DNA of 64,000 nt from an uncultured Nitrospiraceae bacterium. GTDB taxonomy: Bacteria > Nitrospirota > Thermodesulfovibrionia > Thermodesulfovibrionales > Dissulfurispiraceae. The position numbers and the translations under genes were made by a program. The notes below the pieces were generated by a model, which was not told the DNA's origin, did not search any database, and worked only from the letters and a program-made list of their open reading frames with translations. Below are positions 1 to 64,000 of the stretch, one piece after another. How positions within the stretch are numbered: the first letter of the stretch is position 1; every line of letters begins with the position of its first letter. Location of the stretch: positions 320,001 through 384,000 of the forward strand of contig CAVPIW010000006.1 of NCBI GenBank assembly GCA_963705105.1, read 5' to 3'.

Positions 1-46
1 AGGTGAGAAAAGAAGGAAAGTCAATCGATCCGATCACTTTTTTCGG

Positions 47-73
47 TTAATTTTTTTATAAAACCTCCGATAT
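47..73 (+). promoter_or_regulatory. Candidate sigma28 (FliA) promoter of flgM operon
   Basis: TTAA(47-50)-N15-TCCGATAT(66-73) vs consensus TAAA-N15-GCCGATAA, upstream of flgM. Confidence 0.7.
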
Positions 74-119
74 AATAGTAATAGCCATGAGCGGAAAGCA
101 TGGAAATGGAGGTGCGCAG

Positions 120-425
120 ATGAGAATCACGGATAAAATCGAGAATATCGCGAATATCCAGAACCTTGACAAGGTCAAGGGCAAAGAGATGAAGGGGAAG
201 CCTGAAGCGGTCGACGCGAAGGACCAGGTGACGGTGTCCGAGCGTGCGAAAGAGATCGGCAGACTTCAGGCGGAGGTCAACAATATCCCCGACGTGCGGC
301 AGCAGCGCGTTGAGGAGATAAAAAGCGCCATCAACGCAGGGACATACAATGTCAAGGGCGAAGCCGTCGCGGGAAAAATCCTGAAGGAGATCGTCATTGA
401 TTCAATCGTTCGAAAGACTGATTGA
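120..425 (+). CDS. flgM: Anti-sigma28 factor FlgM
   Basis: DQVTVS...DVRQQRVEEIKSAINAGTYNVKGEAVAGKIL; ATG at 120 follows GGAGG; first gene of flgMNKL. Confidence 0.9.
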   Translation: MRITDKIENIANIQNLDKVKGKEMKGKPEAVDAKDQVTVSERAKEIGRLQAEVNNIPDVRQQRVEEIKSAINAGTYNVKGEAVAGKILKEIVIDSIVRKTD

Positions 426-834
426 GCATATCGAGAGGCAATTCTCACTCTGCATCCTGCTCATGGATATACTCAGGAGGGAACGGACAGTGATCGCCGG
501 TCTCGATACAGCAGCATTCGACCTGCTTGTCAGGGAGAAGGAGACTATCCTGTCCAGAATATTTGACTGTGACAGCGACCGTGTGCGACTGGCAGAGTCC
601 TGCGGTCTTGGCAACAAGACGCTCTCCGAGATTGCAGCCGTTGCTGAAGGCGGTGCGGGAGCCCGGCTCGCCGACATCTCGTCCCGCTTCCGTTCGCTCC
701 TCTCTGAAATGTCGGAACAAATCGATATAAACAAGGCGATAATCGACTCATCTCTGTACCACATGAAGAAATCGTCCCAATTCCTCGGCTCCCTCGACGT
801 GAGGGCGCCGCAGAAGGTTTCGCGGGAAGCCTGA
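397..834 (+). CDS. flgN: Flagellar export chaperone FlgN
   Basis: 145-aa helical protein between flgM and flgK; TTG start after AAGGAG. Confidence 0.8.
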   Translation: MIQSFERLIEHIERQFSLCILLMDILRRERTVIAGLDTAAFDLLVREKETILSRIFDCDSDRVRLAESCGLGNKTLSEIAAVAEGGAGARLADISSRFRSLLSEMSEQIDINKAIIDSSLYHMKKSSQFLGSLDVRAPQKVSREA

Positions 835-2498
835 TGTCCATTCTCAGTCTCTTCGATATCAGCAGGACGAGCCTGCTCACTTCAAAAAGGGCCATCGACG
901 CGACGGCACACAATGTCTCGAATTCAGCGACGACGGGATACACGAGGCAGGACGTCATCCTGTCCAGTATTCCCTCGGGCCCGATCCTGAGCGATGCGAC
1001 CTCCGGCAGGGGTGTCAGGATCACCGAGGTCAAGAGGATGTATGATTCCTTTACGACCTTCCAGCTCAGGCACGAGAAGGCGAACCTCTCCTACTGGGAT
1101 ACCTTCAACACGAGCGTCATCAAGATCGAGAACCTCTTCAACGAGACGTCCGAGAGCAGCCTCAGCACTGCCATGACGGATTTCTTCAATGCCTGGAAGG
1201 AAATATCGCAGAACCCCGAGGGTTATCCCCAGCGGGCGCTCCTGCTGAACAAGGCGGAATACCTGAGCGCGAGGATCAGCAGAACGTACTCGACCCTTCA
1301 GGATGAGCGCAACGAGATCCTGAAGGACAGCGAGGCGTTGATCAATGAGGTGAACAATATCGGCAGGGATATTGCCGATCTGAACGTCAAGATCGCCGGA
1401 TCACCCTCTTCTCACGACCTGAGGGACCAGCGCGACATCCTTGTCGAACGACTCAACGAGATTATCCGTGTCAGCACCTTCGAGGACAACGCGGGCAGAT
1501 ACTCCGTCCTGATCGGCGGCACCCCGATTGTCGACGGTGGAACGGCATATAATATGTCCGTTGCGGCCGACGCCGACAACAACCTTGTCTTTTTTGTGAA
1601 CCTGCCCAATGAACAGCGGGACATAACGAACCTCATAACGGCAGGTGAGTTGAAAGCTCACATCAATCTCAGGGACGACGTCATTGTCGATTATATGAAC
1701 AGAATCAACGCCCTTGCCCTCTCTATCACCGATGGGGTGAACGGGCTTCACAGGGGCGGCGTTGGTCTCGACGGTTCGACGGGCAATGCTTTCTTCAATG
1801 ATCTCTTTCTCTCCACCGATCCGCCGGGAGGGGGATCGATCACCTCCGTACAGGTCTCCGACACGGCACTCATGAGCTATGACCGTTTCCGCATCGTCTA
1901 TACGCCCGACGGTGACGGTGACGGCGTGGAAAGCGCAGGGGATTACGCCGTAACGGACCTGACGACAGGGCAGGCCGTGACTGTGCAGAATTTCACCGCC
2001 GATCCGGGAGGCAACGGGAGAACCCTGGAATTCATGGGATTGCGTGTCACCATAGGCGGTGCCATGACGGCGTCCGAGACGTTCGAAGTCCAGTTGAAGG
2101 AGCACGCGGCGCTCGGGATGTCCCTGTCGCTGCAGGACGCCCGGAAGATAGCGGCAGGGCTGGATCCCTCCCTCCTGCCGGGAGACAACAGGAATGCCCT
2201 TGCCATGGCCGACCTCGCCGATCAGAGCATCGTCGCAGGCAGGACCGTGCTCGGTTTCTACCGGGAGATCGTCACCGATGTGGGGGTGGAGGCACAGTCC
2301 GCAAAAAGGGGCGTCCAGTTCCAGCAAACGCTCGTCGAGGAACTCGAAAAGAGGAGACAGGAGATCTCGGGGGTCAACCTCGATGAAGAGGCGGCCAACC
2401 TGATCAAATATCAGAAATCCTTCGAGGCTGCGGCAAAGATGATCGCCATCGCCGATGAACTGCTGACGACACTCATCGGCATGGTGGGGAGACAATGA
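834..2498 (+). CDS. flgK: Hook-associated protein 1 FlgK
   Basis: HNVSNSATTGYTRQ at N-terminus; SGVNLDEEAANLIKYQKSFEAAAK at C-terminus. Confidence 0.95.
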   Translation: MSILSLFDISRTSLLTSKRAIDATAHNVSNSATTGYTRQDVILSSIPSGPILSDATSGRGVRITEVKRMYDSFTTFQLRHEKANLSYWDTFNTSVIKIENLFNETSESSLSTAMTDFFNAWKEISQNPEGYPQRALLLNKAEYLSARISRTYSTLQDERNEILKDSEALINEVNNIGRDIADLNVKIAGSPSSHDLRDQRDILVERLNEIIRVSTFEDNAGRYSVLIGGTPIVDGGTAYNMSVAADADNNLVFFVNLPNEQRDITNLITAGELKAHINLRDDVIVDYMNRINALALSITDGVNGLHRGGVGLDGSTGNAFFNDLFLSTDPPGGGSITSVQVSDTALMSYDRFRIVYTPDGDGDGVESAGDYAVTDLTTGQAVTVQNFTADPGGNGRTLEFMGLRVTIGGAMTASETFEVQLKEHAALGMSLSLQDARKIAAGLDPSLLPGDNRNALAMADLADQSIVAGRTVLGFYREIVTDVGVEAQSAKRGVQFQQTLVEELEKRRQEISGVNLDEEAANLIKYQKSFEAAAKMIAIADELLTTLIGMVGRQ

Positions 2499-3424
2499 TG
2501 CGGATCACGTCCAAGATGTTTTACGAAAGGTTCCTCTCCGACCTTGCGAAAAACACGGAGAGCATTTACCGGTCCCATGAGCAGATGACAACGGGCAAGC
2601 GGGTGAACAGGCCATCCGACGATCCGACGGCGGTGTCGAAGATCATCGGTTACGAAACGGAGATCGCCTCGTTCGACGAATACACCAGGACGATGGACAC
2701 GGCGAGGACCTACCTTGACTCGATCGATTCAGGCCTCGGCAATCTCAGCTCGATTCTGGCACGGGCCAAGGAACTGGCCCTTCAGGGAGCATCGGAGACA
2801 ATTGACGCCAATTCAAGGAAGCTGATCGCAAAAGAGGTGTCCATGCTCAAGGAGGCGGTCATCGACATCGCCAACACCAGGGTGGGAGACAGGTACCTCT
2901 TTGCGGGGTACCGGTCGAATACCGTTCCCGTCGACAGTGCCACGGGTGCGGTGCTGACCGATGCGAACGCCGTGGAGCTCCAGATCGCTTCTGATGTGAT
3001 GATCGGCATCAACATCACCGCCGGGAGCATTTTCAACGATGCGACGCCCCTTGTCGCATACGGAGGCGCGGGGTTTGACACGGACAATGACCGCTACGTC
3101 CTCAGGGCGCTGAACTTTCTGAGTCAGTCACTGGAAAACAATGATCTGCCAAGGATACGGCAATCCCTCGATCACATCGATTCCGTCATGAACACGGTGC
3201 ACCTGGCAATCGGTGAGGTCGGCGCCCGTCTGAACAGGGTCGATGCAGAGGAGACCCTCGGGGCTGACGGAAAATATAATTCACAGGTCTACCTGTCTCA
3301 TCTCCGCGACGCCGATCTTGCCAAGTCCGTATCGGACATGCAGGAGAGATTGACAGCCCTCCAGGCGCTCAGGACAATTTCATCGGATTTTCTGAAAACG
3401 AACCTTTTCGACTTCATTCGATGA
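2495..3424 (+). CDS. flgL: Hook-associated protein 3 FlgL
   Basis: MRIT...TGKRVNRPSDDP, YLFAG, C-terminal LFDFIR. Confidence 0.95.
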   Translation: MMRITSKMFYERFLSDLAKNTESIYRSHEQMTTGKRVNRPSDDPTAVSKIIGYETEIASFDEYTRTMDTARTYLDSIDSGLGNLSSILARAKELALQGASETIDANSRKLIAKEVSMLKEAVIDIANTRVGDRYLFAGYRSNTVPVDSATGAVLTDANAVELQIASDVMIGINITAGSIFNDATPLVAYGGAGFDTDNDRYVLRALNFLSQSLENNDLPRIRQSLDHIDSVMNTVHLAIGEVGARLNRVDAEETLGADGKYNSQVYLSHLRDADLAKSVSDMQERLTALQALRTISSDFLKTNLFDFIR

Positions 3425-3432
3425 GATGAAGG

Positions 3433-3678
3433 ATGCTCGTTCTCTCCCGTAAGCCCGGCCAGACGATCGCCATCGGCGACTCCATAAGGATCAAGGTGGT
3501 CGAAATAGGCGCCGGGCATGTCAGGATCGGGATAGAGGCGCCCAGTGAGATGCCCATCTACCGGGAAGAACTCTATGAGAAGCTGAAACAGCTCAATATC
3601 GAAGCGGCGAAGCTTGAAATGACAGGACTGAAGGCATTGCTGGGCACGGTCAGGGATGCTGACAAGAAGGCGGAGTGA
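3433..3678 (+). CDS. csrA: Carbon storage regulator CsrA
   Basis: MLVLSRKPGQTIAIGD...VRIGIEAP..IYREE. Confidence 0.95.
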   Translation: MLVLSRKPGQTIAIGDSIRIKVVEIGAGHVRIGIEAPSEMPIYREELYEKLKQLNIEAAKLEMTGLKALLGTVRDADKKAE

Positions 3679-3680
3679 CA

Positions 3681-4097
3681 ATGAAGATTGAAACATCGAG
3701 ATTCGGTGAAATCGAAATAAGCGGGGACCAGGTGATCAATTTCCCCATGGGCATACCGGGTTTCCCCGATCTGAAACGGTTCGTCATCGTAGACTACAGG
3801 GACCCGATCCATTGGCTCCAGGCCGTCGACAATCCCGCCGTGGCCTTCATCATATCCGATCCTTTTCCCTTCTTCAAGGACTACTCACTTATCCTCAGTG
3901 ATGATGTGGAGGAATTTCTCGATATCAGAAGGCCTTCCGATACGCTTGTTTTCACTATTCTGACTGTATCGGACAACAGGCTCATGGCAAACCTCAAGGG
4001 ACCGGTCATCATCAACACCGAAAATAAGCGGGGAATCCAGATCATTCTGGATGATGAACGGTATTCCTTCAGGACGGCTGTACCTTCCATCGGTTAA
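3681..4097 (+). CDS. fliW: Flagellar assembly factor FliW
   Basis: IETSRFGEIEI, FPMGIPGF, WLQAV, ANLKGPVIIN; adjacent to csrA. Confidence 0.93.
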   Translation: MKIETSRFGEIEISGDQVINFPMGIPGFPDLKRFVIVDYRDPIHWLQAVDNPAVAFIISDPFPFFKDYSLILSDDVEEFLDIRRPSDTLVFTILTVSDNRLMANLKGPVIINTENKRGIQIILDDERYSFRTAVPSIG

Positions 4098-4123
4098 ACG
4101 CCGCAGTTCCTCTAAAGAACATA

Positions 4124-4195
4124 AAATGATCATCGTCGTCTTCAGCAGGGCTTTGATGTGCTTCGCCCCGCTCCTTATCACGCAACAACAAGATT
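4124..4195 (+). repeat. Long-hairpin repeat family A, right-arm fragment (subtype I)
   Basis: TCGTCTTCAGCAGGGCTTTGATGTGCTTCGCCCCGC...CGCAAC matches the right arm of the copy at 22567-22779. Confidence 0.7.
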
Positions 4196-4318
4196 TACAT
4201 TCTCGGAATATCCTTATATAATTGTAAAAAAAGCTGCCGCCCCGCTCTGGTATCCTGTCGATTGAGCGCCGGGTCGAATATTTTTTCTGCGGAGGCGGGG
4301 TTTATCCGGTGAAATGCT

Positions 4319-4346
4319 TAAAGAAAAGGGACTTCGGCAACGATAA
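4319..4346 (+). promoter_or_regulatory. Weak candidate sigma28 promoter
   Basis: TAAA-N16-AACGATAA upstream of the kinase/HDOD pair. Confidence 0.35.
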
Positions 4347-4400
4347 GAAGATATAGGTATTTTAAGCCGCACCATATCGGACCAAGAGGAGGCACCGGGA

Positions 4401-5531
4401 TTGCAGGAACCAAAATCATCCTTCCTGAACAGGGAATCTGACAAGAAGGATTTCGTGGAGATCGAAAAACTCCTCTCCCTGGGGGATATCGTTGCCGGTA
4501 TTGTTCACGAACTCAATAATCCCCTGAGTTCCATCCTCGGTTACGCCGAAATTCTCCAGGCCCTTGACATCGATCCTCTCCTGAAAAGATATGTCAATCA
4601 TATCCACCTCGCCGCGATACGGTCCACAAAGATCATCGAAGGTCTTCTCACCTTCCTGAGGAAACGGGACATCGTCTGCACGACAGAAGACATCAACACG
4701 CTTATCCTCCAGACCGTAACGCTCTTTGAATACCAGATGCGAAAAAGCGGGGTTGCGTTGGTCATACTCCTGAAAGCGGGAAAACCCCTTGTCCGGGGAG
4801 ATGCGTACCGGCTCCAGCAGGTTTTTTTCAACCTTTTTATGAACTCCCTTCAGGCGCTCGATCAATGGGGAAAAGAAAGGCAGATCTCGATTCTTTCAAC
4901 ACGGGCGGGCGAAAACATACGCATCGAGTTTCACGACAGCGGTCCCGGCATCGATCCGTCGTGCCGGGAAAAGATCTTCGCACCTTTCTATACGACGAAA
5001 CCGGACGGGACGGGACTCGGCCTCAGCATCGTCTACGGCATCGTCAAGGAGCACGGCGGTACGATCACCGTCCTGCCGCAGGGAAGCGAACATCAGGGCG
5101 GGTGCACGTTCGTCATCGACCTGCCCCGGGCCGGCGAGGTTGCCGGCTTTCCCGACGGGACAGTCACCGGCGTTTCCCGGGAGACGGCTGTCGTTGTCGG
5201 CAATGATGAACTCATCATCGACTCCCTGTGCATCATACAGAGTCAGCTCGGATGCGATCTTGTTTTCACCACGTCACCCGTTGAGGCTATCAGGCAGCTC
5301 GGTGAGGCCGAGGCATCTCATGTATTTTTTGACTGTAAAACAGCGGAGATGGGGTATGCCGAGTTCGTCAGAAAGATTTCCGGACTTGAAAACGTGAAAC
5401 ATCTGGTCCTTATTACGGGCGATGCCTCTCTGGATCTCGATATCGTTGAGAGGAAAAGGCCTGTATCGGTTCTTCATAAACCTGTCGGTCTTGATGAACT
5501 GAAGCGCATCCTCACAGGAGATTCGCAATGA
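4401..5531 (+). CDS. Cytoplasmic histidine kinase with degenerate C-terminal receiver
   Basis: H-box HELNNPL, N-box NLFMNS, DSGPGI, FYTTK, GTGLGL; C-terminal FFD...ITGD...KPV; no TM segment. Confidence 0.85.
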   Translation: MQEPKSSFLNRESDKKDFVEIEKLLSLGDIVAGIVHELNNPLSSILGYAEILQALDIDPLLKRYVNHIHLAAIRSTKIIEGLLTFLRKRDIVCTTEDINTLILQTVTLFEYQMRKSGVALVILLKAGKPLVRGDAYRLQQVFFNLFMNSLQALDQWGKERQISILSTRAGENIRIEFHDSGPGIDPSCREKIFAPFYTTKPDGTGLGLSIVYGIVKEHGGTITVLPQGSEHQGGCTFVIDLPRAGEVAGFPDGTVTGVSRETAVVVGNDELIIDSLCIIQSQLGCDLVFTTSPVEAIRQLGEAEASHVFFDCKTAEMGYAEFVRKISGLENVKHLVLITGDASLDLDIVERKRPVSVLHKPVGLDELKRILTGDSQ

Positions 5532-6382
5532 ACGCAACGGAAGACAAAAGGCTGAAAAGCCGGGTGCAGGAAATTACCGACATCCCGACGCTGCCGCTCA
5601 TCATATCCAGGCTGATCAGGATCTTTCAGGACGAACATGCTTCCGTCGATGATCTGACGAACATCATCCGGCATGATCAATCCCTTGCGACAAGAATCGT
5701 CGCCGTTGCAAACTCGCCTTTTTTCGGGTATCAGGGCAGAATAAACAGTATCGAGCAGGCGATCCTCATGCTCGGTTTCGACCTCGTCAAGAGCATATCC
5801 CTCGGGATATCGATTTTTTCGATGTTTCCTCTTCCTTACGGGACCCTCAAAAGGCTGTGGTCCCATGCATACGCCGTCGCGAGTCTTTCGAGCTTCATAT
5901 GCTCCTGCTTTCCTGTCGCCCAGCGCGGTGTCTGTTTTCTTGCAGGGCTTCTGCACGACATCGGCAGGCCGGTCCTCATGAGGGTCTTCAGGGAGGAATA
6001 CTCCGAAAAATACAAGAGGGAGCTCTCCTTGCTCAGGGACAAGGAACTCGTTGCGGCGGAGGTGAAGCGGTTCCAGTGCAGCCATGCAGCAGCCGGCGAA
6101 TGGTTTCTCGATGGCCTTACTTTCCCCGAAGAAATCGTGATTCCCGTTCGTCATCACCATGACATGACAGGAGTCACACGCCACAGCGGCATCACGACAA
6201 CGGTCTATCTCGCCGAGGGGCTCACGGGTGTCATTGATCCCGCACACGCCCTCGACGGCGAATGGACGGCAGAGCACCTGAAGACTTTTCAGGAGGCGGG
6301 ATTCAGGGAAGAGGACCTGAAGGAGCTGAAAATCTATTTTGCCGAACAGGAGTCGGTCATCCGCAATTTTTTTGATCTCTGA
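5528..6382 (+). CDS. HDOD domain protein
   Basis: DIPTLP, DQSLATRIVAVANSPFFG, LAGLLHDIG, HH. Confidence 0.9.
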   Translation: MNATEDKRLKSRVQEITDIPTLPLIISRLIRIFQDEHASVDDLTNIIRHDQSLATRIVAVANSPFFGYQGRINSIEQAILMLGFDLVKSISLGISIFSMFPLPYGTLKRLWSHAYAVASLSSFICSCFPVAQRGVCFLAGLLHDIGRPVLMRVFREEYSEKYKRELSLLRDKELVAAEVKRFQCSHAAAGEWFLDGLTFPEEIVIPVRHHHDMTGVTRHSGITTTVYLAEGLTGVIDPAHALDGEWTAEHLKTFQEAGFREEDLKELKIYFAEQESVIRNFFDL

Positions 6383-7298
6383 TGTTTTCGGACGATTCAC
6401 CGGCCATGAGGGATCCCTCCCTCGTCCTGAGGTGGTCAAGAAAGGCGACATATAACTGGGGCAGGGTCCTCTTGCAGTGTGTAATGACATAGAAAAGTCG
6501 CTTCATCCTGATGCCGGGCAATGCCACCTCCCTCAAATCGCCGCGCTCGATGTCGTCCTTCACCGAGAGCCTTGAGAGGATGGCGATGCCGAGTCCTTCC
6601 CTGACGGCCTCCCTGACGGCATCTGTCGATCCGAACACTCCGGAAACGGCAAGCGTATCCACTGCGATTCCCTCACGTTCCAGTATCTGCTCGACCTCTC
6701 TCCTCGTCCCGGACCCGGGTTCCCTCAGCACCATGGGAATGCGGGGCAATTCATCCTTGCTGATCCTGTCCTGAACCGCAAAATCGGGCGACACAACCGC
6801 TGTCAGCTGATCTTCCATGAAAGGGCTGCCGTGAATCTGCGGGTGCGCCGGCTTTACCCCCACAATCCCGACAAGGAATTCATGCCTGCTGACCCTGTCG
6901 ATAACGTCCCTGGAGTCCGATACGGGAACATGAAAGGTGACGGAGGGGTGCTCCCTCCGGAAGGACGCAACGATGCGGGGCATGAGATATGCGCCGGGGA
7001 TGGTACTTGTGCCGACAAGGATCTCCCCCCTGAGGTCACATTTCAGACGACTGATCGCCGTCTTGATCGCTTCCGCCTTCTCCAGGAGTTCAACAGCCTC
7101 GCTGTACAGCACGTCGGCTTCGGCGGTAGGAATGATCGTCCTTCCCAGCCGGTCGAAAAGCCGGCATTGCAATTCCTCCTCAACTGACCTGATGTGGTCG
7201 CTGACAGTCGGCTGCGTGAGGAACAGCGCCGTCGAAGCCTTCGAAAAACTCCTGTTCCGGTAGACGGAGACGAAAACCTTCAGTTGATGGAGATCCAC
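6357..7298 (-). CDS. LysR-family regulator (CysL-like)
   Basis: HTH SFSKASTALFLTQPTVSDHI, LFDR, REPGSGTR; GTG start at 7298. Confidence 0.9.
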   Translation of the reverse strand: MDLHQLKVFVSVYRNRSFSKASTALFLTQPTVSDHIRSVEEELQCRLFDRLGRTIIPTAEADVLYSEAVELLEKAEAIKTAISRLKCDLRGEILVGTSTIPGAYLMPRIVASFRREHPSVTFHVPVSDSRDVIDRVSRHEFLVGIVGVKPAHPQIHGSPFMEDQLTAVVSPDFAVQDRISKDELPRIPMVLREPGSGTRREVEQILEREGIAVDTLAVSGVFGSTDAVREAVREGLGIAILSRLSVKDDIERGDLREVALPGIRMKRLFYVITHCKRTLPQLYVAFLDHLRTREGSLMAGESSENIRDQKNCG

Positions 7299-7351
7299 AA
7301 AAAATAATAGCACACTTTGAAGGTTGCCGGGAAAAGCTGATAGAATTGATC

Positions 7352-7987
7352 ATGATAGTCTGCGAGATCTTTGAGAGCATCCAGGGCGAATCGACCTACA
7401 GCGGGCTTTCCTGCTTTTTCGTGAGGTTGGCGGGCTGCAATCTCCGGTGCACATACTGTGATACGACCTACGCCTACGAGGGAGGGGAAGAGCTTGGGAT
7501 AGAGGATATCATCGATCGTGCGGAGCGGTCGCGCCTCGGCCTTGTCTGTATCACCGGCGGCGAGCCCCTGCTGCAGACAGACGTTTTTTCACTCGTCCCG
7601 GGGCTCATTGATCGCGGTGTCACCGTCCTCGTCGAGACCAACGGCAGCATGAGCATCACCGGCATGGACCGGAGGGCCGTCATGATCATGGACATGAAGA
7701 CGCCGAAGAGCGGCATGTCCGGCAGGATGGACCTTGAGAACCTGAAACACCTGAAGCGGTCGGACCAGCTGAAGTTCGTCATTACGGACCGTGAGGATTA
7801 CGCCTGGTCGAGGGATATGATCGTCGGCAGGGACCTTGCCGACGTCTGCACGGTTTTATTATCGCCGGCCTTCGGGATTCTTCATCCGCGGGACCTGGTG
7901 CGGTGGATCCTCGAAGATCGCCTGAGAGTCAGGCTTAATCTGCAACTTCATAAATACATCTTCGGACCTCACGAGAGGGGGGTTTAG
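7352..7987 (+). CDS. queE: 7-carboxy-7-deazaguanine synthase (radical SAM)
   Basis: EIFESIQGE, RLAGCNLRCTYCDT, TGGEPLLQ, QLHKYI. Confidence 0.9.
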   Translation: MIVCEIFESIQGESTYSGLSCFFVRLAGCNLRCTYCDTTYAYEGGEELGIEDIIDRAERSRLGLVCITGGEPLLQTDVFSLVPGLIDRGVTVLVETNGSMSITGMDRRAVMIMDMKTPKSGMSGRMDLENLKHLKRSDQLKFVITDREDYAWSRDMIVGRDLADVCTVLLSPAFGILHPRDLVRWILEDRLRVRLNLQLHKYIFGPHERGV

Positions 7988-8505
7988 TGATTAGTTGTGT
8001 CGCTGCTTTTCGTACGGGAGAGGTGGCGGGCGTAAGATACCTCGAAATTGGGCGTGAAAATATCTTTGTCCAGAGCGTTCCCGATCTCCTTCATGCTCCA
8101 GTAGCGTACCTCGTCGATCTCTTCGGTGTTCCACGAGAAAGGCCCGTCATGCATGCAGGAATACGCAAAGACAAGCTCCGTTTCCAGCGAACCCTCAAAG
8201 AGGTGGGAGGACAGGAGCGGGAGACTGTCGCAGGAGATTCCCAGCTCTTCCCTCATTTCCCGTAATGCCGCCGTCATGGCGTCCTCGCCCGGTGAAATGT
8301 GCCCGCCCACGGATGTATCCCATCTCCCCGGATAAAGGTCTTTGCTCTTAGATCGTTTCTGAAGGAGGAGACGACCGTCGGTATGAAAGACAAAAACATG
8401 GACGACGCGATGGATGAGCGTCGGATCAGCGTGGATGACGGACCTCGGCGCCGAACCGATTATTCTGCCCTGCCTGTCAACGACTTCGAGAATTTCCTCT
8501 TTCAT
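7984..8505 (-). CDS. Nudix hydrolase (Idi/YfcD-like)
   Basis: HRVVHVFVF, LLLQKRS, Nudix box GGHISPGE...AALREMREELGI; the ORF-track extension lies inside a repeat. Confidence 0.85.
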   Translation of the reverse strand: MKEEILEVVDRQGRIIGSAPRSVIHADPTLIHRVVHVFVFHTDGRLLLQKRSKSKDLYPGRWDTSVGGHISPGEDAMTAALREMREELGISCDSLPLLSSHLFEGSLETELVFAYSCMHDGPFSWNTEEIDEVRYWSMKEIGNALDKDIFTPNFEVSYARHLSRTKSSDTTNH

Positions 8506-8572
8506 GATCATCATCGCCTTCAGCAAGGCTTGAGATGCTTCGCCCCGCCTTTTCACGACACAGCAGGGCTTC
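8503..8572 (+). repeat. Long-hairpin repeat family A, right-arm fragment (subtype I)
   Basis: TCGCCTTCAGCAAGGCTTGAGATGCTTCGCCCCGCCTTTTCA. Confidence 0.75.
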
Positions 8573-8627
8573 AATTCCAGTTCCGTTTATTATAAATCGG
8601 GCCTGATGTTTTGTGGTAGAATAAGCA

Positions 8628-9089
8628 GTGTCGGGCTTCGGCAACCTTCTCGTCAAGATCGTCGCGACGGTATGCTTCATAGGCTATATACCCTTTGCGC
8701 CCGGAACATGGGGGAGCCTCGCCGCGCTTCTCGTCGTGTGGTATGGCGGCCTTGCATTTCCTCAGCTCGTAATGGTGCTTGTCGGGGCATGCATTGCCGG
8801 CGTCCTCTCGGCCGAGGCAGGCAGGCATGTCTTCGGTGAGGAGGATTCCCCCAGGATTGTTATTGATGAGTTTGCAGGATATCTGGCCTCCGTTCTTTTT
8901 CTGCCCCTGTCGGCGGGATACCTGATTGCCGCCTTTGTTTTGTTCCGGGCTTTTGATATCGTGAAGCCTCCACCGATCCGGCAAGCGGAAAGGTTTTTCC
9001 CGGGCGGATGGGGGGTCATGATCGACGATCTCATCGCCGGCGTCCTGACGAATATTGTTCTGCAGTCCTTCCGTGCCTTGTCGTCCTGA
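8628..9089 (+). CDS. pgpA: Phosphatidylglycerophosphatase A
   Basis: PFAPGTWGSL, DSPRIVIDE, FRAFDIVKP, GVMIDDLIAG. Confidence 0.93.
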   Translation: MSGFGNLLVKIVATVCFIGYIPFAPGTWGSLAALLVVWYGGLAFPQLVMVLVGACIAGVLSAEAGRHVFGEEDSPRIVIDEFAGYLASVLFLPLSAGYLIAAFVLFRAFDIVKPPPIRQAERFFPGGWGVMIDDLIAGVLTNIVLQSFRALSS

Positions 9090-9167
9090 GCGGCCCGGTC
9101 CCACGGGGAGAGGGGCCGATGAGGAAGGGACGGCATGGGGCACTCCGTCATGAGAGGAGAGAGATCC

Positions 9168-9723
9168 ATGAGGTGTTTTATTTCCGTCAATCTCAGCGAT
9201 GAAGTCAGGAAGTCCATTCAGAGTGTCATCGATGACCTGAGGCCGCAGTCCCGGGCTGTCCGGTGGGTCCCCGCCGAAAACCTCCACCTGACGCTTAAAT
9301 TTCTCGGAGAGGTGGACGAGGGGATGGTAGACGATATTAGGGGCCTGTTGGCCCCGATCTGCGGGAAATACAGATCTTTTGACATTACACTCAGGGGGAC
9401 GGGGGTTTTTCCGAATCCGGCCAGGCCGCGGGTGATTTGGATCGGCATTGACGCACCGGGTTCGCTTGCGGATCTTGCAGAGGGAGATCGATGAAGCCTT
9501 GGGCCGACTCGGCTTCGAGCGCGAGCGTCGCGCCTTCACTCCGCACCTCACTATCGGCAGGGTGAAGGATGGCGCCGGCGTGCAGCCGGCGATAAAGGCG
9601 CTTCATACCTTTCGGGAAACGCTTTTTGGTAGTATAATGGTGAAGGAAATTCATTTCATGAGGAGCACTTTGAAGCCCTCAGGGGCGGTCTATACCGAAC
9701 TGGCGGGGTTTCCGCTCTCATAA
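9168..9723 (+). pseudogene. thpR: RNA 2',3'-cyclic phosphodiesterase, frameshifted near 9475
   Basis: First HxT motif (NLHLTLKF) in ORF 9135-9494, second (PHLTIGR) in ORF 9448-9723; deleting one T at 9475/9476 joins the frames. Confidence 0.8.
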
Positions 9724-9740
9724 GGACAGGAGGCTGAGAC

Positions 9741-10760
9741 ATGAACAAAGATAAATCGAAGGCCCTCGATATGGCCATATCCCAGATCGAAAGGAGCTTC
9801 GGCAAGGGATCGATCATGCGCCTCGGCGCGGGAGCGGTGCCGGAGGGCATGCAGGTCATACCGACGGGGTCCCTCGTGCTCGATATCGCGACAGGCATCG
9901 GCGGCTACCCACGGGGGCGCGTCGTCGAGATCTTCGGCCCCGAATCGTCAGGCAAGACGACCCTGGCCCTTCATGCGATCGCGCAGGCCCAGAAGAGCGG
10001 GGGCATCGCTGCATTCATAGATGCCGAACACGCCCTTGACGTGCACTATGCGGCCAGGCTCGGCGTGAATATCGAGGAACTGCTCGTCTCGCAGCCAGAC
10101 ACGGGAGAGCAGGCCCTCGAAGTCTCCGAAACACTGGTGCGAAGCGGCGCCGTCGACCTCATCGTCATCGATTCCGTCGCGGCTCTCGTCCCGAAGGCGG
10201 AAATCGAGGGCGAGATGGGTGATTCGCTGCCGGGACTCCAGGCAAGGCTGATGAGTCAGGCCCTGAGAAAACTTACGGCCGCAATTTCAAAGTCGCAGAC
10301 GACGGTCATGTTCATCAACCAGATCAGGATGAAAATAGGCGTCATGTTCGGCAATCCCGAGACAACGACGGGAGGAACGGCCCTGAAATTTTACTCCTCC
10401 ATGAGACTCGACATCCGCAGGATCGATAATCTCAAGGACGGTCAGGAGACCGTGGGCGGCCGTGTCAGGGTCAAGATCGTGAAGAACAAGGTGGCGCCTC
10501 CCTTCAGGCAGGCCGAGTTCGACATATATTTCAACGAAGGGATCTCCCGGGTCGGTGAGATCATCGATCTTGCCGTCGAGAAGAACATCGTCGAAAAGTC
10601 CGGGGCATGGTATAGCTACAGCGGGAGCAAGATCGGGCAGGGACGGGAAAACGCGAAGGAATACCTGAAGAGCAACCCTGAGATCGCAGCAGAAATAGAA
10701 GGGAAGATCTTTGACATGACAGACATGAAAAAGACGGGGACTGAGCCAGAGAAACCGTGA
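9741..10760 (+). CDS. recA: Recombinase RecA
   Basis: [36 protein letters not shown]. Confidence 0.99.
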
Positions 10761-11233
10761 CGGACGATCAGGTCCCGGAGAAGGTGAAGGCCTATGCCCT
10801 CAGGCTTCTCTCGTACCGCGACAGGAGTGAACAGGAGATGGCGGTGAAACTCAGGCAGCGGGGATATTCACCGGAAACCATCGAAAAGACCATTGACGAT
10901 CTTCGCAAGGCCGGATTTCTTGACGATGGGAGACTGGCGCGGTATCTTGCGGACGATGCCCGGGAGCGACGGTGCCTCGGTGAAGGGGGGGTGAGGAATC
11001 TCCTCCGGAAGCGGGGCATTCCCAGGGATGTGGCTGAGCAAGTCACAGGCCGGGATGAAGACAGTCCCGAGCGGGCCGAAAGATTCATTGCAAGATATAT
11101 GCAGCGTCATCACGATGACGACGTGACGGCGGCGAGGAAAAAACTCTGGGGCCTGCTCATGAGGAGGGGGTATGTACCCGGGACAATCGCCAGGGCACTC
11201 GATGCCTATTTCGGAAGGGAGCGGGATCCCTGA
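10757..11233 (+). CDS. recX: Regulatory protein RecX
   Basis: [25 protein letters not shown]; overlaps the recA stop. Confidence 0.92.
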
Positions 11234-11282
11234 AGGTCTGTCGGCACATACTTGAGAATGTCAGGAGTAAAACCACACAATT

Positions 11283-11375
11283 TGTCATTCCGCAAGCCCC
11301 GGTCAAGCCGGGACAGGCTCCGCGCGTCGGGAATCCTTTTGAAAAGAGAAAGATTCCGGACAAGCCGGAATGACA
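11283..11375. repeat. Palindromic element family B (TGTCATTCCG...CGGAATGACA)
   Basis: 10-bp terminal inverted repeat, internal GGAATC/GATTCC stem; related copy at 33173-33264. Confidence 0.75.
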
Positions 11376-11407
11376 GAATCTTATACCGACCGTGGCTCTA
11401 TAAATGA

Positions 11408-11586
11408 ACCTTTCTGTTGCATGAAAAGGCGGGGCGAAGCACTCTGAAAACAGTGTCCGTGTGAGTGTGAGTGTCAGTGTCGGAAAAGATGTCCAATTCC
11501 CCTATGTCGCGATACAGGTGTCGCCGCAGCAAGGTTTTCGGCGCATACACCCCGCCTTTCCCGGGAGTGTATTGCAACGATAAGGT
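11408..11586 (-). repeat. Long-hairpin repeat family A, subtype II (reverse orientation)
   Basis: ACC..GTTGCATGAAAAGGCGGGGCG ... GTGAGTGTGAGTGTCAGTGTC ... AGGTGTCGCCGCAGCAAGG ... CCCCGCCTTTC ... TTGCAACGATAAGGT. Confidence 0.9.
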
Positions 11587-11640
11587 GAACCCATTAGAAT
11601 ATGGATAAACAGGGAAGATGTCTATAGCAGGAGGTGTGGA

Positions 11641-11997
11641 ATGCGGTTTCGTCTGTGCATGTCAGTCGTTCTCGGTCTCACGTTGCTGTTGCTCCTTGGG
11701 GGATGTACCAAATCGGTTCGATACACCCAGGAAGAGCTGAAGGAATTCCCTCCCGATGTGCAGGAGCGCATCATAAAGGGGGAGATCATGCTCGGCATGT
11801 CGACAAAGGCGGTGCGCTATGCCTGGGGAGATCCACGGTCGATACGGGTCCTTCCGTCCTGGGAGGGCAAATCCCGCGAGGAATGGATTTACGCGTCCAT
11901 GGGTTTCATCGAGACGCACAGGCTCCTTTTCACGGACGGTAAATTGACGTTCATCGTGCCGGAGCCGGAAAAACCTGCGGGACAGGACACAAAATGA
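11641..11997 (+). CDS. Small lipoprotein (SmpA/BamE-like fold possible)
   Basis: Lipobox LGGC; LGMS...V...WGDP...EEWIY; AGGAGG RBS. Confidence 0.7.
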   Translation: MRFRLCMSVVLGLTLLLLLGGCTKSVRYTQEELKEFPPDVQERIIKGEIMLGMSTKAVRYAWGDPRSIRVLPSWEGKSREEWIYASMGFIETHRLLFTDGKLTFIVPEPEKPAGQDTK

Positions 11998-14624
11998 GAA
12001 GCGGTGAGGTTCGGAAAACCTTTCTGGAGTTCTTCAGATCCCGGGGACACGAGGTCATCCGGAGCTCATCCCTCATTCCGGGCAACGACCCTTCGTTGCT
12101 CTTTACCAACGCCGGCATGGTCCAGTTCAAGGCGGTCTTCCTCGGAGAAGAGAAAAGACCTTACTCCAGGGCCGCGTCGTGCCAGAAATGCATGAGGGCC
12201 GGCGGCAAGCACAGTGACCTCGAAAATGTCGGCCATACGGCGCGACACCACACCTTCTTCGAGATGCTCGGAAACTTTTCTTTCGGCGATTATTTCAAGA
12301 AGGATGCGATCCTTTTCGCCTGGGAGCTCCTCACGGAATGGTACAGGCTCCCCAAGGACAGGCTCTGGGTCTCCGTTTTCCGCGACGATGACGAGGCCCA
12401 GGCCCTCTGGCAGGACCTCACGGGGATCCCGTCTTCCAGGATCGTCAGGCTCGGCGAGAAGGACAATTTCTGGCAGATGGGTGATACCGGCCCCTGCGGT
12501 CCCTGCTCGGAGATCATCATTGATCAGGGTGAGGACATGGGATGCGGCAAGCCTGACTGCGCCGTGGGCTGTGATTGCGACCGGTACCTGGAGCTGTGGA
12601 ACCTGGTTTTCATGCAGTTCAACCGCGATACATCAGGCATGTTGACCCCCCTTCCGAAACCGAGCATCGACACGGGGATGGGTCTCGAGCGGGTGACGGC
12701 GGTGCTGCAGGGCAAGAGGAGCAACTTCGATACGGACCTTTTCGCCCCCATCATCGAGGCCGTGTCGGCAAGGGCCGGCGTGTCCTACGGGAAGTCGGCG
12801 GAGACGGACATCTCCCTCAAGGTGATCGCCGATCACCTTAGGGCCACGGCCTTCCTGATCGCCGACGGCCTGATCCCCTCGAACGAGGGACGCGGGTACG
12901 TGCTGCGTCGTATTGTGAGGCGGGCGTCCCGGCATGCAAAGCTCCTCGGACTGGGCGGGGCCGTCCTCCATGAACTGATCGGATCGGTCGCGGAATCCCT
13001 CGGAGACATCTATCCTGAAATCGTTCTCGACCGGGAGCGGACCGCGAAGGTGCTGCGGTTCGAAGAGGAGAGGTTCTCAAGGACCCTCGAACAGGGCATG
13101 AAAATCCTCGACGACATCATCGGCAGGACCGTGAAGGGGGGAGAGAAGGTCGTGCCGGGAACGGAGCTGTTCCGGTTGTACGACACCTACGGGTTTCCCC
13201 TCGACCTTGCGAGGGACATCGCCATGGACAATCACCTGCTCATCGACGAAGAGGGGTTCCACCGTGAGATGGAGATCCAGCGGGAACGCGCTCGGGCCTC
13301 ATGGGTCGGTGAGGAGGAGGCGATCGCGTCCATTTACCGTGAACTGTCCGCAGAGATCGGCGAGACTGTCTTCACCGGCTATGACACTCTCGAGGCGGAG
13401 TCCGTCATCAGGGCGATGGTCAGGGACGGCAGGGTGGTGACGGAGGCCCTTGAGGGGGAAGATGTCGAGGTCTTTTTTGACAGGACTCCCTTTTACGGCG
13501 AATCGGGCGGCCAGGCGGGGGACGTGGGAATCATCACGAAGAACGGCACCGAAGCAGTTGTGGTCGATACGAAAAAAGAGGTCGGCCTCCATGCCCACGT
13601 CGTCCGGGTCAAACAGGGAGTCCTCAGGGTCTGGGAGAAGGTCACCTGCCGTGTTGACGAAGAGCGCCGCGTTGCCACGGCCAGGAACCATACGGCGACG
13701 CACTTGCTCCATGCTGCTTTGAGGGCGGTCCTCGGCGAGCACGTCAAACAGGCGGGTTCCGCAGTCTCTCCCGAGCGTCTCCGGTTCGACTTTTCCCATT
13801 TCTATTCCCTCGACAAGGCCGAGATCGAGGCGATCGAGGACAGCGTCAACGGGCAGATCCTTGATAACATCAGCCTCCATACGGAGGTCATGCCGATCAA
13901 CGACGCCCTGAAGTCCGGTGTGGTCGCGCTATTCGGGGAGAAGTACGGGGAGCAGGTCAGGGTCGTCAAAGTCCCCGGCGTGAGCGCCGAGCTCTGCGGA
14001 GGAACACACCGGCACGCCACAGGTGATATAGGGCTCTTCGTGATTGTCTCTGAGAGCAGCATCGCCTCGGGTATCAGGAGGATCGAAGCACTGACCGGGA
14101 AGGCGGCCTTCGATTTTCTGAGGGAGCAGAGGAACGAGCTCGACCGGATCTGCAGAACCCTCAAGACAGACAGACCCTTCGAGCGGGTCAATAAACTGCT
14201 CGCCGACCTGAGCGACATCGAGAAAGAGCGGGAATCACTCAAGGCGAAAATCGCCGCCCAGGGTTCTTCGTCCCTTATGGACGCCGTGCGGGAGATCAAC
14301 GGCGTCAAGGTGCTCGTTTCGAGGGTCGACGGGCTTGATCAGAAGGATCTCCGGGTCTATGCAGACACCGTCCGGGACCGTATCGGCTCCGGCGTCATCC
14401 TGCTCGCGTCTGTGAAGGACGGCCAGGCTTCCCTTATCGCCATGGTCACAAAGGACCTGGCGAAACGTTTCCATGCCGGTGAATTGCTCAAGTCCGTCAC
14501 GGCCCGGGCCGGGGGGAGGGGAGGCGGAAAGCCGGAAATGGCACAGGGAGGCATTTCCGGGATCGCTGACAGTGGACAGCTCGACAGCATTCTCGAATCG
14601 GTCTACGATCTCATGAAGGGCTGA
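11994..14624 (+). CDS. alaS: Alanine--tRNA ligase
   Basis: LLFTNAGMVQFK, HHTFFEMLGNFSFGDYFK, NHTATHLL, ELCGGTH, GGGKPEMAQGG. Confidence 0.99.
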   Translation: MRSGEVRKTFLEFFRSRGHEVIRSSSLIPGNDPSLLFTNAGMVQFKAVFLGEEKRPYSRAASCQKCMRAGGKHSDLENVGHTARHHTFFEMLGNFSFGDYFKKDAILFAWELLTEWYRLPKDRLWVSVFRDDDEAQALWQDLTGIPSSRIVRLGEKDNFWQMGDTGPCGPCSEIIIDQGEDMGCGKPDCAVGCDCDRYLELWNLVFMQFNRDTSGMLTPLPKPSIDTGMGLERVTAVLQGKRSNFDTDLFAPIIEAVSARAGVSYGKSAETDISLKVIADHLRATAFLIADGLIPSNEGRGYVLRRIVRRASRHAKLLGLGGAVLHELIGSVAESLGDIYPEIVLDRERTAKVLRFEEERFSRTLEQGMKILDDIIGRTVKGGEKVVPGTELFRLYDTYGFPLDLARDIAMDNHLLIDEEGFHREMEIQRERARASWVGEEEAIASIYRELSAEIGETVFTGYDTLEAESVIRAMVRDGRVVTEALEGEDVEVFFDRTPFYGESGGQAGDVGIITKNGTEAVVVDTKKEVGLHAHVVRVKQGVLRVWEKVTCRVDEERRVATARNHTATHLLHAALRAVLGEHVKQAGSAVSPERLRFDFSHFYSLDKAEIEAIEDSVNGQILDNISLHTEVMPINDALKSGVVALFGEKYGEQVRVVKVPGVSAELCGGTHRHATGDIGLFVIVSESSIASGIRRIEALTGKAAFDFLREQRNELDRICRTLKTDRPFERVNKLLADLSDIEKERESLKAKIAAQGSSSLMDAVREINGVKVLVSRVDGLDQKDLRVYADTVRDRIGSGVILLASVKDGQASLIAMVTKDLAKRFHAGELLKSVTARAGGRGGGKPEMAQGGISGIADSGQLDSILESVYDLMKG

Positions 14625-14715
14625 CGGGGATTTTCCCGTTGATCTTCTTGCGGCTTTTTGGTAAACTCTTTTTGGTTTTTCCCGACAATCAAATAAAAAG
14701 CCCAGGAGGTCCCGC

Positions 14716-15642
14716 ATGGATCAACAACGACGTGCCCTGAACATGATGCGTTTCATCGCCCTATTCCTAACACTGCTTCTCACTGTCATGACCTTCAGCG
14801 TGAAGGATGCGAGCGCGACGGAGTTCGGTGGCGGCGCCTATCCCAACGGTGCCGAAGACTTCATGAGCGGCGCATTGCCGCCTCCGGGCACCTATTTCAT
14901 CAATTACCTCACCTACTACACGGCCGATGAGTTCAAGGGCCTCAAGGACCCTCTCGGCAGGGACGTGGACTTCAGCGTCGACGTGATCGCCAACACCTTC
15001 CGGCTCATTCACGTCACGAAGTACAAGATCCTCGGGGCAGACTGGGGGGTGCAAGCCTTTCTTCCTTTTGTGTATGTGGATGCTTCTTTCCCCTTCGGCA
15101 GCGATGACAAGTTCAACATCGGCGACATCATCATCGACCCCATTCTTTTAGGCTGGCACACCAAGAACTGGCATTTCGGAGCGGGTCTGGACATCTACAT
15201 CCCGACGGGCGATTTCGACAAGAACGATCTGGCCAATACGGGCAGAAACTACTGGACCTTCGAGCCGGTCTTCCTCGTCACATTCCTGAGCGACGGCGGG
15301 TTTGAAGTATCGAGCAAGTTCATGTACGACTTCAACACGGAGAACGACGATACCGACTACCAGTCCGGTCAGGAATTCCATTTCGATTACACCATCGGCT
15401 ACAAGATCAAGAACTGGAGCCTGGGAATCGGCGGCTATTATTACAAGCAGACGACGAACGACGAGATAAACGGAGAGAAGGTTCAACCCGACGGTTTCAT
15501 GGGGCGTGTCTTCGCGATCGGACCTCAGGTCAAATATGATTATAAGAACATGGCCTTCACCCTGAAGTACCAGAAGGAACTGGATGTCAAGAACAGGCCC
15601 GAAGGCGACAAGTTCTGGTTCAAGTTCATGTATGCCTTCTGA
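14716..15642 (+). CDS. Outer-membrane beta-barrel, SphA/COG4313 (MetA-pathway of phenol degradation) family
   Basis: Signal peptide, YPNGAE..GALPPPGTY, IGDIIIDPILLGWH, PTGDFD, YQSGQEFHFDY, terminal F. Confidence 0.8.
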   Translation: MDQQRRALNMMRFIALFLTLLLTVMTFSVKDASATEFGGGAYPNGAEDFMSGALPPPGTYFINYLTYYTADEFKGLKDPLGRDVDFSVDVIANTFRLIHVTKYKILGADWGVQAFLPFVYVDASFPFGSDDKFNIGDIIIDPILLGWHTKNWHFGAGLDIYIPTGDFDKNDLANTGRNYWTFEPVFLVTFLSDGGFEVSSKFMYDFNTENDDTDYQSGQEFHFDYTIGYKIKNWSLGIGGYYYKQTTNDEINGEKVQPDGFMGRVFAIGPQVKYDYKNMAFTLKYQKELDVKNRPEGDKFWFKFMYAF

Positions 15643-15676
15643 TCGCTCTCACAGGCGCCTGTTTGACTGACTGAGA

Positions 15677-15729
15677 GGCGGTCCCGGTTGGATGCGTATC
15701 TCCAAATATCACTCCGAACCGGGACCGCC
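15677..15729. terminator. Strong stem-loop after the COG4313 gene (possible terminator)
   Basis: 13-bp stem GGCGGTCCCGGTT/AACCGGGACCGCC; weak U-tract. Confidence 0.4.
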
Positions 15730-15862
15730 GTTCTTCCTCCGCCGGCCGGCCGTGCCTTCCGCATGCGTGCAATGGACCTTTCCTTTAATGCCTTCCATTT
15801 GACTCATCATCGCGAATTTTGGTATTGTTTTTAGATATTCATTCCACAGAAGAGGCGTTCAA

Positions 15863-16255
15863 ATGGGAACTAAACCGGGTAAGAAACAGTCGTTGAAGGA
15901 CAATAAATACCAGGAGATAAAAAAGATTCTGCTACATCAGAGGGAAGCGCTTCTTTCAGGGGCGGGCGTGGCACTCAGTTCCCTCCCGAGTGAGGCGGTC
16001 TTCCCCGAGTTGGGCGATCAGGCATCAGCCGAGATCGACAGGAATTTCATGCTCCGCCTCAAGGGACGGGAGAGAAAGCTGCTCAAGAAGATCGATCAGG
16101 CCCTCGAAAAGATAGAAGGTAATACCTACGGCATCTGTGAGGCCTGTGGTGAAGAGATCAACATCAAAAGGCTCAAGGCGCGGCCCGTGACGACCATGTG
16201 CATCGAGTGCAAGACCGAGCAGGAGGAAGAGGAAAAGTTGAGGGAGGGGAGCTGA
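15863..16255 (+). CDS. dksA: RNA polymerase-binding factor DksA
   Basis: Coiled coil RERKLLKKIDQAL, YGICEACG...RLKARP...CIECK zinc finger. Confidence 0.9.
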   Translation: MGTKPGKKQSLKDNKYQEIKKILLHQREALLSGAGVALSSLPSEAVFPELGDQASAEIDRNFMLRLKGRERKLLKKIDQALEKIEGNTYGICEACGEEINIKRLKARPVTTMCIECKTEQEEEEKLREGS

Positions 16256-16304
16256 CTGAGACTTTTACCCCCTGAAGTTTGTCGTTCCCGTTCACTGAAC
16301 CTTC

Positions 16305-16335
16305 AAGGCCCGCAGTCTTCTGCCGGGCTTTTTTT
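16305..16335 (+). terminator. Intrinsic terminator after dksA
   Basis: AAGGCCCGCAG-TCTT-CTGCCGGGC followed by a T7 run. Confidence 0.7.
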
Positions 16336-16351
16336 CTGCCGGAACCATAAG

Positions 16352-16547
16352 ACCTTATCGTTGCATAGACCCTTCCGAAAGGCGGGGCGTATGCGCCGAA
16401 AAGCCTTGGTGCGGCGACACCTTAATCGTCCGAAAGACGAAGTTTCAACGCGATGGTCGAAAAAGTGAGTTTTTTACTGACACTGACACTCACACTGACA
16501 CTGTTTTTCAGAGCGTTTCGCCCCGCCTTTTCACGCAACTGCAAGGT
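16352..16547 (+). repeat. Long-hairpin repeat family A, subtype II
   Basis: ACCTTATCGTTGCA..GAAAGGCGGGGCG..GCGGCGACACCT..CTGACACTGACACTCACACTGACACTG..CGCCCCGCCTTT..GCAACTGCAAGGT. Confidence 0.92.
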
Positions 16548-16586
16548 AGGCTGCTGCAGGAAGGCAGGAGACGAAAGGATCCGACC

Positions 16587-17360
16587 ATGGAGAGACTGAT
16601 ACGCAAGCTCGGTTCGTGGTTTCTGTGCTCCGTCAGGACAACGGGACAGATGTTCCTTTTCCTCCTCAGCGCCCTCTCTTTCATGGTGCGACCACCCTTC
16701 AAATTCAGACAGCTTCTGCGGGAGATCCGCTTTATCGGGACGAAGTCCATGACGGTTATTCTGCTCATGGGATCATTCACAGGAATGGTTCTCGCCCTGC
16801 AGTCCTACCATACGCTCAGAAAAGTCGGATCGGAGGCCCTTGTCGGACCGGCCGTCGCTCTCACCCTGATCAGGGAACTGGGACCGGTTCTTTCCGCCCT
16901 CACTGTGACAGGCAGGGCGGGATCGGCTCTCACGGCCGAAATAGGCATCATGCGGATCACGGAACAGATAGACGCCCTCACCGCCATGGCCCTCAATCCG
17001 ATGCGGTACCTCATCATTCCCAAGATCGTGGCGGCCGTCATCGTCTTTCCTCTGCTCACCGCCATATTCGACCTGGTCGGCATCTACGGGGGCTATCTCA
17101 TCGCCGTCAAGCTTCTCGGACAGAGTTCCGGGACCTACTTCTCACAGATGCAGCATTTTGTCGATATGGAGGACATCAGAATAGGGATCTACAAGTCCTT
17201 CTGTTTCGGCATCATCGTTCTTTGGGTCAGCTGTTTCAAAGGTTTTTACACGGGCCATGGAGCCCAGGGGGTGAGCAGGGCTACGACCGAGGCCGTCGTC
17301 CTGTCATCGATTTTCATACTTGTCACCGACTATTTTATCGGAGCGTTCTTCCTGCCGTGA
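16587..17360 (+). CDS. mlaE: Mla ABC transporter permease
   Basis: RELGPVL..GRAGSALTAEIGIMRITEQIDAL; GAQGVSRATTEAVV. Confidence 0.95.
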   Translation: MERLIRKLGSWFLCSVRTTGQMFLFLLSALSFMVRPPFKFRQLLREIRFIGTKSMTVILLMGSFTGMVLALQSYHTLRKVGSEALVGPAVALTLIRELGPVLSALTVTGRAGSALTAEIGIMRITEQIDALTAMALNPMRYLIIPKIVAAVIVFPLLTAIFDLVGIYGGYLIAVKLLGQSSGTYFSQMQHFVDMEDIRIGIYKSFCFGIIVLWVSCFKGFYTGHGAQGVSRATTEAVVLSSIFILVTDYFIGAFFLP

Positions 17361-18103
17361 TCGAAATCAGGGACCTCCACAAATCCTTCGGTACGCAGCA
17401 GGTGTTGAAAGGCGTCGATCTCACCATCAACGATGGAGAACTCATGGCGATTATCGGCGAGAGCGGCGGGGGAAAGAGTGTCTTTTTGAAGCACCTCATC
17501 GGACTCCTGAAGCCGGACAGGGGGAGCATTGTCGTCGAAGGCAAGGACATCGTCGGCCTCAGGGGCGCCGAACTCGATGCGATCAGGGAGCACGTCGGGG
17601 TCGTGTTCCAGGGGGGAGCGCTTTTTGATTCCCTGACTGTGTATGACAATGTCGCCTTTCCCTTGAGGGAAAAGACACGACTCTCCCGTGAGCAAATCCA
17701 CCACAGGGTTATTGAGGCACTCGAGGACGTGGGCCTCATGGGCCGGGAGCAGAAATATCCGGCGGAGATCAGCGGAGGCATGAAGAAGCGGGTCGCCCTT
17801 GCGCGGGCCCTTATCTCGGAGCCGAAGATCGTGCTTTTCGATGAGCCGACAACGGGACTCGATCCCATAAGGCTCCACGCGATCCATCGCCTGATAATGG
17901 AAACTCATAAAAAATATCGCTTTACCGGCGTGATGATAAGCCACGACATCCCCGAGATTTTCGAGGTCGTCGACAGAATCGCCTTTCTCTGCAACGGGAT
18001 GATCGCAATCGTCGACACGCCCGCTGAAGTGACCGGGTCGACGGACCCCGTCGTGATCCAGTTCCTTCAGGGAAATCCTGAAGGCCCTATCGAAATACAT
18101 TAA
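17357..18103 (+). CDS. mlaF: Mla ABC transporter ATPase
   Basis: GTG start overlapping the mlaE stop; GESGGGKS, ISGGMKKRVALARA, LFDEPTTGLDP. Confidence 0.93.
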   Translation: MIEIRDLHKSFGTQQVLKGVDLTINDGELMAIIGESGGGKSVFLKHLIGLLKPDRGSIVVEGKDIVGLRGAELDAIREHVGVVFQGGALFDSLTVYDNVAFPLREKTRLSREQIHHRVIEALEDVGLMGREQKYPAEISGGMKKRVALARALISEPKIVLFDEPTTGLDPIRLHAIHRLIMETHKKYRFTGVMISHDIPEIFEVVDRIAFLCNGMIAIVDTPAEVTGSTDPVVIQFLQGNPEGPIEIH

Positions 18104-18130
18104 GATACGGAAGATACAGGAGGTTCATCC

Positions 18131-18571
18131 GTGAAGAAAATTGATCTCGAACTGGCTGTCGGTTTCTTTCTCCTTGTCGGCATCCTCTGCCTCGGGTATA
18201 TGTCTATCAAGCTTGGCAGGATGGAGGTGGTTGGAGGAGGATACCAGACACTCTATGCCGACTTCGTTCAGGCCGGCGGGATCAAGCCCGGCTCCAGCGT
18301 CGAGATAGCCGGCGTGGAGATCGGCAGGGTGAAAAGCGTGAGGCTTGAACAGTATCAGGCCGTTGTCGAGCTGTCGGTATCGAAAAGCGTCGGTATCCAG
18401 GAGGACTCCATCGCCTCGATCCGGACAAAGGGGCTCATCGGAGAGAAATTCGTCCAGATCACCCCCGGGGGCTCGGAGAAGCTTCTCCAGGACGGTGGGA
18501 AGATCAGGGAGACCGAATCGGCCATCGATGTGGAAGAGCTCATTTCGAAGTATGTTTTCGGCAAGGTGTAG
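18131..18571 (+). CDS. mlaD: MCE-domain protein MlaD
   Basis: N-terminal TM; GGIKPGSSVEIAGVEIGRV; IRTKGLIGEKFV..PGG. Confidence 0.95.
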   Translation: MKKIDLELAVGFFLLVGILCLGYMSIKLGRMEVVGGGYQTLYADFVQAGGIKPGSSVEIAGVEIGRVKSVRLEQYQAVVELSVSKSVGIQEDSIASIRTKGLIGEKFVQITPGGSEKLLQDGGKIRETESAIDVEELISKYVFGKV

Positions 18572-18594
18572 GCGCGGCCGTTCACCATGAATAC

Positions 18595-18808
18595 ACCTTA
18601 TCGTTGCAATAGGACATCCGGAAAGGCGGGATGAAGATGCCGAAAAGCCTTGGTGCTGCGAAACCTTTGCCTTCCCATAGGGATCATTTCAAGCGAATGA
18701 TTGATCGCATAAAAGATGGGATCCCGAATGTCCAATTTCAAATGATCATGCTCGCTATCAGCAAGGTATTGAGGCACTTCGTCCTGCCTTTTCATGCAAC
18801 AGGAAGAT
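18595..18808 (+). repeat. Long-hairpin repeat family A, subtype I (divergent)
   Basis: ACCTTATCGTTGCAAT..GAAAGGCGGGATGAAG ... TCAGCAAGG..CTTCGTCCTGCCTTTTCATGCAAC. Confidence 0.85.
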
Positions 18809-18834
18809 ACACATATGAAGAATAGAGGAGGTTC

Positions 18835-19461
18835 ATGATGAGGAAGAATCTGTTCGTAATCGTGCTTATCGGTATGCTTCTGGTCTGCTGGGCCGCCCGG
18901 CCGGCCCTGGCGGGAGAACCGACGACACAGGTGAAGACAACGGTCGACAAGGTCATTGATATCCTGAAGAACAAGGAACTGAAGAAACCCTCGAAGACGG
19001 AGGAGAGGAGGGCGATGCTCCGGCGGGCCGTCACGGAACGGTTCGATTTCGAGGAGATGTCGAAACGGACACTCGCTATCCACTGGCAGAAGAGGACGGC
19101 AGAGGAGAGAAAGGAGTTCGTCTCCCTCTTCAGCGACCTGCTCGAGCGTTCCTATGTCAACAAGATCGAGAGTTACACCGATGAAAAGGTGAACTACACG
19201 CAGGAGAATATTGAAGGGGAATACGCGCTCGTCAAGACCGTCATCGTCACGAAGAAGAACATCGAGGTCCCCATTGATTACAAGCTTATCCGGAAGAGCA
19301 CCCAATGGAAGGCATACGATATCGTCATTGAGGGTGTGAGCCTCGTCAACAACTACCGGGGACAGTTCAACAAGGTCATCAGGTCCCAATCCTATGAGGA
19401 ACTCGTCACGCGGCTCAGGAACAAGCAGGAAAAGGCGCTCTTCGAGGAGAAAACCAAGTAA
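18835..19461 (+). CDS. mlaC: Periplasmic phospholipid-binding protein MlaC/Ttg2D
   Basis: Signal peptide; FDFEEMSKRTL..W; WKAYDIVIEGVSLVNNYRGQF. Confidence 0.93.
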   Translation: MMRKNLFVIVLIGMLLVCWAARPALAGEPTTQVKTTVDKVIDILKNKELKKPSKTEERRAMLRRAVTERFDFEEMSKRTLAIHWQKRTAEERKEFVSLFSDLLERSYVNKIESYTDEKVNYTQENIEGEYALVKTVIVTKKNIEVPIDYKLIRKSTQWKAYDIVIEGVSLVNNYRGQFNKVIRSQSYEELVTRLRNKQEKALFEEKTK

Positions 19462-19464
19462 GAA

Positions 19465-19577
19465 CAGTGCGAGTGTGAGTGTCAGTGACAGTTCAGGGAA
19501 GACCCGAATAAGATAATGGTCAGTGCCGGTGTCAGTTTCAGAACGAACTTGACAGTCGGCGGCGAAACGCCTCAAAG
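19465..19577 (-). repeat. Degenerate hexamer array / family A fragment
   Basis: CAGTGCGAGTGTGAGTGTCAGTGACAG and GTCAGTGCCGGTGTCAGT, then GGCGAAACGCCTCAAAG. Confidence 0.55.
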
Positions 19578-19724
19578 TCTATAGACAACGATTCTGTCGG
19601 GTCTGCTCCACGGGCAGACCGTCTCATCACATGTCGGGCCGTTCGGGGAACGGCCCCTGCAATTGCCTGATTTTATCCTCTGCGTCATCCGCCGTTGCCC
19701 TTACACGATGGTCTTGCGATTATC

Positions 19725-19751
19725 TAAAGCTATGGCTATAAGTCCCGATCA
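19725..19751 (+). promoter_or_regulatory. Candidate sigma28 promoter of receptor 1
   Basis: TAAA(19725-28)-N15-CCCGATCA(19744-51). Confidence 0.65.
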
Positions 19752-19795
19752 TATATGAGAGGCACTTTATGCGGAGAATCTGCCGACGGAGGTCA

Positions 19796-21811
19796 ATGAA
19801 CGCCATGGATATCGCTGCAAGGAATTCAGGGAGAATGATCGGGGCTTTTCTGCTCCCGGTTTTCATGTTCGCCATCTGGTTCAATCCCTGCGTCCTGCAT
19901 GCGCAGGATGCAGACAAACTTGTAGACATGAGCATGGAGGATCTCATTAACGTCAAGGTCTACGGTGCTTCAAAGTTCGAGCAGAGCCTCATCGACGCCC
20001 CGTCGTCAGTCACAATCATTACTGCCGACGACATCAGGAAATACGGCTACCGCACCCTCGCAGACCTCCTCAGGAGCGTCAGGAGCTTATCCGTCACCAA
20101 TGACAGGAACTATTCCTACCTGGGCGCCCGGGGCTTCGGCAGGACCGGTGATTACAACAGCCGCTTCCTCGTCGTCGTCGACGGGCACCGCATCAATGAC
20201 AATGTCTATGATTCGACGCTCTTCGGGACGGAGTTCATCATCGATGTAGACCTCATCGACAAGGTTGAGATCATCCGCGGGCCGGGCTCGTCCCTGTACG
20301 GCAATAACGCCTTTTTCGGCGTCGTCAACATCATCACGAGAAAGGCCCGGTCTATTGGACGCCCCGAGTTGTCGGCGGAGGCGGGGAGATATGATTCCTA
20401 CAAGGGAAGGGTGAGCTACGGGCATGACTTTGCCAACGGCGTGGAACTCGCATTGTCAGGCTCCCTCTATGACAGCAACGGCCAGGAGCGGCTCTTCTAC
20501 AAGGAATTTGACGACCCTTCGACGAACAACGGAGTGGCGGAGCACGGTGATTACGACCGGAATTACAGCCTCTTCGGCAATGTCCTCTATAAGGATGTGA
20601 CCCTCCAGGGCGCCTTCGTCTCGAGGACGAAGGGCATCCCGACGGGATCCTTCGACGCCGATTTCAATGAACGCCGGAACCAGACCACGGACGAACGGGG
20701 TTATGTCGATCTGAAGTACGAGCACGTCTTCGAGAATGAGCTCAGCATCATGGCGCGTCTGTACTATGATTGGTACTATTACAGAGCAACCTATGTTTAT
20801 TCCGGCATACAAAACAAAGACTCCTCAAGGGGCGAGTGGCTGGGCGGCGAGGTCCTGCTCCAGAAGAAACTCTTCGAAAAGCACAGGATCACCCTCGGCG
20901 CCGAGTATATTCACAATGCAAAGCAGGACCAGGGAAACTACAACCAGGATCCCTTTGAGCTCTTCACCGACGAACAGAGAGACTCCGACAAATGGGCCGT
21001 CTATGTCCAGGACGAGTTCCCGGTCCTCCCGAATCTGCTCCTCAATGCCGGTCTCCGCTACGACTATTACGAATCCTTCGGAGGCACCGCAAATCCCCGG
21101 CTGGCCCTTATCTATCGCCCCCTGCCGGCGACGATTTTCAAACTCCTCTACGGAACAGCCTTCAGGGCGCCCAATGCTTATGAGCTCTACTACACGGACT
21201 ACGGCTCCCAACGGGGCAACCCTGATCTGGATCCCGAGACGATCAGGACCTATGAGCTTGTCTACGAACAGTATATCGGCGACAACGTCCGTTTGACGGC
21301 ATCCGGCTTCTATTACACCGTTGATGACATCATCGTCCAGATCGAGGACCCCTCGGACGGGGTGTTAGTTTTTACGAATGCCGGTAAGGTGAAGGCGAAA
21401 GGCGTCGAGATCGGCGTCGAAGGAAGATGGGAAAACGGTATCAAGGGGAGATTCAGTTATACCTATCAGGACGCCGAGGACGACCAGACGGGAGAGAGGC
21501 CCATCAACTCGCCGGAGCATCAGGCAAAAGGCAACCTCATCATCCCGCTCTGGAAGGATAATGTCTTCGCCGGGCTTGAAGTCCTCTACACGGGCAAGAG
21601 AAAGACCCTCGCCGGAGATTATGTCGACGATTTCTTCGTCACGAATGTAACCCTTTTCAGCCAGAAGATCATGAAGGGGCTCGAAGTGTCCGCAAGCATC
21701 TATAACCTTTTCGACAAAAAGTACCGCGATCCTGCCGGCACGGAGCATCGCATGGACAGCATCGAGCAGGACGGGAGGAATTTCCGGGTCAAGGTGACCT
21801 ACGCTTTCTGA
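19796..21811 (+). CDS. TonB-dependent receptor-like protein 1 (plug + beta-barrel)
   Basis: Signal peptide; plug APSSVTIITADDI, VVVDG, KVEIIRGPGSSLYGNNAFFGVVNIITR; NPDLDPE; NLFDK; terminal F; start could be 19769. Confidence 0.92.
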   Translation: MNAMDIAARNSGRMIGAFLLPVFMFAIWFNPCVLHAQDADKLVDMSMEDLINVKVYGASKFEQSLIDAPSSVTIITADDIRKYGYRTLADLLRSVRSLSVTNDRNYSYLGARGFGRTGDYNSRFLVVVDGHRINDNVYDSTLFGTEFIIDVDLIDKVEIIRGPGSSLYGNNAFFGVVNIITRKARSIGRPELSAEAGRYDSYKGRVSYGHDFANGVELALSGSLYDSNGQERLFYKEFDDPSTNNGVAEHGDYDRNYSLFGNVLYKDVTLQGAFVSRTKGIPTGSFDADFNERRNQTTDERGYVDLKYEHVFENELSIMARLYYDWYYYRATYVYSGIQNKDSSRGEWLGGEVLLQKKLFEKHRITLGAEYIHNAKQDQGNYNQDPFELFTDEQRDSDKWAVYVQDEFPVLPNLLLNAGLRYDYYESFGGTANPRLALIYRPLPATIFKLLYGTAFRAPNAYELYYTDYGSQRGNPDLDPETIRTYELVYEQYIGDNVRLTASGFYYTVDDIIVQIEDPSDGVLVFTNAGKVKAKGVEIGVEGRWENGIKGRFSYTYQDAEDDQTGERPINSPEHQAKGNLIIPLWKDNVFAGLEVLYTGKRKTLAGDYVDDFFVTNVTLFSQKIMKGLEVSASIYNLFDKKYRDPAGTEHRMDSIEQDGRNFRVKVTYAF

Positions 21812-21901
21812 TCCGGCAGCGTGTGTGACGGAATGAACTGCACGGAGCCGATAATGAATAACAGGTTCTCCCGCAAGTCGAATAGGGGAGACATCCGCAG
21901 A

Positions 21902-22522
21902 ATGGTGACTGAGAAGACTGCCCGGCATGATCGCGGCTTCCTTTGCCATGAGCCCTTTGCCGCTTTTTCCGGGAATCGACGGAAAACGGGCATCGTCATG
22001 CTCATCCTCGTCATGATGATAGCCGCCGTGACGGCATTCCATGAGCGCTGTGCGAATGCCCAGGCGGCGCAGGAATATCAGGTCAAGGCGGCATTCATCT
22101 TCAACTTTGCCAAGTTCGTCGAATGGCCTCCGGATGCTCTCGCGGATAAGCAGGCGCCTGTCGTGCTCTGCATTCTCGGGAAAGACCCCTTCAGCGACGC
22201 CTTCGAACCCCTCAAAAAGAGGACCGTCGAGGGCAGGCGGTTCACCGTCAGGCAAATCAGCAGCGTTCAGGAAGTCGAACGGTGCCAGATGCTCTACATC
22301 AGCACATCCGAAAAGGACCGTTTGCCCCAGATCCTCAAGACCGTCAGGAACAGGCATATCCTGACCATCAGCGACATGAAGGGATTTTCAAAAGAAGGCG
22401 GCATGATCACTCTTGTCCGTGACCAGGAGAAGGTCACGATGGAGATCAATCTCGACATCGCCCGTCAGGCCGATCTCAAGATCAGCTCCCAGCTCCTGAA
22501 GCTCGCCACGATCGTCAAATAG
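21902..22522 (+). CDS. YfiR family (DUF4154) periplasmic protein 1
   Basis: [40 protein letters not shown]...LKISSQLLKLA; start uncertain. Confidence 0.9.
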   Translation: MVTEKTARHDRGFLCHEPFAAFSGNRRKTGIVMLILVMMIAAVTAFHERCANAQAAQEYQVKAAFIFNFAKFVEWPPDALADKQAPVVLCILGKDPFSDAFEPLKKRTVEGRRFTVRQISSVQEVERCQMLYISTSEKDRLPQILKTVRNRHILTISDMKGFSKEGGMITLVRDQEKVTMEINLDIARQADLKISSQLLKLATIVK

Positions 22523-22566
22523 ACCTTCCCTTTGGTCGAAAGGGCAGCGTCTATCTTACTCACTGT

Positions 22567-22779
22567 ACCTTAACGTTGCAACACAGTCCCGGGAAAGGCG
22601 GGGCGAGGCGCCGAAAACCTTGCTGCGGCGACACCTGTATCGAAAGGCAAGACGAATTATAAACCAATGGTCGATGACACAAAGAGTGGATTCCTGAAAC
22701 ACGAAGCTGACAATGCGTATCGTCGCCTTCAGCAAGGCTTTGAGGCGCCTCGCCCCGCCTTATTATGCAACGGCAAGGT
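22567..22779 (+). repeat. Long-hairpin repeat family A, subtype I
   Basis: Nested inverted repeats ACCTT/AAGGT, GTTGCA/TGCAAC, AAGGCGGGGCGAGGCGCC/GGCGCCTCGCCCCGCCTT, CCTTGCTG.GGCGAC/GTCGCC.TCAGCAAGG. Confidence 0.92.
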
Positions 22780-22783
22780 GAAC

Positions 22784-22810
22784 TCAAGAATGACCCTGAA
22801 TTGCCGACAT
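22784..22810 (+). promoter_or_regulatory. Candidate sigma28 promoter of the receptor 2/3-yfiR-kinase-DGC/PDE operon
   Basis: TCAA(22784-87)-N15-GCCGACAT(22803-10). Confidence 0.6.
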
Positions 22811-22855
22811 AATACTAATGGTGAATAGCGGCATTTTCACAGATCGGCAGTCAAG

Positions 22856-24928
22856 GTGATGAAGAGCAAGGGAATTCATATGATGCAGAGCCCATCTCAG
22901 AGGGGCCTGTACAGCCAGATCTTTCTCCTGCTGTTCCTGGGTATTTTCATGAACTACCTCACCCCGTGCAGTTACGCAGCCGGGAGTGACCTGACGACCC
23001 TGAGCATCGAGGACTTGATGAACATCGAGGTCACCTCGGTATCGAAAAGGGCTCAGCCCCTTTCAGATTCTGCCACGGCCATCTTCGTCATCACCCAGGC
23101 GGACATACGGCGCTCGGGGGTGACGAGCATCCCTGAAGCGTTGCGCATGGCGCCGGGCATCGAGGTGGCTCACATCGACGCCAACAAGTGGGCGATCACA
23201 GCCAGGGGATTCAACGGACGCTTCGCCAACAAACTCCTCGTGCTGATCGACGGGCGAACCGTCTATTCGCCTCTTTTTTCGGGAGTCTTCTGGGATGTGC
23301 AGGACACGATGATGGAGGACATCGACAGGATCGAGGTGATCAGGGGGCCGGGCGCCTCGCTGTGGGGCGCCAATGCCGTGAACGGTGTCATCAACATCAT
23401 TACGAAGAATGCCGCAGAGACGGCAGGAGGCCTCATCAGCGCGGGAGGCGGGACGGAGGAGCGATACTTCGGCGGCATGCGCTACGGCTGGGACCTTGGA
23501 AATAACGCCTATCTCAGGGTCTATGGGAAACATTTCAACCGTGACGGTTTTGTCGACGCCCAGGGACAGGACACGGCCGACGGGTGGTATCAGTCGCGGG
23601 GAGGATTCCGGTTGGACTGGGAGAAGTCGGAACGCGACTCCTTTACGGTCCAGGGTGATATATACAGCGGCAAAATAGGCGGGACGCTTCTTATCCCCAC
23701 CCCCAATCCTCCTTATGGGGTAAGCTCCAGCGGGAAGACCAGCGTGTCCGGGGGGAATGTCCTGGCTCTCTGGCGCCGCAATGTCTCGGAAATGTCCGAT
23801 ACGACGCTGCAGATATACTACGACAGGACGAAACGGAGTGATGAGATCATTGAAGAAAGGCGTTATACGATCGATATCGATTTCCAGCACCACCTGATCA
23901 TCGGGGAGCGCAATGAGGTCATATGGGGGCTTGGATACCGGTATACGAAAGACGATTTCAAGGGAGACATAATCGTCTCGCTCGATCCGCCGGAGAAAGG
24001 AGTCAATCTCTTCAGCGCCTTCATCCAGGACGAGATCACTCTCATAAAAGACAGGCTGAGGCTGACGGTAGGGTCGAAATTCGAGCACAACGACTTCACA
24101 GGTTTTGAGGTGCAGCCGACGGGGCGCATTCTCTGGTCTCCCCGGGACGGGCACAGGGTCTGGGCTGCGGTATCGAGGGCTGTCAGGACTCCCTCACGGG
24201 CTGAAGACGATGCCATTGTGCGATCACTGGCTATTCCACCCAACAGCGGTCTCAATCCCTCCCCCTTTCCTGTGTTTGTCGAGTTCCGTGGCTCAAAGGA
24301 TTTCGAATCGGAGACCCTCATCGCCTACGAGGCGGGATACCGGGTGCAGCCCGACGACCGATTATCCGTCGACCTCGCCGTTTTCTACAATAAGTACGAC
24401 AAGCTCAGAACCGCCGATAACCCGGGGGTGTCCGTCCGGCTGTCACCGCCTCCGGCACGGGTAAACGTGTCTGCAGAGGCGGACAATAAAGCCAAGGGGG
24501 AGACCTATGGAGCCGAGCTCGCCGTGGACTGGCAGGCCCTCCCGTGGTGGCGCCTCAAGGCTGCATACACCTATCTGCAGGTGCAGATTCACAAGGTCGA
24601 TGGGAGCGGTGACGTGACCGCCGAGGCGACGGAAGGAGATGTCCCCCATAATCAGTTCTCCCTCCGCTCATTGATGAAACTGGGGAAGAGTGTCGAGTTC
24701 GACGCGTGGTTTCGTTACGTCGACAATCTTCCGGGTTCGGGGATCAAGAGTTATGTGACCTGCGACGCCCGTCTTGCCTGGAAACCCCTGCGGGACCTGG
24801 AGATCGCCCTTGTCGGGCAGAACCTTCTCGATAATCATCATCCCGAACAGGGTCTTGAGCCGCTGTTCTCCAATCAGTCGACAGAGGTGCCGCGGGGTAT
24901 CTACGGGAAGGTCACGTGGAAGTTTTAG
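22856..24928 (+). CDS. TonB-dependent receptor-like protein 2
   Basis: DLTTLSIEDLMNIEVTSVSK; LLVLIDGR; RIEVIRGPGASLWGANAVNGVINIITK; terminal WKF. Confidence 0.92.
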   Translation: MMKSKGIHMMQSPSQRGLYSQIFLLLFLGIFMNYLTPCSYAAGSDLTTLSIEDLMNIEVTSVSKRAQPLSDSATAIFVITQADIRRSGVTSIPEALRMAPGIEVAHIDANKWAITARGFNGRFANKLLVLIDGRTVYSPLFSGVFWDVQDTMMEDIDRIEVIRGPGASLWGANAVNGVINIITKNAAETAGGLISAGGGTEERYFGGMRYGWDLGNNAYLRVYGKHFNRDGFVDAQGQDTADGWYQSRGGFRLDWEKSERDSFTVQGDIYSGKIGGTLLIPTPNPPYGVSSSGKTSVSGGNVLALWRRNVSEMSDTTLQIYYDRTKRSDEIIEERRYTIDIDFQHHLIIGERNEVIWGLGYRYTKDDFKGDIIVSLDPPEKGVNLFSAFIQDEITLIKDRLRLTVGSKFEHNDFTGFEVQPTGRILWSPRDGHRVWAAVSRAVRTPSRAEDDAIVRSLAIPPNSGLNPSPFPVFVEFRGSKDFESETLIAYEAGYRVQPDDRLSVDLAVFYNKYDKLRTADNPGVSVRLSPPPARVNVSAEADNKAKGETYGAELAVDWQALPWWRLKAAYTYLQVQIHKVDGSGDVTAEATEGDVPHNQFSLRSLMKLGKSVEFDAWFRYVDNLPGSGIKSYVTCDARLAWKPLRDLEIALVGQNLLDNHHPEQGLEPLFSNQSTEVPRGIYGKVTWKF

Positions 24929-24959
24929 TCTTCCACTTTGCAAGTCATAGGCATCAAAC

Positions 24960-26999
24960 ATGAGGAGAGGACACATTTTCATCATTATCGTTCTAATGGG
25001 CAGTATGATGAAAGGTCTGTTCATGCCTGCTCTGGCTGCGGCATACCGGACTCTGGGGGATCTGACTGCCCTGAGCATCGAGGAGCTGATGAACATCGAG
25101 GTCACCTCGGTATCGAAAAGGGCGCAACCCCTTTCAGATACCGCATCGGCAATCTTCGTCATAACCCAGGAGGATATTCGACGCTCAGGTGTGACGAGCA
25201 TCCCCGAAGCGTTGCGCATGGCGCCGGGCCTTGAGGTTGCCCGCATCGATGCGAACAAATGGGCCATCACCGCCAGGGGTTTCAACGGACGCTTCGCCAA
25301 CAAACTCCTTGTACTCATAGATGGGCGAACCGTTTACACACCTCTTTTTTCGGGTGTTTTCTGGGATGAGCAGGACACCTTTCTGGAAAACATCGAGAGG
25401 ATCGAGGTGATCAGGGGCCCGGGCGCTTCCCTGTGGGGTGCAAATGCCGTCAACGGAGTCATCAATATCATCACGAAGAAGGCCGGAGAAACAACGGGCG
25501 GCCTCTTCAGCGCAGGAGGCGGGACGGAAGAGCGGTACTTCGGTGGTGTGCGCTACGGCTGGGATCTCGGAAATAACGCATATCTCAGGGTCTATGGGAA
25601 ACATTTCAACCGGAGCGGCTTCGTCGACGCCCAGGGACAGGACGCGGCCGACGGCTGGTACCAGTCGAGAGCCGGGTTCAAGCTCGACTGGGAAAAGTCG
25701 GAACGCGATTCCTTTACTGTCCAGGGAGAAACATATAAAGGCAAGTCTGGTTTCACTCTGTTTGTCCCTATATCCGAGCCCCCTTACTCGACGAGCTTCA
25801 GCGAGAAGGCCGACCTGTCTGGAGGGCACCTGTTGGCCCGATGGCGACATGTCCACTCGGACACTTCCGATATGACCCTGCAGGCCTACTATGACAGGAG
25901 CAAAGGGACTGACAGCACATTAGAAGAGAGACAGGATACGATCGATGTGGACTTCCAGCATCACCTGCTCGTGCATGAGCGCCATGAAATCATCTGGGGG
26001 CTGGGATACCGGTACTACAGGGATCATACTCAGGGCGGCTCGTTTGTCAGCATCGAGCCGCCGGACAAGGGATTGCATCTCTTCAGCGCCTTCATCCAGG
26101 ATGAGATCACCCTCGTAAAAGACAGGCTCATGCTCACAGTGGGCTCCAAATTCGAGCACAACGACTTCACCGGGTTCGAGGTGCAGCCAACGGCACGCAT
26201 TCTCTGGTCTCCTCATGAGAAACAGAGGGTCTGGGCGGCCGTATCACGGGCTGTCAGGACGCCGTCGCGGTCTGACGAGGGGGCGGTTGCACAATCACTG
26301 GCCCTCCCGCCCAACAGCGGTCTCAATCCCGCTCCTTTTCCGGTCTTTGTCGAGTTCCGGGGATCCAATGACTTCGAATCGGAGACGCTCATCGCCTACG
26401 AGGCCGGATACAGGGTGCAGCCAGGCAACGGGTTGTCTGTCGATCTTGCCGTTTTTTACAATAAATACGACAAACTCAGAACGACCGACAACCCGGTGGC
26501 ATCTGTCAGGCTGTCTCCGCCTCCGCCACGTGTGAACGTAAGTGTAACGGCGGATAACAAGGCGAAGGGAGAGACCTACGGCGCCGAGTTTGCCGTTGAC
26601 TGGCAGGTCTTTCCCTGGTGGCGCCTCAAGGCTTCCTATACCTATCTGCAAATGCAAATTCACCGGATCGAGGGAAGCAGTGACGTGGGAGCGGAGGCGG
26701 CCGAAGGTGATGACCCTCACAATCAGTTTTCTCTCCGTTCATTGATGGACTTGGGGAGAAACGTCGAGTTCGACGCATGGTTTCGCTATGTCGACAACCT
26801 CCCGAGCCTCGGGATCAGGAGTTATGTGACCTGCGACGCCCGCATCGCCTGGAGGTCGCTGAAAAACGTGGAGATCGCCCTTGTCGGGCAGAATTTGCTC
26901 GACAACCACCATCCGGAACAGGGGCTTGATACGCTGCTTTCCAATCAGTCGACGGAAGTGCCGCGCGGCGTATACGGGAAGATCACATGGAAATTCTAA
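24960..26999 (+). CDS. TonB-dependent receptor-like protein 3 (close paralogue of 2)
   Basis: Same motifs as receptor 2 with long identical stretches; terminal WKF. Confidence 0.92.
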   Translation: MRRGHIFIIIVLMGSMMKGLFMPALAAAYRTLGDLTALSIEELMNIEVTSVSKRAQPLSDTASAIFVITQEDIRRSGVTSIPEALRMAPGLEVARIDANKWAITARGFNGRFANKLLVLIDGRTVYTPLFSGVFWDEQDTFLENIERIEVIRGPGASLWGANAVNGVINIITKKAGETTGGLFSAGGGTEERYFGGVRYGWDLGNNAYLRVYGKHFNRSGFVDAQGQDAADGWYQSRAGFKLDWEKSERDSFTVQGETYKGKSGFTLFVPISEPPYSTSFSEKADLSGGHLLARWRHVHSDTSDMTLQAYYDRSKGTDSTLEERQDTIDVDFQHHLLVHERHEIIWGLGYRYYRDHTQGGSFVSIEPPDKGLHLFSAFIQDEITLVKDRLMLTVGSKFEHNDFTGFEVQPTARILWSPHEKQRVWAAVSRAVRTPSRSDEGAVAQSLALPPNSGLNPAPFPVFVEFRGSNDFESETLIAYEAGYRVQPGNGLSVDLAVFYNKYDKLRTTDNPVASVRLSPPPPRVNVSVTADNKAKGETYGAEFAVDWQVFPWWRLKASYTYLQMQIHRIEGSSDVGAEAAEGDDPHNQFSLRSLMDLGRNVEFDAWFRYVDNLPSLGIRSYVTCDARIAWRSLKNVEIALVGQNLLDNHHPEQGLDTLLSNQSTEVPRGVYGKITWKF

Positions 27000-27002
27000 A
27001 GA

Positions 27003-27599
27003 ATGAGAACTGACATGTCGGGATACGACAAACTCCGGCGACTCATCCCGGCGGTTCTTATCACCGCGCTCTGTTTCGTCGTCACGTCGACTATGCCCGG
27101 GAACGTATCGGCCCAGGACAGAGAGATGATTACTGACGAATACCGGATCAAGGCGGCGTTTCTCTATAATTTCGCGAAATTTGTCGAGTGGCCGGCCGGT
27201 GCATTCAAAGACAACCGTTCTCCGCTCATGATCTGCATCGTTGGGAAAGACCCCTTCGGAGCTGCTCTGAGTGAGATAAGAGACAAAACCGTGGGAGGAA
27301 GGACTATCGCTGTCAGGCATGTCAGGGATACCGGTGAAATCGAGAATTGCCATATCCTCTTCATCAGCGAATCCGAGAAGGAAATCGTGGCGCAGCATAT
27401 TGCAAGGGGTGTCAGGAATAGAGCAATACTGTCCGTCGGTGACACGCGGGGCTACGCCCAGAAAGGGGTCGTCATCAACATGATCATCGTCAACAGTAAG
27501 GTTGGCTTCGAGATCAACACCGATGCGGCCCAGCGCGCCGGTCTCATAATCCATTCACAGTTGCTCAAGCTGGCGAAGATTATCAAGGAGAAAGCCTGA
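27003..27599 (+). CDS. YfiR family (DUF4154) periplasmic protein 2
   Basis: Signal peptide; [35 protein letters not shown]...SQLLKLA. Confidence 0.92.
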
Positions 27600-30505
27600 T
27601 GCGGTTCTTGAACAACCTGTCGGTCAAGCAGAAAATAACTGCGATCATCATGATCGCATGCACGTGTGTGCTCATGATGTCTGCCTGCGCATTCATCATT
27701 CGCGACCTTCTCAGCGAACCGGCTGAGATGGTCGACAAGGTCGATACGATCGCCTCCGTGGTCGGCGCCAACACGACGGCAGCGCTGACCTTCAACGACC
27801 GGAAGGCCGCCGAGGAGACCCTCTCCGCACTGTCGACGGAACCCCATGTTATGAATGCCGTCATTTACACGCGGGAGGGCGAGGAATTCGCCCGGTATTC
27901 GGCGGATTTCGAAAGAGAACGCCGGGACTCCTGGCGGGACCATCTCGAGGCAAACCTCATTCGGGAGGGCCATCGTTTTCACGGAGATCACATTGATTTC
28001 ATCAAGACAATAACCCTGGATCAAGATGCGATCGGAACGATTTACATCAAGATGAGCCTCCAGGAGCTCTACCAACGGATGGCCCTGTATGTCGTGACCA
28101 CTATAGTGAGCGTCATTGTCCTGCTGATCGTCGCATACGTCATCTCTCTCCGTCTCCAGCAGGTGATAACGTCTCCCATCTCCGTAATGTCGGAGACGAT
28201 GAAGGTCGTGTCGGAGAGGAAGGACTATACCGTCCGTGCCGTCAAGGCAAGTGACGATGAGATCGGCACCCTCGTCGACGGTTTCAACGAGATGCTCGGA
28301 CAGATAGAAGAACGGGATGAACAACTGAAAAGGCACCGGGAACACCTGGAGGAGGAAGTCGCTCTCCGCACGGCAGAGCTTTCCGAGGCGAATAGTGAAT
28401 TGGCTCTGAATTATGCGGAGCTCAAGACGGCAAAGGAGGCCGCTGAGGCTGCAAACCGCGCAAAATCACAGTTCCTGGCGAACATGAGCCACGAGATCAG
28501 GACCCCGATGAACGGCGTACTCGGGATGACGGAACTGCTCCTGAAAACGGACCTGACGGAGAGACAGAAGAAGTTCACCGAAACCGTCCATTCCTCGGCG
28601 GAGTCGCTCCTGAATATTCTGAACGATATCCTCGACTTTTCAAAGATCGAAGCCGGCAGGCTCGAACTCGAAATCGTCCCCTTCAACCTCCACGAGGTCA
28701 TCGAGGATGTGGCGGACATCTTTGCGAGACATGCCGAGACAAAGGGGGTGGAGCTCATATGCCACATCGACAGGGAAGTCCCTGGTTACGTAATGGGCGA
28801 CCCTGTGAGGATGCGGCAGATCCTCGTGAATCTGGTGGGCAATGCCATCAAGTTCACGGAGGAGGGCGAGATCCTGGTCAGGGTGGATACCGCCGAAATA
28901 CGAGATGGCCTGTCGTTCGTCCGCTTTGATGTGCGCGACACGGGCATCGGCATCGATCAGGAGGCGAGGGAGACCATATTCGATGCCTTCTCCCAGGCCG
29001 ACGGCTCGACGACCCGGAAATACGGGGGCACAGGCCTGGGGCTGACGATCACGAAACAGCTCGTCGGGATGATGGGTGGAGAGATAAGCGTTGAGAGTGA
29101 AGTCGGAAGGGGCTCGACATTCCGGATCATTATGCCGGTGACGGCGGTCCAGGGGGACGAGGCCCTGCAGGGGCATGCGGAAGAACGGCTCAGGAGCTGG
29201 AAAGTGCTGATCGTCGACGACAACAGGACGAACCGTACCATCCTCAGTCAGTTGTTTGAGTCATGGGGGATGGGGTGCCGAGCCGCCGACGGCGGACAGG
29301 CAGCCATCGAGATGCTTGATACCGCCGTGGCGCAACATGAACCGTATGATCTCGCCGTTCTGGACATGCATATGCCCCATATGGACGGGCTGGAGCTCAC
29401 ACGGAAAATCAGGGCCAATGCGGCCCTGGAGGGACTCCGGCTCATGATGCTGACGTCTTCGAGCTCGCTTGAGGCGGCGGAAGAGCTCAACAGGAACGGC
29501 ATCGAGTACATCATGAGCAAGCCCGTCAGGCAGTCATACCTGTACAACTGCATCGTCGCCATGGCCGGTTCAGGAAGGGGCGCCCAGGGGTATCGGAAAC
29601 AGGCGCAGGGAACGGTTCAGGCGGAGGAGTTTCCCCTTTCCGTGCTGCTGGCCGAGGACAATCCGGTCAATCAGGTCGTATCCGTCGGTATGCTGGAGGG
29701 CATAGGATGCCGTGTCGACGTCGCAAACAACGGACGCGAGGCCTTCAACGCCCTTTCCAGGATGTCCTATGACGTCGTTTTCATGGATTGCCAGATGCCC
29801 GTCATGGATGGATTTGAGGCGACGAAGGCGATCAGGGAGCGGGAGCGGTCCTCGGGCAACGGCGGCAACTCCCCAACTCTCCATGTGCCGATCGTCGCCC
29901 TGACCGCCCACGCCATGAGAGGTGACCGTGAAGCCTGTCTCGCCGCGGGCATGGATGACTACCTGTCGAAACCCTTCAGTCAGCAGCAGCTTGTTGCCGT
30001 GCTGAAGAAATGGTTCACCGGGAGAGTCCCGGAGAAGTCCGAAGACAAACAGCCCGGGAATCACGGGAGTGAGACCGTTTTGTCGATCCCCGGGAAACGG
30101 ATGAAAGAAGAAAGCCCTTCGGCGGCGGGGAAATCGGATGAGCCCGTTCAGGAACCGATCGACCGGATCGTGCTTGATACCATCTCTTCCCTGCAGAGGC
30201 CCGGCTCTCCCGATATCCTGAAGCGGGTGATCACCCTGTTCATCGACGACTCAGCCGTCCTCGTGCGGAAACTCCGAGAAGGCATCCATGCGGGAGACCC
30301 CGCGGTGGTGTTCAGGGCCGCTCACACAATGAAATCGAGCAGCGCGAACGTGGGCGCTTTCCGTTTGTCTTCACTCTGCAAGGAACTGGAAATGATGGGC
30401 AGGAACGGCTCTCTCCTGGAGGCCGGCGAGCTGATGTCACAAATCGACAACGAATATGGTCCCGTTCTGAAAGCTCTTGCGAGAGAGATTGAGAGGCGAG
30501 GATGA
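27599..30505 (+). CDS. Hybrid sensor kinase: TM-CHASE8(YfiN-like)-TM-HAMP-HisKA-HATPase-REC-REC-HPt
   Basis: [17 protein letters not shown] periplasmic motif; [37 protein letters not shown]; two receivers (LDMHMP, MDCQMP); AHTMKSSS. Confidence 0.92.
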
Positions 30506-33009
30506 AGGAAGACCGCTCGGCAAGAGAGACCGCCCTTATTCTCGTCGTCGATGACGACCTCGCCATGCGGCTTCTTGTCAGGGAATCCCTCGAGATAGCC
30601 GGTTTTCAGGTCGAGGACGCCGGTAACGGCCTTGAAGGTCTCGGCATCTTCAGGGAGGTTCAGCCCGACCTCGTCCTCTTGGATGTCATGATGCCCGACA
30701 TGGACGGGTTTCAGGTCAGCAGGACCCTCCGGAGCATTCCCGGCGGCGACAGAATCCCGATTGTCATGATGACGGGGCTCGATGACATAGAATCGATCAA
30801 CAGGGCCTACGAGGCGGGCGCCACCGACTTCATCACGAAGCCTTTCAACTGGCTTGTTCTCGGACACCGTGTCCGGTACATGCTCCGTGCGAGCGCCGCC
30901 TTCAACGAACTGAAGAGGAACGGCGCGAAAACCCGGGCCCTTCTGAACGCCATTCCCGACCGCATCTTCAGGATAGACCGGGAGGGTACTTTTCTCGAAT
31001 TCAAGGGACCTGCGGGCCCGGACCTCCTGATGGCGCCGGATGAATTCATCGGAAGAAACGTGAGGGACGTTTTGCCGCTTGAGACGGGGACACTGATCAT
31101 GGAGGCCATGCAAAGTGCCTTCGGGAGAGGTGACATCCGGACTATCGAGTATCATGTCCCCGCTGCGGGAATCAACCGTTTCTACGAGGCGCGGATCGTC
31201 GTCAGCGGTGAGGACGAGGTCATCGCGATCGTGCGGGATGTGACGGAGCAGAAGGAGGCTGACAAAGCCCTGAAGGAGAGCGAGGAGAGGTACCGGGACC
31301 TTTTTGAAAATGCCAACGACCTCATCCAGAGCGTCTCGCCGGACGGACGCTTCCTCTACGTGAACAAGGCCTGGCGGGACACGCTCGGGTACAGCCCTGA
31401 GGAGTTAGAGAATCTGACCATATTCAATGTCCTGAGTCCCGAGTGCCAGCCTCACTGCGCCGAGGTTTTTCAGCGCGTGATGGCGGGCGAGGATGTGGGA
31501 ATCATCGAAACCGAATTCATGACAAGGGACGGCAAGAGGATCACCATCGAAGGCAGCGTCAACTGTAAGGTCGTCAACGGCACCGTCGTCTCCACAAGAG
31601 GAATATTCCGGAACATCACCGAACGAAAGCAGGCAGAGGAAGAGATCATACGTCTTGCTTATTATGACAGCCTGACGGGCCTGCCGAACCGGCTTCTCTT
31701 TAAAGACCGCCTCAGGCAGTCGATTACGTATGCCCAACGGTACAAGAAGATGCTTGCGACCCTTTTCCTTGACCTTGACCGCTTCAAGAGGATCAACGAC
31801 ACACTCGGGCACAGTATCGGAGACCGTTTGCTTAAGGGTGTCGCAGAACGCCTGTCCCACACCCTGCGCCAGAGTGATTCCGTCGGCAGGGACGGTTCGG
31901 AAGATTTCGGGTCCACAGTGGCAAGACTGGGCGGTGACGAGTTCACGATCCTCCTCATGGAGATCGACAGCGTTCAGGATGTCGCCAAAGTGGCACGGCG
32001 CATCCTCCAGGACATGGCAAAGCCGTTCCACCTCGACGGCAGTGAGGTATTCATCACGACCAGCATCGGCATAACGATTTTTCCTTACGACGGCGGCGAT
32101 GTCGACGCCCTCCTGAAGAATGCCGATATTGCGATGTACCATGCGAAGGACCAGGGGAGGAACAATTTTCAGTTCTACACCCAGTCAATGAATGCGACGG
32201 CCTTCGAGCGCCTCGTGCTCGAAAATAATATCCGCAAAGCTATTGAACGAGATGAGTTCGAGCTCTTCTATCAGCCGCAGATTTCCGTCTCCAACGGGGA
32301 GATCGTCGGCATGGAGGCCCTGATCAGATGGAACCATCCTGAGCTTGGAATGATCTCGCCTGCAGAATTCATTCCCCTTGCGGAGGAATCGGGACTCATC
32401 CTGCCCCTCGGTGAATGGGTGCTGAGGAGGGCCTGCGGGCAGATCAGGCAACTGCACGACCGGGGATTCTCTGACCTGCGCATTTCGGTCAACCTGTCGG
32501 TGCACCAACTGAGGCAACAGGGCCTCGTCAAGACAATCAAGGGCATCGTCGAACAATACTATCTCGACGCGAGGCGTCTCGAATTGGAAATCACTGAGAG
32601 CGCCATCATGAAGAACGCCGAAGCGACCGTCGAGACGCTCATGTCGCTGAAGTCAATGGGTCTGAGGATCTCCATCGATGATTTCGGCACGGGATACTCT
32701 TCACTCAGTTATCTGAAGCGGTTCCCGATCGATACCCTCAAGATCGACCGCTCCTTCATCAAGGACATCCCCAATGACCCCGACAATGCCGCCATTACGC
32801 GGGCGATCATCGCCATGGCTCACAGTCTCAATCTCAAGGTTGTCGCCGAGGGGGTGGAGACGCCGGCTCAATTCGCTTTTCTGAAGAACGAAGGGTGTGA
32901 CGAAATGCAGGGATTCCTGCTGTGCAGACCTCTGCCGTTCCAGAAAATCGGGGAGCTTTTGACCGAAAAGAGGGTTTTTACCACGGCCAACGTCAGCGCA
33001 GGGAATTGA
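30502..33009 (+). CDS. REC-PAS-PAS-GGDEF-EAL c-di-GMP enzyme
   Basis: LDVMMP receiver; two [40 protein letters not shown]. Confidence 0.95.
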
Positions 33010-33172
33010 TCAGGCATCGCCATTCTTCCTCCGGTCGTTTCGTCTGACAGCCTCCGGGCCGCCCTGTTCCCGCTTTCTCCCGCGATCCTCAACAGTACAC
33101 TGCCGGTCTTCCTCATGTCATTGCGTCAGTAGTGTACAATTTACCAACAAAAGACCGTCCATTCCCTTCATC

Positions 33173-33264
33173 TGTCACTCCCCCGGCGAGTGCGTCGGGA
33201 ATCCTTCTGAAAGAACGATTCCGGACTGATTCTCGGCTGTGCGAGGACAGGAGCCACAATGACA
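33173..33264. repeat. Palindromic element family B, degenerate copy
   Basis: TGTCA...GCGTCGGGAATCCTTCTGAAA..GATTCCGGAC...ATGACA shared with 11283-11375. Confidence 0.65.
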
Positions 33265-33288
33265 AATATAATGCAACTTTGTGAGTTT

Positions 33289-33502
33289 ACCCCGTAGTTG
33301 TATAAAAAGGCGGGGCGAAGCGCCTCAAAGCCTTGCTGAAGGCGACGATACGCCTCGTCAGTTTCGTGTTTCAGGATTCCACTCTTTGTGTCATCGACCA
33401 TTCGCGTATAGTTCATCTCTCGTTTTGATACAGGTGTCGCCGCAGCAAGGTTTTCGGCGCATACACCCCGCCTTTGCCGGGAGTATATTGCAACGATAAA
33501 GT
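33289..33502 (-). repeat. Long-hairpin repeat family A, subtype I (reverse orientation)
   Basis: Reverse complement aligns end to end with 22567-22779, including loop ATGGTCGATGACACAAAGAGTGGA.TCCTGAAACACGAA. Confidence 0.92.
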
Positions 33503-33519
33503 TTATAAACAGATTCTAA

Positions 33520-33544
33520 ATAGTTGACAGAAATGGTAGGGTAT
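33520..33544. promoter_or_regulatory. IscR type-1-like operator upstream of iscR
   Basis: ATAGTTGACAGAAATGGTAGGGTAT, 22/25 to ATASYYGACTRWWWYAGTCRRSTAT; covers TTGACA. Confidence 0.75.
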
Positions 33545-33560
33545 TTTGTATCATTACAGA

Positions 33561-33980
33561 ATGCTCAGGTTGCCGACAAAAGGACAATACGGGGTGAGGG
33601 CCATGTTCGAGATCGCCAGCGGCTACCCGGATCAGCCGATCAGTATCAGGCAAATATCGGAAAGACAAGATGTTTCCGTTGCATATTTAGAGCAGATCCT
33701 CAACAAACTGAGGAAGGCTGGACTGATCAGGAGTGTGAAAGGACCGGGAGGGGGATATCTGCTGAACAGAAAACCGGAAGAGATAAGCATCGCCTCCATC
33801 CTCAACGAGCTCGAAGGGCCCGTCGCGATCACGTCATGTCTTGACCCCTCGGAAGGGTGCGTCAGGGTCGACACATGCGTCACTCACCTGCTCTGGAAGG
33901 CCCTTGGTGAACAGATCGAAGCCTTTCTCAGGACAATTTCCCTGAGGGACCTTGTGTCAGGGAATTTCTTACGGTCTTAA
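33561..33980 (+). CDS. iscR: Rrf2-family Fe-S regulator (IscR-like)
   Basis: TKGQYGVRAM, YLEQIL, SVKGPGGGY; Cys-x6-Cys-x5-Cys-x2-His ligands; upstream of iscSU. Confidence 0.8.
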   Translation: MLRLPTKGQYGVRAMFEIASGYPDQPISIRQISERQDVSVAYLEQILNKLRKAGLIRSVKGPGGGYLLNRKPEEISIASILNELEGPVAITSCLDPSEGCVRVDTCVTHLLWKALGEQIEAFLRTISLRDLVSGNFLRS

Positions 33981-34003
33981 AGTTGACAAAAATGATCAAG
34001 TAT
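33979..34003. promoter_or_regulatory. Second IscR type-1-like operator upstream of tusA-iscS-iscU
   Basis: AAAGTTGACAAAAATGATCAAGTAT, 21/25 to consensus; covers TTGACA. Confidence 0.7.
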
Positions 34004-34018
34004 TTTTAACCTGATACT

Positions 34019-34276
34019 ATGAAATTCGTTCATGATGTGAAGGCTGATGTCACGGCGGACATTGTGTATATGATGTGTCCCATGCATCTGCTCAAGCTCG
34101 ATGAGATGATCAGGATCCTCGAAAAGGGACAGATCCTCGAAATTCTGACGGACTACGACGGCGCGCTTGAAGACATTCCCGGATGGTGCAGAAAGACGGG
34201 GAACGAATTCATCGGCATCGATGAGGATGAGGATTTTTACAAGTTTTACGTAAGAAAAACCGTTGATCACGCCTGA
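34019..34276 (+). CDS. TusA-family sulfur carrier
   Basis: MCPMH (variant of CPxP), GQILEILTD, DIPGWCRKTGNE. Confidence 0.85.
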   Translation: MKFVHDVKADVTADIVYMMCPMHLLKLDEMIRILEKGQILEILTDYDGALEDIPGWCRKTGNEFIGIDEDEDFYKFYVRKTVDHA

Positions 34277-34294
34277 GTTCAGAGAGGAGACACC

Positions 34295-35494
34295 ATGATA
34301 AAGAGCTATTTTGACAATGTGGCCGCAAACCCGCTCCATCCCGATGTGCTTGACGCAATGATGCCCTATTTCAGGGAGGAGTTCGGCAATCCGCTCAGCG
34401 TGTATGATCTCGGCATCAGGGCCCGCGAAGCCATCGAGGTCGCGAGAAACGAGGTCGCCGCGCTTATCAATGCGAAGCCGTCGTCTGTCGTCTTTACGGC
34501 GAGCGGAGCGGAATCGAACAATTTCGCCCTTCGGGGAATAGCTCAGGCGAAGCAGGGACAGGGCAAGCACCTGATCGTCTCAAAGGTCGAACATCACTCT
34601 ATACTCAACACGGCACGGTCCCTGGAAAAAAGCGGCTTCGTCGTTACATGGCTGCCCGTTGACAAACACGGATCCGTCGATCCGGAGACCGTAAAGAAAT
34701 CAATCTTAAAGGAGACAATCCTTATCTCCATAACCCATGCCAGCAGCGAGATCGGGACCATCGAACCGCTGAAGGAGATCGCGAAAATAGCGAAGGAGCA
34801 CAAGGTTGTCCTCCATGCCGACGGTGTCGCCACGACGGGCAACATTCCCGTCGATGTCAAGGAACTGGGCGTTGATCTTTACAGCATGGCGGCGCACCAG
34901 TTTCAGGGACCCAAGGGCGCCGGCGCGCTCTATGTCCGCGAAGGAATGAGGATCGTCCCGCTCGTGTACGGAGGGATACAGGAAGGCGGACGTCGGGCCG
35001 GGACGGAGAATGTGCCGGCCATCGTCGGCATGGGCAAGGCCGCGGAGATCACGAGGAAGACGCTGAAGGACAAAATAGCACATTGCAAAGGGCTTCGTGA
35101 CAGGGTCATCGAAGGTGTGCTGAAGATGCCGAATGTGTATCTGACCGGTCATCCCGAGAGGAGATTGCCGCACCACGCGAGTTTCGTCGTTGAGTTTATC
35201 GAAGGCGAGGCCATGCTCCTGATGCTTTCGATGAAGGGCATCTATTCGGCAAGCGGGTCGGCGTGCTCGTCCCGGGCGCTCAAGTCATCGCCGGTCCTCC
35301 TCTCCCTCGGTGTCCCGACGGCCCTTGCCCAGGGATCGGTCGTCTTCAGTTTCGGCATGGAAAACACCGACGAAGAGGTCGACTATTTCCTCACGGAATT
35401 CCCCGGTATCGTTCAGCGCCTGCGGGAGATGTCGCCCTTTGCGAAAGGGTGGGGAGAAGGCGGCGAAGGGGAAAAATGCTACGTAGGAGGTTGA
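34295..35494 (+). CDS. iscS: Cysteine desulfurase (NifS/IscS)
   Basis: YFDN, FGNP, QEGGRRAGTENVP, SGSACSS; the usual PLP Lys motif (SxHK) reads AAHQ here. Confidence 0.88.
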   Translation: MIKSYFDNVAANPLHPDVLDAMMPYFREEFGNPLSVYDLGIRAREAIEVARNEVAALINAKPSSVVFTASGAESNNFALRGIAQAKQGQGKHLIVSKVEHHSILNTARSLEKSGFVVTWLPVDKHGSVDPETVKKSILKETILISITHASSEIGTIEPLKEIAKIAKEHKVVLHADGVATTGNIPVDVKELGVDLYSMAAHQFQGPKGAGALYVREGMRIVPLVYGGIQEGGRRAGTENVPAIVGMGKAAEITRKTLKDKIAHCKGLRDRVIEGVLKMPNVYLTGHPERRLPHHASFVVEFIEGEAMLLMLSMKGIYSASGSACSSRALKSSPVLLSLGVPTALAQGSVVFSFGMENTDEEVDYFLTEFPGIVQRLREMSPFAKGWGEGGEGEKCYVGG

Positions 35495-35495
35495 T

Positions 35496-35867
35496 ATGTA
35501 TTCGCCAAAAGTGATGGACCATTTCATGAATCCCCGGAACGTGGGTGAGATCGCCGACGCCGACGGAGTCGGCATGGAAGGTAACCCGACCTGCGGGGAT
35601 GCGATGCAGATTTTCATAAAAGTCGAGGATGACCGTATCGTCGACGCAAAGTTCAGGACCTTCGGCTGCGGGGCTGCTATAGCCGTCAGCAGCATGGTGA
35701 CGGAGATGGTCAAGGGCAAGACCATCGATGAGGCCCTGAACATATCGAAGGAAGCTGTCGCAGCGGCCCTTGACGGGCTGCCGGCCCAGAAAATGCACTG
35801 CTCGAACCTCGGGGCGGATGCGTTACGGAAGGCAATTGAGGATTACCGCAACAAGAAACGGTCCTGA
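35496..35867 (+). CDS. iscU: Fe-S scaffold IscU/NifU N-domain
   Basis: YSPKVMDHFMNPRNVG, NPTCGD, TFGCG, LPAQKMHCSNL. Confidence 0.93.
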   Translation: MYSPKVMDHFMNPRNVGEIADADGVGMEGNPTCGDAMQIFIKVEDDRIVDAKFRTFGCGAAIAVSSMVTEMVKGKTIDEALNISKEAVAAALDGLPAQKMHCSNLGADALRKAIEDYRNKKRS

Positions 35868-35869
35868 CG

Positions 35870-36814
35870 ATGTCGCCGACGCTTCTCCTGGCAGATGACA
35901 GCCTGACGATCCACAAGGTGGTCGAACTCGTGCTCGCCCCGGAGCGGTTCGACATCCGTGCCGCGTATGACGGAGACGAGGCGCTCCGGTTGATAGAGAT
36001 GATGAAGCCCGACATCATTCTGGCGGACGTGGAGATGCCGAAACTGAACGGGTACCAGCTCTGCGAGAAGATAAAGGGAGACCCCGCGACGGCGCGTATC
36101 CCCGTCATACTCCTGGCCGGCGCCTTTGAACCCTTCAGTGAAGAGCAGGCGAGGCGGTACGGCGCCGACGACTTCATCATCAAGCCCTTTGAGGCCCAGG
36201 AGTTGACGAGTAAGGTCAAGGCCCTTCTCATGGAGAGGGAAGAAGATGCAGGGTACGAACCTGAAGAACCCGGAGAGGAACAGGAGCCTTTGTCGCTCGC
36301 TACTGCCGGTGAACCTCCTGTTTCTCCGGAAGAGTTATCCATGCAGGAGGACCTTGCCTCCTTTGCTGAAGCCGCGACCGAACCGGAGAGGCCCGGAGAG
36401 ACGCACCTGCGGGAATCGACTTTGGAAACTCGGGACATGAGGGGCTTTGAGGAGATCCTCGCCGAAACGATGGAGAGGGAATCGCCGGAAAAGGTCGTCA
36501 CCCCCTTCGAGGCTGAAGAGGTGCGGCCGGAGCAGGCCGGGGAGCCGTCCGTCAGGGCCGTCGTCGGGGAAAGAACGATGCAGTACCTGGAGGAGCGCCT
36601 GCTCCCCGAGGTCACTGACGCTGTGCGTGACGCTGTCAGCCGTGCCATGGAAGAGATCATGCCTTCTCTTCTTGAGAATGTCGCCCGTGATGTGGTACAA
36701 AAGGTACTCGCCTCGGCGCTCGAAAAGGTCGATGCCGCCATAGACCGGATCGTGCCCGAAGTAGCGGAAACCGTCATCAGGCGGGAGATCGAAAAAATCA
36801 CCTCCGAACTCTGA
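35870..36814 (+). CDS. Response regulator, RomR-like (REC + acidic linker + C-terminal helix)
   Basis: LLADDSLTIHKVV, LLAGAFEPF; C-terminal IVPEVAETVIRREIEKI; directly upstream of valS. Confidence 0.75.
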   Translation: MSPTLLLADDSLTIHKVVELVLAPERFDIRAAYDGDEALRLIEMMKPDIILADVEMPKLNGYQLCEKIKGDPATARIPVILLAGAFEPFSEEQARRYGADDFIIKPFEAQELTSKVKALLMEREEDAGYEPEEPGEEQEPLSLATAGEPPVSPEELSMQEDLASFAEAATEPERPGETHLRESTLETRDMRGFEEILAETMERESPEKVVTPFEAEEVRPEQAGEPSVRAVVGERTMQYLEERLLPEVTDAVRDAVSRAMEEIMPSLLENVARDVVQKVLASALEKVDAAIDRIVPEVAETVIRREIEKITSEL

Positions 36815-36886
36815 AACCGGGGTGCCGTCATGATGCATCCCGTCGCCGTTCGAAAATCCTGAAATGGAGACAATAACCGTTCTCAT

Positions 36887-39703
36887 ATGAGTGACCTCAG
36901 CAAGAACTACCATCCCGAAGAGATAGAGGACAAATGGTACGCACTCTGGGAAGAGAAGGGATATTTCAAGCCCACTCCCCGGACAGACCGAGACCCTTTC
37001 TGCATCGTCATCCCGCCTCCAAACGTCACGGGCTCCCTCCACATGGGGCATGCCCTGAATGCGACGATCCAGGACATACTGAGCCGCTGGATGAGGATGC
37101 GCGGTCATCCCGTGCTCTGGCTCCCGGGCACCGACCATGCCGGTATTGCCACACAGAATGTGGTGGAACGGAAGGTCGCCGAGGAAGGCCTGGACAGGCA
37201 GCAGCTCGGGAGGAAAGCCTTTATCCAGCGGGTGTGGCAATGGAAGGCGGAGTACGGCGGCAGGATCATCCGCCAGCTCAGGAAGCTCGGCGCGTCCTGC
37301 GACTGGTCGCGGGAGCGCTTCACCCTCGACGAAGGGCTGTCAGGGGCTGTCAGGGAGGTTTTCGTCAGGCTCTTCGAGGAAGGACTTATCTACCGGGACA
37401 ACAGACTTATCAACTGGTGTCCCCGATGCCATACAGCCCTCTCGGACCTTGAAGTGGAATACGAGGAGATGGAGGGTAAGCTCTATACGATAAGGTACCC
37501 GGTGCACGACGGGGACTGGTACGTCGCCGTGGCGACGACGAGGCCGGAGACGATGCTCGGGGATACAGGCGTCGCCGTCCATCCCGAAGACGGCAGGTAC
37601 GAAGGCATGGTCGGCGGTTCCGTCGAGCTGCCGCTGACGGGCAGGAGCATCCCCGTTGTCGCCGACGACGATGTGGACCCCTCCTTCGGTACCGGGGCCG
37701 TCAAGGTGACACCGGCCCACGACTTCAACGACGAAATGATCGGGAAGCGGCACCACCTTCCCTCGATCACGGTCATCGGTGAGGACGGCCGGATGAAGCC
37801 CGACGCCGGTGAGCGGTATGCGGGCCTCGACCGGTATGAATGCAGAAAGAGGGTCGTTGAAGACCTCCGGACCCTGGGACTGCTTGAGGCCGAAAAGAAG
37901 CACGCCCATGCCGTGGGCCACTGTTACCGGTGCAAAACGATCATCGAACCCCTCCAGACGATCCAGTGGTATGTCCGGGTACAGTCCCTCGCCTCCGAGG
38001 CCGTCAGGGCCGTCGAGGACGAGAGGATCAGGATCGTGCCTTCCTCCTGGGAAAACAATTACTTTGCCTGGATGAAGGATATCAGGGACTGGTGCATCTC
38101 GCGTCAGATCTGGTGGGGCCACCAGATCCCCGTCTGGTACTGCCCGGAATGTGCCGACGCACAGGGAAGGCCGGCCTCCGAAAGCATCAGTATAACCTTC
38201 TTTAAACCCCTCCGGATCGCCGGCGGACACGACATCTCCGGGGGCACGTACGGAGAGTTGACAAGGCTGGGAATCGGTCACGACGAGATCGTGAGGGACG
38301 CCAGATTTATCAGGGTTTCAAAGGACGTGACGCCCCTCTGCAGCCGTGAGGACCTTGTTTCCTGTCCTGTCTGCGGCAGCAGTCGCATCATCCGGGACCC
38401 CGATGTGCTCGACACGTGGTTTTCATCGGCCCTCTGGCCGTTCTCGACCCTCGGGTGGCCCGAGGAGACGGAGGATCTCCGGTCCTTCTATCCCACGAGC
38501 GTCCTTGTGACCGGGTTCGACATCCTCTTCTTCTGGGTAGCCCGGATGATCATGATGGGCCTCAAGTTCATGGGAGATGTCCCGTTCCGGCACGTTTACA
38601 TCCATGCCCTTGTGAGGGATGCGAAGGGGCACAAGATGAGCAAGTCGAAAGGCAATGTCGTCGACCCCCTTATTATGATCGACAAATACGGGGCCGACGC
38701 CTTCCGCTTCTCCCTTGCCGCTTTTGCCGCCCAGGGACGGGATATCAGGTTTTCTGAGGATCGCGTCGAGGGATACCGTTTCTTCATCAACAAGCTCTGG
38801 AATGCCACACGTTTCGTACTGAGTTACGGGCATCTGAGGTCGGGTGGTCAAAATGACGATACTGCAGCCGTTTCCGATCTGCCGAGCCTCTGGATACTGA
38901 GCAGGCTGTCTGCCACGGCCGAGGCCGTGAACAGGCACCTCGGGGAGTACCGTTTTAACGAGGCGGCAGGAAGCATCTACCAGTTCATCTGGCACGAGTT
39001 CTGCGACTGGTATATCGAGATAACGAAGCCGCTTCTATACAGTCAGGAGGCCGATAAAACCTTTGTTGTCGATTGTCTCTTCTCGGTCCTCGAACAGGTG
39101 CTCGTCCTGCTCCATCCCTTCATGCCCTTCGTCACCGAGGAGATCTACCAGATCGTGAACGGGCAGGGGAGAAGCATCATGACGGCGCCCTTTCCGGGGG
39201 ACCTGCCGCGATACCCTGAGGCCGAGCGGAGGATGAACGCCGTCATCGAGGCTGTCTCGGGTATCAGGAGCATACGGGGTGAGCTGAACATTCCTCCCGC
39301 CGTCGAGATCAGTGCCGACATCAGGGCGCTCTCGAAGGACATCGAGGAGGTCTTGAGGGAGAACATCGTGCCCATGATGAAGCTCACCCGTTCCTCGAAG
39401 ATCGAGATAGGCAGGGAAGTTGCGAAGGAGAAGGGGTCGGCGGTATCCGTAAAGGACGGGATGGAGATCTATGTCCCCATCAGGGGGCTCCTCAATGTGG
39501 ATGCGGAGATCAGCCGGCTTGTCAAGGAGAGGACGAAGATCGACGATGCCCTCGCACTCATCAACCGCAAGCTCTTCAATGAGGATTTTCTCAATCATGC
39601 CCCGAAAGATGTGGTGCAGAAGGAGCGGGGCCGCTGTGACGAACTTCACAGGAAGAAGCAGAAGATCGAGGAGAACCTGGAGCTTCTGAAGACCGTGGAG
39701 TAG
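36887..39703 (+). CDS. valS: Valine--tRNA ligase
   Basis: PPPNVTGSLHMGHA, DWCISRQIWWGH, DVLDTWFSS, KMSKS, C-terminal coiled coil. Confidence 0.99.
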   Translation: MSDLSKNYHPEEIEDKWYALWEEKGYFKPTPRTDRDPFCIVIPPPNVTGSLHMGHALNATIQDILSRWMRMRGHPVLWLPGTDHAGIATQNVVERKVAEEGLDRQQLGRKAFIQRVWQWKAEYGGRIIRQLRKLGASCDWSRERFTLDEGLSGAVREVFVRLFEEGLIYRDNRLINWCPRCHTALSDLEVEYEEMEGKLYTIRYPVHDGDWYVAVATTRPETMLGDTGVAVHPEDGRYEGMVGGSVELPLTGRSIPVVADDDVDPSFGTGAVKVTPAHDFNDEMIGKRHHLPSITVIGEDGRMKPDAGERYAGLDRYECRKRVVEDLRTLGLLEAEKKHAHAVGHCYRCKTIIEPLQTIQWYVRVQSLASEAVRAVEDERIRIVPSSWENNYFAWMKDIRDWCISRQIWWGHQIPVWYCPECADAQGRPASESISITFFKPLRIAGGHDISGGTYGELTRLGIGHDEIVRDARFIRVSKDVTPLCSREDLVSCPVCGSSRIIRDPDVLDTWFSSALWPFSTLGWPEETEDLRSFYPTSVLVTGFDILFFWVARMIMMGLKFMGDVPFRHVYIHALVRDAKGHKMSKSKGNVVDPLIMIDKYGADAFRFSLAAFAAQGRDIRFSEDRVEGYRFFINKLWNATRFVLSYGHLRSGGQNDDTAAVSDLPSLWILSRLSATAEAVNRHLGEYRFNEAAGSIYQFIWHEFCDWYIEITKPLLYSQEADKTFVVDCLFSVLEQVLVLLHPFMPFVTEEIYQIVNGQGRSIMTAPFPGDLPRYPEAERRMNAVIEAVSGIRSIRGELNIPPAVEISADIRALSKDIEEVLRENIVPMMKLTRSSKIEIGREVAKEKGSAVSVKDGMEIYVPIRGLLNVDAEISRLVKERTKIDDALALINRKLFNEDFLNHAPKDVVQKERGRCDELHRKKQKIEENLELLKTVE

Positions 39704-39810
39704 AGCCTGGAAAGGGAAAGGGGGTTCCCGGGGCATGGTTTGCCCGGGAACGGTCCGGCAGGATATGCAGCGCCGGATCAGATCGGCGCCATGAAAGGAA
39801 AGGGGATCGG

Positions 39811-40296
39811 ATGATGGAAAAGGATCTGATGGACATTGAAGGCAAGAGCCTCGACATGGTCGAAGCCGAATTTATGAACATTCGGCAGAGTACCATCCGG
39901 TCCGTGGAAGGCGGACATATCGAACTGCAGCAGGTGGGCGCGCTGAGTATTGACGGCGAGCGCATCGAGACGACTCAGGGTTTTTCGGTGCTGAATCGCG
40001 GCAATACGCTCACTCTTAACCAGGGTGTCGGTCTCTTCAATGTGGCCCACACGACGAATATAAACTACTCCTGTTCTCCCCTTTCGGTATCCGCCGCCGA
40101 CGCCGTCATCGAAAAGAGCGCCGTCGGCGTCGTTGCGGCAAGGGATGTGACGGTGACGAACAGCGCCTCGGTCCTCATGATCGCGAGAAACGTCCACGGC
40201 ACGGTGACGACGCTCCTCGACTGGAAGTCGGCCCTTGCCATAGGTGCCGTTGCAGGTGGCATCCTGGGCGCTCTCTCCCTCCTGCGGAGGCGTTAG
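39811..40296 (+). CDS. Hypothetical protein, beta-strand-rich with C-terminal TM helix
   Basis: 161-aa ORF in operon orientation; ends ALAIGAVAGGILGALSLLRRR. Confidence 0.65.
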   Translation: MMEKDLMDIEGKSLDMVEAEFMNIRQSTIRSVEGGHIELQQVGALSIDGERIETTQGFSVLNRGNTLTLNQGVGLFNVAHTTNINYSCSPLSVSAADAVIEKSAVGVVAARDVTVTNSASVLMIARNVHGTVTTLLDWKSALAIGAVAGGILGALSLLRRR

Positions 40297-40302
40297 GGTG
40301 CA

Positions 40303-41145
40303 GTGACGACAGGCAGGCACCTTGCCCCGCTGATTCGCGAGACCATTCGCATCGCCCTGCTTGAGGATCTGGGGCAGGGCGACGTGACGTCCCTGCGGGT
40401 CATCGCCGGAGACAGGAGCGCAAAAGCCGCCATCCGGGCCAAGGAAGATTTCATCCTCGCCGGTATGCCCTTCGTCATCGAGGTTTTCTCCGTCCTCGAC
40501 CCTGATGTTTCAGTTGTCACCGGCCCGGCCGAGGGCGTGTCGGTCGTCAGGGGCGACATCGTCGCCGAGGTGTCGGGCAGGGCCTGGAGTCTTCTTGCCG
40601 GCGAGAGGACGGCCCTTAACATCCTCCAGCGCGTCTCCGGCGTCGCCACTCTCACAAGGTCATTCGTCGACAGGGTTTCCGGACTGCCCGCCCGGATCGC
40701 CGACACGCGAAAAACGACACCCTGCATGAGATACATGGAAAAATACGGCGTCGTTGTCGGAGGCGGGATCAATCACCGCTTCGGCCTTTCCGACGGCATC
40801 CTGATCAAGGACAATCACCTCAAGATTGCAGGGAGCATCACCAGGGCAGTCGAAGCGGCAAGGAAGGAACTCCCGTTCCGTAAGGTCGAGGTGGAGGTGA
40901 AAAACCTCGATGAACTCCGCGAAGCCCTTGCCGCGGGAGCCGATATCATCATGCTCGATAACATGTCTGTGGAGCAAATGGCCGAGGCTTCCGGGATAGC
41001 CGGAGGAAAAGCCGTTCTCGAGGCGTCGGGGAACGTGAACCTTTCCAATGTCAGGGCCATTGCGGAAACGGGCGTGCATGTCATCTCCGTGGGAGCGCTC
41101 ACACATTCGGCCCGTGCCGTCGACATCAGCATGAAAATCCTCTGA
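40303..41145 (+). CDS. nadC: Quinolinate phosphoribosyltransferase
   Basis: ERTALN, DTRKTTP, NHRFGL, LIKDNH, IMLDNM, EASG. Confidence 0.97.
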   Translation: MTTGRHLAPLIRETIRIALLEDLGQGDVTSLRVIAGDRSAKAAIRAKEDFILAGMPFVIEVFSVLDPDVSVVTGPAEGVSVVRGDIVAEVSGRAWSLLAGERTALNILQRVSGVATLTRSFVDRVSGLPARIADTRKTTPCMRYMEKYGVVVGGGINHRFGLSDGILIKDNHLKIAGSITRAVEAARKELPFRKVEVEVKNLDELREALAAGADIIMLDNMSVEQMAEASGIAGGKAVLEASGNVNLSNVRAIAETGVHVISVGALTHSARAVDISMKIL

Positions 41146-41151
41146 GGGACC

Positions 41152-42192
41152 ATGGAAGACGAACTGACATACAAGAAAGCGGGCGTTGACATCGACGAGG
41201 GGGACCGTTTCGTCAGTCTCATCGCTCCCCTTGTGAAAGAGACCTTCCGCCCGGAAGTCATGACCGACATCGGGTCCTTCGGCGCCCTCTTCAGGCTCGA
41301 CACGTCACGATACCGCGAACCCGTCCTCGTGAGCGGCACCGACGGCGTGGGCACGAAACTCAAGGTCGCCTTCATGACGGACAGGCACGACACTGTCGGG
41401 ATCGACCTGGTTGCCATGTGCGTCAATGACGTCCTTACCCTCGGCGCGGAACCCCTCTTCTTTCTCGATTACTTCGCAACGGGGAGACTGCGGTCCGGCA
41501 GGGCGCGGGACGTCGTGAAGGGCATCGCCGAAGGCTGCAGGCAGGCGGGGTGCTCGCTCATCGGGGGCGAGACGGCGGAAATGCCCGGTTTTTACGGGCA
41601 GGAGGAGTATGATCTGGCCGGCTTTGCCGTCGGCGTCGTCGACCGCCCGGACATCATCGACGGGTCCCGTATCGCCGAAGGAGATGTTATGATCGGACTC
41701 CCTTCGTCGGGTTTGCACAGCAACGGCTATTCCCTGGCGCGGAAGGTCTTCTTCGACCGTGCCGGCCTGTCTCATGATGCCTGCCTGCCGGAACTCGGCA
41801 TATCCGTCGGCGAGGAACTGCTCAAGCCGACGACGATTTATGTAAAAGCATTCCAGTTGCTGAAGGGGGCCGTGACGGTGAAGGGCATGGCCCACATCAC
41901 GGGGGGAGGGCTCCCGGGGAACGTGCCGAGAATTCTGCCTGAGGGCCACTGTGCGGTGATCAGGAGAGACTCCTGGCCCGTCCATCCCGTCTTCGGCCTG
42001 ATACAAAAGATGGGCAATGTGCCCGATGACGATATGATGCGCACCTTCAACATGGGGATCGGTTTCGTCGTTGTCGTGTCGCCAGGGGATGAGGATAAGA
42101 CGCTTGCCGCACTGAAAGAGAGCGGCTATGGGGCCATCCCCATAGGCCATGTCGAAAAGGCTGAGGGCCGATCATTGCGGTTTGTTACGTGA
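41152..42192 (+). CDS. purM: Phosphoribosylformylglycinamidine cyclo-ligase
   Basis: [46 protein letters not shown]. Confidence 0.98.
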
Positions 42193-42197
42193 GTATT

Positions 42198-42368
42198 CCT
42201 CGTGAAAGGCGGGGTGTATGTGCTGAAAACCTTGCTGCGGCGACACCTGTATCGAAAGACAATGCTTTAAGCCAATATTTGAAAAAGGAGCCTTTTTGCT
42301 GACACTCACACTGCCACTGACACTTTTTTTCAGAGCGCTTCGCCCCGCCTTTTCATGAACGAAGAGGT
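42198..42368 (+). repeat. Long-hairpin repeat family A, subtype II (eroded ends)
   Basis: GAAAGGCGGGGTG..CCTTGCTGCGGCGACACCT..CTGACACTCACACTGCCACTGACAC..CGCCCCGCCTTTTC. Confidence 0.88.
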
Positions 42369-42400
42369 ATGTTGAACTCGAATATTCGCTGCAAAAGACC

Positions 42401-44332
42401 ATGAAAAAAAAGGTATTTCTCGATACGCACACATACCCTGAAGCCCGGGAGCTGCTGGCCCGGAGAATGGCTGAACTCGGGTTGAGCCCGCTCCCCGAAG
42501 AGGTCATACCGGTCAGGGAGTCGAGGGGCAGGATCTCGGCCAGGCCCGTCTTCGCGCGGTACTCCTCGCCGTTCTACCATTCGGCGGCCATGGACGGGTA
42601 TGCCGTCCGGTACACCGACACCTTCGGCGCTTCGGAAACGTCGCCGCTGACGCTCAGGATCGGTGATGCCGCCCGTCCTGTCGATACGGGAGACCCCATG
42701 CCCGGGGGGTTCAATGCCGTTGTCATGATCGAGGATGTCAATGTCGTCGGCGACAATATCGAGATCTACGAAGCAGTCCCGCCCTATCAGCACGTAAGGC
42801 CCGTCGGCGAGGACATCGTTGCGACGGAACTGATCATCCCGGGAAACCACGTGATCAGGCCTATCGACATGGGCGCCATGCTCGCAAGCGGCAACCTCGA
42901 AGTCACCGTGAGGAGAAGACCCCGTGTCGTCATCATCCCGACAGGCAGCGAGATCATCGAGCCGGAGGTGGTACGTCAGAGGATGCCGGCACCCCCGGAG
43001 ATCATCGAATATAACTCTGTCGTCCTTGCGGGACTTGCCGAAGAATGCGGGGCCACGGTGACCCGTTCGCCAATTGTGCCTGACAACCTTGGCGAAATCA
43101 GGGATGCCATCGACAGTGCCCTGGCCGTTGCAGACCTTGTCCTCGTCAACGCGGGATCGGGAAGGGGGTCGGAGGACTACACGGCCCAGGCCATTGAGGC
43201 CATCGGAGAGGTGGTCCTGCAGGGCCTCTCCATGAAGCCCGGCAAACCTTTCATCGCAGGGTTTGTGAACGGAAAACCCGTCTTCGGCATCCCCGGCTAT
43301 CCCGTTTCCGCCTACATAACTTTTGAGCTCTTTGTGAGGCCGCTTCTCGAAGGCCTGCTCGGCATCGGACGGCAAGACCGGGAGACCGTCGAGGCAATTC
43401 TCTCCAGGCCTGTTTCTTCCTCTCTCGGCGTGGACGAGTTCGTGCGCGTCAAGATCGGCGCTGTCGGGGAGAAGCACATCGCCACGCCGGTGGGCCGGGG
43501 AGCTGGCCTGCTCATGTCCCTCGTGCGGGCCGACGGCATCCTGGAGATACCTTCATCATCAGAAGGATATGTGCAGGGAACGAAGGTAAAGGTTGAAGTA
43601 ATCCGAAAGAGGAAAGACATTGAGAGGACCATCGTTTGCATCGGCAGTCATGACAACACCCTCGATATCCTGGCCAATGCGGTCAAACAGAGACATCCCG
43701 ATTACTCGTTATCGTCGGCCCACGTCGGCTCCATGGGCGGACTGATCGCGCTCAGAAGGGGAGAGGCCCATGTCGCGGGGACCCACCTCCTCGATGAGGA
43801 AACGGGCGAATACAATATACCCTTTCTGAAAAAGGTGCTCGGCGGCCAGGACGTGCTGCTCGTGAACCTCGTGTACAGGCAGCAGGGTCTTGTCGTCAAG
43901 AGCGGAAACCCGAAAAAGATACTGGGCCTGGGCGACCTTGCCGGAAAGGACGTCGCATTCATCAACCGCCAGGCGGGTTCCGGGACGAGACTCCTTCTGG
44001 ACGGCCAGCTCCGGAAACTCGGCATCGATCCCCGGCATATCAGGGGGTATGAGCATGAGGAGTATACGCATATGTCCGTAGCGTCGGCCGTCCTCACGGG
44101 GCTTGCCGATGCAGGTCTCGCCGTGTATTCCTCCGCCGCGGCCCTGGGTCTCGACTTTATCCCTGTCGCCGATGAGCGGTACGACCTCGCAATCCCCCGC
44201 CGGTTCGTCGATTCGGACATGATCAGGATCATGCTCGGCATCATCAGGGAGGACCGGGAATTCAGGGAGACGGTGTTGCGTCTCGGCGGATACGATGTCA
44301 GAGACATGGGGAAGGTGATCTTCGGAGCATGA
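42401..44332 (+). CDS. moeA: Molybdopterin molybdotransferase MoeA fused to a PBP/LysR-type domain
   Basis: SAAMDGYAV, DTGDPMP, IPTGSE, MKPGKP, PGYPVS; C-terminal GSHD, GSMGGL, NRQAGSGTR, ERYDL. Confidence 0.92.
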   Translation: MKKKVFLDTHTYPEARELLARRMAELGLSPLPEEVIPVRESRGRISARPVFARYSSPFYHSAAMDGYAVRYTDTFGASETSPLTLRIGDAARPVDTGDPMPGGFNAVVMIEDVNVVGDNIEIYEAVPPYQHVRPVGEDIVATELIIPGNHVIRPIDMGAMLASGNLEVTVRRRPRVVIIPTGSEIIEPEVVRQRMPAPPEIIEYNSVVLAGLAEECGATVTRSPIVPDNLGEIRDAIDSALAVADLVLVNAGSGRGSEDYTAQAIEAIGEVVLQGLSMKPGKPFIAGFVNGKPVFGIPGYPVSAYITFELFVRPLLEGLLGIGRQDRETVEAILSRPVSSSLGVDEFVRVKIGAVGEKHIATPVGRGAGLLMSLVRADGILEIPSSSEGYVQGTKVKVEVIRKRKDIERTIVCIGSHDNTLDILANAVKQRHPDYSLSSAHVGSMGGLIALRRGEAHVAGTHLLDEETGEYNIPFLKKVLGGQDVLLVNLVYRQQGLVVKSGNPKKILGLGDLAGKDVAFINRQAGSGTRLLLDGQLRKLGIDPRHIRGYEHEEYTHMSVASAVLTGLADAGLAVYSSAAALGLDFIPVADERYDLAIPRRFVDSDMIRIMLGIIREDREFRETVLRLGGYDVRDMGKVIFGA

Positions 44333-45825
44333 AAGGCCTCGTCGAAAAAATCAGTCTTTCTCTTGAGAGACCCACGCCGACGGACAAGCAGGCGGACCGG
44401 GAGCGTCTTGTCGATGCCCTCATCGGTCATACCGGCATAGACATCCCCGTCGTGATCGATCTCACCGTCCTGAAGGACGTGCCCCGTGTCCTGAGGGACC
44501 ATGGCTTTTCTGTCACTGTCACATCCTGTTTTACCGGTGACGCCCTGCGGGTCATCGCCCTGGACAAAGAGGTCTCCTGTGGCGTCGCTGTCGACATCGG
44601 GACGACAAACATCGTCGCTTCCCTTTATGACCTCGCTGACGGCAGGCGCATCGTTCAGAGGGAGCGGGAAAACCCCCAGACCGCGATCGCCCTCGATGTC
44701 CTTTCGCGGGTGCAGGTCGCCATGGGCGGACGGGGCAGGGAACTGCACGCACTCCTGATGGAAGGGATGAACGCCCTGATCGGAGACCTGTGCGCAGCCG
44801 GGGGGATCAGGCCTGGCGACATCGACTGCGTCGTCTGCGCCGGAAACACGATAATGACCCATTTCCTGCTGGACCTGCCCGTGGAGAACATACCCCTCGA
44901 ACCTTATATCCCGGCGGCCCACCATGTCAATCCCTTCCTTCCCGGTGAGATCGGCCTGTCGATGAACAGCCGGGGGCTCGTCCATGTCTTTCCCAATGTG
45001 GGAAGCTATGTGGGCGGCGATATCGTGGCGGGCATTCTGTCGTCAGGCCTGTATCGTGACCGTGAGCCGTCCTTTCTTATCGATGTGGGAACGAACGCCG
45101 AGATCGTCCTCGGATGTAATGAATGGATCATCGTCGGTGCAGGCGCAGCGGGACCGGCCCTTGAAGGCGGCATCGCCGAGATCGGAATGAGAGCGACAGA
45201 GGGGGCGGTTGACCATGTCAGGATCAGTGAGGAGGGCAGGCATGTCGTCGTCAGCACCATCGGCAACAGCGAACCAAAGGGGATCTGCGGTTCCGGCATG
45301 ATCGAGCTCGTTTCCGAACTCTACAAAACCGGCGTCATCAATGAGCAGGGGAAGTTCACAGCGTCGGCGCCGCGTCTCGTCCACGACGAGTTTTACAAGG
45401 GCTTCATCGTCTCCGATACCGGGGACAGGCAGCTCATCATCAAGGACCGTGACATCGACAATTTCCTCAGATCGAAGGCGGCCATGTTTTCCGCCCTCTA
45501 TGTAATCGTATCTTCCGTGGGACTGCGTTTCAGGGACATTTCGAAGGTCTATGTAAGCGGCGCCTTCGGGACCGGCATAGATGCCGAAAAGGCGATGCGC
45601 ATCGGCATGATCCCGAGCATCGGGAAAGAAAAAATAATCCCCGTCGGTAACACGTCACTCCGGGGAGCCGAGATGCTCCTGATGGACCGGGAACTCCTGA
45701 AGGACGTCGATCGGATCAGCCGTATGGTCACCTACCGCGAAATGAATACGGACGGCGACTTCATGCGCGAATTTCCCTCGGCCCTGGTCATCCCTCATTT
45801 CGACCCCGTCAAGCTCGAAGGCTGA
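44329..45825 (+). CDS. ASKHA-fold reductive activator family (DUF4445/RACo-like)
   Basis: VDIGTT, GNTIMTHF, YVGGDI, IDVGTNAE, AAGPALEGG, GICGSG, GAFG, GNTSL. Confidence 0.88.
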   Translation: MKGLVEKISLSLERPTPTDKQADRERLVDALIGHTGIDIPVVIDLTVLKDVPRVLRDHGFSVTVTSCFTGDALRVIALDKEVSCGVAVDIGTTNIVASLYDLADGRRIVQRERENPQTAIALDVLSRVQVAMGGRGRELHALLMEGMNALIGDLCAAGGIRPGDIDCVVCAGNTIMTHFLLDLPVENIPLEPYIPAAHHVNPFLPGEIGLSMNSRGLVHVFPNVGSYVGGDIVAGILSSGLYRDREPSFLIDVGTNAEIVLGCNEWIIVGAGAAGPALEGGIAEIGMRATEGAVDHVRISEEGRHVVVSTIGNSEPKGICGSGMIELVSELYKTGVINEQGKFTASAPRLVHDEFYKGFIVSDTGDRQLIIKDRDIDNFLRSKAAMFSALYVIVSSVGLRFRDISKVYVSGAFGTGIDAEKAMRIGMIPSIGKEKIIPVGNTSLRGAEMLLMDRELLKDVDRISRMVTYREMNTDGDFMREFPSALVIPHFDPVKLEG

Positions 45826-45893
45826 ACCTTGTGGTTGCAACAGGCCCTCCTTTTCAAGCAACTGCGAGCTGTGAAGACTGAGTCAGGCAGGGA

Positions 45894-47024
45894 TTACTGA
45901 TCTCCTCCCGGATTGACTTCATCCGGCAGAAGTCTCCTCGCCCCGATATAGCGGCGGATATAGTATGGTGTTTCGAGGCTGTCGATCGTCACCCTCTTCG
46001 ATTTTGAGGAGGCGTGAATGAAGAGATTGTTGCCGAGATAAATACCGACGTGGGATGGAAACGATGCATAGGTTCTGAAGAAGACGAGGTCTCCCACGGA
46101 AAGCTCCTCTTTGTCGATGGGTTCACCCACCCGGAACTGCTCGCGGGCGCTCCTGGGGAGTGAGAGGCCGCAGAATGAATAGACCTTCTGCACATAGGCC
46201 GAGCAATCGATGCCGAAGGGGCCGTTGCCCCCGAAGCGGTAGGGCAGATTCAGCATCTTCTTGGCGAGGAGTATGAGTCTGTCCCGAAGATCGAGGTCGG
46301 CAATTTCACTGGAAGCGGACATCTGCTTGACTTCGTGCAGCTTCTCAGAGGCGAGGACGACGGATGCCGCGTCCATCTGGGCGGGCTCCTCGGTCATTTG
46401 GCGTGAGGGCGCTTGTGGTTCCGGTGCCCTGCGGGCGACGACGAGGGTCTGTCCTTTCTTGAGTGAGCTGTCGACCAGCCCGTTGATCTCCTTCAACTCT
46501 GCCACACTGACGTGATATGTCTTCGCGATTTTCGCAAGAGAGTCACCCTTCTTAACTTTGTGTGTCGCTTGAACTGTGTGTGTCGCTTGAACGCCCTGTT
46601 TGACGAGGAGCTTCTGGCCTGTCTTGAGTCGGGACTTCCTGAGATGGTTGAGGTCCTTCAACTGGCTCTCGGACAGGTCGTATGTCCGGGCGATCTTTGC
46701 CAGGGATTCCCCCTTGCGGACCACATGATAAGTGCTTTGGCTCTCCGCCGGGCCGGTATTCGACTGCGTGCTCGTTGAAGATGATAGGGAATCTCTCTTT
46801 CTGTCGCCTTTTTTCTGCTTCTCCGGGATTTCGAGCTTCGTCCCGATTTTCAGCGTCTGGTTGTACATATCATTTGCGGATTGGATATCCGACGCCCGGA
46901 CTTTGTATTTCTTTGCGATCTTATCGAGTGTCTCTCCCCGTTTCACCGTATGGGTCCGTGCGGATGCATCGCTAACCCACAGGAGCAGCAGTGTGACAAA
47001 AAAGAGCGTCACAATCTTCTTCAT
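45894..47024 (-). CDS. LysM x3 + NlpC/P60 peptidoglycan endopeptidase
   Basis: Signal peptide; three H.V..G.sL.kIA..Y repeats; PYRFGG..GIDCSA, LPRSA, GDLVFF, SHVGIY, FIHAS. Confidence 0.93.
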   Translation of the reverse strand: MKKIVTLFFVTLLLLWVSDASARTHTVKRGETLDKIAKKYKVRASDIQSANDMYNQTLKIGTKLEIPEKQKKGDRKRDSLSSSTSTQSNTGPAESQSTYHVVRKGESLAKIARTYDLSESQLKDLNHLRKSRLKTGQKLLVKQGVQATHTVQATHKVKKGDSLAKIAKTYHVSVAELKEINGLVDSSLKKGQTLVVARRAPEPQAPSRQMTEEPAQMDAASVVLASEKLHEVKQMSASSEIADLDLRDRLILLAKKMLNLPYRFGGNGPFGIDCSAYVQKVYSFCGLSLPRSAREQFRVGEPIDKEELSVGDLVFFRTYASFPSHVGIYLGNNLFIHASSKSKRVTIDSLETPYYIRRYIGARRLLPDEVNPGGDQ

Positions 47025-47085
47025 TGAGGTCCTCCCTTTGCAAGATTGTGTTCAACGAAAAAATGCCTATTCGTAAAAACTTACT

Positions 47086-47679
47086 TCAGGCAGCCTCGTC
47101 CTTCATGAGATCCGCGATCGGCGGCAATTCAACGAGGCTGTTCAGCCCGAAATACTGCAGGAATTCCCGGCTCGTTCCGTACAGAAAAGGCCTGCCGGGC
47201 ACGTCCTTCTTCCCCAGGATTTTGATGAGACGCTTCTCCAGGAGACCCCGCAAGGCGCCTTCGGAATTAACGCCCCGCAGTTGATCGATTTCGATCTTCG
47301 TGATCGGCTGCTTGTAGGCGACGATCGCCAGCGTTTCCAGGGATGCCTGGGAAAGTTTCGAGGCCTGGTTGATGTTTTTCAGTCTCCTGACCCAGGGAGC
47401 CAGATCCGGGTCTGTCACCATCTGATAGCCGCCGGCTATCTCGACGACCATGATGGCCGAGTTCCGCTCATTATAATCTGATCGGAGATCGTCGAACAGT
47501 TCTTTAATCTCGGGGTGTTTCATCTCGGCGGCTTTTGATATGGTGTCGGCCGGCAAAGGCTTGTCGGAAACGAACAGGAGCGCCTCAAGAATCTTTTTTT
47601 TCTGCGCCCTTTCATCCCTGATTTCATGGGAGTGGTCAGACTGTCCCAAATGGTCTTTCTCATCGGGGGTCTTTTCCAT
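47086..47679 (-). CDS. scpB: Segregation and condensation protein B
   Basis: LEALLFVS, GGYQMVT, LSQASLETLAIVAYKQPIT, RGVNS, GRPFLYGT..FLQYFGL. Confidence 0.95.
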   Translation of the reverse strand: MEKTPDEKDHLGQSDHSHEIRDERAQKKKILEALLFVSDKPLPADTISKAAEMKHPEIKELFDDLRSDYNERNSAIMVVEIAGGYQMVTDPDLAPWVRRLKNINQASKLSQASLETLAIVAYKQPITKIEIDQLRGVNSEGALRGLLEKRLIKILGKKDVPGRPFLYGTSREFLQYFGLNSLVELPPIADLMKDEAA

Positions 47680-48013
47680 CGGGACCAAGTATACCAGATA
47701 GAAAATAAAATTGCAAAGCAAGGGCATAGGCAAATACTATAGATACAATAGGTGATGCACCCGATCATTCCGCCTGTCCCGGTCGTCCCATTGGGACATC
47801 AGTCCCGCAGGATATCATTAGGATATGGTCGATCTTTTCCGGCTCTCATCCACCCCTTTCCGGGTATACGTGCTGAACCGCCCTGTGGTATATTTAAAGG
47901 ATGTCTGTCAATCTCCGAGAAAGTAAACAGCGAAATCAGTGGAGGGTTGTCTTCGCATGTACGAACCCGGAGAGAATTCCCGGCGACGTCAGACACGCCG
48001 GAGGAGGAGAAGA

Positions 48014-48805
48014 ATGAATACGATTATCGCCTGTTTTATCCTTGTGTTCCTGGCAACCGTTCCTGTTCGGACTGCCGACGCCTTCAGCAAGACGGGATGC
48101 GAAGGGGACTGCAAGCAATGCCATAGCTTCGGCAAGGAGGAGGCGAAGGCCATCCTCAAGAAAGTGAAACTCACGGAAGCCAAGATCCTGGGTATCCAGA
48201 TCAGTCCTGTGAAGGGTCTCTGGGAAATCACACTGGAGGACAAGGGGAAGAAGGCGGTCCTGTATGTCGATCTCTCCAAGAAATATCTCATGACGGGACC
48301 GATCATCGAGGTCAGCACGGGATCGAACAAGACGATGGAGAAGGTGGACCAGATAACGGAGAAGAAGAAGGTCGACGTCTCGAAGATCCCCGTCAGCGAT
48401 ACGATCATCATGGGGAAGAAAGATGCGGCAAAGAGGGTCATTGTCTTCACCGACCCCGATTGCCCGTTTTGCGCTACACTTCACAAGGAAATCGCGAAGG
48501 TTTCAAAAGAGAGAAAAGACATTGTCTTTCATGTCAAGCTATACCCGCTGAAGGGCCACAAGGATGCCTACTGGAAATCAAAGAGCATCGTCTGCAACAA
48601 GTCGGTCAAAATGCTTGAGGACAATTTCGAGAAGAAAACCATAAAGAAGACCGAATGCGATACGAAGGAGATCGACGATACCATCAAGCTGGCCGAGTCT
48701 CTCGGCATCACGGGAACGCCGACCTTGGTCATGCCCGACGGGACCGTCTATTCGGGCACGATGCCCGCGGACCGCATCAAGAACATCATCGACGGGAAAA
48801 AGTGA
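48014..48805 (+). CDS. dsbC: DsbC-family thiol:disulfide isomerase with N-terminal CxxCH
   Basis: Signal peptide after GGAGGAG; SPVKGLWEI dimerisation domain; FTDPDCPFC; GITGTPT. Confidence 0.88.
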   Translation: MNTIIACFILVFLATVPVRTADAFSKTGCEGDCKQCHSFGKEEAKAILKKVKLTEAKILGIQISPVKGLWEITLEDKGKKAVLYVDLSKKYLMTGPIIEVSTGSNKTMEKVDQITEKKKVDVSKIPVSDTIIMGKKDAAKRVIVFTDPDCPFCATLHKEIAKVSKERKDIVFHVKLYPLKGHKDAYWKSKSIVCNKSVKMLEDNFEKKTIKKTECDTKEIDDTIKLAESLGITGTPTLVMPDGTVYSGTMPADRIKNIIDGKK

Positions 48806-48811
48806 GCGTAA

Positions 48812-49013
48812 ACCTTATCGTTGCAATGCACGCCCGGGAAAGGCGGGGCGTATGCGCCGACAACCTTGCTGCTGCGACACCTGTATCGAGACTGAAGACG
48901 AGGCATAAGCCAATCTCAGGAGAATTGGGCATCTTTTCCGACACTGACACTCACACTGATACTGACACTGTTTTCAGAGTGATTCGCCCCGCCTTTCAAT
49001 GCAACTGCAGGGT
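48812..49013 (+). repeat. Long-hairpin repeat family A, subtype II
   Basis: ACCTTATCGTTGCAAT..GGAAAGGCGGGGCG..GACACTGACACTCACACTGATACTGACACTG..CGCCCCGCCTTTCAATGCAACTGCAGGGT. Confidence 0.92.
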
Positions 49014-49021
49014 AAAGTTTC

Positions 49022-50158
49022 ATGGGTAGGGCACTCCTGGTCCTTTCGGACGGATACGTCTTTGAGGGGAAGAGCTTCGGCGCCGACGGCGAAAGCATCG
49101 GCGAAGTGGTGTTCAACACGTCCATGACGGGCTATCAGGAGATCCTGACGGATGCGTCGTACAAGGGACAGATCGTCACGATGACGTATACGCAGATCGG
49201 CAACTACGGCGTCAATGCCGAAGATGTCGAGTCGTCGGGGGGGCCGAAAGCGGAGGGTTTTGTCGTCCGTGAATACGTCGGTGAACCGAGCAACTGGAGA
49301 TCATCGGTCTCCCTCGGCGCCTACCTCCTGAGGCACGGGATCGTAGGGATCGAGGGAGTGGACACGAGGGCCCTGACGCAGCACCTGAGAAATTTCGGCG
49401 CCCGCATGGGCATCATCTCCACGGTGGATCATGACCCTGCGAGTCTCCTGCGGAAGGTGAGGAATCATCCCGGCATATCCGCCCTCGACCTCGTTTCCGA
49501 CGTGGCGACTCGGGAGCGGTATACCTGGACGGAAGGGCTCTGGACATGGCCCGACCCGGCTTCACAGGGACAGGAAGGGAGAGGTCAGGTTCCGGTTTAT
49601 TCCGTCGCCGTGTATGATTTCGGCGTCAAGTCCAATATCCTGAGGAGCCTCGTCGCCTACGGGTTCACCGTGACGGTATTCCCGGCGCAGACCCCGGCGG
49701 AAGAGGTGCTCGAGACGAATCCCGACGCCGTTCTCCTGAGCAACGGCCCCGGGGACCCCGAGACGGTGACATACGCCATCGAAAACACGAAAAAACTCTT
49801 CGGGAGGAAACCGATTTTCGGCATCTGCCTCGGCCACCAGATCCTCGGCCTCGCCCTGGGCGGGAGGACCTACAAGCTGAAATTCGGCCATCACGGCGGC
49901 AATCACCCCGTCATGGACCTTTCAACGGGGAAAGTGGAGATCACCGCGCAGAACCACAATTACTGCGTCGACCTCGCCAGTCTCGGCGGACGGGCGATCC
50001 TGACGCACCGCAACCTGTACGACGGCACGGAGGAGGGCATGCGCCACACCGAGTTGCCCGTCTTTTCCGTGCAGTACCACCCCGAGGCGGCGCCGGGCCC
50101 GAACGATTCGGCCCGCCTGTTCGGACGCTTCCGCGAGATGGTTGAGACGCACCGATAG
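49022..50158 (+). CDS. carA: Carbamoyl-phosphate synthase small subunit
   Basis: [35 protein letters not shown]. Confidence 0.98.
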
Positions 50159-50181
50159 GAGATGGTCTTCCCCGCGAACGT

Positions 50182-50784
50182 ATGAATTCTGAAGGCATTT
50201 ATCACATTGACGACGGAAAAGACCTTTTCACCTTCAGGACAAGCTCCTTCACTGTCGACAGGGGCAGTATCCTGCACAGCGGCATCTTTAACAGGGAACT
50301 CGCCTCAAGCCTCGCCGCAGGCGCCCTGATAATGCTGGCGGGGTTTTTTTTTGTCGACAGGGTCACGACGACCCGTGCTTTCATAGCCCTGCTACTCTTC
50401 ATTTTTCTTTTTCTCTCCTTCCGGACCCTTGTTTTCCGGGAACCTGTCCTTGAGCTGACCTTCGACAGGCAGAAAAGGCGCATCGGTCTGTCCGTCAGGA
50501 AGAGTCTGGGGACCCGGCAGATGCAGATCTCTTCCACCGATGTGGCCGGCGTCCGCATCGGCGAAAACACCTTTGATCCCGAGAACATCGACGGTGTCAA
50601 AGTGGTCGAAAAGATCGCCCTGCAGCATCACACGGTCATGCCCGGATTGGGGGAACGGCGGACCCTTTATGCGGTCGAGCTTGTTCTACTAAGCGGTAAT
50701 TGCCATGTGGTTTTCTCGACCGAGGCGGCCGATCATGCCCGGGACGTTGCGGACAAACTGAACCATGCGATAGAGAGGTGCTGA
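50182..50784 (+). CDS. Hypothetical membrane protein (two TM helices)
   Basis: 200-aa ORF; stop overlaps the carB ATG (TGATG). Confidence 0.7.
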
Positions 50785-53700
50785 TGCCCAAGAGAAACGA
50801 CATCCGGAAGATTCTCCTCATCGGTTCCGGACCCATTGTGATCGGTCAGGCCTGCGAGTTCGACTACTCGGGGACTCAGGCCTGCAAGGCCCTCCGCGAA
50901 GAGGGATACAAGGTCGTCCTGGTGAACTCCAACCCCGCCACCATCATGACCGATCCCGAGACTGCCGACGTCACCTACATCGAACCCCTTTCGGCGGAGA
51001 TAATCGGGCTCATCATCAAACGGGAAAGGCCTGAGGCCCTCCTGCCGACCATGGGCGGTCAGACGGCGCTCAACCTTGCCGTTGAGCTGGCGGAATCGGG
51101 ATTTCTCGAGGAGCACAACGTCGAACTCATCGGGGCGAAGCTCCCTGCCATCAAGAAGGCCGAGGACAGGGAGCTCTTCAAGGAGGCGATGCGGAGGATC
51201 GGTCTGGAAGTCCCGAAGAGCGCGGCGGTGACGACGCTGAAAGAGGGCATGGACTGTATCGACGAGATCGGTTTTCCCGCTATCCTGAGACCCGCCTTCA
51301 CCCTTGGAGGCACGGGCGGAGGCATCGCCTACAACATCGAGGAATACCGTGACTTTCTCGAAAGAGGTTTGAAACTCAGTCCCGTCCGCCAGATTCTTGT
51401 CGAGGAGTCCGTTCTGGGCTGGAAGGAATACGAGCTTGAGGTCATGCGGGACAGGAAAGACAATGTGGTGATCATCTGTTCCATCGAAAACTTCGATCCC
51501 ATGGGAGTCCATACGGGTGACTCAATTACCGTTGCACCGGCCCAGACACTGACCGATAAGGAGTACCAGCGGATGCGCGATGCAGCGATCGCCGTCATAC
51601 GAGAAATCGGCGTCGATACGGGAGGGTCCAATATCCAGTTCGCCGTCCATCCCGGGACGGGACGAATGACCGTCATCGAGATGAACCCGAGGGTCTCCCG
51701 GAGTTCGGCCCTTGCAAGCAAGGCAACGGGCTTTCCCATCGCAAAACTCGCAGCAAAGCTCGCCGTCGGCTATAGCCTCGACGAGATCCGCAATGACATC
51801 ACCAGGGAGACGCCTGCCTCCTTCGAACCCGCCATCGATTACGTCGTTACCAAGGTCCCCCGGTTCACCTTCGAGAAGTTCCCCGAGGCGGACGGGACGC
51901 TGACGACGCAGATGAAGTCCGTCGGAGAGGTGATGTCCATCGGCAGGACATTCAAGGAATCACTCCAGAAGTCTCTCAGGAGCCTTGAGATCGGCTCGGC
52001 GGGACTTGAGCCGGTGGAGGCGACAGTCTATGACATCAGGGCGAAGCTGAAGACGCCGAATGCAGAACGGCTCTGGTACATCGCCGAGGCATTCAGAAGA
52101 GGCGTCAGTCTTGAAGAGATCGGTGAGCTGACGATGATCGATCCGTGGTTTTTGCGGCATCTGCGCCGGATCATCGATCTGGAAATACAGGTTTCGGATC
52201 GGGGGAGAGAGATCCTTGACGATGCGCAAGCGTTGAGGGAACTGAAGGAATACGGCTTTTCGGACAGGAGGATCGCCGAACTGAGCGGCCACAGCGAGGA
52301 CGCGATCCGCCACAGGCGGAGAGAGGAGGGCATCCGCCCGGTCTACAAACTGGTCGACACCTGTGCGGCTGAGTTCGAGGCATACACTCCCTACCTGTAC
52401 TCGACCTACGAAAAGCCTTTCTACCGGATAGCCGGTGACGGTGACACGCCGGGAGCCACGGCAGAGGCCGTCGTCCCGAAAACTGCCTGCGACGCAAACC
52501 CGACGGACAGGAAGAAGATCGTCATCCTCGGGTCGGGGCCCAACAGGATCGGGCAGGGCATCGAGTTTGACTACTGTTGCGTCCAGGCCGTCTTCGCCCT
52601 CAGGGAACTGGGGTACGAGACCATCATGATCAACTGCAACCCTGAGACGGTCAGCACCGACTATGATACGGCTGACCGTCTCTATTTCGAACCCCTGACA
52701 ATCGAGGATGTCCTGAACATCATCGATCTCGAGAAGCCCGAGGGCGTCATCGTTCAGTTCGGGGGGCAGACCCCCCTGAAACTCGCTGTCCCCCTCGAAC
52801 GGGAAGGGGTGAAGATTCTCGGCACATCTCCCGATTCCATCGATCGAGCCGAGGACAGGAGACGTTTCAAGGAGCTGCTCCACAATCTCGGTCTCAGGCA
52901 GCCTGAGAGCGACACGGCCCTGTCCGTCGACGACGCGGTTCGGGCTGCGGCCGTCATCGGATATCCCGTCATGGTGAGGCCATCCTATGTCCTCGGCGGA
53001 CGGGCGATGGAGATCGTCTATGACGAGACGTCGATGAAAGATTACATGAGGAGGGCCGTCAAGGCATCACCTGAGCATCCCATCCTCGTCGACAAGTATC
53101 TTGAAGACGCCATAGAGGTTGACGTCGACGCACTCTCGGACGGCACGGACGTCGTCATCGGCGGTGTCATGGAGCACATAGAGGAGGCGGGTATCCATTC
53201 GGGCGATTCGGCCTGTTCCCTTCCTCCCTACTCGCTCCCGGCGGGCATTGTTGAGACGATCAAGGGCCAGGCGAAGGCCCTCGCCCGGGAGCTCGATGTG
53301 CGGGGCCTCATGAATGTGCAGTTCGCCGTCAAGGACAACGAGATATTCATCCTTGAGGTGAACCCCCGTGCATCCAGGACGATACCGTATGTCAGCAAGG
53401 CGACAGGTGTCTCCCTCGCACGCCTGGCGGCGAAGGTTATAGTCGGGAGGACTCTCAGGGACCTCGGGATTACGGAAGAAAAGAAGATATCCCACGTCGC
53501 CGTCAAGGAGGCCGTTTTCCCCTTTGACCGTTTTCCCGGCGTCGATACGATCCTCGGCCCGGAAATGAAGTCGACGGGCGAAGTCATGGGCATCGACGAG
53601 GATTTCGGCAGGGCTTACGCCAAGGCCCAGGCCGCGAGCAACAACAGCATCCCCACGTCAGGAACGATTTTCGTCAGCGTCAAGGACCGGGACAAGCATC

Positions 53701-54065
53701 AGACCGTGGACATCGCCCGGGGGCTCGCGCGACTCGGCTTCAGCCTCGTCGCGACCTGGGGGACGGCGAGATACCTTGCCGGGCAAGGCATCGCCGTGAA
53801 AGGCATTAACAAGGTCGCCGAGGGCAGACCCCATGTCGTCGACCTCATCAAGAACAGGGAGGTCCATTTCATCATCAACACCGTCTCGGGTGCGCAGGCG
53901 CAGAAGGACTCCTTGTCGATCAGGAGAAACGCCCTCCAGTTCAAGATCCCTTACACGACGACTATTTCCGGGGCACGGGCTATCGTGACGGCGATGGAGA
54001 TGCTTGCGAAAAAAGAGTTGAGCATCCGGTCCATCCAGGAATACAATAGAGGCATCCACTACTAA
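50784..54065 (+). CDS. carB: Carbamoyl-phosphate synthase large subunit
   Basis: [50 protein letters not shown] domain. Confidence 0.99.
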
Positions 54066-54087
54066 GTTCTACGCACAGGAGGGATTC

Positions 54088-55302
54088 ATGGCATCGATCA
54101 AGAGAATCGGAATCATCACGAGCGGCGGTGATTGCGGTGGTCTCAACGCCGTCATCAAGGGCGTTTCCCGTGAAGCCTACTCGCTGGGCATCGAGACGGT
54201 CGTCATCCCGAACGGGTATGCCGGCCTTTACAATCTTCTGGACCTCGACGAGGTTGTTTTCCTGAATGCGGAGAGGGTGAGCCGCATCGAGGCGTCCCTT
54301 GCCGGATCCGAGGCGGGCCATTCACGGGTGAAAATCAGCAGGATCAAGGATCCCCAGAAGTACGAGAAGATCAAAAAGGGCCTCAGGAAGTTCGGCATCG
54401 AGGCTCTGATCATCAGCGGCGGCGATGATACGGGAAGCGTCGTCGTTGACCTCTCGGGGCAGGGGATCCCCTGTATCCATGTCCCCAAGACCATGGACCT
54501 CGACCTGCAGTCCTACAGCGTCGGCGGCGATTCCGCAGTCAACAGGATAGCCGTCTTCACGAGGGACCTCAAAACGACGGGACTGAGCCATAACAGGATC
54601 ATCGTCATCGAGATCTTCGGCAGATATTCAGGCCACACGGCGCTCCGGGGAGGAGTGGGGGCCGAGGCTGACTGCATCCTGATCCCCGAGATTCCCGTCG
54701 ATTTTGAAATCGTCTATAATCATCTGAAGACGACCTACTTCGGCAGGGTCCTGAGGAGTGACGTCAAATCCGGCACATATATGATCGTCGTCGCCGAGGG
54801 GATCAGGAATGCCAGCGGTGAGATGCTCTACGACGAGTCGGCCGGCGTCGATGCCTTCGGCCACAAAAAGCTCACCGGCGCGGGGAAATATGTCCGGCAA
54901 CAGCTCGAAAAGCGCCTCAGGAAAGACCCCGGCGTGAAGGATTTCATGAAGGAAACGGGTATGTTCGCCCCCGGTGTCTACGAGGCACCGGAGGTGAGGG
55001 AGGTCGTGCCGGGCCATCTCGTGCGGTGCGGTGACTCGTCGGCCTTTGACGTCAACTTCGGCTATAAGGCGGGGGCGGCTGCTGTCCTCCTTCTTCTGGA
55101 CGGCATAACGGGCAACACCGTGGTGGACGTTGACGGGCAGGTGATCCATTATCAGTCAACGGCGGACCTCATTAAGCGGCGCGAAGTCGATATCAGCGAG
55201 ATCGCCCTGTTCGAGAGTCTCGGGACCTGTTTCGGCAGAAAGCCCGAAAAATATGTCTATCATTTTGAGGAGTTGAAGGGGCACGTCCCGAGGCATCTCT
55301 AA
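54088..55302 (+). CDS. 6-phosphofructokinase (PPi-type signature)
   Basis: TSGGDCGGLN, SGGDDT, PKTMDLD, EIFGR, GHLVR. Confidence 0.88.
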   Translation: MASIKRIGIITSGGDCGGLNAVIKGVSREAYSLGIETVVIPNGYAGLYNLLDLDEVVFLNAERVSRIEASLAGSEAGHSRVKISRIKDPQKYEKIKKGLRKFGIEALIISGGDDTGSVVVDLSGQGIPCIHVPKTMDLDLQSYSVGGDSAVNRIAVFTRDLKTTGLSHNRIIVIEIFGRYSGHTALRGGVGAEADCILIPEIPVDFEIVYNHLKTTYFGRVLRSDVKSGTYMIVVAEGIRNASGEMLYDESAGVDAFGHKKLTGAGKYVRQQLEKRLRKDPGVKDFMKETGMFAPGVYEAPEVREVVPGHLVRCGDSSAFDVNFGYKAGAAAVLLLLDGITGNTVVDVDGQVIHYQSTADLIKRREVDISEIALFESLGTCFGRKPEKYVYHFEELKGHVPRHL

Positions 55303-55378
55303 GCCCCGGAACGCAGAGACGGACTGGAGGGAGCGCTGTCGTCGTTCCCTCTTGCTGCGACGTAATCTTAGAGGCGAG

Positions 55379-56113
55379 TCATATGATATGCCTGCCGCTT
55401 TCCACGGCCACGCAACTACCGTGGACCTCGGTCCGGCAGAGTTCGTTCCAGCGGTGAGTCTCGTCTGCACGGATCGGCCGTCTTGTCAGGAGCATATTCG
55501 TCAGACTTGCGACAAAGGTGCAGGGATCGGGCGGACAACCCGGTACATGGACGACAGGCTTTTCGGGCGGACATTCCGCATGATCGCCGACGCCCTGCGC
55601 ACAGCAGAGGCTTGCAATATGCGATCCTTTGCGGCTGCAGTCGCCGAGGAGGATTGTCCCGATCGAACGGGAACAGACCTCTTCGATGGTCTGAAGTGCC
55701 GCGTTTCCCGCCATTGTATTCCGCACGGCCGAATGATTGGACGGCAACGATCCCTCGATGACACAGATATACTCACTCGTTCCGATGCGCGATCTTATCT
55801 TCCCGATCTCCCTGAGCTGCCTCGACGGCGACAGGACGATCGAATCGAGTTCGACCGCTATGGTGTTGAGAAGAATCGCATCGATCCAGGGATTGGAATC
55901 GTTGAGAAACGCTTCGGTGCAGCCGATGCAGGGAGCGTAATGAAACCATACGAGCTTGGGCATTTTCTCATTGGTGAGCACATCAGCAACGTCGGCGAGG
56001 GAGGACTCGCCAAGGCCGAGAATCGATGCGACGTGGCCGCAGAATTTATAGAAATCGCGTCTGCCGAGGCTGAGGAGATCGAGACGGTGTGTAAGACCTT
56101 TTTCGCGCGACAT
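55379..56113 (-). CDS. C-terminally truncated [NiFe]-hydrogenase small-subunit homologue
   Basis: AGGAGG RBS; Tat-like RRDFYKFC; CIGCTEAF, VIEGSLP, LGDC, VPGCPP; ends shortly after HGSC. Confidence 0.75.
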   Translation of the reverse strand: MSREKGLTHRLDLLSLGRRDFYKFCGHVASILGLGESSLADVADVLTNEKMPKLVWFHYAPCIGCTEAFLNDSNPWIDAILLNTIAVELDSIVLSPSRQLREIGKIRSRIGTSEYICVIEGSLPSNHSAVRNTMAGNAALQTIEEVCSRSIGTILLGDCSRKGSHIASLCCAQGVGDHAECPPEKPVVHVPGCPPDPCTFVASLTNMLLTRRPIRADETHRWNELCRTEVHGSCVAVESGRHII

Positions 56114-56213
56114 GGCATCCTCCTGAAAGGTTGCAGATCTGATTTTCATTACCTTTGCTCCTGCCGGGCAGCATACCAGCATCGTTTTTCCAAGCTCTCT
56201 CTTGCGTAACGTT

Positions 56214-56252
56214 CATGCGGGGAGGGGAGGTCTCACGGCCCCTCCCCGCATG
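56214..56252. other. Perfect 14-bp stem-loop in intergenic DNA
   Basis: CATGCGGGGAGGGG / CCCCTCCCCGCATG, 11-nt loop. Confidence 0.6.
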
Positions 56253-56942
56253 GGAGGAGAGAGTGTCAAGCTTCACATGCTTCGTTATCGTCAGTCTGCA
56301 AATAATCTTTAGCAAAAGTGATACCACAGGAGTCGTCAGATCCCGGCCGCAAGGCCTCTCGTCATCTTCGCCCTGCCTTTTCCGGAGGTTTTTTTGCATC
56401 GCTCAGGGTAAATCATAATTTTCTATAATGACGTTTCATGCAAGTTCAAGGTTTATTGCGAAGAAAGCGGGCAATGTCATCGTTTCACACAAAAGGACCA
56501 TTTCAGGATATGCTCCTCAAAATGTCCACTGCCGGGGCAGAAGGAACAATACTGTATGACACATGTGTCAACGGGGCAATTGTCGATGACACATCATTGT
56601 CAAAATTGCCGAAGACGTGCAAACTGCGAGCATAATAGCATAGATAATTGCATGTATTGTCATACAGGGAGTGTATGGAAATACATTCTCATGCCATTCA
56701 GGGATAGAATGAGAAAAATTCGACGTCATTCCCCCCTTAGAAAGAGGATTTTGCCGTCCTCATTGGATTATTGGTCGGTGCCTTTGCGAGATCCGCTCGC
56801 GCCGCGAGCCATGGAAGCTCAGAAGCAAGAAGCAAAACTTTTCGGCATCCTTCTTTCTCATGGTATATGCAACGTTGCGAAATAGTTTGTATAATGAACA
56901 TAGGGCGATTGAAATTATATGGAGCATTTTAAGGGAGGTAAC

Positions 56943-57407
56943 ATGAAGACTGTAACGGTTGAATGGTTCTATCTGAACAAGGACGGCAAGACCTGTAGCC
57001 GCTGCGCGGCGAGCGCCGACGTCGTCAGAAAAGTCGTAAAGAAGATGACGACACCCCTGAAAAACTCGAATGTCGAGCTCAATCTGAGAGAAATCCCCCT
57101 TCCCGAGGACAAGATCGCCGACACGAACGCCGTAAAGATCAACGGCACCGATGTCATGGATATCCTCGGTGAGAAGATCCCGTCCCTGACGGACTGCCCC
57201 TCCTGTTCTGAACTCATCGGAAAGAAGGCGAGCTGCAGGACTTTCCTCTACAAGGGACAGCAGTATGACGTGCTGCCTGAACTCATGCTGGAAGAGGCCA
57301 TCCTCGCCGAGCTCGCCTCTCCGTCGGCGAAGGCGAAGGCAGAGGCGGTCTCGCAGGTCATCTGCAGCTGCCAGGAGGAGTGCTCGGGAACACATCCCGT
57401 CCAATAG
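56943..57407 (+). CDS. DUF2703-like Cys-rich protein
   Basis: GGGAGG RBS; VEW...KTCSRC, N.VKING, CPSC...CRT. Confidence 0.7.
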   Translation: MKTVTVEWFYLNKDGKTCSRCAASADVVRKVVKKMTTPLKNSNVELNLREIPLPEDKIADTNAVKINGTDVMDILGEKIPSLTDCPSCSELIGKKASCRTFLYKGQQYDVLPELMLEEAILAELASPSAKAKAEAVSQVICSCQEECSGTHPVQ

Positions 57408-57485
57408 CACTGTCTGCGGGAGCGGATGCAGGAGGGAGGCGGGCATGGCCCGTCCTTTCTTCCGTCCTGCTCCGGCGATCACTTT

Positions 57486-57687
57486 ATCTTATCGATGCAT
57501 ACCCTCTCCGGAAAGGCGGGGTTGGGGTGAATGCGCAGAAAACCTTGATGCGGCGACACCTTAATCGTCCGAAAGACGAAGTTTCAACGCGATGGTCGAA
57601 AAAGTGAGTTTTTTTACTGACACTGACACTCACACTGACACTGTTTTTCAGAGCGTTTCGCCCCGCCGTTCAATGCAACTATAGGGT
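57486..57687 (+). repeat. Long-hairpin repeat family A, subtype II
   Basis: 57550-57667 matches 16411-16527 except one extra T in a T-run. Confidence 0.92.
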
Positions 57688-57741
57688 AAACATCGATCTT
57701 CCAGGACTCAAGGATGACCGACTTGAAATGAGATGCGCTCA

Positions 57742-58365
57742 TCATGGTTCGCTCAGAGATGCATTCAGTATGTATGAAGCGCCCCTGTAAAAATCATCCC
57801 CGGCCGAACCGATCACCTTTTCGACAAAAAGGGGAACCCACAGAACCATGTGTTTCCTTATGAAATCGCCCCTGATCTCAAAGAGCCGGGATGCCTCCTC
57901 CTGCTGTCCCTCTTCGAAAAGCCGTATCGTCCTCCCCGTAAGATCGCAGACGAATTCAAGCTCTATCCCGATATGGTCGTCAGGAATACTGTATAAGTTC
58001 CTGACCGCCATCCCTGCTTCGAGATACCTTTTTCGCACAGTTACAGTCTCATCCGTCATGAGTGTGCGGGATTCGGAAAGATAGAACGATGAGTAAGGCA
58101 CTGCCGGGGGATTTTTCGGTCCGACAAACAATCGCGCAAATTCAACGGCAAGCTCCTCCGTCCACGCAATCAGCCGCTCTTTGTTTCTGCGTGCGGAATC
58201 GATCATCAATTTCAGGCCGCGGGATATCTCGTCGTCGGCTTCCGGGGGCAGTTCCACTTCGGTGAGGCCTTCGATAATCTCCCGCGACGGTTCCTGTAAA
58301 AAAACCTGCCTTAAAAGATTAAACAAGATGAATTCTTCCTTCAGTTCGTCTATCATGACCGCCAT
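57742..58365 (-). CDS. TorD/DmsD-family molybdoenzyme chaperone
   Basis: EFARLFVGP, PYSSFY, PDDHIGIELEF, HMVLW, FY. Confidence 0.92.
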   Translation of the reverse strand: MAVMIDELKEEFILFNLLRQVFLQEPSREIIEGLTEVELPPEADDEISRGLKLMIDSARRNKERLIAWTEELAVEFARLFVGPKNPPAVPYSSFYLSESRTLMTDETVTVRKRYLEAGMAVRNLYSIPDDHIGIELEFVCDLTGRTIRLFEEGQQEEASRLFEIRGDFIRKHMVLWVPLFVEKVIGSAGDDFYRGASYILNASLSEP

Positions 58366-58431
58366 TCCATGAGGCTGAGGGCCAGGGCCTCTGTGTGCCC
58401 CGACCCTCTCTTCATTGCGGGAGCGACTGAT

Positions 58432-61299
58432 CTAAGCCTTCCTGACCTTGACGATCATGTCCGCATAGGCGCTTTGTCCCATAATCGGACTGAGAGCATC
58501 AGGGTCCATCAGGTTGTTGCAGTCAGGCGTATAGTCTCTTGACTTGTATGCCGTGCCGAGGCCGGGACTGAACCTGCCGCCTGAACCGAAGGCTATTTTT
58601 ATGACACCCGGCCTCATGCCGCCTGAGGCGAAGATCTTCCCTTTTGTCGACCTGCCGAGAGGGTTTTCCACGATGACCAGGTCGCCGCTCATTAAACCCA
58701 GCTTTTTCGCATCGTCCGAGTTCATCCATATGGTGCCTACGGAAAAGGTGTTGGCCTTGAATTTCCTCGTGACGGTTTTCATCGGGTCCGCGACGGCAGG
58801 CATTGCCTCCGGCACCTCCGCCTCGAACGCGTTGTTCATCGGCATCCATAGTCCTTCGGCCTTCACTTCGCCGAGCCAGGGAATCATCTGCGTGCCCGTC
58901 ATGGAATGGTGAATTCTACCGGTGATAAGCTGAAAAGGATAATCTTTTGCATACTTCTTGAATTCGGGATTCGTGTAAGGATTCCAAAGGGTCTCGAACC
59001 AATAGAAGGTCTCCGGGAACTTGCCGAACCCGATCCTTTTCAGGCCGTACGGCACTTCGCCGCCGGCTTTTTCGATAAGCTCGTTGTATTTCGCATATCT
59101 GCCCCTGCGCTTGTCGCCGTCCGTATAGTCCCACTTGAACTCAATGAGTTTTGAGTCCGTCGGCGGCCAAATCTTATGCGGCTCGTCCGCATTCTGTTTT
59201 TTGTACCTCCGCCAGCTCATGGGCCATACGGCAACGCCGTGATTCTTCCTCAACCAGGCGGGAGTGACCTGCTCTCCGACGACCTCCTTTTTCTCATGAT
59301 CGATTTTCACGTTACCTTTTTCAAGGGACTCGGGAGTTCCCCTGAGTGTGTATCCCTCGGGATACTGCGGGTACGGCAGAGGAGTCCCGATGTTCGGCTT
59401 GCCCGGTGTCCCCAGGATCAGGTCGGTGGCAAAAGTGTCCTCGTCCTTGTATCTCTCCCAGAAGTCACCCGGTTTTATATCCCTGTCGCCGAGTTCGTGG
59501 AGCTTCTTTGCGAGGAGATTCATGATCTCCGTCGGGTTCTTCGATTCATGAAGCGGCTTGATGACGGCATCCCTGAGATAGCCGAGCGGCATGGGCGGAT
59601 AAATATCGGACCAGCTCACCCTTTCGGCATAACTCGCCTCGGGAAGGATTACATCGGCATAAAGAGCGCTTTCGAGATTGAGCGTATCCACGAAGACCAT
59701 GAGGTCGAGCGTGTAGTTGCCCGCCGCATCTTTTGCGGTCAGGGCCTCCCTCCATTTCCATGTGGCGGAGCCGCTGACCACGGTGTTTCCCGTCCTCAGG
59801 ATGTAAGCCTTTATCGGATATTTGTGGCCCCTGAATGCCCCGTACCGTATCTGCACCTCTTTTCCCGCAAAAAACTCGGGGTAATCGCCGACCACATCGT
59901 CCCACGCCGCGGGATACTTGCTGCCGAAGTGGTCTTTGTTCAGTTCGGACTGCTTGCCTTCGACCTCTTTGCCGTCTATAGCGCGTTTTACTTTCCTGTC
60001 GACGAACTTCTTATCTTGAACAAAAGAAAATTCTCTTCCCTTGCCGCCCTTGCCCCATTTCATGATCTCGCAGTCGATCACGCCGCCGGGGGCGTCGAAA
60101 TTCCCGGTGACCACATTCAACGCAACACCCAGTATGGAACCGACATACCCGTTGAAGTGGTGTCCGGGTGACTGCATGCCCCACACAAGGGCCGCCGGCT
60201 TGGTAATGCCGAAAGTGTGTGCGAGTTCGGCGATATCGTTTTTCGAAAGGCCGGCCCTCTCTGAAGCCCAATCGAGGTTGAAGTAGTTCAAGCCGTTGAC
60301 AGGGTCTTTCTTCTGCCACCATGATCTGAAGGCCCCCTCGAATTCATCCCATCCCTTCGAATATTTCTTGAAGCTCCAGTCGATGTATTTCTTGTTCGCA
60401 TCTGCCTGATTGTCGTTTTCGAGGATATAACGAAGCATTGCCGCGAAAATGTCGTTGTCAGTTCCCGGCCGGGGCGCGATCCACTTGTCCGCAAGGGCGG
60501 CGGTGTTGGAATAGCTCGGGTCTATGACGTAGTACCTGCATCCGTTCTCGACCCTCGCGCCAACCGTTCCCCTGTTCTCGTACATGATACGCGTCGCCAC
60601 AAAGGGGTTCCAGCCGCAGTAGACGATAAGCTTTGTTTTATAGGACATGTCCTTTTTCAGGCTGCCGTCGGGTTGCCTCACGTAAACCGGTCGCATCAGA
60701 TCAGGCTCCCAACGTTTGCCGCCGACGATGAGTTTCGGCCCGTGCCTTCTCGGAGTGTCGCATATGGAACCGTGTTCCACGACATTGGGCGTTCCGAAAG
60801 CGAAGAAAAGCCTCCAGTACTGGTCTCTGTCCGTCACATCTCCGGTATCCATGATGACCGATTCCGGTCCATACTTCTTTTTTATCTCCGCCAGCTTCTT
60901 TCCGATATAGTCTACAGCCTCATCCCAGGTTACCCTTTTGAATTTGCCCTCTCCCCGGGCGCCGACCCTGATCATCGGGTACTTCAGCCTGTCGGGGGAA
61001 TAGATGAGTTGCTGTCCCGAAGCGCCTTTTGCGCAGACAATGCCGTCGTTGAAAGGGACATGCGGATTGCCGTAAATTTTATGTATCTTGCCGTCCCTGA
61101 CCCAGAACTCAAGGCCGCACTCACTGGGGCACATGCAGTCGGCGCTGTATTTGACTTCGTATTTTCCCATCTCCTTTTGCATTGCTTCGGCCTCTGACGG
61201 GGAAAGATGTTTCAGGGACAGGAGGCCGGTCTTGTTCAGCGCTGTGATGCCTGCCAACGCTCCGCTGTATTTCAGGAATACCCGTCTCGATACCTGCAT
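58432..61299 (-). CDS. Tat-exported bis-MGD molybdo/tungstoenzyme catalytic subunit (Psr/Phs/Ttr/Arr-like)
   Basis: SRRVFLK; DCMCPSEC...CAKG; YSPDRLKYPM; GTPN..HGSIC; ADVILPEASYAER; C-terminal molydop-binding domain. Confidence 0.9.
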   Translation of the reverse strand: MQVSRRVFLKYSGALAGITALNKTGLLSLKHLSPSEAEAMQKEMGKYEVKYSADCMCPSECGLEFWVRDGKIHKIYGNPHVPFNDGIVCAKGASGQQLIYSPDRLKYPMIRVGARGEGKFKRVTWDEAVDYIGKKLAEIKKKYGPESVIMDTGDVTDRDQYWRLFFAFGTPNVVEHGSICDTPRRHGPKLIVGGKRWEPDLMRPVYVRQPDGSLKKDMSYKTKLIVYCGWNPFVATRIMYENRGTVGARVENGCRYYVIDPSYSNTAALADKWIAPRPGTDNDIFAAMLRYILENDNQADANKKYIDWSFKKYSKGWDEFEGAFRSWWQKKDPVNGLNYFNLDWASERAGLSKNDIAELAHTFGITKPAALVWGMQSPGHHFNGYVGSILGVALNVVTGNFDAPGGVIDCEIMKWGKGGKGREFSFVQDKKFVDRKVKRAIDGKEVEGKQSELNKDHFGSKYPAAWDDVVGDYPEFFAGKEVQIRYGAFRGHKYPIKAYILRTGNTVVSGSATWKWREALTAKDAAGNYTLDLMVFVDTLNLESALYADVILPEASYAERVSWSDIYPPMPLGYLRDAVIKPLHESKNPTEIMNLLAKKLHELGDRDIKPGDFWERYKDEDTFATDLILGTPGKPNIGTPLPYPQYPEGYTLRGTPESLEKGNVKIDHEKKEVVGEQVTPAWLRKNHGVAVWPMSWRRYKKQNADEPHKIWPPTDSKLIEFKWDYTDGDKRRGRYAKYNELIEKAGGEVPYGLKRIGFGKFPETFYWFETLWNPYTNPEFKKYAKDYPFQLITGRIHHSMTGTQMIPWLGEVKAEGLWMPMNNAFEAEVPEAMPAVADPMKTVTRKFKANTFSVGTIWMNSDDAKKLGLMSGDLVIVENPLGRSTKGKIFASGGMRPGVIKIAFGSGGRFSPGLGTAYKSRDYTPDCNNLMDPDALSPIMGQSAYADMIVKVRKA

Positions 61300-61301
61300 C
61301 G

Positions 61302-61976
61302 TTACACCTCCTCCGTATTGATAGTGCCGTCCGCCGCCTGAAAAACCTCTTTGTCGGGCGCAATAAACGTCGTCAACGGCTTTGTGCCGTATTCAGGATG
61401 CCAGTCCGTCGTTTTTTGGGATGCCTTGAGCTTCGAAACCGCGCTGCCGGGATCGTTCAAATCTCCGAAAGTCCGTGCCCGTCCCATGCAATTGCGGACG
61501 CATGCGGGTTCCTCGATGCCCGCCGCAATCCGGTGGCTGCAATAGTCGCATTTGTCGACCACTCTCAAATCGCCGGCCTTCTTACCCTTCACCTCCGTGA
61601 CGGTTTTCGCGTAAGGCTCCGGATCGTTTCTTACGGGGATGTGCGGATGCATGAACCGGGCGCCGTAAGGACAAGCGCCGACGCACCTTCCGCAGCCGAT
61701 GCACAGATCCCTGTTCACCATGACGACGCTGTCATCCCTCCTGTATGTGGCACCTTTTACAGGACAGGGGACGATACACGGGGGCTCTTCGCACTGATTG
61801 CAGATTTTCGGGAAAAAATGCCTCTTCGGTTTCGGATAATCGCCCACATCGGCAATGTCCACTTTTGACCTGAACCGACCTAAGGGTACAGAGTTTTCCA
61901 TTTTGCAGCTTACCTGGCAGGAAGTGCAGCCGACACACTTCCTCAGGTCCACAAGCAATGCATACTTCTTTGGCAT
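61302..61976 (-). CDS. 4x[4Fe-4S] electron-transfer subunit (DmsB/NrfC/ArrB family)
   Basis: CVGCTSCQVSC, CNQCEEPPCIVPCP, CIGCGRCVGACP, KCDYC...PACVRNC. Confidence 0.93.
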   Translation of the reverse strand: MPKKYALLVDLRKCVGCTSCQVSCKMENSVPLGRFRSKVDIADVGDYPKPKRHFFPKICNQCEEPPCIVPCPVKGATYRRDDSVVMVNRDLCIGCGRCVGACPYGARFMHPHIPVRNDPEPYAKTVTEVKGKKAGDLRVVDKCDYCSHRIAAGIEEPACVRNCMGRARTFGDLNDPGSAVSKLKASQKTTDWHPEYGTKPLTTFIAPDKEVFQAADGTINTEEV

Positions 61977-62125
61977 AATGTCCCTCCTCTCTTGGGGCTG
62001 AATCGGCGGTGAAGCAATAAAGGTGTAAAATTGTTATACCATTAAAAAACTACTCGAAACAATGATTTTTTCTGCCAGCCGGTGCTCAGGTATTAGCAGA
62101 TGAGCAGAAAATGAACAGGTATCCG

Positions 62126-62917
62126 TCAGGCTGGAATTCTCCTGACTTCCTTTGTGTTATTGAGCGTTTCGGCGAGCACCCGCTCCTCCGTGCTCAGATC
62201 TCCTCTCTGAAACTCCACCCGGAAGGTTTGAGTTATGCACTTTCTTATGGCCGCCTTGAGTTCCGCGGCTTGAACCTCGCGGCCCAGTATTTCGCCCAGT
62301 GACGTGGTCCGAGAGTCGAGATCAGCGAGCAATTCTTCACGGGATGTGATCCCTCGCGCGAGAATCGCCGCCCAGGTCTCGTTCTGCGGCGCCAGGACAA
62401 TCGAGCCGTGCTGCAGCAGGGAGGTCCCCAGCCACGTCTGAGCGCTGCCGACGAATTTCTTCCCCTGGTAGACGATATCACCAACAGCGGAGCGCAAGAA
62501 ACAGACGTCGGCTTGCGGGGACCGGGCGTCTTCGCGACCGAGTTCCGCAGTGACGCCCAGTGAGTGAAAAGCGTCCAGGAGCCCTCCGCAAATAAGCCGG
62601 TAGGCGGCGGTAAGCGAAACCGGAATGCCTTGTCGTGCGCCGGCAATCACGCTGTAGGTGATCTCATGCTGGTGCAGAACCGCCCTCCCTCCCGTAATGC
62701 GCCGGACGATATCAATTCCGGCACTCCGACAAGCAGCCAGATCAAGGGAGTGCTTTTTCTGAAAATAACCGAGGGTGACGGCAGCCGGTCTCCACTGGCT
62801 GAAGCGCAGCGTCGGCGGCGACTCACCCCGCGCATGCAGCCGCAGGAGGGCCTCGTCGACGGCCATGTTGAGCGAGCCCGGCAAGGCTCCGGAGTCCAGC
62901 AGCCGCCACGTACTCAC
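62126..62917 (-). CDS. Lipoate-protein ligase/octanoyltransferase (LipM/LplA family)
   Basis: NMAVDEALL, PTLR, RRITGGRAVLH, KFVGSAQ, LQHGSI. Confidence 0.88.
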   Translation of the reverse strand: MSTWRLLDSGALPGSLNMAVDEALLRLHARGESPPTLRFSQWRPAAVTLGYFQKKHSLDLAACRSAGIDIVRRITGGRAVLHQHEITYSVIAGARQGIPVSLTAAYRLICGGLLDAFHSLGVTAELGREDARSPQADVCFLRSAVGDIVYQGKKFVGSAQTWLGTSLLQHGSIVLAPQNETWAAILARGITSREELLADLDSRTTSLGEILGREVQAAELKAAIRKCITQTFRVEFQRGDLSTEERVLAETLNNTKEVRRIPA

Positions 62918-63840
62918 GGCATCTCCTCAAAAAAACCCTTTGCCTTGTAGGAACTTCGCACCAGAGGACCTGCAGCAACGCTTCTGAATCCCAGCGCACG
63001 AGCCTCTTCACTCCACCGCTGAAACTCCTCTGCGGTGACGTAGCGCCGGACCGGAGCGTGAGCCAGGGAAGGCGCCAGGTACTGGCCGAGGGTCACCATG
63101 TTACAGCCTGCCCCTGCAAGATCCCGCAAAACTGCCTCAATCTCCTCTTCCGTCTCTCCCAGTCCGAGCATCAGGCCCGATTTGACGACAATGTGCGGCG
63201 CCCTTTCCTTCGCCTGCCTGAGCAAAGAGAGCGACCGGGCATAATCGGCCCCCTGTCTCACCTCCCGGTAGAGCCTGGGGACCGTCTCAAGGTTGTGAGC
63301 CAGAATCTCCGGAGAAGCCGACAGCACCGTCGTCAGGGCCTCCTGCGCCCCCGCGAAATCAGGCACGAGCAGCTCGGCTTTCACCTTTGGGCACAGCAGC
63401 CGCAGGGCATGCACCACCTGCGCGTAATGGCCGCTGCCGCCGTCGGGGAGATCGTCCCGGGTAACCGACGTCACGACCACGTGGGCGAGGTGGAGCTCCG
63501 ACACCGCATGTGCCAGACGCAGAGGCTCATCACTATCGGGAGGTCCGCAGGGGCGGCCGTGGGCAACGGCGCAGAAGGCGCACCTCCGGGTGCAGACATC
63601 CCCGAGGATCAGAAAAGTCGCCGTATGGTGCGAATAGCATTCTCCCCGGTTGGGACATCGGGCGCCGTCGCACACCGTTTTCAGGCGCAGGTGCGCCAGC
63701 AGCGAGCTTGTCTTTTCGATTGTATCGTTGCCGGCGCCCCTCTTGGCCCGGCGAATCTCCGTCATCAGTTTTTCAGGGACCGGTGCGCTTTTCATCAGAG
63801 ACTCCGGAATACGCCGTTTTCTCTTTTTTTCCGGCGACAA
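62914..63840 (-). CDS. lipA: Lipoyl synthase
   Basis: CDGARCPNRGEC, CTRRCAFC, TSVTRDDL, HNLETVPRLY, GQYLAP, VRSSY. Confidence 0.96.
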   Translation of the reverse strand: MSPEKKRKRRIPESLMKSAPVPEKLMTEIRRAKRGAGNDTIEKTSSLLAHLRLKTVCDGARCPNRGECYSHHTATFLILGDVCTRRCAFCAVAHGRPCGPPDSDEPLRLAHAVSELHLAHVVVTSVTRDDLPDGGSGHYAQVVHALRLLCPKVKAELLVPDFAGAQEALTTVLSASPEILAHNLETVPRLYREVRQGADYARSLSLLRQAKERAPHIVVKSGLMLGLGETEEEIEAVLRDLAGAGCNMVTLGQYLAPSLAHAPVRRYVTAEEFQRWSEEARALGFRSVAAGPLVRSSYKAKGFFEEMP

Positions 63841-63855
63841 GTGTGTTTCGTCTTC

Positions 63856-64000
63856 CTATGCAGACTCCCTGACGGGGGGTACATGGATAGCTTGTCCGTG
63901 CAGCATCTGGGCGACCTCCAGCAGCGATTCCGACAGTGTCGGATGGGCGTGGATGGTCTCCATGATGGTCTGCGCGGGCAGTTCCGCACGCATGGCCACG
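63856..64000 (-). CDS. lpdA: Dihydrolipoamide dehydrogenase, C-terminal end (runs off the window)
   Basis: Manual translation VAMRAELPAQTIMETIHAHPTLSESLLEVAQMLHGQAIHVPPVRESA*; HAHPTLSE active-site motif. Confidence 0.88.
   Translation of the reverse strand, partial: VAMRAELPAQTIMETIHAHPTLSESLLEVAQMLHGQAIHVPPVRESA

Follow-up and report, generated by a model that had tools for sequence, protein, structure and literature searches.

Plugged outer-membrane barrels, YfiR-like proteins and a CHASE8 hybrid kinase form a conserved cassette that may signal from the cell surface to c-di-GMP

Why would three plugged outer-membrane barrels be encoded side by side with YfiR-like periplasmic proteins, a hybrid sensor kinase and a c-di-GMP enzyme? 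This arrangement lies within a 64,000-nucleotide stretch of DNA from an uncultured Nitrospiraceae bacterium (the window), and the gene set is real and widely conserved. The cassette probably passes a signal from the outer-membrane barrels via a small periplasmic intermediary to a chain of kinase steps controlling the lifestyle messenger c-di-GMP. For the way in which this signal would cross the envelope, we favor a hand-over in which ligand binding gates the exchange of YfiR between barrel and sensor, as a trans-envelope relay without net import, to which we assign a probability of about 50%.

Gene content and signaling components

The cluster consists of seven open reading frames on the plus strand that encode receptor R1 (19769..21811, 680 aa), the YfiR-like periplasmic protein Y1 (21821..22522; PF13689, E 1e-50), the tandem paralogous receptors R2 (22856..24928) and R3 (24960..26999), the YfiR-like periplasmic adaptor Y2 (27003..27599; PF13689), the inner-membrane hybrid kinase HK (27599..30505) and the cytoplasmic output protein RR (30502..33009). 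Successive genes are separated by 9, 333, 31, 3, -1 and -4 bp, and open reading frame calls and Pfam bear out the gene order, domains and spacings of the preliminary description, including the 3-bp gap or overlaps (3, -1 and -4 bp) between the last four genes; only the start of the cluster, given there as 19725, moves to 19769, where the first reading frame begins. The actual starts of Y1, R1 and R2 may lie downstream of the longest-frame starts, and that of Y1, which has a hydrophobic segment at 56-74, probably lies further downstream. Most of the 333-bp gap between Y1 and R2 is occupied by a MITE-like dispersed repeat of ~220 bp (22567..22786, no strand assigned) with internal inverted repeats, which stands outside the signaling system, has an inverted copy at 33282-33502 and 183 genome matches of at least 150 nt, and found no match in an Rfam scan. 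Scans for promoters (9 vs 6.4 +/- 2.7) and terminators (14 vs 11.1 +/- 3.2) stayed at chance level.

By Pfam, R1, R2 and R3 each carry a Plug domain and a TonB_dep_Rec barrel. R1 shares only 25% identity with R3, while R2 and R3 are 77% identical as proteins and 80% as DNA, so R1 belongs to a subfamily distinct from R2/R3. R2 (718 bits) and R3 (729 bits) pass NF053590, the TOL_0244 receptor family (cut-off 645 bits), whereas R1 fails at 167 bits and its subfamily is without a curated model. All three score far under every iron, haem and B12 family cut-off of NCBIfam/TIGR. An AlphaFold2 model of R3 (pLDDT 90.6) has the TonB-dependent transporter fold with a plug inside 22 barrel strands (our own count) and a C-terminal Phe, and its closest fold match is E. 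coli Cir (TM 0.80). Known importers like Cir, BtuB, FepA and PfeA share this plug and 22-strand barrel (TM 0.74-0.80), but they are just 14-19% identical to R3, which has an extra N-terminal helix. Pfam finds no STN or other signaling domain in R1-R3; their N-terminal element is a helix and strand of ~15 residues. R1 has a SMEDL-type segment ahead of the plug, and in R3 a short helix (IEELM, mature residues 13-17 in the model) is followed by the TonB-box-like stretch; L43 of R3 is conserved in 71 of 72 sequences. A 1256-aa receptor frame in another locus was rejected as a candidate fusion, its 592 extra residues having no Pfam domain.

Y1 and Y2 are 48% identical and pass NF053591, the TOL_0243 family of YfiR-like proteins (150.6 and 146.9 bits; cut-off 125), but both fail NF053586, the equivalog of true YfiR (55 and 45 bits; cut-off 85). 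Y2 aligns with P. aeruginosa YfiR structures (E 2e-7) and has Cys78/Cys116; by our own mapping, it lacks the second cysteine pair, with Ala and Asn in place of C145 and C152. The same mapping on the Y2 alignment shows conservation of the positions matching F162, E163, L181 and L183, which belong to a described pocket of P. aeruginosa YfiR (PMC3375315, PMC4887326). The ESM Atlas added nothing beyond PF13689.

HK is organized as TM-CHASE8-TM-HAMP-HisKA-HATPase-REC-REC-HPt (domains by Pfam) and passes NF053592, the YfiR-like protein-associated kinase family (202.1 vs 194 bits). The YfiN-like motif followed by HAMP that had been read from its periplasmic part is the AALTF at residues 61-65 within a CHASE8 domain (PF17152, residues 45-150, 63 bits vs cut-off 27), and 116 of 120 aligned sensors retain F65. 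The equivalent AAVVF motif of YfiN was proposed to bind YfiR (PMC3375315). Our sensor profile spans the transmembrane segment and HAMP and also matches sensors of the ABC cassette described below, which are not CHASE8 by Pfam and are not counted. H298, D589, D730, H909 and the ATP-binding boxes of HK are intact. RR is a REC-PAS-(PAS)-GGDEF-EAL protein (domain string [16 protein letters not shown]) with intact D61, GGDEF at 477, [12 protein letters not shown] and EGVE, and by our own reading of the sequence it has no RxxD inhibitory site; RR is thus probably a phosphorylation-controlled c-di-GMP cyclase/phosphodiesterase. HK and RR are fused in one polypeptide in 6 related reading frames (confirmed for the case of locus L071), and 8 others have a direct CHASE8-GGDEF-EAL form. 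The overlapping genes, intact phosphorelay residues and natural fusions support a link from the kinase to c-di-GMP, and HK very likely phosphorylates RR. This part of the previous interpretation holds up well, whereas the idea that barrels replace YfiB as sequestering sensors stays conjectural.

Conservation of the cassette and of the receptor N-terminus

R2, R3, Y1, Y2 and HK pass the NCBIfam trio NF053590, NF053591 and NF053592, so the locus is a member of this recognized set, to which it adds the R1 subfamily together with a YfiR of that receptor's own, a second receptor copy in tandem and an output to c-di-GMP. A yfiR gene is present at a distance of up to 3 kb for 70 of the 78 R3 relatives (8 are without it) and for 32 of the 33 R1 relatives with informative loci, compared to 1 of 13 distant receptors. 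Conversely, a receptor is found no further than 1.5 kb away from 25 of 28 yfiR genes in a phylum sample, while 3 have none nearby. These receptors thus co-occur with yfiR across phyla, which does not refute the idea of the preliminary description, and neither do the CHASE8 nature of the sensor domain and the lack of a characterization in the literature searched. Outputs of the cassette are c-di-GMP enzymes in 35 of 71 cases, and R1-type and R3-type receptors share a single locus only here among the loci compared. Covariation between R3-type receptors and YfiR was uninformative, since the top z value from 72 paired rows (with an effective number of 48) was 6.9 and three shuffles gave 5.4-6.6. 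The mirror-tree correlation was 0.75, no more than shared descent would lead one to expect.

In a sister cassette, an ABC_sub_bind protein takes the place of YfiR, and in at least two lineages this change of partner goes along with a change of the receptor's N-terminal segment. The helix motif, which was defined after the sequences had been viewed, occurs in 100 of 107 YfiR-adjacent receptors but in 1 of 28 that adjoin ABC_sub_bind, and it is kept in 6 of 18 without a partner nearby; plain receptors compared here lack this extra helix ahead of the TonB box. A tree built without the segment does not unite the ABC-partnered receptors in one clade (p-AU 1.8e-13), and the co-change of segment and partner amounts to 2-3 independent events.

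In Acidobacteria, YfiR and a TonB C-terminal domain form one fusion protein, with both domains present in 120 of 120 homologues among the matches listed. In 13 of 14 genomes, the fusion gene lies directly 3' of a gene for an R1-type receptor, while none of the 14 regions showed a CHASE8 gene, and a model of the protein matches YfiR as well as TonB bound to BtuB, FoxA and FhuA. It is one lineage, which probably goes back to a single event. Four longer YfiR fusions were set aside as singletons resembling frameshift or assembly artefacts (from a single-protein query, a search weak on absence). Similarly, a single-domain binding protein of Rhodothermus was not accepted as a member, since the YfiR fold matches but the family profile does not; the paper on that protein contains 0 occurrences of TonB or YfiR.

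This 99%-complete genome yielded no ExbB/ExbD outside tol-pal: its sole ExbD/TolR sits in that operon, and the remaining MotA/ExbB matches are MotA. The absence of YfiB/OmpA, tonB and exbBD genes from the cluster is confirmed, with all 10 PF00691 (OmpA-domain), 2 TonB_C and 1 ExbD genome matches located elsewhere. Together with the YfiR-TonB_C fusions and the partner-tracking segment, the lack of ExbB/ExbD outside tol-pal implicates the periplasmic N-terminus of the receptors. All six PF00593-passing genes of the genome adjoin signaling proteins.

Hand-over of YfiR and competing explanations

In ordinary TonB-dependent transporters, ligand binding alters the exposure of the TonB box. By analogy, the three plugged barrels would bind extracellular ligands—of at least two kinds, because R1 and R2/R3 are different subfamilies—and thereby change the exposure of their N-terminal segment, a SLEEL-type helix plus TonB-box-like strand on which the YfiR-like adaptor may dock. 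YfiR would then move from the barrel to the kinase's CHASE8 domain or back again, and judging from YfiBNR homology it very probably binds this domain. Phosphate would pass from H298 via a REC aspartate and H909 and reach D61 of the [14 protein letters not shown] protein, the enzyme that would in turn make or degrade c-di-GMP. Docking of YfiR on the receptor N-terminus and signaling without net import are what we infer with the least certainty.

The main competitor, which we consider less likely, is that TonB-driven barrels import the signal (a peptide, lipid or metabolite) and that binding of this cargo to YfiR in the periplasm changes the grip of YfiR on CHASE8, the helix merely positioning the adaptor at the barrel exit. 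TolQ/TolR of E. coli show cross-talk with TonB-type energizing, and this genome encodes one orphan TonB_C protein (C8) with an N-terminal hydrophobic anchor that TolQ/TolR might energize, so import is conceivable for receptors that retain a complete plug and a TonB-box-like stretch. The fusion could also be read in the opposite sense, in that TonB_C may be required for YfiR to get to the TonB box. Furthermore, YfiR is a half periplasmic-binding-protein fold (PMC4655355), in line with a fold match to structure 3LKV, P. aeruginosa YfiR binds VB6 and Trp (PMC4887326), and the sister cassette employs a two-lobed ABC_sub_bind protein. Against import stand the missing dedicated ExbB/ExbD, the single lobe of YfiR without a closing cleft, the weak affinity for its known ligands in the ten-millimolar range (PMC4887326) and the lack of any inner-membrane importer noted beside the cluster. 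Among 22 searched yfiR-bearing relatives, 14 have 2-3 ExbD/TolR matches, which counts against the hand-over reading; G138, G091 and G103 each have a single one, which speaks against import. No separate tonB was found in cassette loci with our own TonB_C profile, a blank of little weight, as the profile also missed the TonB_C genes of this genome.

It is improbable that the barrels need no outside ligand and that their folding, number or distance to the inner membrane titrates YfiR as YfiB does with wall stress: besides the YfiBNR precedent (PMC3375315, PMC4655355), a same-strand mla-like operon (MlaC by Pfam) precedes the cluster, but two receptor subfamilies with tandem paralogues suggest ligand diversity, and Y2 has no counterpart of the Cys145-Cys152 pair of P. 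aeruginosa YfiR. Little speaks for ordinary nutrient barrels that are merely controlled by or co-transcribed with YfiR-CHASE8 without physical contact, since the sevenfold upregulation of TOL_0244 on C28 alkane, taken as that of an importer (PMC6304351), and the existence of receptor-free YfiR-CHASE8 pairs are opposed by a fixed gene order (yfiR is the next gene in 64 of 78 R3 relatives, across 9 named phyla), outputs that are often c-di-GMP enzymes rather than transcription factors, receptors that persist with YfiR-TonB_C without a nearby sensor, and an N-terminal segment that tracks the type of partner.

Relation to known systems and significance

FecA-FecR-FecI cell-surface signaling relies on a receptor with an N-terminal periplasmic signaling element. 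The hand-over of YfiR would likewise pass the signal inward via such an element, but the locus has no STN domain and, as previously described, no anti-sigma/ECF sigma pair; a soluble adaptor and a phosphorelay would take their place. HmsCDE of Yersinia is a YfiBNR-type system that also comprises a YfiR-fold protein. YfiBNR of P. aeruginosa and E. coli shares the YfiR fold, the CHASE8-HAMP sensor with its Phe motif and the c-di-GMP output (PMC3375315, PMC4655355, PMC4887326). Differences are the lack of a YfiB/OmpA-domain lipoprotein, with plugged barrels at the input position, YfiR-like proteins that fail NF053586 and lack Cys145-Cys152, and a sensor that is a hybrid kinase with HPt, its GGDEF domain residing on a separate REC protein rather than being fused to it. 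OmpS of Alcanivorax dieselolei, a TonB-dependent receptor reported to sense alkanes (PMC6304351, PMC5174103), is 40.3% similar to TOL_0244 (PMC6304351). We rejected it as a characterized cassette member because the neighbors listed for it do not fit—a kinase of the pfeS type, a response regulator and a secreted protein encoded on the opposite strand, with no gene labeled YfiR—and it probably lies outside the cassette.

No mechanistic or functional study of the receptor-YfiR-kinase cassette was found in the literature searched. The preliminary description was right in this respect but underrated how far the set is already recognized, given the three NCBIfam families and the description by Malone 2012 (PMC3375315) of YfiR/YfiN cores that lack YfiB and have kinase, HPt and GGDEF-EAL outputs. 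That work left the input to these cores open, and the cassette is a strong candidate answer in many phyla. More tentatively, and with less than even odds, a large clade of TonB-receptor-fold barrels could have turned into surface receptors alone, signaling independently of TonB-ExbB-ExbD via a swappable N-terminal peptide, which would dock a soluble binding-protein-fold adaptor (YfiR or ABC_sub_bind) as the gate to a kinase or c-di-GMP enzyme at the inner membrane, a general trans-envelope route distinct from the Fec type in many phyla. The comparative clues reduce what has to be tested to a single short peptide together with one small soluble protein, and Methylomonas and Thalassolituus are hosts available in culture. 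If the N-terminal peptide does dock YfiR, many genes annotated as iron or B12 importers would encode receptors for signals that act on kinases and c-di-GMP.

Composition and surroundings of the cluster

Seven ORFs between 19769 and 33009, all on the plus strand, encode in this order the TonB-receptor-fold barrel R1 (680 aa), the YfiR-like periplasmic protein Y1, the barrels R2 (690 aa) and R3 (679 aa), the second YfiR-like protein Y2, the hybrid sensor kinase HK (968 aa) and the response regulator RR (835 aa). The intergenic gaps from R1 to RR are 9, 333, 31, 3, -1 and -4 bp, and the last three bear out the gene order and tight spacing of the final four genes given in the preliminary description. 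According to Pfam, R1 to R3 each carry plug and barrel, Y1 and Y2 both match PF13689, RR has the domain string [14 protein letters not shown], and HK reads CHASE8-HAMP-HisKA-HATPase-2xREC-Hpt, in agreement with the YfiN-like periplasmic sensor domain previously ascribed to it. The phospho-accepting residues of HK (H298, D589, D730 and H909) and RR (D61) are intact and the GGDEF and EAL motifs of RR unbroken. R2 and R3 are 77% identical, compared with 25% for R1 and R3. An AlphaFold2 model of mature R3 (pLDDT 90.6, with 72 sequences in the alignment) predicts a plug, 22 barrel strands (counted by eye) and a short helix ahead of the TonB-box position; its closest fold is E. coli Cir (TM 0.80, 19% identity).

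The cluster is flanked by an mla-like operon upstream and an Rrf2-family gene downstream (Pfam). A lone Phenol_MetA_deg (PF13557) outer-membrane channel gene (14716-15642) follows an alanyl-tRNA-synthetase-like ORF. The 333-bp gap between Y1 and R2 is largely one copy of a dispersed, MITE-like repeat of ~220 bp with internal inverted repeats (22567-22786, and again at 33282-33502), which has 183 genome matches of at least 150 nt (~68-89% identity among the matches listed) and TTAA-like ends flanking several copies.

Conservation and family membership

Co-occurrence of receptor and yfiR elsewhere had been set as a check beforehand, and it holds across loci that were chosen for their similarity and do not represent independent samples. 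Among the 80 genome loci of the R3 search, 78 have at least 600 nt downstream; in 64 of these yfiR comes straight after the receptor and in 70 it lies within 3 kb, a CHASE8-like sensor is found within 5 kb at 68/73 loci, and the yfiR-bearing loci represent 9 named phyla. The R1 search gave 37 metagenome loci with at least 44% identity to R1, and yfiR directly follows the receptor in 32 of the 33 informative ones. Weak receptor matches (n = 26, of which 10 lack a detected receptor ORF and 3 have insufficient flank) show yfiR in only 1 of 13 informative cases. In a phylum sample of 151 genomes including the source genome, the receptor family NF053590 passed in 11 and PF13689 in 23, and a receptor lies within 1.5 kb of 25/28 yfiR genes, the three exceptions coming from a single genus. 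Loci L206 and L207 (and L127), from one genus, combine yfiR and a CHASE8 kinase in a receptor-free neighbourhood, and in their YfiRs the Tyr has disappeared from the conserved EY..KA start.

Three families of NCBIfam release 20.0 cover the receptor/YfiR-like/kinase trio, and their cut-offs are passed by R2 and R3 (NF053590), Y1 and Y2 (NF053591) and HK (NF053592); R1 passes none of the three, and neither Y1 nor Y2 passes the true-YfiR model NF053586. YfiB is absent from the cluster, as claimed earlier, and because of this and its kinase output the cluster is not a member of YfiBNR, although its middle part probably works alike.

Malone 2012 (PMC3375315), a text with 0 occurrences of "TonB", describes YfiR/YfiN cores that lack YfiB and feed kinase, HPt, GGDEF-EAL or MCP outputs. 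Likewise, "YfiR" occurs 0 times in PMC6304351, where C28 alkane raised TOL_0244 sevenfold and the protein was interpreted as an importer; further sources concern YfiR structure (PMC4655355, PMC4887326), OmpS (PMC5174103, PMC9788540) and a Rhodothermus protein (PMC10805632). The earlier claim that the architecture lacks mechanistic characterisation stands for the literature searched, which held no receptor-YfiR-sensor mechanism study and 0 papers combining "CHASE8" and "TonB", most subscription journals lying outside its reach.

Receptor N-terminus and adaptor type

Where a related receptor lacks yfiR, its neighbours are often an ABC_sub_bind protein (PF04392) and a HAMP sensor, the latter being a HAMP sensor kinase or a GGDEF-EAL protein whose periplasmic domain is not called CHASE8 by Pfam. 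This sister cassette occurs twice in the source genome (L202, G000:C2:55818-60657; L203, G000:C9:119324-124989); no ABC permease was seen in such cassettes, and those members that were scanned reach the cut-off of no NCBIfam model. It is also present at L212-L248 and common in the phylum.

Among 171 distinct receptors, a short SLEEL-type helix precedes the TonB-box position in 100/107 YfiR-adjacent versus 1/28 ABC-adjacent receptors, in 6/18 without a partner nearby and in 3/18 with short flanks. Most ABC-adjacent receptors have an L-F/Y/L-x-E-E/I segment, and plain importers have neither. Within the R1 family alone, the helix is absent from 8/8 ABC-adjacent members. On trees omitting the N-terminal segment, ABC-partnered receptors fall in three places (107 rows; 51 rows, with 3 changes), and monophyly of 13 of them is rejected on the 51-row tree (p-AU 1.8e-13). 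The receptor N-terminal segment thus appears, from sequence, to co-switch with adaptor type, which we regard as a supported lead and not proof because motif and partner groups were defined post hoc and only 2-3 independent events are involved. At L101:817-9343, where yfiR is absent, the genes after an R3-type receptor encode an outer-membrane efflux protein, a phosphonate-binding-type protein and a hybrid kinase, possibly a third adaptor type.

At three loci, the R1-type receptor is followed by a protein joining PF13689 and PF03544 (L165:6047-6922, L166:2145-3038 and L167:3073-3942; also L271-L284), annotated at source just as "TonB family protein". Both domains are present in all 120 homologues listed of 615 matches, and the few named sources point to Terriglobales; the family occurs in Acidobacteriota. 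In the predicted structure, a loose linker joins two confidently modelled domains, with fold matches to YfiR and to TonB C-terminal domains including those bound to BtuB, FoxA and FhuA; the fused TonB_C domain is of the kind to which TonB boxes bind. In one order, 14/301 genomes encode the fusion, directly after an R1-type receptor in 13. A CHASE8 gene is seen in no region, three of the 14 being cut by contig ends, so in this one lineage receptor and YfiR stay paired without a neighbouring sensor. Since five other acidobacterial genomes searched each have several YfiR-like matches, the sensors may act from elsewhere. The fusion may also mean that YfiR requires TonB_C to reach the receptor.

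Proposed signalling or import, and output modules

We favour, at roughly even odds, a ligand-gated hand-over of YfiR between receptor and sensor. An outside ligand would alter the N-terminal segment that the receptor exposes to the periplasm, the YfiR-like adaptor would shift between this segment and CHASE8, HK would pass phosphate to RR, and RR as the phosphorylated relay end would set c-di-GMP. In P. aeruginosa, the same YfiR surface serves YfiB and, by prediction, YfiN (PMC4655355); the matching residues are kept in the window (mapped by hand on the alignment), and a sensor Phe is conserved in 116/120 sensors. A single kinase served by two kinds of receptor and two adaptors, a combination with no other instance among the compared loci, suggests integration of two inputs.

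The main rival, less likely in our view, is that the receptors import a ligand that is then sensed. In the source genome (99.4% complete), the sole ExbD match is tolR inside tolQ-tolR-tolA-tolB, and the remaining two MotA/ExbB matches are MotA adjoining MotB. One orphan TonB_C protein, which starts with a hydrophobic anchor (L204:2474-3361; G000:C8:50474-51361) and has no exbB/exbD beside its gene, is a candidate partner of the receptors, and import keeps its place because TolQR may energise it. Six genes pass PF00593 and all adjoin signalling proteins: R1-R3, two with ABC_sub_bind and a sensor kinase, and a 1147-aa FecR-TPR-TonB-barrel right after a CHASE2-adenylate/guanylate cyclase (L285:6028-11765; G000:C9:352028-357765), a candidate for another barrel-linked signalling pair. 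ExbD/TolR matches number one in 7 of 22 yfiR-bearing relatives, two or three in 14 and none in one incomplete genome. This motor gene pattern fits signalling by barrels. An envelope sensor seems improbable, as does mere co-regulation of the linked genes.

Sensor outputs among relatives vary from simple and hybrid kinases to CHASE8-GGDEF-EAL proteins (8 ORFs) and a single-chain CHASE8-kinase-REC-HPt-REC-GGDEF-EAL relay (6 ORFs, L071 confirmed by Pfam) equivalent to a fusion of HK with RR. At 35/71 informative loci, a GGDEF or EAL protein lies within or just downstream of the sensor gene. At L157:12618-13568, after two receptors of different subfamilies, a CHASE8-HAMP protein without output domain has yfiR on one side and a complete CHASE8 kinase on the other.

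The cluster is a real, conserved system and belongs to a catalogued cassette that is untested in the literature searched. The single-chain relays of ~1700 aa (L071, L074, L079, L081, L084 and L108) include cultured Methylomonas among their hosts, which makes them a handy test system.
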